From positions 12,772,001 through 12,836,000 of the forward strand of contig CM102285.1 in assembly GCA_046563655.1 (NCBI GenBank): a stretch of 64,000 bases of DNA, in the 5' to 3' direction. The stretch's first letter is position 1, and the number at the start of each line of letters is the position of its first letter. The notes under the pieces are model-generated. The model was not told the origin of the DNA. It saw only the letters and a list, made by a program, of their open reading frames with translations, and searched no databases. This document shows positions 1 to 64,000 of this stretch, in pieces. The translations under genes and the position numbers were made by a program. The stretch is from Yuukianura sp. NJ FZ-2021. Taxonomy: Eukaryota.

Positions 1-609
1 GCAACTAATTCTTAAGAACCTCAACACTTTTACCCACCATGGTGACTTCGTGTCATGCTGCTTGTGACCTGGATGGCCACAGTAGTTTGGAACTTTAAGA
101 AATCGTTTATCCGTTTTCTCAACATTGTGATTCTGAACATCATCCGCCAGTTGATCAAATTCTGAGGTCAAGTTCTTCACAATGTTGGCCGTGACGCGGC
201 GAGATCCTCTTCTTCGTTGTGGAAAATACTCCAGTGACTCATCCTATTCAAAACAACCAATAAATTAATTAATCACTGATTACTAATTATATTGATTTTT
301 TTCAGATTCTGCAGCCTTTGCACTTACAGAAAGTCCATACACAGTTTGCTCATATTTAGGTGACGGTGGAACTGCCAGTGGCGTATCGAATCCGTTTAAT
401 TTTGGAAGCGTCTCCATTGATCCAAAAACATCTTCATAATCCACATGAATCACTCGTCTTTTCCTGGTACTCGGACGATTAATGCTGGAATGCTGGGCAG
501 CATTTTCTACTGGCGATAGATTACTATCCACATCCTGTTCTTTCCAATTAAAAATATTTCCAACATGGAGCACTTGGCGTCTGTAAGTATTCGAAATTTC
601 AGAAGCCAT
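1..609 (-). CDS. Hypothetical protein, at least 2 exons, runs off the left edge of the window
   Basis: ATG at 609 opens a 108-aa ORF; AG acceptor at 245-244 is followed by an open frame DESLEYFPQRRRGSRR...WWVKVLRFLRISC down to position 1. Exact donor (near 340) uncertain; no recognisable domain. Confidence 0.45.
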
Positions 610-2398
610 TTTTTAATTTTAAAAACACAAATCTCTTAATCCAAAAACCAATTTGAAATTCAATTCTAGATTTTCTACTGTTTTGGCACAAACTAATCCA
701 AAAGATGCAACTTTTGTGAAAGAGAAGCACAAACCAAGGAAGACAGGAAACTTTTTTGGTAAATACTAAAGTTTCCTTGTGACCACGAGAATTAATTATG
801 GTCTTTCTAATTATTTTTTGTCCTGTTTCCAGCAGATTACCTCAAAAACTGACACAAAAAGATGATTACTCATAGCCTTGAAGCTAACCGATGTTGAGGA
901 AGTTCCTATCTTACATGAACATGACATACATCTAAGCATCACTGACCTTGTGATGAAAATGAACTTTGCATCACACAAGCCTGCCTTGTCTGATGCTTTG
1001 TCCTTTGGTTTATGCAACTTTCTTGGACTTTGTTTGCTCAATTTCAGGTTTTTCCTTTCGAAATTACAAAATTTAAAGGCATCAGAGCGTAAAAGCATAA
1101 AATTAACATGGAAATGGTAAAACACAGGCCTAATTGTGGGAAATTGCTCCAGGGCAAGCAAAAGTTGCAGTTTCCAAAAAGGAGCAAAAAAGATGAGAAA
1201 GTGTTTTTCTAACTTTTTTTTTTCAGTAAAACAGCTTTGCAGAAAAACTTTTAAAAAAACACAATTTGGATCAAAATACAACTTTTAGATAAAAAATGAT
1301 GAAAAATTTGTAGTGTTCAACATGAAAAGTAGGAATTTTTCAGTTTGTTTTCGACTTTTGAAATGAAATTTTGAAATTACGCATTTCGCTTCAAGTTTTT
1401 GTTAAGTTTGGTCCTTCTTCCTGCTGCGTCCTGCCTAATTTTTGTTTGAAAACTTTCTTCTGTTTTTGACAAAGGAGAAAGTTAGGTTTATGGAAGAAAG
1501 TGTATAGAGACGTCCCAATCCCATTGTCTTCTTAGGGTGACAATGACAACGCTGGAGCGGATGCTATTTATAAAATTCTTTGAAGATTGTGCGACCTTTT
1601 TTTGAAAAATGAAGAATGTGAACTTTCTCCGCTTTTTCTATTTTGTTGAGCACAAAAGGTTCAATTTCCGCTTTGTCTTACCACAGCAGAACGTGTGGAC
1701 TTGATTAGAAAGGAAGTGGGACAGTGGAGGAAGCGAGAGCTAAGCACCACGGCCTTCCTACAAATCTGAAGGACGACAATTATACTGAAAAGGGGCCCGG
1801 CCCTGATCATGTCACATTTAATCACCAAGGGACCGCTTTTGACCCTTAAATCCCTTCACAAACAAAAATTTCGTTAAAAATTTTGTCTTTCGGAAAAATT
1901 CTTCCGACAAAGTTCGGAAGAGTCTCTGGAGAAAGGTCACTTCCAGCTAACGGTCAGTCAAAATCCGAATTTCTAAAATTCGAATTGGCCCGGGGGTTCT
2001 TTCACACTTGGTGTGACACTCATTTCATTAAAGTAGGGTGAAAGTGCTGGATACTTGGTGTTCTAATTCCATTGTTCTTAGTTTAAGGTTCTAACTGGAA
2101 CAGTGGAAGTGTGAAAAGTGGGTTAAGGGGCATCTGGACTCACGAGGCGCATCACTTCCAGGCCCTTCAATTACTTCTCTTGACTGCTGATGCCCTTGCG
2201 ACGATATCCCTCTGGAGCAAACACAATCCACAATTCAGCGGCCTCTTCTAAAACTTAGCAGAAGACGCTGCTGGATGGACGACAAACATCTTGGAAGATG
2301 AAAGTCAAGTGGGAGAAAGTGAAAACACTTAAGGGAAAAGCAGAAAAGGCTCATCAGTTCCCAAACTGTGTTTTAAGTGTAGAGTAACGTTCGCTGAA

Positions 2399-2450
2399 GC
2401 GCAAGTCAGCAGCGCAGGTCAGCAACGCAGGTCAGCAGAGCAGGTTAGCA
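2399..2450. repeat. Minisatellite, 4 x 13 bp
   Basis: gcgcaagtcagca / gcgcaggtcagca / acgcaggtcagca / gagcaggttagca read directly. Confidence 0.8.
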
Positions 2451-5400
2451 GCTCTGACAAACAAGATTTGACTTCTTCTGGTCAACTGTCAACACCTAAA
2501 GCTTAACGTGATTGGATCAGTCTTGAGGTGTTAAGACGATTTATCACAGAAGACACACCCTAACTCTAATCCAGTAGTGCATCAGATCACGTCGTCCTTG
2601 ACCTTCAACTGACTTTTTTGTTCAATTTGTTTTCAAAAAAAAGCTTGGCCAGTCTCAATTTGGAGACTTCTCCCTCCAGAACGATTTGGGCAGAGAAAGT
2701 TATGAGGAAGGGGGGTTATGCGACAGTGAATTATGGTCTCTCCATCTGACGCTTCCAGAGCAATGAGATCTCTCTCGTAGCTCACTTCCAGCGATTCCAG
2801 AGATCCATCGTTTCAGTTCCAGCGATGCTGGAAGTGCTGGGACTCAAAGTTCCTGATGCTTCCCATCTGTCTCCACGAGAGTCACTAATCCAAAACAATG
2901 AATTGAATCCACTTAATACTTCCAAGGACATAAATCATCCAAAAGTGTCCAGCACTCTGCCGGCAACAAACAACTGAAAATGAAAACAGGGATGACCAAC
3001 TTGTCATTTCTATTGTTTTAAAATCCAATTTGTTCAAAGTAATTATCCACAGTAGAGACCTGTTGCCCTACGGCAATTTTTCTTGTAACAAAGCCCTTGG
3101 GATCCAAAATTTCAAAATTTATTAAATTCATAAATTTTGACAGAGTTTGCACTGGGGAAACTTCTTTTCAAAAATTTTGGAGTATTTCTAGTACAGTGAA
3201 ACGTGTAAAATTTTGAAAATGGAAACAGGAGAAAGTGGGACAGGAATTGTCAGAAGTGATTCTGTGTTTGACTGAAGATGTGGACAAAGACCCCTTAAGG
3301 GAACCTTTTAAAGAAATGAAGGGTGAAGGTTTTGATTTCAAAATATCGAGAGAAAGTGCGCGCGAAGATTCAAGCATTTCTTCTATTCTTCCATAACAAT
3401 TGAACAATGACTTTCTCTTCAAAATTCTATTTCTTGAGACATTTTATTCACTTACTGTCTTCATTCATTTCTTCTCTAACTTTCTCTTCTGTCTGCCGAT
3501 TTTCTTCAAAATTTGGTTTTCATCATTTACAAATTTCTATAATTCTGCCAATTTCAAAAAGTTTTAAATTTTTGTGGCTTTCACTTTCCGTTTGTATACA
3601 TTTGTAAATCCCTGGAAACCTTATGAGCTTCTTAACTAAAACTTAATGAAATTCGAATTTTCAATGCTCATACTACTGTTATTGAAGTTCTGGAAGTTAA
3701 CGAAGAAAAGGCGAGAGGAAGAAAATTCCATAGTATTGATATACTGCAAGTATTTCGAAAGAGTCCCGGGTACTTTTGATTCTACGTTGGAACCAGAAAG
3801 CACTCGGGCAATTTCTATTTACTTTTTTGAAATGATGAGGCAGAACAAATAGGGCACGAAGATAAACTTCCTAAACCAAGAGCATCTTTAGTATGATGGG
3901 TTTTTGGGATAAAAGGGGATAAGGAATCTGTTGGAAGTAAATAAGAAACAGTCTTCCCCTAGTACCTCGCTACTACTCTCGGTTCTCAACTTATTTGACT
4001 ATGATTTCCCCCGAATTTCACAAAATGCCTTGCCATGCGGGTATTTCCTAAACAAATTGAAGATTACCTGCATAATTTTGAAAAGAGTTCTAATGGTCTT
4101 GGTGGTTTTATTACAAAACAGTAAACAATGGGTGCGGTTCCTTTCTTCCTGGTTAGCTTTCACTTTGTTCATACAGCACTGGATTATTCGACATAAAAGG
4201 GATTTTATGAGGGATCTAATGGCCTAGCTCCAACTTCAACTCTCCTCAAGATTTATGACAAAAGAGAAAGCACAATTTTTTTTTTGAAAATTGAAAACTA
4301 CTTTTTCTGTTCAAATATTTTCGAAACATGAGGCTTCTGGTACACATTCACTTTAAAAACTCTCCACTTTGGACGCCTGGTGAAAGTGAAATGTAAACTT
4401 GCGTATTTTGCTAAAAATTTTAGTTGTTGCGTTTTCTCTTACTTTCTCTCATTTTTTAAACAACTTACTTTCTAGTGCGTTTTTCTTCCTAAAGTCATTG
4501 TTGTTCAAATGGAGTGAGGTTCAGTTTGAAAAAAAAGTGAGTAAAGGACTCTCTGCTGCTACTGCGGTCCTGAGTGCATTGAAGTCTCGCGGGACTTGGC
4601 TCTGCGGAAAAAGCCTTCACTTTCTCCCGCAGCAAAGAAGATGCTTTTTTCTCTGATGCTGCTATTCTAAGCCTCCTTTAGCCCTAGTGTTTCTAACACT
4701 ATGTAGCTTTTTTTCAGTGCAGCTTGAGTTTATTACAAAATTTTTAGAACTGAAACAGTCGTAAAACAGGAACCAGGAGTGAAAAAAAAAGTTAGTTCTT
4801 TTTTAAATTCAATTCATACACGTCTCGCTCCCCATTTGTTTATATGCCCCACAAACCTGGATTCCAATGAAGCACACAGCTCTTTTCACTTCCCACGCTT
4901 TGTTTACTTTTCACATGTGTGACAAAACGATATGAAAATTTGAAAATTTCGGAATTGAAATTTCGAGTTTTGTTTGTCCTGATGCTGAAAACGTTCTGGA
5001 ACAGACAGGAGATGACAGTATAAGTAAAGAATAATTAAGCGTTGATTAAAACCTACAGTGTTTTACTAGTTTATTAAAATGTGAATTTGTGATTATGCCT
5101 GGAGCATCTGGGATTCTGTTTGCTGAAGCTCAATTCCTCATTTTCAAAATAATTTGAAGTCTGCCCTGTTAGTTTCTGACTCTGAAACTAAAAACATAAC
5201 TTAAAATGTAAAATCTAACATACTAAAAACCTAACATAAGCCCCAAAATGTAAAACCTAACTTAATTCCCCCAAGATCTTAAAACTTAGGCAAGGTTTAC
5301 ACTAAATACTGAAATGTTTCAAACCGAAACAAAGTGTTTGAGAGGTTGCTTCTTTGTCAGTAAACCGCAGAAATTCGGTTTTATTTCTGAGGCAGAGCGA

Positions 5401-6499
5401 ACGGAAGCGGATCTCTTCTGAACCGAGCAGCACAGGATTGTTTCTAGTTCATTAATTCCCATGTTCCTCTCAATTTCTAAATCTTCCTCATTTTCTTCGT
5501 TCAACATCTCCTTCAAAAACCTTTCACTCCCAACTGCTTTAGTTTCTGCTGACTCTACTGTAACTTTATTTTGAAAGGATTTAGCATGGATTTGATACTT
5601 ATTTACATTGGAACATTCAAAATGTCCTTTATGGACCAGAAGGAGGCTGAAATCTTGTGAATCTTGAATGGTTTCCTCATCTTCCTGCCAAGATGAGAAG
5701 ATGAAGGGCGATACAAATTAATTTTAGAAAAGAAACCACCCAGCATTGGTCTCTCTGCGTTTACTTTCCCACAACCTCCAAACATTCTCAGATCTTCTCG
5801 CCATCTTCGTTTCTTCAATCGTCACTTTTCAAAAGTAGTTCAAAAAACTCAAAAGAAAGAAAAAGTCATGTAACATAAAAACAGATTTCGTTTCATCTTG
5901 AAACACCCGCGCTTTTCGTTAGTTTTCAGCAAGAAGGCGTGGGTTGAAGATTTGCCAAAAATTTGGAACACGAACAGTGCAAATTTTTAGGTTTATTTTT
6001 AAAACGTGATTGACGGCTGAAGGCTGCCCAGGTAAACAGAGAAGCTCAAGGTCAAACTGAGCCTGAATTTTTTCGGGATTGTCGATTTGCGAAAAAAAAA
6101 TTGCAAAAGCGTGTTGGTTGTTCTTTTGCAAAAAAGCGGAAATGGTTAGACACGGAACGAACTGCGGTGCCAGAAAGTGCGGAGTGGGCGGCTACACTAG
6201 TAAATTGGTCGAACGGATTATGAAGCCCCGTTTGGCGCTTCACAGTAGTGTTGTTCTTGTTCTGAATTGAAGATTTAGAACAGTTTGAACAAGACAGAAA
6301 AAATTGGACAACTGCCCGCCTGTGTTCTGAAATATTTTTAGGCCAAAGGTTTCTTCAAGGCACTTTTGATTATCTTCTCAGTCTTTAGTCTCTGTTGTTC
6401 TTGGCCACAGTGATTTGTTCAAAACGCTTCTGGATTAGTTGTAGTTTCTTGTTCTTTTAAATTGAAAGAGTATCGATTTGAAAATTTTAAATTTTCAAA

Positions 6500-9400
6500 A
6501 TGCCAGTGGTGAGAGACTACCTGCAGAATCAGCGGGATCATTCAAAAATGAAACCGTTGAGTATCAACACTTTGTCACCTTCAACTTACGCGTCTTCACC
6601 AGGATCTACTTTATCTTCAGTCAGAGATCCACCGATTTCACCGATAATTGCACGCAAAAAATTTATTGCATCTCAGACTCCATTTGCAGCGGAAGGAGAA
6701 GATGAAGTCAAATTGGGAATCAATGATTCGGCAGAAGAACACAAATTTACTAGCTACCATTTGGATTACAAGTACACGCCTCCCATTCATAAGGTAATGA
6801 AAAAACTTTCTCTTCTGCTTTCACTTTCTCAAAAAAAAATCGAAACGTTTTCTTTTCAATTTTTGAAACTTCATTTTGTAGGGCCCTTGCTGTGTCTGCA
6901 AGAATTTCATCATTGGATCTGTAATGTTCTTTTAAATTTTAACTTTTTTGTTTACCAATTGAGGAGAAAGTTTTCACTTTTAAAACATGTTCTATTTTCA
7001 AATAGATGGTTACTGCTTGTGAAAAAATGTACTGTCCTGGTAAAGCAAATTCAATACTAACTTAAGACTTTCTCAGAAATATAAGTTTTCAATTTGAAAA
7101 ACTATTTTTTTTTTCAAAAAAAATTTTTAACGAAACAGGATGCTTTCTCTGTACAAATTGTGGAGTTGAGTTGAGACCTGCTTACTACAAAGCTCATGAC
7201 GAAAGTCCGTACTGTCGGAAGTAAATGTCTCAAAATTTCAAACAAAATTTCAAAAAATGGAAATTTTTATAATCTCAAAATTTTGGTTTTTAAAGCTGTC
7301 ACAGTGAACTGTTTCTTCCACCTTGCCGTCAGTGTGGAGACTATCTAGGAGAGGTTAGTTGGCAATTTGTCAATTCCAGTCCAAGGCTGACACGGAGTTA
7401 CAAATGTTTTAATTTGTAACTTTCTAATTACTTTGCAATTAGTAATTACAAAGTAATTACAAATTTTTCCAGCATTACCTCAAAGTTGGAGACAATTACT
7501 ACCATAAACCCTGTTTTACTTGTTGTAAATGCAAACGTGCCTTGGATCCTAATCGCTACTTTGAACGAAATGGAAAGCTTTACTGCGAAGACGACTACAA
7601 CAACCTGTTCAAACCAAAATGCACAAAATGCTTCAAGCCCATCATCGAAGTCAGTAAAATTTTTACCAACTTTCACCTCCTCAAGCTACACTTTTCAAAA
7701 GATGCCATGTCTTTGTGGGTTGAGGGACTCGTGTAGTCAAATTGAAATGTTGATTTTTTTTTTCAAAATTTCGGAATTTCATTAGGAACCGGTCAACGGC
7801 GGAGGAAAGCTGTATCATCGACACTGTCTGTCCTGCTACGAGTGCAAAAAGAGCCTCAATCCGAATAACTTCCTGGAGAGGAATGGGAACATGTACTGCC
7901 CAGAGTGTTACCATGATCTTTACTCTCCCAAGTGTGTGGCCTGTAAGAAGCCAGTGACAACAGGGGTATAAATCACTTTCACTTTCAAATAATAACAAGG
8001 TTAGGCTATGTTAGAGTATACTAGTCCTTTAGTAGTGGTAATTCATAAATTGGGACACAGGACCCCTTGGTGGCAGGCGGAAAGCCCTTCCACAAACCCT
8101 GCTTCGTCTGTCACGAGTGTGGCAAAGGCCTTTCTCCAAACAATTTCAAAGAGAAAGGGAGCCGGATCTTCTGCCCTGATTGTTACCACAATCTCTACTC
8201 AACCAAATGCACAGGATGTAAAAAACCCATCATCACTCCGGGGGTAAACTACATTTTTAAACATTCGTTTACGACAAAATTTTCTTTTGAAATTTTGAAA
8301 TTCTTTGACTACATTTGTAGGACTCTGTCACTGGAGCGGGAAAGCCGTATCATCGTCGCTGTTTTTCGTGTTCCGATTGTGTACGACCTCTTGACCCCAA
8401 CAATTTTTTGGAAAAGAACAACAAACTTTTTTGTCCCGATTGCTACCATCGCCTCTTCTCACCCAAATGTGTCTCCTGCAAGGATCCAATAACCACTGGG
8501 GTATAAATCTTTTTCGAAAAATCTGAAATTTAAAAAAAAATGTTGCGAAAAATTCCTAGGAGAAAGTAATAGGAAGAATTACAAGCTAAAGAAATTTGAC
8601 ATGTTCAAAACATAATCAATCATCTCCAGAGAGCACCCATTGTAGCACCCTCATACTATGTGTTATGATGAATAATGGATTTTAATCCTTTGTTCTGATT
8701 GGTCGGTTTCACAGGATCCAGTTCAGGTCATGGGAAAACAATTTCACAAAGGCTGTTTCAACTGTACCGAATGTCAACGAACTCTCAATCCAAACAACTT
8801 TTTAGAAAAAAGCGGCAAGCCTTATTGCCCCGACTGCTTTCACCACCTCTTTTCTCCAAAGTGTTTTGGATGTAAACAACCAATCGTTGGAGTAAGTTTC
8901 AAATTTGGAAAAATTTCACTTTTTTGAAATTTTGAAATTTTATGGAATTTGTAGGAATCAGTGAAAGCTCTGGGACAAACTTGGCATCCAGATCATTTCT
9001 CTTGTTCAAACTGTTCGAAACGCTTGTCTCCGCAGGAGTTTAAAGAACGCTCCGGAAAGCTCTTCTGTCCTGATTGCTTTCATAATCTTTTCTCGGAGCG
9101 CTGTGAAACTTGTCATCTGGCTATTCGTGACGTAAGATAAATCGTCATCATCACCCTAATTCCTTAATTAAAAATCATAATCTCCCGGGTCTTTTCAAAA
9201 TCTAAAAATCTATTGAATTTAAACACGTTTTGTGTCTCTTTTAGAAAGCAATTTATGCAATGGGAAAGTACTATCATCCGGATCACTTCCACTGTGCGAA
9301 CTGTCGACGAACACTACAGGAATCTGCGTTCTACGAACATGACAGGAGCAGCTACTGTGAAAAGTGCTACTTGAACTTGTTTGCACCAAAGTGCAGAGGC

Positions 9401-10558
9401 TGTTCGCAACCTATCACGAATCAAGTCTATCTGTTTGCTCTCGGGTCGGATTGGCACGAAACTTGTTTTCGGTGCATGGTAAGAATTTTGAAAAATTGGA
9501 CGAAAACTTGAAAGAGAAAAAAAAAGAACTTGAAAAAATTGAACAAAAACTTGAGAAAAAAGAAACTTATTTTGGAGAAAGTTCGAGGCGCATGACGTAC
9601 GGCAGAACGGGCCGGTTTGTAAAAATCTTGAGGTCATTGACCTTGAGGTCAAAGGGTGAATTTGTTCTGAAATTTGGATGTTGACTGACCTTGTTTTGAC
9701 CTCTAGGAGTGCAAATGTCAATTGGACGAAGTGACATTTTATGAATTCGAAGGAGAGCCATACTGTGAGGAGCAGTACGTGCCAATTTATTAGATCTTTT
9801 TTCAACTTCTTAGATTTATGGTTTCTTCATTTCATTTTATTTTGTTCCTTCTATGTTTTATATGCTTTCTCTTTCCTGGTTCCGATAGCTACCACGCACG
9901 CATTTGTCCCGACTGTATTAAGATGCGACGGGCCGTTGAACGCTATTTGGGACAACCGGAAGGATCCTCTTCGAAGCCGGATTCTGTGGCAGCCCCACGA
10001 ACACTCAACCTACCACTTTCACGATCTGGCTCACGCGTGTCTCTACATGAAAAGACCCACCACCAAACCCACCATCAGACCCACCAAACAACTGGACCCC
10101 AAGGACATACCGTCCCAATCCCAATCTTCAAAGAGCAATTGGACAAAACATACGTCAAACCAACTTTCGGACCGAAACCGGAGAAAGTTCGAGTTGAGTC
10201 TCCGCTCGAATCCAGAAAAATTCGAGTTGAGTCGCCGCTTGAAACGAGAAACACAAAAAGTGAAATTCGAAACGAAACAACAGTGAAACAATTAGTTCGG
10301 AGTCAAGAGAAAGAAAAGCAGTTGGACTCGGAATGGGATACTTTGTATTCTCCTTGGCCTGAACTCAATCTAAATTGGAAAAATTCTGGATTTGGTTCTT
10401 CCTCGATTCTGCAGCATCCTATAGGCAGCGGAGATCCGCAATACTACAGTAGAGATGAAGCACTTACGAAATCCAGTGGAGTTCATCCTTCAGATCCCAA
10501 TTTACAATTTGAGAGCACGTTCAAGAAGGAAATTTGCGAATCTATTACTAGATATTAA
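6500..10558 (+). CDS. Nine-LIM-domain protein, paxillin/leupaxin-like LIMs, 14 exons, about 850 aa
   Basis: Exons 6500-6793, 6882-6920, 7006-7039, 7139-7220, 7296-7353, 7473-7649, 7786-7965, 8061-8243, 8321-8500, 8715-8891, 8955-9131, 9245-9478, 9707-9774, 9889-10558; all GT-AG and phase-consistent (2553 nt). Repeated CxxC-HxxC/H-CxxC-CxxC/D/H pattern, e.g. WHPDHFSCSNC, YHPDHFHCANC, WHETCFRC. Confidence 0.92.
9631..9643. promoter_or_regulatory. Perfect IR-1 nuclear-receptor palindrome (EcR/USP-type consensus) in a LIM gene intron
   Basis: AGGTCAtTGACCT, followed by more half-sites. Motif match only; function untested. Confidence 0.35.
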
Positions 10559-12522
10559 AATTCTAACGAGAACAAATTCAATAAGTTCTCAAAGATCAGA
10601 AAAAAGTTTTCCTGTTCTAAAAAAAAGTACTTTCTAAAGAAAGTGTTTTCTCTCATCCGCTCTTTCTAAAACTTAATTGAAAAACCGAAAATTCAGTTCA
10701 ACTGTGTAGCATCTTCACTTCAAAAGAATTTTGAAACAAAGTTCACAAGTCTATTCAAAATTTACAATAACAAAGAAAAACTTAAAAAAAACTTACATTA
10801 CTTGAAAAAAAGAGAGAAAAATCATACATTTTGATCCGAGAAACAAAAATTGATTCAAAAATAAATACCTACTGGAAATTGGCAAACAAAAACCCGAAAA
10901 TTGTGCTTTCTCCTCTTAACTTTCTCCTTTCTTTCTGTTTTTTTTTCATACAAATTACAAAATTCAAATTTCCCCTTAGAGATTAATGTCTAATTTGGTT
11001 TTAATTGAAATTTCCTGCACGGGATCGTTGTGCTTAGTAAATTCTTTGTAATTTTGAAGGACGCTGTCCCTCTGGAGGATTAAACCGTGTGTGTATCCTC
11101 TGCCTTTCATATGGAAATTTGGTATTTCATACTTTTAGATTACCCAGGGGTTGCTATGTTTAATTAGAACCTAAATTAATCAGAAGGTTTCTACATAATG
11201 TCAAAGACTAACTGTCATCTTATGTATAGCATATGTAATACGTCTCAAAATTCATGGTGACATTTGACCCAGGCACTTCAAACATTCTTCATTACCCTGA
11301 TGACCGTCTGGTTTTGCTTTCACGAAGAAAAATTCACAGCCCGACGGCGTTCCGTTTTTGCTTAAAAGGTTATAAAGACGTAGGCTTCTACGTCCGTTGA
11401 CAAAAAAGGATTCCGTCTGCGTCTCTACATTAATATTTTCAAAATTTTGAAGTTTCAAAATTTTAAATTTTGGGAACTAAAAAAAAGTATTTTCAAAAAG
11501 TGAGAATTCGAAAAAACGGCTGCTAATTAAATGGATGCAGCCTGTTTTGATATGTTGTATAGTTTGGTAGTTTTTTGAAAATTGATTGTGGTTCATGTGT
11601 TGGTCCAGATATTTTTGGATAACCGCGATAACCTCTTCGCGAATTTTTGTTATCGAGGTTCTCTAGCTATCGCAAATCGCGTGAGAACATTATTTCCATC
11701 GTAAATCAACTTCCTAACGTACTTTGGCCTAACCTAAAAGCCAAAGCTAAGACCTAAGTGACATCCAAAGAACTTTCTCCTCTGTCTTCCAGGAAGGAAG
11801 ATGAGAAAGTTATGAGATCCAGCACAGGAGAAGTGGCTTCACTACGGTATGAAGATATTCTGAGAAATTCATATAAAATCCAAAACGTTCAGACATGATG
11901 AGGGAAAGGGTTCATGAGTACTAAGGAATCCTAAGGGCCCGTGCCTACGGAAACTGAATCCTAAATTTGGTTCAAGGCGACAGTAGAGGGCTGGCTGCTT
12001 GGAGCGATTAGGGTCCAGGACTCAAAAAAGATGATGATGTCGAAACCAAGTCATCAAGTGGGCTTTAATCCCATATACTCTCCAGTCAGATCAATTCAGC
12101 GATCCAAGACGATCTGGAAGATCTGCAGTAAGAAAATGCAGCGAGGGAGATTCGATCCGACAGGAACTGCTGGGACTTCAATAACATCCGTTCCGAACCT
12201 CATTCTTCATCCCACTCTGCTTGCCAGTAGGTTTTGCCCTTGTCTGTTCCCTGCATCTCAATTGACTTTCGGTTTATGGATATTCAGAAAATCCATGGAG
12301 AAAGTCCACTCACGTCAAAAACATTTCTCTTTTTCGAAAAAAAAATTCAGAAGATTTCGATTCTTTTTTATTTTGTGGGATATGCGATGTTCTTTGTTTA
12401 AATTGACGACAGCGGAGACAGAAGATAAAAGATTCGTTCGAATTTCGAAAGTTGGAAATCAAAATTTCAGTAAAAAATCAAACAAAAGTTAATCAATTTT
12501 TGGAAAATTTTGGAATTTCTTC

Positions 12523-14228
12523 TTAGGCTACATTAGTTCCACCTTTTTCGGTTCGCCAAGTTCGTCCGAGGTGGGTATTGGCCCATTTTGAATACTCTTC
12601 TGGCCCGAGGCGTTCTTTGTAAACTTGTGGTTGAAGTGGACCAGAAGCAGTTGTGACCTTCTTCCTCCTAAATTCGTCTAATGGACGCCGCCGCGGTGAT
12701 GGACTCACCGCGGCCACCTTGGTACCGTTGCTAATACTTGGCAGTTTCTTTTTAACGGGCTCCTCTTTTTTCGGAGGAGGCTCAAAAGTCGACTGCGGTG
12801 GGGAAGGTGGCGGCGTCGTTTGAGTCGAAATTGAAACTTTACTAATCGGTTCTGGAAGGTCGTCGAGACAAGTCTGACTGGCCATTTCGTTAGTTTGGTA
12901 GTAAGTTGACCCTCCCGAGAAAGATGAAGAAAAACTTGACCTTGACAGTTGACCATTGTTATGGAGGAGGTCAAGTAGGTAGTCTGTTTCCATGTTGAAA
13001 GCAGAGTAAAACTGAGGGTCAGCTTCGTCATCCCATTCTAGTTCCTGGAGAATGTCTGGACAACTACTGTTTCTTGTGATGTGTCCAGGAGCTGATGCTG
13101 GCGGAAATTCAGCGTTACTGTCTTCATGTCCATCAGTCAACACTATTTCTGGAATAGCCGAGAGGACTGGAGTTGATACTGATCGTTCAAGAAAATTCGG
13201 TTTTCTCGGACTGTGGCCTCCCTGATGCTCAAAGTGCTCATGATCCGAATCCGACTCAGAATCACTGCTGACATGCACACTAGTGAGACTGTTCAGTGCG
13301 TCTCTGCGGGAAGCGAGGTTCAGTTTTTGACGAATAAAACCGACCAACTGCTTAACTGGGTGAAACGGCAATGCAAAGAATCCAAGCGAAGTTCCAATGT
13401 CCACCAGCCCTAAAAAATCAAAAAAAAAATACAATTTGTAAAGAAAAACAAGAATTTTGATGTCCTTTTAATTATTAGAAAGTTTGTGAAAGCTTAAAAA
13501 AATATTACTTACAAGTATCCAGTTTTTCTAAAACGACAAACCACGAACACTGGAGAAGCGACAAATTTCCAGTTTGAACGCAGTTGCATAGCTTTTTGAC
13601 TTGAATTTTTTTCATGCTCGCAACTAAGTGTCGAACGTAGGCTTGAAACAATTCTTCTGCTAACCAGTTATCCACATTTTCTTCTATCAACACTGTTACG
13701 AAATTTTCTAAACCCCACATCCTATATAAAAAAAAAGAATTTCATTTCATTAGTTAATTTTAATAAATTTTCTTAATTTTAACCAATCGCTGATTGAGAT
13801 TCGCTAGAAAGCACCAATGAAATCACTTTTGCACAAAATTAATTTGGTGGAACTCCTGGTTTGTGAATCTACAATTTTAGGTTAGTTTTGGCAACATACT
13901 TTTGGAGAAATTTCAAACTGCGTTAAACTTGGACATTTTTTCATTTTCTCTATTTTTTTTTCAAAAAGTTTTCGATTTTCAAATTTTTGTGTAGTAAAAC
14001 TTACCTCAATTTCAAAATTTCCACCAATCCAGCCATTTTGTCCTTCTCGGAAGCATAACTTCGCAGAACTTTGTGTTCTCTTCGTTTCAAAACTTTTCTG
14101 TGAATTAATTTTCTAGAAATTTTTTCATAGCGAACGATTGCCACAATTTGTGGTCCGTAAATTTCAAAAATTTCACCCGCTTTGGCCAAATAGGCTCTAA
14201 ATAGATGCGGACAAAGTTTAGCAGTCAT
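12523..14228 (-). CDS. Uncharacterised 3-exon protein, about 439 aa, Ser/Pro-rich disordered C-terminal part
   Basis: Exons 14228-14005, 13721-13513, 13409-12523 join in phase (1320 nt) with GTAAGT donors and pyrimidine-rich acceptors; no family recognised. Confidence 0.7.
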
Positions 14229-15981
14229 TGTGTTCTTGTTTGAACACAATGAAATGGTAATACTGTAGGTGTTTGTTTCAAAATTTGCAAACTTTTATCA
14301 CTTTCTTTTTAGTTTAGCATGTACAGCTGTAGTAGTTGGAATGTAACTAATCGAGAGTAGAGACTCCACAAAGTACGTTTTGAACTGTGAATAATTTGGG
14401 TGTTCATTAGCTAATCAGTCAATTACAGCCTGATAAACTCCTCAACGTCCAGAGATCTCTGTTCTCTGACCAAAGTACAAATTCAGTTGGGAGTTTGACG
14501 CATCACTTCACTTGGATACAACCTATGGTGGGCTTCACCTAATGAAAACGAAAACAAGGTTTAAAGCCTCTATTGATACGCGAATTATAGGCTACACGGA
14601 TAGATAATGCTTGCAAAAAGTCTAAAATTCCTAATAACTACTGTGCTTATCCTCCTCATTGTTAGCTTCCCATCATCATCCAAAAGACTTGTGTGCCAAA
14701 TTGTGCCAAAAAACAGGTTTGCATGTCCTTGGACCCACATCTTCCGTCTTCGTTTTATCAAATCTCTTCACTCTAACAAATGACAACTTCTATTTTTACA
14801 AAATCTTGGTAAGATTTATATCAACTGTATGATTAATGCTAAATTTTGAAACTAAAAAAAACTTCACACGCAAAAAAAGTTTTGCTTTTAGCCCCTTAAT
14901 GATCAAGAGCCATGATGTAAAAAAACAACAACTGAAATGTGAAGATGAAATGAAGAACTGCCCTTTTTTTGGAAAGAGTTTCAATTTTCATTGTTTTTAA
15001 ACATAATTTTGAAGTTTACTTTAAACAAGCGAGCTCGGTGGTTAGTACCTTAATCAAATAAAAACAAAATGCCTTCATCCATTGTACTAACATTGAAAAA
15101 TGAACTTGTTCTTAACAACCTGAAAAACGCCTCTTTGTAAAACTTTCTCAACAAATTACTTTCTCTGCTTTGTTTTCTTATTTTTAAATCAACAACACAA
15201 GCTCTGGAGAAAGCACTGCCCCTACTTTCTCCCATCATTACTTTGCTTGTGCTTTTTTTTTTAAAAATGTGGTGTATAACAATCTCATTTTTAAAAAATA
15301 CAAAATAAAGTTCGACATTGTTTTCTTCTGCCTTTCTCCAGCCTGTTTCCCCTCAAATGCAAATTCAATGGTGGGCAATCCTTCTTTATTCTTATGTCTT
15401 CAAAGGGAATAGAAAGGCCTTTTCCTTGCCAAAAAAGAAGAGCTCTGGAAACTGACAAAGTTTTTCTTGTGCTTTCTCTCTCTTTCGTCTTGATTCATCT
15501 TCATTTACGTTGAGTCTTACGCACTGAAGATCCATCTTGTTGGAATTACAATATGGACTCTGGCGTAAAGAATCTTCCAGGGACTTGGGCATTCTCTCCC
15601 CTCCTCTCCTACAAGGACAATTTAATGGAGGATCCCTTAATGGAAGAATAGAAGTTCCAGAACCCACAGAGGAATAAAAAGGCTAGGAGGAGCCAAAAAT
15701 GGAAATTTAGTTCTATTCTACTTCAACATAGTCCATTTAATCACGTTATAATTGCATTTAAGAGCCTCTTCTAAGCATCTTCCTTTCACTTTCAAAACCC
15801 AAGTGCAAACTGTTTGGAAAATTAAGATTTCAGAGGTCCTAAAACCATTGAATTCAAATCCGAAATTAAAGTTATGTTCATTTTGAAACTGGAACTCAGA
15901 AAACTGAAATTCTGAGAAAAGAGAAGTGAAGGAGAAATCAAATCGGTTTTTGAAAGCTCCAACTTCTTCTGATGTTTTTAT

Positions 15982-17130
15982 TAAGTATCGTCAGATACTT
16001 ATAGGGATCGTAATGTCCGTCTGTCCGTCTGTCTGTCCGTCTGTCTGTCCGTCTGTCCGTCTGTCCGGCTGTATACTAGCCACAATATCTCTGGAAACAC
16101 TGGACCGATTTTCAATCTGTCTTCACAGATGAACTTCACATGGTCCAGGGGTGAACAAGTTGTTTCCGGTTTGACCGGAAGTGGCCAACTTCCGGGTCAA
16201 AGGTCAAGGCCAAGTACATTTTCGACGGAATTTGGACATATGGCCTCTGCAAAAGTTGTTCATTTCAATGAGAGGAACAACTTTGCTGTAGGTGACCTTG
16301 ACCTTTGACCTACGGTTCTAGAGATATAGACGCTAAAAGTTGCAAAATGGCGTCGCTTATACTACGTGCGTCTATAACTATGGAACCACTGAACCGATTT
16401 TCAATCTGTCTTCTCAGATGACCTTCACATGGTACAGGTGTGACTAATCGGTTTCTGGTTTGACCAAAACAGGAAGTGGCCAAATTCCGGGTCAAAGGTC
16501 AAGGTCAAGTACATTTTAAAGTATCGTCAGATACTTATAGGTATCGTATTGTCCGTCCGTCTGTCTGTCTGTCCGTCCGTAATGCTTATAACTCGATAAC
16601 CACTGCATTGATTTCTAAGCAGTTTTTTTTAATTAGTAACTACTAACCAGGTGACTAAAAATCAGTTTCTGGATTCATCTCAAGTGACCTCTATCGGTGT
16701 CAAAGGTCAATGTTATGCTCCATTTATATTACGCAAACGGAAGGGGTTTGCGGAAATCCAACTTTGATGACCTTGAGTCACCTCTAACTTGGTCAAATGT
16801 TAAAGTCATTTTTTGTTGTACAAGGTGGGAAACGGATAGAGGATAGACCGATTTGGACGGGGTTTACGGGGATCCGATTTTGATCACTTCGAGTGACCTC
16901 TAACAGGGTCAAGGCTCAAGGTCCTCCTTTTCTCTTTAATTCGGAAAAAGATTTGGAAGTGGTTTCCAAGCATCGTTGTTTGACGACGCGAGGACTAAAG
17001 TTCCTGTTTGACCTCAACTGACCTCCAACAATACCAGAGATCTGATCTAGGTCAACAATATCCCGCGCGGGAACGCTCTATAATTGATCTGACGATACTT
17101 ATTTACATCGTCTTTGCAAGAAGTTTATTT
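15982..17130 (+). mobile_element. Non-autonomous DINE-1/HINE (Helentron-associated) like element, compound with two 5' ends
   Basis: Hairpin-forming subterminal motif AAGTATCgtcaGATACTT at 15983 and again at 16519, each followed by a GTCY microsatellite; inverted copy ATCTGACGATACTT at 17087-17100; internal ~130-bp direct repeats (about 16090-16221 and 16379-16517); T-rich flanks. Right boundary approximate. Confidence 0.8.
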
Positions 17131-17654
17131 TCCTAGAAAAACAGGATTATGTCAAACAATATGTTTTGTCCAGGAGTGTAGTGAAGCAACTACGACCAGA
17201 AACTGTGACTTTGGCAAAATCCAATTTCAATTTTGCAAAGTTTTTGGAAACTAAAACTAATGCTGGATTTGACAGAAGAGGAAATTTTCCGTTTAAATTT
17301 CATGCTGAGCTGACTTACCTTTAATTTAAGTTAACCTGAAACCCAAAACTTTTGTGCTTCGCTGATTTCCAAATGAATTTCGAAACTAATTCTTCCAGAA
17401 GAGTTTAACAACTTTCTAAACCAACAGCTACACTATGTTCATTCTCAGACACAAAACCAAGCCGACGTTGTCACAACTTTGGTTTAAATAAAGCCCAACT
17501 TCTCCAAACTATTGGCAAAATCGAGCTCGCGAATACTTATATCTGTATTGCATATCAAAACCATAATCAAACCGGTACTTCAATCGCTTTACAATACGAA
17601 TCACACCAACGAAATTTCACCATAAAGCCAAAAAAAAAAAATTCTCTAAAAAAA

Positions 17655-17853
17655 TTAGCTTTCTCCGGCTTTCTCCTCGAAAAGGTTTTTCTTTTATTTC
17701 ATAAAATTCCAACAACAAACTTAGCTTTCTCCAAATCTTTTGAAGATTTTGTTTTTACTTTTATAAAATTGACAGAAAAAGTTGACTTTCTCCAAATCTT
17801 TTGAAGGTTTGTTCTTATTTTTATAAAATTGTCAGAAAAACTTTACTTTCTCC
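17655..17853. repeat. Degenerate tandem repeat, ~60-bp unit, 3-4 copies
   Basis: Recurring ctttctccaaatcttttgaag...ttttataaaattg.cagaaaaa units. Confidence 0.75.
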
Positions 17854-20800
17854 AAGTTTTTTTTTCACGTTTTCCTCCTTGTTTGTTTTCTACTTTTATT
17901 TCAAAACTAACCGCGATCTAATGATCTTACTTTCACCGTGGGTTTGACTTCTCTACTTTCTCTTCTGTAGTTTACATTGTGTTTTGGTGTGATTTTAGAG
18001 GTTGGAAATGTGACCATTTCAACTGGATCTCTGCGTGGTCCTTTATTACCACAACCTATTACACTTTCTTCTATTATTAGAGGAGAAGTAAACAGGCGGT
18101 TTGTAGAGATGAGATAGCAGTAGAACGACAACAGTTGATGATGAGATCTCCAGGAAGCGTAGCTTTCACTTCTACGATCCCTTCAACCACAATCCCTATT
18201 TATTTCCACGACTCCAATTTCGTCTCTTTTTGAGTCCAAATACAAAGAGCGACCGAAGTGGAAGGACCAAGGACTGGCGTCTACTGAAGGAAAGTGGGTT
18301 TTTGAGCCCTGTAAAACCAGCGGGAGACTTAACTTTGTTTTAACGATATTATTAGAGACCCTTAAGTCACGCCAAGCAGAGAGACCCACTTTCGGCTCTT
18401 AATCCCACCTTTTAGACACGCTTTGTTCTTTGTTCAAGGCGAAAGCAGCAGAAACTGCGAGGATTTTGTTCAGTCAACTACTGTAACGATTGTTAGCTAA
18501 AGTAAAAGCGCCAGAAAGAGTCCAATTTCAATTAATTTCAGAATCCATTGAATCGAAACTACCAAACTCTGCTCTAGAAAAAAATCTGTGCAGCTTTTTG
18601 GACAAAATGAACCAAAAAAGGTCAAAACTGAAGAAAATTGAGGATGTTTTACTCTTAAATTTTGAAACTTTGAAGCTCCCACACAAGTGAAGGCCTAAAT
18701 TAAATATTTAGCAGTCAAGCTGACTCGAGCTGCTAAACGGAGAAGTGTTTCAAACAATGTTAAGTGACCCTGATGAAACTTTGATGAAAAAAGAGAGGTC
18801 AAAGGTCACCGGTTAGCCGTCTTAAATACTTCGACTGGTGCCGAAAAACTATGTTTTTTTAAGAGAAAGTTTCAAGAGTTGGTTCAGTTTGAAGAAGTTT
18901 GGGTTCCATCAGTCTTTGTTTTCTTTGCTCTAGAAAAAGTTTGACAGTGAAAGACAAGGAAAGTATCACTTTCACCAGCCATCAACCTCCGCTGCCCCGT
19001 CTTTTGATTCGCCCACGTAAAAAGTTTTGGACTATCCTGTCTCCCGTGTAAGTCCTTCCTGCAGTTCTGTAGATCATCGGACAGTGTACTGGAGCATGCT
19101 GGATGCTGCTACATGTCTGGGTATACTTGTCCAGAATTCCCACGTAGAAAAGCTGCTTCGACCAGGGAACACTTCCGCACTTTCTCACTTGAGGATAGGA
19201 TCAATATGACCCTGACTTTCATCCGTGAAAAAGCAGAAAATGCTGCAGAAGACTTTCTGAGTCCCACCTTTCCCCGATTTCTTTCTAAAACTTGCAAATT
19301 CTTTGAAACTTTTAAAAGTTACGGTTCCTCTTCATGTCAATCATTTTTCAAAAGGGATGAGATACTAATGAGGGAATGGATATCAAAATCTTGACATGAA
19401 TGGCAATTTGTCAGCTCAAAATTGAAATTTTGAAGGCAGCTCATTTATGAAACACGGTTTTAGTTTTGTGTTGGGCTTTTAGGATTAAAGGTCTCCAGAC
19501 CTTGCTTAAGATTTTGTGTGGTTTCAAATTTTGCTTTTCTTTGAACTTTCTTAGAGCCAAAAACGAAAGAGGCACGAAAGTGGCTTATGATTGCGACTTT
19601 TAAGGAGAGAAAGTGAGTGCTAAAGACTTTTCTTTAGTAAATCATTATTATGGTCATAAAATCTGGAATTGTGGGGGGTTGAAACTTAAAATGTGTGGGG
19701 CATAGGAAGTTAATGTTTGGAAATTAAAAAATGAAACACAAGGAAGAAGGGAGAAGTGAGACCCCCTACCAGATATGAGAACTGGAAATGATGCGAAAAA
19801 GGACACACGCAGGAACCTTCTTTTTGACAAAGTAAAAAAAGACATAGAAAGTGTCTAATCATCTCTTCCTTTCCAAAGGTCGCATGTTTTGTACCAAAAG
19901 AAGGAAAAGTGTAAAAAATGGAACATTGGAATTAGAAATGTTATACGAAGTAGTACGGCTTATACGCAACATAGTAGTACTCAGCTACAGAGAAAGCAAG
20001 AAATAGAAAGCAAGAAACCTTTACCTGATAGAAAGAAAGAAACCTTTCTCGTAAAAAAAATTGCAAAAAAGAGTGTGGTAACGTTTTCGTTTCTTTTCTT
20101 TTGAAATTCCTTTGTTTTACTTTAGAACAGAGAAAATGGGGAAGGGTGAAAGTTTCTTCAAAACATTTTCCAAGCTCGTATTGAAACTCTTGTCTTTGAT
20201 GATTTTGAAAATTGAAATTTCGAAATCTTGTACATGTCACCAAAACTGTTTTTGTTCTAAGTTCACATAAATTTTCTGGTGTAGGTTTGGAAATTTAAGA
20301 AGAGCTTGTTTTAAGTTAAAGTGCATTCCAAAAGCTTCAGAGAAATGTTAATTTGAGATTGAGTTACTTAAAAGTTTAATTAATTTAGGAAACTATTAAG
20401 ATTTGTTGTACTAATAAGCAAGTTAATGTACTTTGAGAGACAATAATTCGAGGTGTAAATCTTGTTGATGAAGATTAGTCGTCCATTTGCGGTTCATCGC
20501 ACAAGAGAAAGCGAACGGAAGAGTGAAAACCCAGGAAAAATTAATGTTTTTTTTTTTGAAAATTTGAAAACAAAATGTTAAAAATACCACAGAACTTCAA
20601 AAATTTAAACACACAGAAATGACAGAAAAAGGATTTCCTTTTTTTTGAAACTGAAAACTAAATTGCTTTCCTCCATTTCCTATTGAATGACTTTCCAATT
20701 TTTTGCGAAGAGATGACCCACATAAAAAGAATTTTTCAGTGAAACTATCTGCACCGGGAATTTTGGAATTCTGCGAAGGAAGACTTTCCTTTTTTTCAAA

Positions 20801-21061
20801 ATTCTTCAAAGTAAACTGAAGTTATGACTTACAAGGGGAAACGGAGAAAGCAATAGAAAATTTATGGGGAACTGCACTTGAGGTATGCTTTCACTTTCAC
20901 TTTTTTGAGAAAAAGTTAAATTTCTGGTTCAACTTTACGTGCATTTTTTTACCACTCTGACAGTGATTTGAGTTCACTTGACAGGATGTGACCAAAAGAC
21001 AGATTTTTTATTCTTCATCACAATATAATTGAACGTAGCTTCTTATATAGATTTTCATGTC

Positions 21062-24000
21062 TCAACGTAGTAGTACAAGTAGAAAAATAAGAACTGCTGC
21101 TTCCAAGAAGATGTTTTTGCTGAAGATTGAAAGTGACAGGATGGATGTACGTAGAGTAGTAGCACTGTTATGGTACAGCTCTGCTGGATTCTCACCTGTC
21201 AAGGGAAATCAACAAAGAAATCATATTTACCAAGAAAACACCGATATCCCCCAACAACTTCCTTTCCAGAGGAGTGTCTATATCAAAAAATGGACTCTGA
21301 GAAGTTCTGGAAAGGCCTGTGTTCAATTCAACTTTTCGGAAAACTCCGAACTCCAGAATCCATTGGACTCACAATTCCATTTTCACTTTTTATTGCATTA
21401 GTCTCTGTCTTTTTCGAAAAACTTTCTACCTAGTTTTTGAAAAGTGAAAGTGACAATAGAGGTTAGTTCTTACATTGTAGGCCAAGGCCTAACCTAACGT
21501 AAAGTGAAAGTCCCAATTTCATTAAGTTTCCTTTGTTTTCTGGTTTTTGAAGAAGGTGAGAAACTCACTTTTACTACTCCTTGTTTCATTAAATTCCGCC
21601 TCACGCTAACAAAAATTTCACCTAAAGAAACGACTAACACTGCGGAGTTCAGGATTAGGTTAGTCAAACTAATTAAAGCTACCTTTAGGCTTCTCAAAGC
21701 AAGTTCAACCTAGGTTAGAGAAATTGTTAACATAGTCTACATAGCTCAGTTTCAGTCTTAGTGTCTTTGGTAAGAAAACAATGCTGGAGAAAAGTCCAAA
21801 GTTTCTGTTTTTTTAAAACTCAAACACGAACTTGTTGACAGTAGAAGGGAAAAGTTTGTCACGTTTTGTCATGCCTGTTGAGAAAGTTTATTATGGCATG
21901 TGATGCAGTCGTTGGTGGAGCTAGAACTACTTGGAAGCTTACAACTTAAGTAATACTTCACAGAAAAAGTTAGTGTTAAGTTGTATGCTCTTAGGCTTTA
22001 ACTCCAGGAAACTCAACACTGATGCCTCAAAAACCTTGGAATTTCTGGACTAGTGTGAACCGTGTCACAAAAAAAGTTAAGTAGGTCACCCAAGAGCCAA
22101 AATATTGTCATCTGAAGTAGCAGCACTGATGCTGCTAAGTGGTTTCACACCATCGGCTCAAGTGACACGACAAACCGTCCCCTCGGGGAAACTTAAAAAT
22201 GACTTTTTAAAAAAGAGACGTGTCTATTTTTTGAAAAAGTGGCTTACCGTTGTTCAGAACATGAACTGTGATGGATGCATTGAGAGGTGGAGCTGAGCAG
22301 AGATATGTTCCACCGTCATTTCTTTTGACCTGGGCAACATTGAGACGACTCATGGCATGGTCCGTGGTCATGTCGGTTTTGATACTTACTCCACCGCGAC
22401 TCACATCGTGATTGAGCAAGTCTTTATTACGAAACCAATTCACGGACTTGGACTTGAGGTTGTTGACTAGTAGTAAAAAAACGGAAGTTGAGGAGGTGAA
22501 AAGACCCGGAAAAATCAAAAGAAAAGTGTCAGAATTAGATTTTTCTCTTTCTGGTCCAACATAGTTTCTTTTTCGTTTTCAAAGACAAATAAGAACACAA
22601 GGGAAAAAAGAGAGGAAAAGACGCGTCCTCCATTATACATGACCTCTCTACTTCCACGCACGCATTGTTACAGATTGGAACGTAGAACATAGAACAGTTA
22701 AGCCTAACGTGTAACCTAACCTAGACGTTAGAGTAACCCGCAGCTTGTGCTTTAGTGGCTTCCTGGATGGCTGGAACTGGATCCGCCTCCATGATCCTTG
22801 ACTTTCCCACTTACTCAATGTTTGTGGTTCAATGACACCCGGGGAGGCGGTTGCACTTTCACATCTTTCCAACATGCTTTCACCCGCAGCCCAAGAGCCG
22901 CTGGAACAATATTAACTTTCTCGTTGTTTTTTTGAAAAAAAATTTAACTGAAAAAATTTAATAAAAACTGAAATTTTATCCATTATTGTGGGATTTGAAA
23001 ATGCTCCCAGCGTAGGCGAACGCGTTTTCTCAACTTTCACTCCGAACCTCCAACGGAACAAATTTTTTAGCTTTCACTTCGAAATTTCAGTTCAAAGGAT
23101 TTCATCAACTTTCTCCACAAAATAATGTTGGATTTTTTTTTAAATTCTCATTCTTGGATTTTAAATAATTTCAAATTTGTTTAAACTTTCACTCCGAATT
23201 TTTACATTGAGTCGATTTTTGTAGTTTTCACTTGAAAGTAACACAAAATTAGAGTTGTTGAGTGAAAAGTGAAAGTTGCAAAATTTTGTTCTAATTGCAA
23301 TTAGGTAATTGAGACGTAAAGAGTTATGTCGGAACAAAGCAATAATGTGTGTAGTAATCTGGAGTAATGAAAGTTAACTTTTGTCACCCTGTTTAAGATT
23401 CTGGGCCGTAACGCTTTCGTCTTATGTAAATATGAGAATACAATGCCCTAAGTGCCCCATTTGGTAAGAGTTTGTGACTTAAATGAAATTTTACTTTCAC
23501 TCCTGGGAATTCATTAACATTTATTTGCGGACTTTAACTTGGGGCTAAATGGGTTAAGTGTCACATCCCAAGTCTTCACAGGGATCTTCATTTGTTAGAG
23601 TCTTTTAGCAAAGAGACTTAAGGTGGAGGTACCCTTCAAGGGTACCTAAATACCCCACTAATACTTTCCCTGAAACCATTTGCTGAAAATTAAGGAGTTG
23701 CAAATACCTTTCACCAGTCTACGAGATATAACTTTATGGCCTAGAAGATAATAAATCTCCTGACGAACAGGAGCCTTTATTTTCTCATCAGCAAATACCT
23801 TGAGGAAAATCTCCTATTTAAAAACTAATTAACTTGGAAAGTCGCCCTTGTGTAAATTTTTTTTTCAGAATTTCATTAAAATGAAAATATAAAATTTTAA
23901 TTGTATTTTTTATTGACTTACCTGAGCATGTCAAATTTAATGTAGATCCTTCTTTGTAATGAATTTCACTGATCATCTCTCCTCTGGCATTGGCAATGAA

Positions 24001-27000
24001 AACTTCCGGAGCTGAAATTTCAAGTTTTCATGAAGTTGCAAATTTTCTAAATAATTTTCGGAAATTTCAAATTTTGAAAACATCTTTTCTACTTCCGCCA
24101 AACAATGCTAATCTGGCGACTTTGGAAACACTTTTCGCTCCGATTCGAAACATCTTTTTCCAAACGATGCAAAACTTGATCATTTCAATCTCAAACTTTT
24201 TTGATTTAACTTTTTGTTAAAAATTTTGAATACAATTGGAACTTTCGATTATGATTATGATCATAAGTTGAAAAGCAGTTTTGGAAATTTCTTAAAAGGA
24301 GTTAGTACGTGTGAAATTGGAACATGTTTTGCACTGAAATTGTTCTGGAAAGTAATTGGTAATTCTAGAACCTTCCTTTCCTTTCTTAGCCCGTAATGAG
24401 CCAAGAATTGAAATGAAATGTTACGATTATTGTTAAAGTTTTCACAAAACCAGAATCTGACCAACCAAAATGTCCCATTGGGTGCGGCGTGAAAACGGCA
24501 TGGCTCCAAGCCAGTTTGGATTCCACAGAGAACGACTTTCTCCTCTGCTTTCTATATAAAATAGATAGCTTTTCCCAATCTAAGGTCACTTTTTTTCGAT
24601 TCAACTTTCCAAAAAAGTGGCTCTTTTAGAAAAAAAAAGTAGTGGACGGAGGGGGTTGATTTAGGAGAAAGTCGGGGCTTTACAAAAAGACTTTTAGAAG
24701 GAGGTCTCTATTAGTTAGTAGAGTCTTCCGAACTAAAACCAACGATCCATCTAGTTACTCTACTGATAGCTTGTAAAGGAGAAAGTACAGAAAGAGAAAG
24801 TTTACGAACCTTCTACGGCCAGTTGGACAGTGAGTACTTTTGGAGGATGTGTTGAGATTTGGCAGAGGTACGTGCCGGAGTCATTTCTTGAAGCATTTCG
24901 AATGGCGAGTCTCCAATTGTTAGGGTATTTAAAGTCAGAAGAGATTCTCGGGTCAGAGCTATGATTAGTTGTCCCCAATGTCAGCAAATCCAGTTGGTCT
25001 GATTTACGACGAACCCATGACACCTTGGGAGGAACACCAAAAAGAAGAAGAAAAAGTTAGACTGAAAAAAATATGGCAGAAGGAAGACATAAAAATGTTG
25101 CCAGGAACGAAACCATAACTCTCCCTACGCTCCAAAACCCGCTTTCTTTCAAATCACATCTTTTCAAAACAACACTTTCTTCCGGCCCACCACTTTTTGG
25201 CTTAAGTTTGACTTTCACCAGCTACATTTCTGGCTGAGCTGCTCTCTAGTGTTGGACCTAGCTAGGTCTAACTCGGCTCGACTTATGTCGCAAGCTCGCT
25301 TTCTCCTGATTTGCAATTCAATTCATTTTTGGCCATTACATTTAGTCAAATGACCTGTCCTTTCTTATGTTTTCTCCTTTCAGGAAGATGGAAATTGGGA
25401 CGCGCCTGGAAGTGCTTTCACTTTCCTTCCAAGTGGACCATATGCAAATTATTGTTTTTTTCCCGCGCTTTCTAGACAAAAGTGAAACGTTACAGAAGAA
25501 GGCCGTCAACCAATTTGAGTTATGCCTTTGGCTCGTGCTTTAAACTGAACCAAAGGAGCTTTGACTTACGAAGGCAATTTGTCCGCTGGGAAAATTTTGG
25601 ACTACTGCTGGCTCAAAATCAGGACCATTCATCAATAGGCGCTTCACTTTTTTAGACTCTGCGAAAGCCTAGAAGCTAGACGTTTAGACGCTAGAAGCCT
25701 TTAGAGAGAAGCAACATGCTTCGAATTTCGCATACTTCATTTAGCTTCCGCTTCCTCCGTTCCTAATCTAAAGTAATAAATCATTCTTCGTTCGTGTTAG
25801 TTTTTGAGCGCTGCGGGACGTGAAATTGACGTTTAGGTTAGGTTTTTTCTACGGTTAGTTTCAAAGACTTTCTCACCTTTCGACTTGTAATTTGTGTCGA
25901 AAGTTGGACAACCCTGTGGGACTTTTGTCCGCCAATTTCAAAAGAAAGCAAGCGTCTCAGCTGTGGTGATCTTTGAACATTTTGGAGAAAAAGGACTCGA
26001 GAGAGTGAAAGTTTGGTGGGAAAGGAATTAAAGCCAGGAAAAAACGACAAGAACGGAAAATAATTTTTTAGAACACAGAGACCAGATGGGGAACTAAAAC
26101 TATCTGAAAAAGTGAAAACTTTGAAAGACTCTCCTGAGAAAACCAAATATTGGACCAGAGAAACCTAACTTAAACCTAACCTTTACCTAACGATGTTCAA
26201 ATAACTTCCTAACCTCTTTCTTCTTCTTTCTTTAACATTTGTATTCCCTGTGCTCTCATTGAGAAGCTTTTCAGTTCCATTTTCTCGTTTTTGACTTTTA
26301 CTTTCACCGTTTTTAGAAAAAGGCGGGAGAAAAGTGACGGAGCGCAGTTTTGGGCTAGAAAACTTTGGTTAAATGCCTTCATGACCCGTTAACATAAAAG
26401 TCTACTGCGGACACTAACCTTTGGTGTAACCTTAACGTAACCTAATGTAACTAGATCATTTTTCTATAGAAAAGTACAGAAAATTTTACCATTTTGTCTT
26501 CAATAAGTCCCACTCTGCAGTCGAGCCAAGTACTTTGACCTTCCCTAACTGTTATATTGACTGGATTCTCTTCAAAATGTGGCCCCCACGGATGATTATG
26601 GTGATGATGTCTAGTAGAGGGAAGGAGAAGAATTTTGAGTCACAGAATTTTTTAAGTCATATTTTTACAAATACTGAAAAAGTAACTGAAAAAGAAAGTT
26701 TTCGAGTCTGACAAAATTTGGAATTAAGAAAGTTGGTGAGAGTGCAGCAATACGACAAAAAAAAAACGGCAAAAGTGAAAGTGGTGAAAGTAAACTTTGT
26801 TCTCATATTTCCTGGATTATTAGGACAGGAAAGTACACATTGTAAAAACATAAACTTCAACAGTTCCTTACTACAAACGTACAAAACTTAAAAAAACGAC
26901 TCTTTTTTTTATATCTTTAGGTTTGTTCTTCGAAAACAAATTCTATAACGTTTTCTAAAACTATTTTTGAAAACATAAAATCATTTGTTCAAAATTAAAA

Positions 27001-28314
27001 ACACTGCTTCCATTCTGAAAAAAAAATTGCTGAAAATTCTACAATTTTGAATGTCCTAACCACAGTTGACTGACTGATGTAGTGAGAAAGACTTTTAGAC
27101 TGTCAACGCTTACTGAATAAAATATACTACTAATTAATTACTGATTAATTAATTAAAGTATTCATAATATTATATGTTAATTAGCACCTCCATCTCACCT
27201 CAAATTTGAGTGTAAGTCATACACTTGAACGAGTAAGGCTGGATCTGGTGGTTGTGAAGACGTCGAGGAATTGGTCGCATTTTCCCCCGATGAAGACAGG
27301 GTCACACAACCTAGTTAATTAAAACTTAATTAATGTCAGTTTACATTGAAATCGAAATTAGTTTAAAGTTATAACCAAAAATAAGTGAAGTTTTGATTCT
27401 AAAGTGCTTCAATTTTTCCCCTTTCAACTGAGTTTTATAATTCTTCATGTAATATTTTTCATTTTCGGATGACTCAACCTTTGACCTCCCATTGACATTT
27501 ACTAGTACTCGGAAACTTTTACAGTTGTTGGATTTATGTGTATCAATAGGATTCCTATTTTTTGAAACCTAAACTTAGTTCTCCAGAGGCTGGAAATGGC
27601 AGGGTGAAAGTCCAGAGTTAAGTGGCTCTTTCCCCAGTACTTCCGCCCTCTTAAAAACTTTCTTTCCGCCTCTTCCCATAAGATCACTTTCACTTTTCAC
27701 AGGATTTACACAAAAGTTTCAGTTTAGAGCAGAGGAAGCGACCAACTTGAGTCTTACAGTTCAGCTACAGGAAGAGGTCACGACTCGTAAATAAGTAAAG
27801 TCAGAGGAAAAAGCGGGAGCTTTTGTGTCCTAAAATAATAATTATGCTTTCCATACCCTAAGTTCAAGTACTCCTCACATTAAGATAGTGTCAACGACCA
27901 GGCTTCGCATTGATTTAGACTTCCTCAGTCCTTAACTCTTAACTTCTAAGTTAAGGACGAGTAGTCCTTGTTTACACTCGACCTATTTATCTTTTCACCC
28001 TTAGTTTTCAACTGGAAAGTTAAGGCCTGGCGACAGAAAGTTGAGAGTTAAGGCTTGTGATTTTGGTCCTTTCGTGCGCTTCACATAACTTCTAGAGCAG
28101 TGTTTAACGAAGCAGGGACCTTAAGCGACGGGGCGGGATAACAACAACGATGAGAAGATGAAAAAGTCAACTGGGATGGTTCGGTTCAGTTCAGATCTGA
28201 AGACATTTTAAGGTCAAAGAGGTCAACTTTTACTTTTTTTGTGGAGGAAAAGCGGAAAGACTTACTTGGTGACAGAAGGAGGAGAAGAGACAGAAACGCT
28301 GAAGTCTCAGTCAT
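21062..28314 (-). CDS. dpr: Dpr (defective proboscis extension response) family two-Ig, probably GPI-anchored protein, 7 coding exons, 312 aa; resembles the dpr14/dpr20 subgroup
   Basis: Exons 28314-28266, 27310-27199, 26610-26490, 25023-24810, 24011-23922, 22466-22248, 21195-21062 (939 nt, in phase). Signal peptide MTETSAFLSLLLLLSP; Ig1 WGPHFE..LDCRVG..VSWVRR..LLTLG..YPNNWRL..DSGTYLCQISTHPP; Ig2 YKEGSTLNLTC..RGGVSIKT..DGGTYLC; GENPA linker and hydrophobic C-terminal tail. Subgroup assignment from recalled motifs only. Confidence 0.9.
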
Positions 28315-31300
28315 AATCCATTAAAGCTCTACGTTCATCTTCTTCTTTCCTGAAATCAAAACAAGATTGACCAAAATCAAGACGTTTGAAGAGCTCATTT
28401 GAACACGTTTGAACACAAGTTGAAAGAAGGGTGGGAAGATGAAGATGAGCTGAGGAGAAAGTGGATACTTCAGCCCCAATGAATAATTTATTGACTCCTG
28501 TCTCTTGTGTGTATCTCGGCTTGTTCTAATCCGGACGCGGAGGCTAACCAATATTCCAAGGGAGTTGGTTGGTTGGAGGATTTCCCAAAATGCATTTTGA
28601 AGTTCAAAGTGCGTGAGGCCTAGGAATCTGCATTGAGCGCGAGTCTTTTGGGACATTTTGAAATTTAGGAAACCTTAAAGTGGGAAGAGAGAAAGTCTCC
28701 TTGGGGGACTTTCTCCTCTGACTTTCTTATTTTACAACTTGAAAATTCAATTCAAATCCAATGTAAAGTAGGGAACTGAGATTTGGAGATTTTGTTTCCT
28801 AAAATGAATCCAATCCGCTTACAAATCACTTTCACTTTGACTTATGTCAATCTCGGAGCAAGTTAAAGCGAAACTACCAAAAAAAATGAGAAGAAAAGAA
28901 GAAATTGGATTAGAAATCTTGAAATAAATTAAAATGTTCAAGCTCGATTTGAATTGTTTGAAAATTCAAAACCACATTGGAGCTTTCTCTAAAGTGAAAG
29001 TGAAATGGAACCAGAACCGCTAAATAGTGCTTCTGTGCTAATTTTTCAAAAAATTCTTTTTATGTGTCAAAAACGCCAAAACGATCAACTTGCAATTAAC
29101 GACAAAGTGATTATTGAAGCGTACACTAAGCATTGATGTTGAAACACGCCAAACCGAGCTGCTGCTGGTACTGTTTCTAGAGTCGTCGCTCGAACTTTTT
29201 TTTTGAAAAACTTTCTTTTTGTGTGAACCTCTACCGCAACCGTGTGAGAAAGAAAAACAGGCCCTTAGGCTTGAACAAACTTTGCAGTTAATTGTGTGTA
29301 TACTGCGACGACTCTGTAAACGGTAACGGTAGGAGGGAAGTCGGAACTTCAAAGTAGAAAACTCACCGATTCTAGGAAGATGCTACAACTTTCTACCACT
29401 TTTTCAGCAAAGGTTCATGTTAACATGCGACGTTTGTCTTATTATCATAGGGGTCAATTACCCACAAGGGACATGAGGGGCGATTTGGTCCAGAACACAA
29501 ACATTGGAACTTATCCAGGAAAAAAATCCAGACCACGTGGCTTGTTATTTTCAAATTTTGGTTAGAACTTTGATTTTTGTGGTACTTTTAAATGCTAGAC
29601 AGAACGCGCATTTCTTTTTACTAGTAAAATTTGGTATGATTTTTAAGAAAAATTGTTAAATTGTAATTATTTAAATTCCGCGGCTGGCCCAAATTTAAGT
29701 TTTAATTTATTGCGTATATCAAAGCACTCTTCTTTTTTTGGGGTAATTTATGACCAGACGGTCCTTGTCACATGTAGTTGTGAATAGAGGTCAAAAGGTT
29801 ATTTTCTTTTCAGTTTGAAGCCAAAACCCGAGATTTGAGTTCAGTAGGACTAAAGTTTGCCTAGGAGGAATAATTTATTAGTGCTTTTGAGTTGGCATAC
29901 CTTCAAAAAATTGTGTGTTCCAGCCTTGTGATTATGAGGGGTAATCTGATTCCTATCGCAAGCAAGAAGAAGAATAGAAGAAGGTTCTACCCGCCAAAAA
30001 AGCAAAGAAAAACCACAAAATCCTCTTCATTCCCATTACACTGCCTTGCTGCCCTTTTTTAATACGCAGGAAGAACCTGTCATTTTGCCAAAAAACTAAC
30101 TCGGCACAAAACCCTTAAGAAAAGCTTAAGCTCTCTCCATTTTCCCGCCAAAAATCCAAAAACCCACCAGGGGGAAAAATTGGCAAAAACGTGATTTGCA
30201 ATAGAGATAGAATTTAGTACCGACGAAAGGAGCGTTTAAGTTTTTTGGCCTTTGCCTTTCTCCTTTCGTAGTCGTAGGTTTTTAGTCGTCGTAAAGTAAG
30301 TGGCTTGATATTGCCAAAATTTTATTATTCAGGAGTTGCCGTTACAAGGGCTAATAATGTATTCCGCCCATTCATGATCCTGACTTTGATTAACATCTTC
30401 TTTTAAACCCGCCTGATCTCAGTTCAAAGGGAGAAAGTTAGAAAAAAGCGAGGGGAAAGTTTCGCACTTTTTTGAATTTACAAAACAGAACCAAGCCAAA
30501 AAAATTTTTTTCTCTTTTTTTTAAAGTGTCAATCTTTTCCGCTGAGTTTTGTTTGTAGTAGCGTCTTGGTCTTAACGTCTCCCCATAGTCCTACTTTTTT
30601 TAAGATTTGGGAAAAATTTAACACTCAAAAAAACTTTGGTAGTTAGCACACTTTCTGCCTTGAAGTGAAAGAATGAAGGAACTTCTCAGTCATTCTGTCC
30701 GCTACGTCTGCCACTCCTTCACAAACTGTCTTTTTTGCGTCCTCATTTGAAAATCTCAGAAATTGTTCTTCGTCAGATCGTTTGTGAAAGTCTTGTGAAA
30801 GAAGAAAAACGAGAGCAGAACGGTAGTCAAAAAAAAGTTTGGCGGCTACTTTTGGATGCTTGGGCAAGATGAAAACTTTTTCTCCTACAAGAAAAGTGGC
30901 TTTTTTGGAGAGTTGCATTCATTTGCGTAATAAATTGCTCGTTAAGGTTGATTAGTTTACCCTGTTTTCTTCCAGTTTGCAAATTCAAACACTAGACAAA
31001 CGAAAATGAACCACTTTTTAGCCAAACTAACTAACATTTGTTCTACCTTTTTGTTCTAAACCAAGGAATTTCAATTTGGAGCGCTCAAAATGGAATTGAA
31101 AATGAAAAGTTCTGTTTTTCCAAGAAAATTTGTGTCCACATAATTGGATTTTGGCTCAAAAAATTCAGAAACGAGTTGGCCAAGGTAGGATTTAGGACCG
31201 AGTCAACCGAAATGACTGCAGCAATTTACTGTTTTTGTACCTTTGTGCTTAAAACTCAGCTATTTACTGCTTTTCAGACCAACAGTAAGCACTACTAGGG

Positions 31301-34300
31301 AAGTGAACAATGTTGTTCCAGTTCCCTGCTGAAGATTAATTAGATACTTTCAGGTTGCAGGAAAAGGTGGAGGGAAAAGGCAAAGAGAAAGCTGGATTTG
31401 AACCTCAATTTGTTTCCGGTGTAGAGGTTTTTTGCCTTAAGTCTTGTTGAACACTTCACTTCCATATAGGTTCAATGGGAATATTACTGAGAGTCGACAC
31501 TACAGAAAAATGAACCGAAATTTATTTCAAAAGTGCTTTTCTTCTTTTCTTACTAACCGAAAAGAAAAGCTGAGGAAAAAATGTCATGAAAGTGAATTGG
31601 AATGCATTTGGTGGCACTTTACACAAGAAGAATCTACTACGGGGAATAAAGCTTTTCCTTCACAGCTTTCTCCCTGAAGACTTTCACACAAAAAAGTCAG
31701 CCTCCAGCTTACGTTTTGTTCCGAATGTAAAATGAGGCAATGAGACATTTCTTTATTCGAATTGAACAAGTACAGAGTGGTTGCTACGTTTTTGGAAGAA
31801 AAAACTTTCCAAATTTTGGAATTGCTTCTCTTTTGAATACGACCAGATCAGAGAGTCTTGCATTGGTTCAGAATTTGAAGTGACATTTTAACCTAACCTT
31901 CCCTGACTTTTACTTTTTCGAAAAACAACAATGAATTTTCTTCAGTTGGTCTTGCAGTGGAGTGCTTTACTAAAGCAAACCTTGCTTTCACTTAAAAAAC
32001 GACTTTGCAGTGATGTTCTTGCTTTGGCAGCTTTTACGTAACTTTTTTCTGAAAATTGTGAACCACACTGTACATTCCGCTAGTACTTTTTTGACTTGGA
32101 AAAAACTAAAATCTGTTTTCCCTCGGATCCTATCCCACTTTTTGCTTCCTGTGAAGATTCAAATGGTGAAAGTTGAAATGGCCCTCCATCACGTTTGTTG
32201 GATTCTGTCCAAAACAATGGGTTGTTCCATTTGGCCATATCCAGGACTTTTCACACTCTTCGAAATTATTCAACAATAATTGTACCTCTACGCCCATTCT
32301 AAATGTCCTCTCCATTCTGATCATAGGGTGATGGCACCACCTTCGGTTAGTTTTAGAAAGAAGAGTAATGGGCTCTCCAAGAGGGAGATAATAGACGCTT
32401 CTATCTTTCGGCATTTGAGAATGAATTTTTTAAGTGCACCCAAACACACTATACAGCCATCTTCAAAATGGCGCCTAGAACCTAAATCCTAGTAAACTTA
32501 TTGGAGTCTTGTTCAGAGATAGACGGAAAGCTCCTCTCCTAAACCTATTTAGACGTTGAGAGTCGTAAAAGTCTAGAGCAGATTTTATATCTAGGGCATG
32601 TTCTATCTTTATAGGGAAAGCAGAAGTGAAAGTCAACCTTACAACTTCCATAGTAGTTTCAAAGACCTTAAAATCCCTTCTGCTTCAAAAGAACATGTTA
32701 TGTACAGGAAATAAATTTGGGTTTGACGCTTCAAAAAGCACTGGAGGCACTTTCGAATTTACTTTCACTCGAAACAGGCTTTGGCTTTAAGGTTTTGGAA
32801 ACAAATGACGCAGAGCACGGCAGGAAATATTTGTCACAGGTTTAAAACAAGCTTTTACTTTCAGTTTTGAAAAGGAAAATCGTGAACTTCCTGTTTTTGT
32901 GGGACTTAGTGCAAATAGAGAGATTTTCAAAATTTTGTGAGCTTTTGTCTAAATTAATAAATCACTGTACCTTGTATGACTTTTCGGAGAACTTGAATTT
33001 AAATGAGAGAAATGCGTGTGTGGAGACTAATTTTCGAGATGATTAAGGTCCTTTATAACCTACAAATTTTAAATTATGTCAAAATCATAAGTCACAGCAG
33101 TAATTGTCCCAATCTGAAGTGAGAAAAGCTTCTTAGCTGTGAACTAATCCAAAGTTGTGCTGCAACAAAATGAACTAAAGACTCCAAAAACAGCAACAAT
33201 TTTGAAAACCGAGAAACAGGAAAGCCAACCTACCGCCTACGGCTTTCTAATCTGTGACAAATCTATTCAGTCCGACCTGTCTAACAGTTTTCTTTTGATC
33301 AACTTATTTTTACATGATGAAGGGTCACTCGAAGCAAATTTTGAAAATTCGTGAAATATTTTCATTAGAGTTTTGTTGTTTTAAGGCACTTTTGACTTCC
33401 TTTGACTTTAGGAAAGTTTGTCACAGCGGGATTTTTGACGAATTCATTAAGAAAAGTGGGGAGAAAAAAGAATTTGGAAAAAAGAAAGTGAATTGGAGAA
33501 AGTCTGCTAGAAAAAAGCGAACGTGTTTGGAATTTTGAGCTTAAATTCGTCAGACAATTCAATCCAGAAGGCAAAGCGATACAGTTTCAAAGGAATCTCT
33601 CGGTTCAGAATTCCAACGAAAAACCTGCACTGGGTTCAGGATTGAGAAGACGCAATGCACCCAGGAGCGAACTAAATCTGCAGTCTATTCCAGTCAATGC
33701 AGTAACTTTTCAATTCATTCACAAAAACAATCAAGTTTACACTTTCTTTAAAAAAAAAAACAACAAGTTAAATCAAATGAAACAAATTTCAACCTAAATT
33801 AAAAGTTCACCAATCAACAAGACTAAACATTCCCAAGAAAACTGAAAACATCTTAAGCATTCTCTCATTCACTTTCTACACAAATATTTTCCAGCGATGG
33901 CGATATTTGGTGAAATTTTTTTTCGAAAAACTTTTTTTAATTTTGAAATCTCAAACTTTCTCTGCCCTTGTTCCCCTGCGTGTCTGTTTGAATTTGCTGA
34001 AAGTACGTTTTTTGACTATTTGATTGTCAATAGGAAGCTAGACAGCAAAGAACGCGAGGGAGAAAGTCCGTGGCGGGAAGATTCGTTTCAAAACGGCTTC
34101 GTAATGGAAACGTGTCCGTCTTTCTTGACACAAAAGTTTCTCCAACTGCAACAACCTCCCTAAGACTTCATTTGTACTCAAGTCCAGAACTGCCCTTTAT
34201 GTTCCTATTTGAACAGACTTCTCTCTCTTCTTTTTTTAGAAAACGGAGTTCAAACAGCTTTACTTTTTCCAAAAAAAACTAAGCTACGGACCCCGTTTCC

Positions 34301-37300
34301 ATCATCATCCCAATAGGCTACTTACGCTTTCTCGGATTTTAAACTGGACTTTCTCCACTGAGTTTCCAAATGTATTTGACCTTCGACCTCAGTTTGGTTT
34401 CAAACACGTTCTAGTTTTAAAACCAAAAGAAAATACTGTGTTTCAAATTTAGAAAAAATTCAAAACGCGTCCTCTCGTTAAAATTTTTAGGAGAAAGTTC
34501 AAGCTGCTCTGGCTTTCTCTCTGTATTTTTTTTTCTGAATCGGGCTTATCCGGCGGAAAAACTTTTATTCTGTTTTAAAACTTTTCATTTTCAGACTTCC
34601 TCAGCTCATCTTTTGTTCTGAATAAGTTAAAATTTTTAGATTTCCATTTTGGAAAGAGCCAAACCTAACCAAGGTTAGATTTTGTAAACATGTATTTACG
34701 CAAGTTTTGAAAACACTCAACCTCCCGCTGGTCCGCCTTGGAGCGAAAGACGAAAACACTGAATAAACCAAGAGGCTTTCTTAACTCCCTGGTCTCATTC
34801 CATATGCATCCCACATATTTAGTAACTAGGTTCTTCATATCTTTGATTTCCAATGCAGAGCTGGCCTTTGGAAATTTTGGACAAAAACTTTTTAAAAACT
34901 TTCCTTTTCCTTTAAAAAGTTAACTTATTTCTTATTTCTCTAGAGATTTGGCTGGTGAGCTCGCAAGGCAACTTTCTCCTTGAAAAACCAAAAGTCGAAG
35001 ATGACTTCGGAAATCCACTTCTTCGGAAACCAAACTTTTCACCTTAGCCCTCGATTACTATTCATGAAACATATTTCAATTTTTTACATGCTTTAGGCAA
35101 TTTCCACTTTCTAAAGCACCTAACTAACTGACTCAAAAAAGGAAATTGCGTTTGTTTATTTTTAATTTTGAGTTAACTTTTCTTGAAAAACTTACTTTCA
35201 CTCTTTTTGAAAATTGTGTCTATTTATTTTCTTAAACTACGCAGATCGATTCCTAATAATTAAGGAACTCACTGAATCGAAACGGAAAAGTCAAGATGTT
35301 GTGAAAATGGGATTCAGGAGGTTCAAGAAAATTAGCTTTTGGTTAGAACGTGATTGGATGGGAGGTGACTGAAAGTCACACTTTCGTTTTGTTTGTCAGT
35401 GGATTAGTTACTCCCGCCACTAATGTTTCAGTGGATTCAGTGATTTGATCTGATAGGACAGACAACTGAGGAGTGAAAGTGAGAAGAAAGTCACTGCCAA
35501 CCGACATCAGTAAAAGCGACAAATTTCAGGGTTTTCGGGGAGCTGCACAAAATACCCGAAAAGTTTGAACCGAAATTGGACTTTCTCCGAGCTTTTTACG
35601 GCGTCTTTGTTAGTTTTGCACCCGGCTATTTAAGCACTCGACACAACCATATACAGAAAAACTGAAAATTCTGAAATTTCGAAAAACTGAAAAACTTGAA
35701 AAATGGTAGCACAAAAGTTATGGTTTCTGGAGAGGTTAAGAATTGCCTGTGAAAGTCCGTTTCTCAAAACGTTACATTGTATGAATAGTAAGCAAAACAT
35801 GAAGGAAACTGCTCATCGTTAACTTTTATTACTCTGTTTATTCTATTTTTTATTTACTTTGTGCTTTTTCTGTGCTCCAAGTGCATCTGAGTTTATAATT
35901 TTTCATTTTTAGTACCTTGTATTATTATTTATTGAGATAACTTTGAAAATTTAGGAGACAAATCAGAAGTGCATTGCAGTGAAAGTTTGAAACTGATTCT
36001 TTTTAAAGTCACAGAACAGAGAGAATTTGCCAGTTCTTTCTCCTCACAAATCCTAAAAGTTTTGAACAAAGTGTTTCTTTCTCCTGAATTTTGAATAAGT
36101 TCTGTTTAAATTTATGTGAAACCTAAATAAAGTAGCCGACTCCGCCTTAACCCTTAAAATTTGTAAGAGTGTCATAAAAAAGAAGCTTTTAGACTGCGAC
36201 TGGAGCACTTAATAATCAGGGAACGTCAAAGTTATGAATGAAATGCGGGTAATGGATTGTTATTTGCAGAAATCAGTTTGCCATGTAACACTTTTAGCAT
36301 AAAATGTATCACTCAAATTCAATTTTGGTCGTTCAACAACATTTCCAGTTTTGCACAACAAAAATCAACTTAAAATTTAAAGCGCTATGGTTCGTTTTTA
36401 AACATGAACGAACGGTAAATGCGAATTCTTGTTAAAATTAAAACTGTTTATGAATTCAAAAGGCCAAAACGATTAGAAAACAGCAAAAAAAGTTTTTTTT
36501 GCGAGTCCCTGGGAGAAAGGAATCCAGTGAAAGTTAATTACTTTTAAGTGTCCAGAAAAAGAAAACAGAGACAAAAATTCATTGCTTAAAAATGAATTTA
36601 GGAGATCAGTGTTATTTAAAACACTAGAAATCCAATTTAAAGCGTTCTTCTTGGCATTAGAAAATACTAGTTTTCGCAAAACCGTTTCCGTTTAAATTTT
36701 GTGCCAAGTTTGCTTAGGTATTTGGCACTTGAGTTAAAACAGAAGAAAGGCAGAGGTAGACCCTGATCCAGAAACTTATCACAAATTTTCACCGAAATGG
36801 AAAAGGAAAACAGAGAAAGGGTTGAGTCAGGTATGCAAATTGTATTTAAACTTCTGGATGGAGAGGCAGCTTTGGTGAAAAACTTTTAGTTTTCCGTGTA
36901 GAAAGCAACTTTCAAATCCACCAGTTTCTGTTACTCCCTTGAAATGGAATCCTCACTGTTCCGCAATTGTATTTTTGTCTACTCCTTCCAACTTTCACCT
37001 AAAAGATGATGCTGACTTTCACTTTTGTGTGAAGATACACTCTACATTTTCTAGTTTTGAGCGCTGCAACTTTTAAGTCAAGATGCTCCTTAACAGATCA
37101 TAGTTTCTCATTTATCACTTTTTACTGAAAATGATCCTACTTTTGACAATGATCCCAAAAGTTTTTGGTTTTGTAAAATTTTCAACTTTTTGCAAAAGAT
37201 TCAGCCACTATAATTTCAAGTTTTCTGAAATTGTTTTGTTACGAAAAGATTCTGCTAGGAGATCTTCAACTTTCACGAGATTCGTCACTTTCACTCAACT

Positions 37301-40300
37301 TTGCTATTTTTGGTGGAGATGCTGCTTTGCAGATATTTCAAGTTTCGCGTGTTTACTGCTATACCGCCTAGTTTAGTATTGTTTGCTACTTTTATAAAAA
37401 TTGCCGCTAGATCTTCTAGTTTTGTGTTCACTTTTAGAGCAGATAGTGCTAAGATGTTTGTACATTTCGGGTAGATTGTAAAAGATGCTGGTTCTCCTAC
37501 GAAAGGAAAAGAACTTAAGTGTTTCTTAGGTTCTAAAACCACAAATAAAATTGGGATGTAGAGGATGTTGAGAGATGTTCAGCTGAGGATGATAGACAGA
37601 ACAAAGGGCTGGATGAATCAACAAGACGCTGGAGAAAATGGTAGCGCGGAAGAGGAGAAACATGTCAACACGGTTCTCACGGTTTCTATTTCTATTTTTC
37701 CCATTACTTACAGTAGTTGGACTCTTTATTCCTAAGTATTTCGGATAGATTTTCCTATAACTCGCTTCTCAAAGTGTGCCAAATTGAATTTCAGCATATC
37801 CGCTTCTCTCTTTTTCTATCATTGTTTCTTCAACTTCTTTTCCTTTTTCGGATCCAACAAAAGTTCACGCAATTCAATAAAAAGAGAAAACTGAGAAGGC
37901 AGTTTTTCATAGACAAGCGACTAGACTAAAGACCCAGTTTTTTACAAAAAGAAAAAAAAAAGTTTGGAATAAAAAAAATGTTTTATTCCTTTGGAATTAT
38001 TTCTTAAAAGTAACTTTCTCCACAGAAAAAAAAAGATCCGCCTGAGTTATTTTTTGAATTCTTTCGTTTCGGATTAGGCTGTTTAGCGGAAATCTCGGAA
38101 TGCAGCTTAGCGAATTGAAAGTTTTAGTGTTTTCGTATTAAGTGACATTTGACTTTCCTTTAACTTTCACCCCACATCGATTATCAACTATGTGGCCCAT
38201 GCTATGCATCTCAGTCTAACTTATTTTGGGATTTTTGACTTAGAAGTTGTAGAAAAAACTAACGCAAATCAACCCTTCGTTTCGGGAATAAACAAATGAG
38301 TTTTGTAGTTATCGAGTACACGCTTTTCGAATTTCCATAAAAAAAAACAATACAAGCTATAGCCTATTTTTAAGTTTTGACGTTTTTGCAATTCAAATTT
38401 TGAAATTTTCTGAATCCAAAGAAACATTTTTGGTAAACTGTGTACAGTAGAATAACCAATACGGATATGTTTGCGGCTAAACAGTTCTTTGCTTTACATT
38501 GTCTTTGTACCGCTGGGCAATGGGTTACAAAAAATTTCACGATTTTTTCTGAAAACAAAGCCAAATTTGGTTTTTAGTTTGAAAACGTTGGCGTGAAGGA
38601 AAAGTTGAGACATGGGAGGCTGTAATGGAAGGATTATGGTCTTGTAGGAAATGAAAGTCACTTTCTCTCGTTTTTGCGTTTTTAGTGCAAAAAACGCTAG
38701 TTTCCCAAATGAAAACGCAGGATCACATAAATCCATCACTCTCTTGGCCACATCCTATTTTCTCAACTAAAACGCAAGAACTTTCAAAAATACAACGGCT
38801 TGTGTACTAACACAGAGATTTAAGTTCAAAACAAACCCAATTTCATTTAAAAATTTTCATTTTTCATCAAAAAAGGAACGAGAAAGGATTTTGTACTTTC
38901 AAAAAGCTGTTGAGCTTTCTTTTCTGAAAAAGAAAATATGTCAAAGAAAGCATTATGTTTAGCATAAGTTTGGTTCTGATTGATTACTTACAGGATTTCC
39001 AGCGACTGTTGTTCTTTTTCCAGCAGGTTGACAAAAAAAAGTCTAAAAATTGCAGAAGTTCATTGAAAAAAGTTGAAAACGAACCGTGAGAAAAGTTTTG
39101 GTTTGATTGAGTCCAAATGCACAGCGTTACGAGCCGGAGAAAGTCACATTTGTCTCAAACGTCACGAACTTTCCACCCCCTCATTCTCCTTTTACTTCTT
39201 TTTTCAATCAAAATCAGTGTCTCGTATTGACTGCTGGTTTTGTGGAATTGTGTACACTGGATCGATTCCTAGAGAGGTCCTTTTTGTCAAATTATCACAC
39301 TGTTCTATTTATGTTTCAATTGGAAAATCAATTCGTGAAACTTCTCTTTAGGAGTTACTTGGAATACAAGTTTGAAAAGTTTTGATTTAAAACAGGAGTG
39401 TTTTTTGTGTAAAACTTCCACTTTCTATCTCAACCTAACACTCGAATGTGTTCGAATATTTTTAAAACAATTACGTTCGAAGCATTTTTAGGCGGAAAAG
39501 TGTTAAACGTAATGTAAATGTAGTTTATTTTCAAGCAGTTTTTTTCTTGAAGTTAAGAAATTTTGAAATTCAGATTTCCAATTTGAGTTCTTCGAATTCT
39601 AAAAGCTGGGCTAATGAGAAGTGAAGGGCAGGAAGAGATGAACTTTCTCAGTGAAAGTCAGAATGCCGACTGAAGGGAGAAAGGAGTCTGCTGAGCCTGC
39701 AGCTTTCTCTGGAGTCGGGTATCTTCCACATCACAATGCACTTGTTCCACCCCCAAATCTATCACCACTACTCTCCCCTTTCAAAATTTCGAAATTTTCA
39801 AAAAAAAGAAAACAAAAAGAAATTTTGAACATAAGATTACTCAAAATATTGATCCTAACTACCAATCCCCAACTTCCAATGCACTATTTACCAAAACGAA
39901 CGTGGTTACTATCTTCGTTTGGTCGTTTGGCACATTTCACTTTCTCGGTTCGCTTACTTTCCATCTTCCCTCATCTTTTCCCTTCCCAAGGTTCATGTCA
40001 CGGACTCTGATTTTTATTAGGCAGAACAAAATAAACACTCCAATCATAAAACAATACAGTCTGGTCACTACTCATTTTCCAGACATAACTTTAACTCTAA
40101 CTAACATAACCTACGTCTTCCGTAATCAAAAAGCAGCAACAAACACAACAACAAATGTGAATTTTTTACTCTAAAGATCCATTTCTTTCTTCTTATAATT
40201 GTGAATATGATTCTTGTTTCCATAATTTCAAAAAAGAAAATTAAATAACTAAATTTTGAAAGTGTCAACATAACTTTCCTTTTGACTTTCACTTCGCAGA

Positions 40301-42407
40301 ATCCGTAATTTTCTTTAACTGAAAGGAATTTAAACTCCAAAGCATTTAGGCGTACTTCCAAACTAAAACTGCTAATGATTCAGCAGAATTCAAGTACAGA
40401 CTTACCTTGTAGTAGTATCAGTATTAACCTCAATTCAAAAGCAAGGTAGTTGGATCAACTTCTGACAATTTTGGAGAAGAAGCTAAAAAGAGTATCTGTT
40501 ACGGTTAGGTTAGAACAAAACTGTCAGTTTTTGGAAGCAGAGAAGTTCTTGAATAAATAATCCTTTCGTTCCGTCCCATCACTATTTAGCAAAAGAGAGA
40601 AACAAAATCCAAGGCCTAGAAAACGTTATAATTAAAATGCTACAACTTCCCTATAATTATCAACATTTCTCCAGTGCTTCTGGCATAAGTAAACAAAGTT
40701 CATTAGCACTTGGGTAGAGAGAAAGCAATTTAACTCTACCCCGTCAGTTTATTGAACCGAATTTGGGCCATGTCCAAATATTGAAACCTTCTCAATTGTA
40801 AAATTTTTCAAAAAAAGTTGTTCAAAAAAAGTTACTACCCTCACTCCTAAGCTTTCTCTCAGCTCAATCCGAAATCTATGAATTCAAGGTCTTTACCTTA
40901 AACCAACAAACGAGTTTTCCGGAGTTCCGTTTGTACAAAATTTCGAAAATCAAAGTCGGCTGGACACTAGTAATTATCAAATCGACAAAACGTTTTCGAA
41001 AGTATCGTAAATAGTTCAGGTTTTACTTACACTAGCCTGTCTAATACCAAGTACAGATCTATAGGCAATATACAAATTACTACTAATAGTTGAAATTCAA
41101 ATAATAAAAAGCAGAAAACCGGAAAATGCAGTTTTTGAGGTACTTTTGTTCAATATACAAACAGTTCATTCAGAAATACTGAAGGGAAAAAAGTTCTGAG
41201 GATGTTGGCAGTTTGATTACATGGAGAAAGTTTCCTGGAGGGCTCTTGAGACAAGTTCACATTATGCATCTTTAAAAACTACTCCTTCCAGTACATGGAC
41301 TTGGGAGGGAAACGACAAAAAGAAAAGCAAGTGGAAGTACGTTTTCATGTTAATAAATAATAAAAATAAAATAAAGCATTTCCTTAGGCTTTCTCCTCTT
41401 TCCGACTTATTTGTTTTGGAACTGGGCAGGAGAAAATAGTTTTTTCAAAACTGAAAAAAGTGAAGTTATTTTGAACTTTCCTCAACGGACTATTATGACT
41501 TGTATATCGTCAGATGAATTCCGAAAGAATTCATCTTCAAGGCATTTAAAAAAGTTTGGACAAGATTGTGGTGGAGCAGGTTGGAATCTAAGAAGTGAAA
41601 GTTCAAATATTTTCGACTTTCACTTTCAGTCTAAACGGAGGTTCGTAAAGAGTAAAACTGCTCAGCAGCATTCAATACTGCCCAACTTGCAATGAAAAGG
41701 AAATTACAAGGTACAGGCTTTTATAAGATTCTTTCGAATAGTAAATAAAACAAAGTTTTGGAGAATGTTTGTTGAGGGAGAAAGTTTTGGAGGTTTGTCA
41801 ATCAAACTTTGGAAAATGCCGTCAAAACCGGTTTTCATTTTGTTTTTATGTCGAAAGTTCTTTCTTTTTTCGACGGATATCGTCATGGACTGACATTCCA
41901 GATCTTGAAGCAATTTCGATAAATTTTTTTTCGACAAAAAAATTTCGACTAGAGGAACTAAAAACTCCAATTTCTTAAATTTCTTTAATAACGCTTTACT
42001 TCTGGGATTAATCTTTGGATTTAGATCATTCTTTCATCTAGAATTGTATCACATCAAAGTGTAATTATTGTCCAGGAATGTGTACAATTGTAGATGTTAA
42101 GCTTAAGTGAAAGTAAAGTTAAATTTGAATTTAAATGATAATTAGTCAATAAGTAATTAAATTAAACAAAACCAGATTACGACGCACAAGTTAAAGCTAA
42201 AACTGCTAATATGAAGCTAAACTTCGACAATGGGACAAAACGGGAATATGTTTAGCAAGATTCTGATCAAAGACTAGCACCAACATAGCTGGCTGCAAAA
42301 CTTACATCATATCGTTCACGGACGAAGTCGTTAAACCACCGGGTCTTGCTCGAGTCACAACAATTAATGCTAAATGAACGACTACTAAGGAGGCTAACGC
42401 TGTTACA

Positions 42408-43818
42408 CTACTTCTTAATCCCCAGCATATACTCCGCTACTCCAAAGAAGTAGACCATTTGTGCTATTCCAAACAGTGGAGCAATTACAATCATACGACA
42501 AGCACCACCTTTGAAGAAGGCCTTCGGACCTTCGTTCTTGAGTATCTTCCTAAAATATTAACAAGAATAGTTTAGCATTTTACACTTTCATTAGAATACT
42601 AATAAGTTACTTGCCTGAAAGCATCCAGGATTCCGTTGTAGACGACTTCTCCTTCGCCTTTCTTCAAAAGTTGAAGACGAGTTTTGACAACGTCAAATGG
42701 ATTCACAGCAAGAGCAGAAAATGAACCAGAAGCACAACCACAGATAAATGACCACCAGAAAACGGCTTCGTCCGACGTGGGAGACTAAACACCAAGATAA
42801 TTAGGTTAATTTACACCTTATTGAAATAAAGTTAACATTTAAGAATAACGATGACTTACTTTCCGAGGACCAAGTGAATTCAGCCGAGCAAACAGTGGGA
42901 AGTACACGACTGAGAAGGAGACGTCTCTCAGCATGGTAGCAGCAGTTCCTTTGTAGAGTCCTGTAATGCCTTTCGTTTTTAACAGATTCATGGCAATATT
43001 GGTGGCAGATACTTTCTGAACTGGAGCTGCTACACCACCAGCAGTGGCTGCAGTCAACTTGGCCTGTGCAGCGATTCGACCAGCATCTTGTAGTTGAATC
43101 TTCAACAGTTCCATGGGAGTTGTAATAACTATTTGGCAGAATCCAGCCGACCCACCTAAGCATTACAAACGTTGTAATGCATTCAAGAAATGTTAATTTA
43201 CAATAATACAATGCTTTAGAATAGTATCCTACCTGCCAGCATTTCTCGATGAACCGGTAGCTTTCCATCTTTCGTCTGTAAATGATGTCGGAAGAAGTCG
43301 TTCGCAGCTAGCTTAATTGCTTTCTCAGGTGTTATGAGCAAAATGTTGACACCCGAGCCACGGTACATTCCAAAATATCCTTCCGCACGATAAGTTTTAC
43401 GGAAACAATCCAACCTAAACCAACAATTCAGCGTTGTAGAATGCCTACTATTATTAGTACTTATTTAAAATACTAATTTTTCGTTGATCCTTACATTGAA
43501 TTGTACATTCGCTCCCCATTCGGCCCGATTTGCTGATTCTGAAGCCTGGTTTTGACTAGATCCAAAGGGAAGACACATGACACTCCAATGATACCAGCTA
43601 TGCCACCATTAATTATTTTTGGCAAGAGCCTGTAATCAGAGAATTCCAAAATTAATTCCAAGTCCGAATTATGAAGAATAATGTCGTATTTATGGGTGAC
43701 CTTTAGAAGGTCACCTTCTCAAAGACTCACTAAAAATTCTGTCTTACGCGAATTGCTTTTGCACAACCACCGGCTGCACAGCTACACTTCCCGAAGTCAC
43801 TTGAGTTGTCGTAGACAT
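42408..43818 (-). CDS. GC1: Mitochondrial glutamate carrier (SLC25A22/SLC25A18, GC1-like), multi-exon
   Basis: [121 protein letters not shown]; three carrier signature motifs; ATG 43818, stop 42408. Confidence 0.95.
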
Positions 43819-45394
43819 TTTAGGCGGCGGATGTCACCGGATAGCGGATACTTGCGGAAAGTGGATTAGACGACGGACGGTTGTTGTCAAGGTCAAAACG
43901 ATTCCACCTTGCCGAGGAGTGTGACACGACACAAACAGAATGACAGGATGAGATTCTCGTAGTCAGTGGTTGATTTCGAAGAGCAATGTGACACGGACAC
44001 CCTCCTCCGCCTCCGGCTCGAAGACGTCTGTCGGCCTCGCACGTGGGTTTCTAAAGTAAAGTAATTAAAAGCAAATTAGTGAATTTGAAGTAACAACTGA
44101 ATAAAGTTTAGGTTGAACTTAATTTGGAATTAGTGTCCCGCAAAAGTAATTAAGATAAAATAGAGTTCATGCTTAATAAGTGCTTTGCAGTTTGCCTTGC
44201 CAGTAACTTACTTGTGCAGTGTATTTTCCGTAACTCGAACGATCTTTAAGTAAAAAATTGAATTCCGGAGGACTCGAAGAACACAACCCCAAGATGCCAG
44301 TGACTAGTGACACAGAAAGAAGAGGAGAGATCAGCGAAGCTAAGATTTTTTAGAAAAATTTAAAAAATTTGATCTTTTTTTAAAATCCAACTCCTTCCAG
44401 CCTCTGCCGCCACCCAAATCAATAGAAATAGGAAAACTCACACAGCCACTCGTACGGACATTAGTTTTTTTTTTTATTACAGAACAGAATCTCCTATTCC
44501 ATTCCAATTCATCTCCACCTCGTGTGAAACCGGTTTTGCAAAATGACACATGATGCTACCCTGACAGAGGTCAAAAGGTCACTTACTGCCCAAGATTACA
44601 CAATTACTAGTTACTAGAAAAAAGCTTCACTTCAGGCAATATGAAATTAGGTTTTTAAGGATAGCGATGCATTTGAAAAAGTTCTTTGAATGTTGGATGC
44701 TAATTTAGTATTACTATTACTAAATATAAGTTAAGCTGAAGAAGCATTTATTCGCAAACTAATGACCTTTGACCTAGCGTACCTAAACTAAACAATTTTA
44801 GAATTCGTTGAATTCAATTTTTGAATTTTGGGAGTAAGTTCTATTCTATTTTGCTTATATCAAATTGACATTATCAATAATGCTTAGCTGCCTAGTGCCA
44901 ATCAACTATTAATTAACAACTAATCGATTAACAACAAGCAAAATCTTCTGCAAAATTAGGACAAATATAAATAGGACATCTTAAATATTTTTTTGAATTC
45001 TAGCAAATTGTAAAGAATGATGAACTGGATTAATTTTGAAACGTTACGGATTTTGAACTAAACAGTTTGCAAAACTTAATTCCCTTCAAACTTCATTATC
45101 TAAGCCGGAATTGGTAAGTGTTATAATTAAAGCGTATTAAATTTGACATAGAAAGCCACATTACCAACAGCACACTAAATGTGCGTACTATTATCGAATG
45201 TAGTGGATTTGCTATTTGTTAATCGATTGATGATGACATTACTTGAATCCGAATTTGGGCACGTAAGAGACGGTGACTGTGCAGAATGTCCTTCCGGTAA
45301 TGACCTTGAGTACTTTTTGGAATTCTAGAATTTAAAAAATAACCATTACTCTATTGACAGTGGAAGACCCGAAAAATATCGGTTTTTAGCAAAC

Positions 45395-46267
45395 TCACCA
45401 ACGTAAGGCCCTGGATCCAAGAACTTCGTCCAGACAAAGTGCCAGTTCCAAGTCAGTTTTGTTGACTGTTTTGCGTCGTCCATGATGAGCCATTGTATTT
45501 GCCACGAGAAACAATTTCTCCAAGTAGGCTTCAGCTACATCCTGCAAAATGGTTATGGCGTCCTTACCCCAACGGAAGTCTCCATAATCCTCTGCAATTG
45601 ACTTGACCAAGCGTTTGAACGGTGCCTTTGGTATTGAAAAGTCATCAACTTCCTTGCAGGTTCCGTCGCAGAAGAATAGTCTCTCTCTGTTAATTCTTGT
45701 GTCTCCCTCCTCGTCCAATAGTGTAGAGTTGAACGGAAGTTGCTGGACAGGAAAAATGGGTGATATTGGACTTGGACTGTGTTGTCCAGCAAGGAAGCTG
45801 GAGTAGCGATGTGTTGCGGGTTTCGGAGGTGGTTGGGCATTTGGAGCTGCTCCAGCAACTGGAGGAGATGGATGAAGAGCTGGGGGTGGCGGTGGAGATC
45901 CAAGAAACGTACGAGCTGGAGTTCTGACATTAGTAGGAGTCGTCGGTGCTGCTAGTAATTGACGAGGAATGGCTGGAGTGACATTTCGAGCAGTTCCGAC
46001 CGTTGGCTGTACTGGAAGAGGTAGGTTTGATGCGACGTTGCGAGGTAATCCAATGCTGGGGACTGTAGGAGCTCTCAATGGTGGAACACCGGGATTTGGT
46101 GCTGCAGCTATTGGCAACGGTGGCACACTAACGGCAGCATTCACTGCTGGTACTGGCGGCACACCACCTACGGCGGCGTTAGGTTGTGATTCAGATGCTG
46201 CTGTGTTCTGACCTTGACCGTTCCCCTTTTTTGGTAACCGGTATTTCGGAACCGATTTCCGAGCCAT
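45395..46267 (-). CDS. Intronless divergent histone H3-fold protein (cenH3/CENP-A-like or novel H3 variant), 290 aa
   Basis: C-terminal IPKAPFKRLVKSIAEDYGDFRWGKDAITILQDVAEAYLEKLFLVANTMAHHGRRKTVNKTDLELA aligns by eye with H3 [66 protein letters not shown]; long Pro/Ala-rich N-tail starting MARKS. Confidence 0.85.
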   Translation of the reverse strand: MARKSVPKYRLPKKGNGQGQNTAASESQPNAAVGGVPPVPAVNAAVSVPPLPIAAAPNPGVPPLRAPTVPSIGLPRNVASNLPLPVQPTVGTARNVTPAIPRQLLAAPTTPTNVRTPARTFLGSPPPPPALHPSPPVAGAAPNAQPPPKPATHRYSSFLAGQHSPSPISPIFPVQQLPFNSTLLDEEGDTRINRERLFFCDGTCKEVDDFSIPKAPFKRLVKSIAEDYGDFRWGKDAITILQDVAEAYLEKLFLVANTMAHHGRRKTVNKTDLELALCLDEVLGSRALRW

Positions 46268-46507
46268 TCTTGGTAGGAATGTCTCTCGTTAGCTCCGAAA
46301 CGACAACTCCGAAAATTCTAACACACTCACTCTGCAAAGGGCCAACTCCGCTCCCCAACTAAAGCTGATGTCATGATAATTTCCATTAGAAGGAGAGGTT
46401 AAAAAACTTGTGAAGGTGTCCTAGATTACAGTAATTTATCTGACATGACCACGATCTTTACAAAACAAAAGAAAAAAGATTAAAAACTTAAAAGTTATCC
46501 AAAGGTA

Positions 46508-48260
46508 TTATGTTAGAAGAACGTCTGTCATGGCATATTTCCATGTCCAGGTTCTCGCTTCGCGTTCAAAGGCCTTCCGATCTCTTTGCCTCAATCTTCC
46601 AATTGCCGGTTCCATACAGGGTTCACACGGGTCAGTGAGGAGACTTTGAATAGACAGTAGTGTTTGAGGGATAAACAAAGCCAGAGTCCAGTTATGTTGA
46701 ATACAGTCTATTCCAATATCTCCATGTCTAGAGATATTGGGATGATAAACTTTTGTAAGGAATCGAACAAGAGGTGGCTTCAAGGGGTAGCTGGAAGATA
46801 CAAAAAAATCAAACATTAACAAACATCTAATTATTATATGAAGGTCACAGGTCACCGAAAATGTACTTACTCATGAGGAATCTTAATATTGAGGTAGAAC
46901 ACACCACCTTGATAGGGACTTTGTGGTGGACCGATAATCCTTGCCAGCCAATTGTAATTGAGATGATCTAGTGGCATGGCTTCAATACCATCAGGATGAT
47001 CTGATGTCAACCACTTCAATTCCTTGGCAAGGCGAACGGAACGTAATGATCGAAATGGCAAGACCTGGTCACCGACTGCAGCCGAGATTGAAGGAATGTT
47101 CATTTTGATCCAACATGAGCAACATGACAAGCTTTCCAAGCTAAAAAAAAAGTTAAAATTCCAGTAAGTTCAGATTCACACCAGATTGAATAGCATTAAT
47201 GTTTGGGTTTTGAGAATCCTATTTGTAAACTTACAATGACACGAACACTTGATACCAATCCATCACTTCATAAATGGGACTGAACAGTGGCCACTTTTGG
47301 ACGACAAATGATCTCCAAGTTTCGTTCGGAACGAGTTCCAGAATAATTGATTTCCATCGAAGACGAGCTCTTGAAGCAAGCAGGAGAGAGACGGGATCTA
47401 GCTTCTGGAAAATCATTCTCCAGACTAAAAATTATATCGAATTGAAATTGAATACTGGCTGGTGTTGTGGTGTTTAGTCAATAAAAAAAATTCTTACTCT
47501 CGGGTGGCAGCATCGAGGTCAAGTCTACGTCAGGGGCCTTCTGGTATGTCGCCAACGGAGTAGTAAGTAAGTTTATACGACGTGTTGTTCTTTCCTGCTC
47601 ACGAGATTCTGAGGTGGAATTGATCGAAGGAAACACTTCATCCATCGGTGAGTTTTCCAACGTCTGATTTTTTGATCCTGATGCTACTGGAGTTGACCCT
47701 GGAGGCTCCTCCGAGCTGCTGCTCTGCTCGACCCTGTTTTCTCTGTGCATACTGGACGTATTTGGGACATCTATGGCTGGAAGCTCCGCGCTACATGCGT
47801 TTATCAAGTTTTCGTCCTGGACATTTTCGTTATGGTTATTCCTTGGGAAACGTGCAGCCGCTACAGTAGGTGGTGCGTCTTCTGATGGTTCGTCATTCCC
47901 AGAGTCTCCATCATCTTTCTAATCAATAATGAATTTCAAACAATTTATGTGTTTGATTGAATTACATTGAAACGCTAGTCAAAGAACTTACCTCAGTCTC
48001 TGTCTGAGATATGTAACCCCAATTTTGTTGCGAAAGTGATATATTAAAGTGTTCCACGTAGAGAAAATCATGACAAATTTCGCAGAGTGGATCCCCGATC
48101 GACGATCCATAATATCCTTCACAGTGATAACAAGCTTCCGCCTGCTAACAAAACAAACAGCATTCGATTATACAGCAAAAATTGTGGTGAAGAATTTGAA
48201 ATGATTTTTTACCGTGGAGTTCATATATTGCTTGTCAACTTGATCCGGATTCAATGACAT
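46508..48260 (-). CDS. morgue: Morgue ortholog: zinc finger + F-box + ubiquitin-conjugating enzyme variant, 6 exons, about 453 aa
   Basis: Exons 48260-48213, 48141-47992, 47918-47498, 47424-47235, 47140-46871, 46790-46508 (1362 nt). CYHC..CEIC finger; F-box LPPEIWRMIFQKLD; UBC fold GPPQSPYQGGVF..YPLKPP..HPNISRHGDIGID with Gly at the catalytic Cys position, the defining Morgue architecture. Confidence 0.92.
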
Positions 48261-48534
48261 TCTACTTGATTTGTTGATCGATTATTTGAGGAATAAAATT
48301 AAATCTTACTGTTATTTAATTAATTTAATATTGGCAATGGTATAAAAAGTAATCTGTTTAGTATCCACAGCACTCAACCCAGCAGGAATCCTGCTGCACT
48401 GCAGGACACTAGACTCTAGTTTTGTAAAGGCTAGCCAGGACCTGTGTTTGTGTAGCGACTTTGCGCTTACAATGGGTGGATACAAAGATGTCGTTAAACC
48501 TTGCCCCAACCGACCTGTTTGGTTTTGTCTTGAG

Positions 48535-48791
48535 GTCCGGCTAAACGTCGGATCCTCGAATTGCTCGGATTTCTAAGGTTTGCATATTGTTACGTTGGAT
48601 TCCTCGGATGATTTAGCATTTAGGTCGAACTCCTCGGGTTTTTAATAAACTACTAATTAGTCGCTCAAACTACCGATTTGAAGTCATATTTAAATGCCAA
48701 GAATTTAAAAACTTAATCTGGAGTCCGTGGATTGACTATATGCACCCCTCATACAAATCCGAGGAATCCGAAATCCGACGTTTAGCCAGAC
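48535..48791. mobile_element. MITE-like element with ~37-bp imperfect terminal inverted repeats
   Basis: gtccggctaaacgtcggatcctcgaattgctcggattt (48535) versus aaatccgaggaatccgaaatccgacgtttagccagac (ends 48791); 15-bp perfect core GGCTAAACGTCGGAT. No clear TSD. Confidence 0.65.
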
Positions 48792-48935
48792 ACCAACAAC
48801 GACCGCGCTAAGCGCTAAGTGCACAATTTTTCTCAACCGTTCCCCCTTCTTTCAGCAGCTTGGAGGACTTCTGATTTTGTTCATATTTAACTTCAAAAGT
48901 TTATTAAGAAAATTCATAACTCAACTTCTAAATAA

Positions 48936-49724
48936 ATGCAGAAATATCGGGAAGAGGCTAAAGAGAATCCAGGCACCCCGGTCGCTCTGGTGGGCAAGAT
49001 CAATTCACCCCACCTACTAGAGGACGGTGCTGGAAGCCCTCGAAAACCGTTGACCCCACGTCAAGTTAAACTGGAGAAGAAACGAGGAAACGGAAAGGAT
49101 GTCTGCTTGCTTCCCCGGATAAAATCGATTGATGGTACCGAAAATGGACTCAATTCTGAAATGTATCTACACGAAGGAGACCGATGTCTTAAGAAACCTG
49201 ATCAAGACCAAGAGCCTAACAGTCTGCAAGAAGCAAGCAAAAGTACAACTCAAACTGACCGAACTGACTTGGATCTCATCACTGGTGGTTAGTAGTTTCC
49301 AATACGGTACCGAGCAACCAAAGTCTGTTCTGTCCCTCCCTAGTCAGCAGCAGTGTCATTTGGTCTTTGTTCTAACCTCTATATCACTATTTTTTTTTGT
49401 AGAAATCGCACCACTGGAATATTACAAGCAATTGGCAGAGCGGCGGGGATTGGCGCTTGAGGAGACACTCATGGAAAACCAAATGCTCTGTGAAAGAATT
49501 GAGGCCCTGGAGGAAGAAAATCGCCAACTTGAAGAAATGTTGGAGGATGCCAAGACGTTGGCTGAAATGGTTAACGTAAGTACTGCTGCCCATTTAGTAA
49601 CTGAAAAAATACTCGTAATGTATTAAGCTAAGAACGAAATCTGACTCCATTCCAGGCGCTTAGCGACGCTGCCAATGATTCCGGGATAGTTCGGGATACT
49701 ACTTTCAATACCTCTATCGACTGA
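48936..49724 (+). CDS. geminin: Geminin, 3 exons
   Basis: Exons 48936-49287, 49403-49575, 49656-49724. D-box-like RKPL; DLI..EIAPLEYYKQLAERRGLALEETLMENQML coiled coil typical of the geminin family. Confidence 0.88.
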
Positions 49725-50054
49725 GTACGACGACATTCGATCCAGCGCTGCTGTCAGACTACTGAATGTGAGCTCTACGATTGCTAAGATAAGAACAGGA
49801 ATTGAATGCGAACTCGTTTTTGTAAATTTTTATACTATGATACCGCTGTTTTTACGTAAACTTCAGCTTCCATCTTCCTTTTAATCTACCTCTTAAATTT
49901 TCATTGTATTACAGTTAACATTTTTCTTAAATTGAATTAACATCTTTGAAGATGTTTAATTCCTGATTACATTAAGATTAAACGTTTCTTTTCTCTATTC
50001 CGATTAATTCTGAAGATGTTAATTTGGTTTTATTCTGGAGTCATACTTTAAATC

Positions 50055-51531
50055 TTAAAACTTCCAAGGCTCCTGAATAACAAGAATCCCCTCTGAACTT
50101 CTTCCGATTGTCAAATGATCTGGGTAAACTCCTTTCGGCAAGTCAACGTAAATTGACACCACTCTTGCTCCAGAAGCATACTTTTTATTTTCCTCCTTAT
50201 TCAAGTGAACTCCATCAACCTGGAAGTTAGGAATTGATTTCTAATTTATCATGATCAGTACCGATCCTCAGGGTTTATCAATCAAGTTCTATTTAGATTG
50301 TTACCGTAAGACGACTTCCATTGATGCGTAAAAAGATTTCATTGTCTCCGAATCCCTTCATATTTACAAGAGTGCAGAAACGACGAAATCCGGACGGGTC
50401 ATCTTTCGGGTCACTTTATCAATTGCAAACAGAAATTAACTTAATTTTTATAATTTACTTGCATCTTTACGGTTTTGTGTTACTGTAGGTCAGTCAAGGG
50501 AGCAAAGGAATTCGGAAAGTTGACACTCTCGTAAGATTTTCCCACAATCGTTTTTCCTCCGACGCAGTAAATCGGTGTATATCGTGGGTTATCCGCTTCT
50601 GGGCCAATCAAAACCTACAAAAACGCAACACTTTAGTTACTTTTAACTAATTAGTAATGAATAATGTAATGTTAAAATGGTATTTATTGAATTCTAGTAC
50701 ATTTTTCCGGGGAAGGACGAAACTATGTCTCCGATCATCCAGGAGTTCCTGACGTTCCAGTACCAATTTGAGCATGAACTCACACAGCAATCCCTTGTGA
50801 CTTTTGGGGTCAAATTCACTCAAACGACCTTGGGTCTGTGACTTCTCTTCATCATACAGATCCGAATAGAAAGCAAACGCATCTCTTCTGTTCTTCAGTG
50901 CTTCGTCACACAACTTCTTGACCAGAAGACGTTCCTGTTGTGTTTTTACTGGCAACTTCGTATTACATTGTCCATCTTTGCTCTGACTACAAATTGCTTT
51001 GGAGTTGGAGGAAACTGAGCCACCTTTGAAGAATCGTTCGGGGATCTTGTAGTTATAGAAGGGGTCACTGACGCTCCACTGTTGATTACTCCAGGAAGAA
51101 GGGATTCGACTCAAGCGGATTTGAGGTGTGTTGATTGTGGAATTAAACTGGCTTAGAAACGGATTGTACTCGCTTTTCCTGTTGCTCGACGGTGATGTAA
51201 TAGAGGATGACCGGAGATGCTTCGAAGTGTTACTTGGGCGACGACTGGGTCGGGATCTGGACCGTAGAGTGATTTTGGACAGCGTGTCATGTAGAGTTGG
51301 CAGAACTGTAGGAATGTCGACGGTTGACTTGTCATCTTGAGCTGACCCTACCGATGACATTGGCGTCTGGTTTTTGCTGGCGATAGGTGGTGTTGTTTGG
51401 GCAGAGGCTCCCAAAGGCGGGGATTTTGAACGACTTCTAAAACTAGCCAATGAGCGACTGCTCCTTCCACCGCCATTGCTTCCACTTGACCCTTGACCTT
51501 TGAAGAAGTGTCCACGCTGAGACGGAAACAT
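50055..51531 (-). CDS. Alpha-crystallin/HSP20-domain protein with a long Ser/Arg-rich N-terminal extension, 4 exons, about 411 aa
   Basis: Exons 51531-50701, 50614-50484, 50413-50305, 50219-50055 join in phase (1236 nt). Last two exons, too short for the ORF track, give FCTLVNMKGFGDNEIFLRINGSRLTVDGVH..YVDLPKGVYPDHLTIGRSSEGILVIQEP, matching the ACD pattern (GF..EI, LTVxGxH, LP..V, S.EGIL.I..P). Confidence 0.75.
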
Positions 51532-51823
51532 TTTCGCCAATCAATCTCTTCCCCTTAATTTAGTGAAGATTCTCCATAATCCGTTCCTCTGCCTGCCAAA
51601 GAAAATTTGACAGAAAAGAGCAACTTTTAACTTTGTTGGCTCAACGTAGCGACTCAAAAATAAATGTTTGGCAAACGTCGTTACGTTAACGGTTCAAATC
51701 AATTGAACTCATCAGTTTCTTTTTTCTCAGAGATTCAATTTCCAATTTATTTTAAATATTGAATAAGGACCGTACACAAAAGCAAGTATTGGCTTTGCCA
51801 AAATCAAACTACACACCACACAC

Positions 51824-52667
51824 TTACTTCAGGGTTTGGATTTTTCGCAGAAACGATTCTGCCTGCTGCTTTGTGTTAAAACTAAATTCAAGTTCCGGAG
51901 GACCAGAAGCCAACAGTAGCATTTCCGGTTCCCGGGACGGCGTTACAGGTACCGTCACAATGTATGTGTCACCATTTTCATTTATCCCATTGAGTTCTCT
52001 ACTGTGGTCACGAAATCCAGCGTAAAATTGCACTTTGTTACGGAACGACACCACTATCAAACCCTCCTCCGGCATCACAATTATCTTAACCCCCTCCCTT
52101 TTGACATTTTGTCCAATATTGGCAACGGAAACTCCAGCTGCTTCCAGTTCTAATAATTCAGTCGATTGGTTTGCGATTCGGTTACTAGAATAAAAAACCC
52201 AGTACAACAAAATTAACACTGGAACATTATTGAAAACACCGAAAACCAAAAAGAGGTTGGACTCTACCAAACGTGGCGCAAATCATTTTGACATACCACA
52301 CCCGACTCAGTGACCATCATCGGTTTGGACTATACCTTTAGTTTTTACTATATGTAGGTTATGGAAAGGTTAGGTTTTCTAAAAACATAACCTTTGACCT
52401 CAACATATGTTCAGATAGTCATATGTGATATGTCAAAATGATTGTTCATAACTCTGAACAATTTTTGTAGAGGCCATTTTTGAGGTTGTGCATGGGACAC
52501 CAACTCAAATTCCATATAAGTGAATGAATGAATTCGAATGAAGTATCAAAATTATGTTACTCTTCTCGGGGTCGTGCTGGTGCTGGTGCCGGTGCCGGTG
52601 CCTGTGCCGGTGCTGGTGTTCCTATGCCACTTGCCCGGCTCCGAGTGCTCGGTCCACTGTTCGACAT
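51824..52667 (-). CDS. Uncharacterised protein, about 155 aa (171 aa if spliced onward), PAPAP-rich N-terminus and beta-rich C-terminal part
   Basis: Exon 52667-52561 (MSNSGPSTRSRASGIGTPAPAQAPAPAPAPARPRE) joins in phase 2 to exon 52184-51824; AATAAA on the minus strand at 51751-51746. Confidence 0.65.
52281..52443. mobile_element. Small MITE-like element (163 bp) in an intron
   Basis: 20-bp inverted repeats aatcattttgacataccaca / tgtgatatgtcaaaatgatt, 19 of 20 complementary. Confidence 0.6.
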
Positions 52668-53195
52668 ATTGTGGCTCTAGAATGGATGGATTGGGGTTGG
52701 AGAGTAGCAATGGGATCCGTTTTTCTTTTAGTGTGAGTTAGGTTATCAAATCAGGACACAGTGCACCTTCAACACCGAACCTGACCTGAATCGAACAAAC
52801 GATTGGTTGGTGGATGACAGGATGAGACGACAGTTGACACAAAAACTTTAACAAAACGGAAGGAGCACGCTGCCTCGAACGAATTCACCAAATGAATCTT
52901 TCCCTCAATTTCCAAAACCTAAAACTCCCTTCTTCCTTTCTGCCAGAGGCATCCTATTTACGTTGCCCCAACTTTAATAATTCTACACTATTTCTCGAGT
53001 TTTGACAATACTAAAATACTTTATGAAATTCTCGCAGATCTTTGAAATTACATTCTTTAAAAAAAGTAAAAGAGAAGCACCCAGTGCAGCTAGACAAATA
53101 ATAGTAATTCAGAAATGAGGCATGTTTTAAAATCGACCGAGGTGGATGACCTTTGACACAGCCCGTTAACATAAGAGGTTAGTCGGACGTCCAGC

Positions 53196-54118
53196 TTATG
53201 CTCTGGCTTTTCCCTTCGAATTCGTGTCAAACAGCTTGCGGACAAAATAGACTTGGAATGTACTGGTTCCCATTATAACAATGCATTGAACGACGGACCA
53301 AAAGGAAACGTAAGCTTGATTATCTTCTAAAAGCGCAAAGTCGCGGGACTCCAGTGCCCTGGAATGTTGCTGGAACTGGAGCACTTGACCTACACGTTGG
53401 TCTACTCCTACAGCAAACAACAAAGTCAACCAATGTTAACTCTAACCAAACAATTAATCAATGAAATTGACCAAATTACACTAAAATCTACTCACCGCTT
53501 AGCGTTTGTGTAAAATTTGTGACACTGATGTCCATACTTTCAAGTTCTTTGGTGTATCGCTCCCATTCGTCATACCTAAAAGGTCAAAGGTTAAAGTTTT
53601 TCTCGTTTCTAATTCAAATTGAGGCAAATGCAGTAAAAACGTTAACTTTAGCTTTTACCTAAACGTTGTAATGTAAATGTTGACTAATTTGGCAGCAAAT
53701 CTTGAGAATTGGTTGTCAACACATACTGCATAGTACCCTCCTACTGCCGAAGTTTCTTGGTAGTCAGACTGTGCTTTCCAAGCATAAGGATGAACTATGA
53801 CCCCATTTGGATGTTTCACTGCAAATCCAGCCATTCCATCACCTCCCCGCAAAACTTGGAATGCAACGTATAGAGTCGAGTTGGGATGAACCCACTAACA
53901 ATTAAACATAAAGTTACAAGTGCAATTAACACTTAAGTTTACTTTTCCAATCTCTGTTAAATATTCAATTTTACCTGAAAGTAGCAATCTTCTTTACCCG
54001 GATCAATGTGAACTTTGTAGTCCATGGCAATTCCTGGAGCGTCATCGTAAGTAGCTACTACTAGATGCTCGTTAACTAGAAATCCTAGAACCAAAAGTAC
54101 TAAATGCCGCATTGACAT
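53196..54118 (-). CDS. loj: p24/TMED (emp24/GOLD) protein, gamma subfamily, logjam-like, copy 1, 4 exons
   Basis: Signal peptide; YKVHIDPGKEDCYFQ..RGGDGMAGFAV..GGYYAVCVDNQFSRFAAKLVNIY; RALESRD; TM FWSVVQC..QVYFVRKLF. Confidence 0.88.
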
Positions 54119-54665
54119 ATTGCAAGTTTTTAGCAACTTGTAAAATTTCAAAGATTTCTGCCTTTGTAAACAGCCGCTCACTTTTTCCTCCACTTTACTG
54201 CACTTTTGTAACCTGTTGAATCTTTGTGGTTCCCTTATAACTTATAGTACCGTATGCAATCTTATATTGTAAGGATCAAGATTGTTTATGGGGTCAAAAT
54301 CCATTTAGCCCCGAGGTAAAACAATAGTTTCAATTGTTATTTCGAGATACACAGAAATAACAATGCAAAAGGCTTTTGTTTACCAAAAACCAAAAATTTT
54401 GGGCTTTTCGTGCTCTAAATGAAAGTTTTTACAACACAGTTTCCTGTAAGAATAAAAATACTCTGCTCATTTTATTCTATAGACTTAAAAAATATACCTT
54501 TTTGACAAAAACGAAACTTTTTGTTGTAAAATTGATGTTTCAAAAGTGGAAGCTTTGTTACAAAGTAGAAATGCACGTTGGAAGATGGGACGAGATTGCA
54601 AGGTCAAAGGTCAAGATCAAGAAAAACTGAAAGAAAAAACTTCAAAATTTTAAAAATTTTACAGT

Positions 54666-55532
54666 TCAGAGACGTGTTCTAGTTTTGCCAGTATTCGGAG
54701 CATCGAATAGTTTGCGTATAAAGTAAACACTGAATCCTCCTGTGCAAATAATAATAACACATTGGACAATTGACCAAAATGAAATGTAGTAATTGTTGTC
54801 CGTGAGTAGCGTGAAGTCTCTTGATTCTCGAGCTCTGGAATGATGAAGGGCCTGGAGAACACTGGCCATGTTCGAGTCAACGTCTAAATCAAAAAATGTC
54901 AAAATTTTCAAAATTCATCGGAAAACTGCTCAACATTTCAAAAAATAAACTCACTGCGCAAAGCTCCCGTGAAATTTGACACGCTAACGTCCAGTTTTTC
55001 CAGTTCCTCTGAAAAGCGTAGCCAGTCAGCAGCACTAAATAGGAAGTCAGAAATTGACAAAATGGAAGTAAATTTTTAGAAATCTTCCATGAAATTCTGT
55101 GACTTACAAGTAGCTGTTCAAATAGACGCTGACCAATTTGGCAGAAAATTTTGAAAATTGGTTATCTATACAAAGAGAATAGTAACCACCAACTGCCGTT
55201 TGCGTATCGTATGAACTCTCGGACTTCCATTCATACGGCAGCACAAATTGGCCACTGGGCTCCTTGACCCCGAATCCAACCTGCCCATCTCCTCCTTTCA
55301 TCACTTGGAAGTTAATATAAAGCACACTTCCAGGCATAATGTACTGGTGGTAACAGTCTTCTTTGCCAGCATCAACATGAATCTTGTAGTCCAATGAAAT
55401 TGCTGGAAACGATTGACTCTGTTCGGTCAAGCTCCTGACATAACCGATTTGTCCAAGGCACAAAATGAACACAACGAAGGTCAAAGTCCACGCCATAACC
55501 AAGAAGCCACCACTACCCCTTGATAACACCAT
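54666..55532 (-). CDS. p24/TMED logjam-like paralog, copy 2, 3 exons
   Basis: YKIHVDAGKEDCYHQY..KGGDGQVGF..GGYYSLCIDNQFSKFSAKLV; RARESRD; FWSIVQC..VYFIRKLF. Confidence 0.9.
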
Positions 55533-55845
55533 AATTTTGAACTGAAATGTCAAAATTTTGGAAAATTTGACACTTTGAGAATTTGAATTTGAAAGGTGTC
55601 AAGAATTTTAAGTGGTTCGTAATGCCCGGTCTCTCTACGTGTCAAAATCTTAATGATTATCTCATTTAGCATCCTGTTTTTCCTTGAAACTCTTCAGCTG
55701 GAAATTCATCCCAGAGTTCTGTTGTTCCTAATGTTAAGTGCTGCATTTTTTGAAAGCGTTTTCAAAAAGTTTATTACATTTTCAAAATTTCTTTGGAAAA
55801 GCTGGGATGTTTAGAAATTTTCTGAAATTTTCTTTAAAACGAATC

Positions 55846-56687
55846 CTATCGATACCCAAGTTTCTTGTCAAACAGGGTTCGGACAAAGTAGACTTGAAAA
55901 ATTGACACGATTAAGATGAGGAAGCAGTTGAAAAGTGACCAGTAGTTGACACTTCTGGAAGTATTTTCCAGTACTCCAAGGTCGTTGCTCTCTCGAAGTC
56001 TCAGCATCAAAATGTGCTTGATGGCTGAATTGATTTGATCTTCAGTATCTAAAACAAACGAAAACAATACTTGTTTGAGTTTTTTCAAAATTTTTGACTT
56101 CAATTCAAGAAGAAAGTTGCTCACTGTCGAAACTTTTTTTGAAATTGGTTGCAACCACGTCAAGTTCAGACAGCTCGTCCTCCGTGTTGTCCCAATTGTG
56201 TTTCCTGTTTAAAACGTTTTCAAATTCAATTGTTTTTGAAAAAGTTTTCTAGCTTTTTGTACTTGTAATACTTGTAAGAATTCATGTAGAAAATGATGTT
56301 CCGGTCGTATTTTTTGTCAAAGTCATTGAACCAGCACATTTCAAATCCGCCGTCACCCCCAATGACCTCGTTGACCTCTACTGCTGTCCTTCCTTCAACG
56401 CTAATCAAAAGGTTGCTGTTCACTTCATCCATGAGCGTAAAGGCTACACTCAGATTTTTACCCTGCACGGACTGAATAACTGCGAATTTGAAGTCCAGCG
56501 TTTCATCGGGAAGCATTGCATGAGACAAGCAGTATCGCTGTCCAGCAGGCACAATGAACTTCATTTCAAAAACTTTTCGGCCAAATTCTCCTTTCGTTTT
56601 GCCAGTTTCAGTCGAATCGCTGCAAATCACATGCACTATGAATTGGAAACAGACAAAAATTGTAATTACTTTTAAAATCGGTGACAT
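55846..56687 (-). CDS. Divergent p24/TMED paralog, copy 3, 3 exons
   Basis: Signal peptide; GOLD motifs FIVPAGQRYC..GGFEMCWFNDF; RLRESND; VNYWSLFNC..QVYFVRTLFDKK. Confidence 0.85.
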
Positions 56688-57163
56688 TTTGACTAGAAAA
56701 CTCAATTTTTCCACTAAATTTTGAGCTTTGTTTTGACCTGGTTCAAAATTTTACAACTCAAAAAAGGTTAGAGTAAAATTGGCTATTAAAAATTTAAACG
56801 CTAAAGATAGTCTAATAACTCCGCCTCCAATAATTGAATTCAAAACTTAACTAGGTTATAGGCTATATTAAAATTCTATTGTTGTCTTTCTCGGAACTAA
56901 TTTGGCACGAAATGTCAGCAGTGACGGCGGGTTGTTAAATTTTTGTATTTCTTATGTTATAAAAAATTTATAGTCGTTACGAAAAGAAAGTTCGAGACTT
57001 TTACTTACCATGAAAAGTCTTTTCAAAAACCCAAGATTTCTGTTGATGCGAAAATTCGAAAATTGGCACTTGACCAATAGTAATTGTGAAACTTTTTTAG
57101 AAAAACGAGTGAAAATGAATGTCATTTCCAGATTTCGATCACTTTTAAGGCTAATTTGTAGTT

Positions 57164-60050
57164 ATGCGTCAACTTTCTTTTTGGTTCAGTCTAGTCACGG
57201 CTTTCACCAAAGCAGAAACTTGCGCCAAAATGCTGCTTTTTACGCTAATCGTCAACTTATTCTTAGAATTTGAAGGCGGACTTGACCTGTCCGGAGTTAC
57301 TGTGATTGGCTCAAGCTTGGATTCCTGGACAACCGGTTTCGATCCGGACACGAACTTAATTGAAAACGTTCAAATGTCGTTTGTCCAAATTAGTCAAAAC
57401 AGCACTTTTCAATTACAGAATTTTACAACTCCGACTTTCCTTATCCTTGACCTGTCTCATCTGGATGACCTTGGAGAAAAAAACACCAGTAGATTAATCA
57501 GTATTATCAATACAGTTCAATACAGAATTGAAGAGAGCCATAACAAGAGTGGATCGCCAGAATCTTCATCGCAGCCTATAATTTGCATCGTTCTGAACAA
57601 TCGGTTGAGTTTGGATGAAAAGCAACGCAGACTTTTTAAAATCCATTTGTCCAGAAGTTTTGAATTGTCGTCTCGATTGTACTTTTGGGCTAAAGACGCC
57701 ACTGGAGTACTGATTGAAGCCTACTTCAGCAAAAACGTACTGACGCTAAGAAAAGTCGTGACGCGCGAAAATGGAGTTGTCACCTCCGCAGTTCATAGAC
57801 GCAGAAACTTACAAGGTCAAGACATAACTGTGGGAAATCAGGTACTAAAGTTTGAATTTCAAAATTAGCAAAGTCCTAAATTCAATGTTCAAAATTTGGG
57901 CTAAAATTGTTACAAACACGTCGATCTGTTCAAAAAATTCGTTTTGAATTTTTATTTTTTAGGTAGGCTGGGGCGGAACTAGCGCCAGTGGAAGCGCTAC
58001 AATCAACTTTTTTGGTACGTACAGCATGAGCGTTATCTACACGGCGTACATGCAAGACTTTCTGAACGTATCGTAAGTGAATCTTTCTTTTGAAAAACGT
58101 GCTTTTTTGATTTTTGTGGCTGAAAATCAATCAATCCGACATTTCGGTTCCAGTGTGGGTCTCGTTGGGTATCCAGACTGGCATTCATTATGGACGAATG
58201 CGAAACTAGGAAAAGTGGATATCACTGCAGCTCAGCCGGTGATGCATGAAACGTTTACAAAAGAGATGCGATACTTGACAACTCCAAGTCTCCAACAAAA
58301 GTAACAACATTTTCTCAAATACTTCGAAATTTTGAAATTCAAAACAAAAATTTTGATTTTGACAGTCTTGTCGTGTACTTCAGTACTCCGGAGGGGTCAA
58401 AGAACGTGGCGCAGTTGTTCCATGTTAAACCGTTTCGATTTAGTACTTGGTCAGCAGTGTTAACTACACTGGCAGTTTTGTTTGCAATTCACTACTTATT
58501 GCCCTTTACAAATCGTTCAGATGCGTTCCTCTATGCCCTCTCAATGCTAACTCTACAAGGTAAAGAAAAAATTTAAATTTTGTTTAAAAAATTCATGGAT
58601 TTTAAAATTTTGAACTCTTTTCCTTCAAGGCTTGAGCGTTGAAACTCAAAATTCCATCAGAATAGTCACTTTCGCAGCATTTGGATTGTTTTTCATTCTA
58701 AACGCAGTGTATTCCGGTGAACTTGTTTCGTCCATGTCAGCTCGACGTGAAGACAAATACGATTTGCAAAAACTCGTCGAAAATGGATTTACATTTGGGA
58801 TTGAAAATCACTCCTACCTAAGTGCATCTTTGAATGTAAACTTAATTTTTTTTAAGATTTTGAAGCGTAGATTTCAAAAAAACGAGAAAAGTTACTAAAT
58901 GCGATTCTTGTCAATTTTTTTGAGTATGGGGGCGAGCCTGTCAAAGACAGTAGTGACTTGCAAGCAATTTTTTCGCACATGCATCCTACAATGGGAATCA
59001 CGAGTATGGAAGAGGGGATTCAGTTCGTTTTGGGCCACAAACGGTACGCATTTATTACGGAGTGGAATGCATTTCTCTTTGCATTTCCGGATGAAACGGA
59101 TAAGTATTTAGACAATGGAACAATTTGTAACAACATGCGATACACGACACTTCCACGATTCCTGGTAACTAAAAATTGTCATGTAAATTGTAGGTCGACG
59201 TAAACTTGGGCTCCCCGCGTGTACCCATCCACTCAAATCTTCGCGTTGCTACGCATCGGATGGGTACATTTGTACCCACAAAATCTAAAACAATACATCC
59301 ACCTAGTGACAGTAAAACAACCACAGAATTCAATTTGCGCAATCCTCTTTCCCGTTGAATTCTGTAAATTTACTTTTAGTTTCCCGCGCCTTTGGCGCGG
59401 CGTTAGGTTACTAAAAGTCTCCGGACGACAGAATTGAATCAAGGAGTAAAAGTTGCCCGGTTGAATTCAAAGGTTGCATTTTGGCTGCTAAGGTGGAGAC
59501 GTGGTGATTTGGATTGTGGTGGATACAAATGTACCCATCCAATGGGTACAATCAGATCAGCCGGGAAATTTGACGCGGTGGGTACGAGCGGGGAGCCTAT
59601 GTTTACTTCAACCAAAAATTTACTTGTAAATTGCAAGTTTCAAATTCGCAATCATTCCAGATTCAAAAATCTCCGATGGTGCGCCTAGACTTGCCTCTTG
59701 CTAACCATTTTAACATCGCGTAATAATCAAAAGAACAAAGAAAGTTGATAAAAGTCATCAAAACTGAAATTTTGTGATTAGTTTCTTGAATTTGCATTGG
59801 ATTTAGGCGTCAGCGAATGCGAGAATCTGGAATTTGGTTTCGCCATAACAAACAAACGGAAATGACCAACCGCAACTCACAACCGGATTGTCCTACAGCG
59901 TCCTCAACTTTACGCCGACTTGGAGCGTCGGATTTTCTCCTTCCAGGAATCTTCCTCTTCAGTGGACTCATTTTGTGTTTTGCTATCTTCACATGCGAAT
60001 TTGTCCTTGAAAAAACCAAATTCCCACAATTCATCCGGTCATGCAGCTAA
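57164..60050 (+). CDS. Divergent ionotropic receptor (IR, iGluR-related chemoreceptor), about 8 exons
   Basis: RRRNLQG before S1; GKVDIT; KPFRFSTW-M1; pore LSMLTLQG; SIRIV..AVYSGELVS (YTANL equivalent); S2 EEGI..YAFI.E; RESGI and a final TM helix. Start codon and the small exon near 59661-59719 uncertain. Confidence 0.85.
59200..59606. mobile_element. MITE (~407 bp) with long imperfect TIRs in an IR intron
   Basis: gtaaacttgggctccccgcgtgtaccca versus tgggtacgagcggggagcctatgtttac; inner pair ggatgggtacatttgtacccac / gtggatacaaatgtacccatcc; more GC-rich than flanks. Confidence 0.8.
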
Positions 60051-60409
60051 AAGTCGCTATTAGATTGGGTGGGATGATTAAAGTAGTAAAGTGTAATTTA
60101 ATCCAATATAAAATACTACATTTGAATTGTAAAAGGGAAGAATAGAGAAATTTCATGTTGAGTACACGTTATTTGCTTAGGTAAATAATTTAGAGCCCTT
60201 AGAAAAACTAGTTAAGGGTTATTGATCTCCTGTTTCATAAGGAAGGCACTTTCATTGAGCGAAATGTAAACTTAATTAGATTTGAGTAAATAAGGAAAAA
60301 TATCAGGAATGTTTACAATTATTGGTAATGTAAGGAGGAACATTATGTGAAAGTAATGTTGAGCTTTTTGTTGAAAGTGTAGATTTTAAGTCTTCTTTTG
60401 TTTTTGTTT

Positions 60410-61391
60410 TCACTGTTGTGGAGTAGTGTTGGCACCACCATTCATCTCGACTTCCCCTTCAGTAAGAATAGCCGAGTTCCGTTTGTTGCGAACCATTTCA
60501 ACTTTTTCATCCTGAGAAATTGAAAACAGACATTGATCAACTCATAATTCATGCAATACTTGGGCAGTACTACTACTACTGGCCCAGTCAGTATTACAAA
60601 AGAAAGGAATTTTACATGTTTCTTGAGTGACTCGAGCTTTTCCTGGATGACCTTCTCGCGATTCTTCTCAGCTGTTTCCAACTTGCTGAACTTGCTGAGA
60701 ATCTCCTCCTTCACCTTCTCTTCGTTCTGGATCATGTTCTGACGAACCTCTTGCAAATGGTTGTTCTAAAAAAACATGCTTACAGTGAGATTAGTCCTAT
60801 CATGGCAGCAGGTTTGTTTTTAGAGGAACTTAGCGTACATGATTCGTCAACTTGGTCATCATATCAGCAATTATGGTTTCGCGTTTTGCAGACGAGACTT
60901 CGATTTTCTGCTCAAGGTTCTCCTTGGTAGCCTGGCTGAAGTTCATCAGCTCCTCCTGGTGCTTCTTATTGGTTTCTTCGACACGACGAAGACGCTCATT
61001 TAGCGAGGCAAGGCGCAACGTTTCCAGTGACTGATACAACAGAATTTTTTAAACAGAAGCGTTAAGGAAAAGTAAAATAAAAGGAATTAAGCACAGACCT
61101 TTCGTCTCTCCGTCGCGGCAGCGATTTTCATTTGAATCACCTCCGCTGAGAGAGGTCTAGCCGTTGGGACAGTCGCTTTGGTCCTCAATGGGGTGACAGC
61201 CTTTGGTTCTTCAAGAAGTACCTCATACTTGATGCCACCCTTAGATTCCTCTGAAATCGCATAACCAACAAACGTTTAAAATGATCCGCGATGTCTCTGG
61301 GGAGGATTATAAGTATGCAGTTTTGTGACACATTACCAGAAGTGGACACGTTTAGGTCCATTGGTCCGTTGTTGTCACCTCCACCGTCCAT
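60410..61391 (-). CDS. stai: Stathmin, arthropod multi-repeat type, 5 coding exons
   Basis: ESKGGIKYEVLLEEP, SAEVIQMKIAAATERRK|SLE, repeated KLETAEKNRE..LESLKKH|DEKVEMVR helices; stop at 60410. Further upstream exons possible. Confidence 0.9.
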
Positions 61392-63510
61392 TCTTTAAAT
61401 TTGCTGACGAGAAAATGAGGAAAAGGCGAAAATGATCAGCGTAAAAAGTCTTTGCTTAGGAACTGCTGTTGCTTGAATACGTACAGGAAGATGAGACAGA
61501 ACTGGAATCGACAACAAACGAACAGATCACAGATTAGTTTGTTTCCTTATCTATCAGCAAACCCTCAATTCCAATAACAAGAACTATCTTTCTAATCTCA
61601 ATCCTACGTTCTAGAATCTAGTACGTAAGAGAAGAGCAGGAGAGGAGACCATAGGCCATTACCATTGAAAGGGGATAAACTGATTACAGCGGTGACAAAC
61701 TTTGTTAACTACGTCGAAATCAACATTTAAATGATTACTCACCCTGATTCGATTACTGCAACTGAAGGTATTAAAACAACCAACCAACCTTATCCGCGAC
61801 GCAGAAAAATGACCAAAACCGGAAACTGGAAAGCGAAAAGTACAGAGGAAAAAAGGAAACAAACAAAGGTTTTGAAAACAACAAACAAAACGCCATAAAA
61901 ACGGAACGCGGTCAAAAATTTGCCAAACAAAATTATGAATTCCAAAAGTTATTGCAATGGCAATTTAGAGCAAAAAGAACCCGTCTGTTTTCACTGATAA
62001 TGATAAAGTATTGATCGTGTAGTCGTTTATTTACTGTTAAGTTTAGCCTTAGTTTTATTACATTTAAAACTTTTGTTCGTTGTTCATTAATTTAGAGCTA
62101 TAATAGTTATTATAATTAGTAAAGTTCAAGCTTATATTTAGTCTAAGTTATACATAAAACATTTTGAATTCGTAGAATTGCCAAACTACAAAAATACGAA
62201 TCCCCATTGGCATTTTCCACTTTTGTAGTTTAACTTTAACAGAGTAGCGCGAAATTCAATCTTTTGTTTTTGTCACTTTTTTTGCAAATTGCAATCTTTC
62301 TTTTTTTGTTATTATCTAACATTAAAGTTAGGTATGTATGTTTAATTTAAATTATAATTACTAATTTTTCATTTTAATTTCAATGAAGTACTGAATGAAT
62401 ACCTCCATTATGTTGTGCTTCACTTAAATCATGAAAGGACGAAACAACTTTTTGTGTTTTGCACTTTTATTTGATTCTGGTGGATGGTGGATGAAATTTT
62501 TATGAGGAATTCGGAATTGCAAATCATTTTTTGAATGAATGAATGAAAACGAAGATGCAATTTTTTCAACAAAACATAAACAAGCAACTTCTTTTAAATT
62601 ATCAAACTAAATAGATTTCACTATAGTACAAGTGCTTCCTAAAATCCGAAGTGATGATTGTTTTTTGGTCCTTGTCCTAGGTCATTAGGTGGATTTACGT
62701 TTAATTGGTTTTGTAGATGTGCCATTCTTATCTCGGTAACGTCAATTGACAACTAGCTTCTCAGAATCTTATCTTTCGTCATCATCCCCCTTTCGCACTA
62801 AATTTCAGCTGTTTTTCCTTATCCTTCGTGTTGTTCTTGTTCTTGGTGTTAATTTAACGTCCATATGTCATAAAGTGGGTTGGTTGAGTGGGGTTTCTTT
62901 CCAAATCCAAATGCTATTTTAATTGGACAGGCAAAGGATAAGGAAGGAAAGGAATTAGAGTAGGGAATTGTCTATTCTCTATTGTCTTTCTTCTGTCTGT
63001 GACGTGACATAGTGGGCCAACAGGATCAAATTAATCAGTTGATTCCAATTTCTTGACACCCTCTTGCTGCTACAAGAGTGTGATACTAGTTTAGGGGTAA
63101 GAGTTTTACAAGTTTATCGCAAAAAACTAACGTAAGGTAGGCAAGAAATTGGTGCTGTGATGTACAAAAAACCCCTCGCCAAAAAGTAATTTATTGCACA
63201 ATAGAAAATATAATACGTAGCACTTTTCTTTGTTTGTTCAGGTCCGCCGAGCCGAGTTGGAACTTCAGCGTTTTACGTTTTCAACAGTTCCCAGCTGCTT
63301 GTTTTAATTGGCTACACGCGAAGTTGGTGACAGTTGAGCTGGACTCGCTGGATCTGACTAACTCCGATATTGGTCATCGCTTCCCCTGGTTAGACCCGGA
63401 TTCCCATCAAGGTATTTAAAAAGCACGATTTGCGATAGAACAAGGAAGAGAACACAACAACGTCAACTATTTACGTTTTGTACTGAATTTTCTTTTTGCA
63501 GTGTTCAAGA

Positions 63511-63800
63511 ATGTTTCTTTCTCAAGCATTCATTTGGCTATGTTTGTGCATACTGGTGCTCAATACAAAGGAAACAATATCATCACTGGCTAGGCGCCGA
63601 GCATCGGATGGCGCAGCACCGGGATCGGAATCTGTTATTGACGTGTTCATGCCCAAAGTGAAACCGCAGAAGGTGAATTACAACATCTGCTTTATGTCCT
63701 ATTTAACGTTAAAATGTTGCTTTTCGGACGATTCATATCTACTAAGTTCCCTAAATACTTGGCTTATTGTCAGGAAATGTTAGCTTTTCGTTGCCCTTGA
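63511..63800 (+). CDS. Putative small secreted peptide precursor, 62 aa, 2 coding exons
   Basis: Exons 63511-63672 and 63774-63800 (phase 0): MFLSQAFIWLCLCILVLNTKETISSLARRRASDGAAPGSESVIDVFMPKVKPQK|EMLAFRCP*; hydrophobic N-terminus; likely upstream UTR exon 63242-63411 with good splice sites. Confidence 0.55.
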
Positions 63801-64000
63801 GTTGACAGAAAGGCAAAAATGTTGTAACGACATTAAGAAAAGACATGCTTGCGGAATGTTTTGCTCTAATTACTTTTGGTAATGGATTTCAAACGAGGAC
63901 TATTCTGCAAAATATTGGGAAACCCGGCATTTTTTGGCTAAAGAATCACGGTTTTCGTAAACCAAAGGGAATAAAGCTTTGTGGTTTGACATGTTTTTAA

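Follow-up and report, generated by a model that had tools for sequence, protein, structure and literature searches.

The centromeric histones of the CenH3/CENP-A kind, such as Cid of Drosophila, the CenH3s of other insects, human CENP-A and yeast Cse4, join a fold derived from histone H3 to a tail that is not that of H3. Human CENP-A has tryptophan at position 84 and alanine at position 107. The in-silico criteria published for these proteins, as given in the available parts of PMC4359364 and PMC7598501, ask for a tail that has diverged, a lengthened loop 1 and the absence of the Gln, Phe and Thr found at positions 68, 84 and 107 of H3 (69/85/108 in the numbering of PMC7598501 and 69/85/118 in that of PMC4359364). 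The available text of PMC2995078 describes the loop 1 of Dictyostelium CenH3 as shorter than those of the other CenH3s, known and putative, and states that a CenH3 need not have the extension. The flexibility of the DNA ends in human CENP-A nucleosomes has been attributed to a short alpha-N helix, and the C-terminal LEEGLG tail of this protein binds CENP-C by hydrophobic contacts (PMC6776904, available part). In Drosophila, loop 1 contacts the DNA and the CAL1 chaperone and has been positively selected in one Cid paralogue, according to the available part of PMC5435080. The gene analysed here lies on the minus strand at 45395..46267 of a 64,000-nucleotide stretch of DNA, hereafter the window. 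Its protein has the same architecture of an H3-derived fold and a non-H3 tail, and it probably is the CenH3/CENP-A-type histone of its animal lineage or, if there are several copies, one of them.

The complete coding sequence was found to comprise 290 uninterrupted codons, starting with MARKSVPK and followed by a TGA stop at 45395-45397, and the frame is closed by another stop 7 codons upstream of the ATG. The encoded H3-fold protein (P0001) can be divided into several parts, all on the minus strand. The N-terminal tail, residues 1-185 (45713..46267), is without similarity to H3. It contains 22.7% proline, and its 14 K+R residues against 2 D+E give it a net positive charge; the long proline-rich tail reported in the preliminary description was therefore borne out, and no tandem repeats were found in it. 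Residues 186-209 (45641..45712) occupy the position of the H3 alpha-N helix and form an acidic, Cys-containing segment that is predicted to be unstructured. The histone fold follows, with helix alpha-1 at residues 214-225 (45593..45628), loop 1 at residues 226-234 (EDYGDFRWG; 45566..45592), helix alpha-2 at residues 235-262 (45482..45565) and an extended helix alpha-3 at residues 270-287 (45407..45460), which runs into the C-terminal LDEVLGSRALRW. At this end H3, as seen in the H3 repeat protein P0003, has a basic sequence of the RRIRGERA type.

The presence of a histone fold is far beyond chance, as the Pfam Histone model PF00125 matches residues 208-280 with an E-value of 7.6e-18 and 65.4 bits, the cut-off being 26.4. 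Weaker matches were obtained with two other histone-fold models, CBFD_NFYB_HMF (32.7 bits) and CENP-T_C (29.6 bits). The sequence search over all solved structures gave 193 distinct chains at E<=1, and 59 of the 60 matches listed were histone H3 chains (best E 5.4e-10), the remaining one being a Cse4-Scm3-H4 fusion at E 2.3e-9. The alignments to the H3 chains start at residues 206-209, and HMMER pairs residues 209-278 with H3 59-129 with a single gap, which falls in loop 1. In the best alignment, that to u65702, 31 of the 70 query residues are identical (about 44%), and the H3-repeat matches of the sequence library show 41-44% identity. The AlphaFold2 model, calculated for residues 140-290 from an alignment of 85 rows, placed the three helices at the positions given above with pLDDT of 95-98 across the block, the upstream part being low-confidence coil. 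The Foldseek comparison with the PDB also brought H3 chains to the top, with Cse4 of K. lactis at rank 40. The protein thus has the alpha1-L1-alpha2-L2-alpha3 order of an H3-type fold, with H3 chains as the most similar structures. Residues R69, R83, R116, T118, H113, D123 and L126 of H3 take part in DNA (minor-groove) contacts and in the H3-H3' four-helix bundle. All seven are retained in the HMMER alignment, so that a nucleosomal role together with H4 would be the natural inference.

The three diagnostic positions agree with CenH3. Lysine stands at the position of Gln68 in alpha-1, tryptophan at that of Phe84 in loop 1 and alanine at that of Thr107 in alpha-2, where FLVAN replaces the FEDTN of H3; the HMMER alignments to solved H3 chains confirm these changes, including the FED to FLV replacement, as they had been reported earlier. 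The CenH3 family likewise has these three residues replaced, and the W and A at 84 and 107 are those of human CENP-A. Compared with canonical H3 and H3.3, the fold is about 42% identical and the DNA-contact arginines and H113/D123 are kept, whereas the ARTKQTARKS tail, the alpha-N helix and the basic C-terminus are absent and E105 D106 is changed to LV. The C-terminal LDEVLG resembles the LEEGLG tail of human CENP-A, being hydrophobic and acidic as is the latter in the available part of PMC6776904.

The length of loop 1 was examined by aligning the fold segments of P0001 and of its 150 best library matches, with columns numbered by P0003. Between the I74 and R83 columns P0001 has 7 residues and H3 has 8, in agreement with the one-residue gap of the HMMER alignments; the longer loop 1 of the published criteria is thus not found, and the loop is shorter than that of H3 by one residue as had been described. 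It is less atypical for a CenH3 than was claimed. Of the other 150 best matches, 18 have a 7-residue loop like that of P0001, mostly in the form YG[DEN][FY]R, and 3 have a still shorter loop; this set is enriched for short loops because it was ranked by similarity to P0001. Long non-H3 tails were seen in some of the short-loop matches, P0043 (with the start MVRRKCVP), P0070 and P0082. A hand count of the PF-to-ALQ/ALH distance in the available part of the PMC4359364 supplement gave 23 for the CenH3 of the weevil Cyrtepistomus, equal to H3, and 24-25 for the CenH3s of other beetles, a mayfly and a scorpion, compared with 22 for P0001. The loop-1 extension is therefore not universal in CenH3, since that of Dictyostelium is short and that of the weevil equals H3, as far as the available parts of these two sources go. 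The Dictyostelium protein (H3v1, PMC2995078, available part) is a CenH3 verified by localisation, in which the N-terminal domain is extended and loop 1 is short, as in P0001; it differs in its amoebozoan origin and is not specifically related in sequence to P0001.

The alpha-N region gave a different result. The I/L.R.Q.ST motif before alpha-1 is kept in all the insect CenH3s compared in the available part of the PMC4359364 supplement and is absent from P0001. The region has 3 identities in 14 to H3 43-56, and no helix is predicted before residue 214, so the statement that alpha-N is unrecognisable was upheld; its replacement by an acidic, Cys-containing segment was also found as described, with 8 acidic residues and 2 cysteines among the 24 residues. 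The protein departs from the CenH3 family in both respects, the loop being one residue shorter than H3 and not longer, and no alpha-N or QKST-type motif being present. These two points would count against a CenH3. The loss of alpha-N is real and is the one truly unusual feature of the protein, and it is common to the single close relative, P0004, which also lacks the motif.

The N-terminal MARKS had been proposed to be a decoy for the methyl marks of H3. In the available part of the Drinnenberg 2014 supplement (PMC4359364), a hand count found RKS in the first six residues of 7 of 11 full-length insect CenH3s, and [RK]KS in the first seven residues of 9 of 11. The RKS-type start of P0001 is thus like that of these insect CenH3s, and as such a start is usual among them a decoy is unnecessary; the start looks like a family trait, and the decoy proposal was dropped. 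The tail is comparable to that of Cid5, which is described in the available part of PMC5435080 as variable and proline-rich. Its length of about 185-210 residues stands against 24 residues in the CenH3 of Tribolium (PMC7598501, available part).

The search for relatives was made by a full HMMER pass with P0001 over 1.84 billion cluster representatives, which gave 1914 matches at E<=0.001 and 16 at E<=1e-10. No self-match was found among these representatives, and the rows that scored best with more than one matched stretch were concatenated H3 repeats such as P0003 and P0017. The tail was matched by P0004 alone among the 1.84 billion representatives, which agrees with the divergent tail of CenH3. 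P0004 is a protein of 258 residues on a Logan assembly contig of 7267 bases, and BLASTP aligned it with P0001 at 6e-29 with 44% identity over 160 columns. The two tails share a block at residues 146-184 of P0001 (45716..45832, minus strand) with the motifs PKPA..R[YF]SS.L.G..SPSPI.PI and P.NST.L, and the folds share FSIPKA.FK.LV, RW, AEAYL and VAN. P0004 also carries K68, W84 and A107, has only 3 of 14 identities in the alpha-N region and reads LEELFEATAL where P0001 ends in LDEVLGSRALRW. In its loop 1, 9 residues separate the I74 and R83 columns, one more than in H3; as P0001 has one fewer than H3, loop-1 length varies within the family of the two proteins.

A FastTree tree was built from 129 non-redundant fold segments, after removal of rows that had over 15 gaps or repeated a trimmed sequence. 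P0001 and P0004 form a pair with support of 0.963; the next node has support of 0.0 and all the sequences are unnamed library segments, so the tree makes no statement on the deeper placement of the pair. The word-indexed protein search gave no match for P0001 alone at near lengths; the profile of P0001 and P0004 gave nothing beyond P0004 at near lengths, and at shorter lengths it gave only P0152, an ordinary H3-like fragment. None of the 449 pattern matches in a metagenome contig scan with the profile was confirmed. Only generic histone clusters came from the Protein Atlas; the best of them scored 0.89 and is found most often in Arthropoda, which is taken as a lead only. The literature search on CenH3 in mites, springtails and crustaceans gave nothing relevant among the matches listed. 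Among the better library matches there were also several proteins of 214-220 residues (P0016, P0018 and P0024) in which an H4-like and an H3-like part are joined, P0016 having the same short GDFRF loop 1. These we take to resemble the fused histone doublets of giant viruses, and they are unrelated to the present gene.

The polymorphism of the locus was analysed from DNA sequencing data, the locus being carried by at least five DNA runs from two studies; no RNA run was among the carriers listed, which speaks neither for nor against a function. Contigs of four runs were compared over 44800-47400; organism A contributed three of the runs, all of a single sample, and organism B the fourth. In the coding sequence eight substitution sites are listed. 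Six are synonymous, and every one of the four sites in the fold (codons 219, 220, 226 and 234) belongs to these, the two protein-changing variants being E186D and A93V; this 6:2 ratio comes from a sample, because only the best-supported differences are listed and 114 substitutions and 11 indels across 2601 bases lie beyond the listing. The sole indel listed in the coding sequence is an in-frame deletion of 12 bases at 46009, in the tail, whereas the 11 listed outside it are of 1, 2, 4, 5 or 7 bases. The GC content by codon position is 0.62/0.53/0.37 compared with 0.34 in the flanks. Contigs of the same sample over the tail differ from the window at 10 of 156 and 11 of 134 bases, and a 3'-flank contig differs at a similar 8 of 140. 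As the tail contigs are as divergent as the 3' flank and the fold variants are synonymous, the tail is changing fast while the fold is constrained, a pattern typical of CenH3. The stretch 45395..46267 is a real, intact and constrained gene, and judged by these patterns it looks functional. In X1, the contigs over 44800-47400 fell into identity classes of 99+% (25), 95-99% (19), 90-95% (7) and <90% (3), and divergent haplotype-like contigs of one sample cover both coding and flanking DNA. Either the sequenced source is pooled or very polymorphic, or close relatives are present in it.

The flanks of the gene were analysed for signals of histone genes. No Rfam family reached its gathering score anywhere in the window, and in the 3' flank (44700-45500) at E<=10 there were two snoRNA matches at chance level and no histone stem-loop. 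The gene therefore has no histone 3' stem-loop, in accordance with the earlier statement, with the CenH3 family and with a replication-independent histone gene. Downstream, a stretch of 497 bases is free of AATAAA and ATTAAA signals. Unlike the present coding sequence, the E2 and mitochondrial-carrier genes near it are divided among several open reading frames, and the gene had been called intronless among such neighbours; this stands for the coding sequence and has to be qualified 5' of the ATG, where a candidate GT..AG interval of 62 bases lies at 46269..46330 (minus strand) with a CTAAC branch-like site. This interval, which ends one base short of the ATG, is possibly an intron of the 5'-UTR, and the polymorphic indels found in it at 46289 and 46324, of 1 and 4 bases, show that it is non-coding. 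Were it spliced out, translation from an in-frame ATG further upstream would extend the protein by 19 residues, MEIIMTSALVGERSWPFAE, before MARKS.

LIM, Ig, Geminin and p24 domains in the neighbouring genes support a metazoan source. The Geminin coiled-coil exon (48936-49626, plus strand; PF07412, E 9.9e-07) is located about 3 kb from the gene. A two-exon UBE2D-like E2 gene with a Pfam UQ_con match lies at 46508-47169 on the minus strand and reads HPNISRHGDIGIDCIQHNW. The HMMER alignment of this E2 with UbcH5b chains puts Gly in the catalytic-Cys column and a Cys three residues on, and the top UbcH5b chains themselves read K in that column; these chains are presumably C85K mutants and the column presumably that of Cys85. 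The gene may encode a catalytically altered or inactive E2 paralogue, and an acidic Ser-rich open reading frame at 47478-47918 may be its N-terminal exon. A Ser-rich open reading frame of 297 residues at 50647-51540 (minus strand) had no Pfam match and no usable Atlas match.

The gene could in principle be a decaying or neutrally evolving H3-like retrocopy without function, and the single-exon coding sequence and the absence of AATAAA or ATTAAA in the 497 downstream bases would suit such an origin. This is very unlikely, as the frame is intact over 290 codons, 6 of the 8 listed coding variants are synonymous, the listed coding indel keeps the frame, the GC content differs by codon position (0.62/0.53/0.37 against 0.34 in the flank) and a relative of 44% identity keeps the tail motifs. 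It is extremely unlikely that the protein is a CENP-T-like kinetochore protein (PF15511) pairing with CENP-W outside nucleosomes. The architecture is similar, with a long, disordered, Pro-rich N-terminus and a C-terminal histone fold without alpha-N, and the CENP-T_C model matches residues 211-275 at a marginal 29.6 bits against a cut-off of 28.1. That match, however, spans positions 7-72 of the 108 in the profile and falls short of the full profile, the Histone model scores far higher at 65.4 bits and the fold is far nearer to H3, with an identity of about 44% to the best chain and 41-44% to the H3 repeats. The H3 residues for DNA contact and for the four-helix bundle are retained as well. 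The histone fold of CENP-T has a C-terminal extension of two helices, and there is no room for it here because the protein stops 3 residues past the predicted alpha-3.

A specialised paralogue or lineage-specific H3 variant, for example one restricted to the germline like Cid5 or Cid3 of Drosophila, is possible though doubtful. Such a protein would still form nucleosomes with H4, but in a restricted tissue or chromatin domain, and would not serve as the centromeric histone in general. The short loop 1 and the lost alpha-N are unlike the insect CenH3s in the available part of the PMC4359364 supplement, and duplicates of Cid are recurrent in Drosophila, where the male-germline Cid5 has a variable proline-rich tail (PMC5435080, available part). 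The divergent tail contigs from the same sample could be alleles or a second copy; since their divergence continues into the non-coding 3' flank at a similar level (8 of 140 bases), haplotypes fit better than a dispersed paralogue. P0004 has the same peculiar features, which makes the form older than one species, and no mark of germline use was found in the window. It is rather unlikely that P0001 and P0004 together represent an undescribed arthropod-type lineage of H3 variants without alpha-N and without the loop-1 extension. If they did, the protein would be either a CenH3 forming nucleosomes around which markedly less DNA is wound than in any CENP-A particle characterised, or a non-centromeric (e.g. 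germline) H3 variant beside a conventional CenH3.

The CenH3 reading is the best supported. The gene is intact, derived from H3 and constrained in its fold, it has a relative, and it lacks a 3' stem-loop of the replication type. It is best filed as a strongly diverged addition to the CenH3 kind, the points of note being the missing alpha-N and a loop 1 with one residue fewer than that of H3. The earlier interpretation as an unusual CENP-A is thus supported in part, the features called atypical being weaker than claimed. In the mechanism that we propose for a CenH3, the C-terminal histone fold would pair with H4 and make the centromeric nucleosome. The terminal turns of DNA would be held loosely, because an acidic unstructured segment takes the place of the basic alpha-N that binds the DNA ends, and this would exaggerate the effect of the short alpha-N in human CENP-A. 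The hydrophobic and acidic C-terminus (LDEVLG...) may offer a docking surface of the CENP-C type, and partners may be recruited or regulated by the long Pro-rich tail, in which the SPSPI block is conserved.

If the gene encodes the CenH3 of the lineage, the finding is mainly one of annotation, and it would provide an antibody or ChIP handle for the mapping of centromeres; the protein is absent from the libraries searched. The result would gain in interest only if CenH3 is believed to be absent from the clade of the organism, or if there is a conventional CenH3 in addition. The alpha-N helix and loop 1 are thought to shape the flexibility of the DNA ends and the recognition by the chaperone or by CENP-N. 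P0001 would be a natural CenH3-like histone without alpha-N and with a shortened loop 1, and as such it may serve as a test of which features of CENP-A are required.
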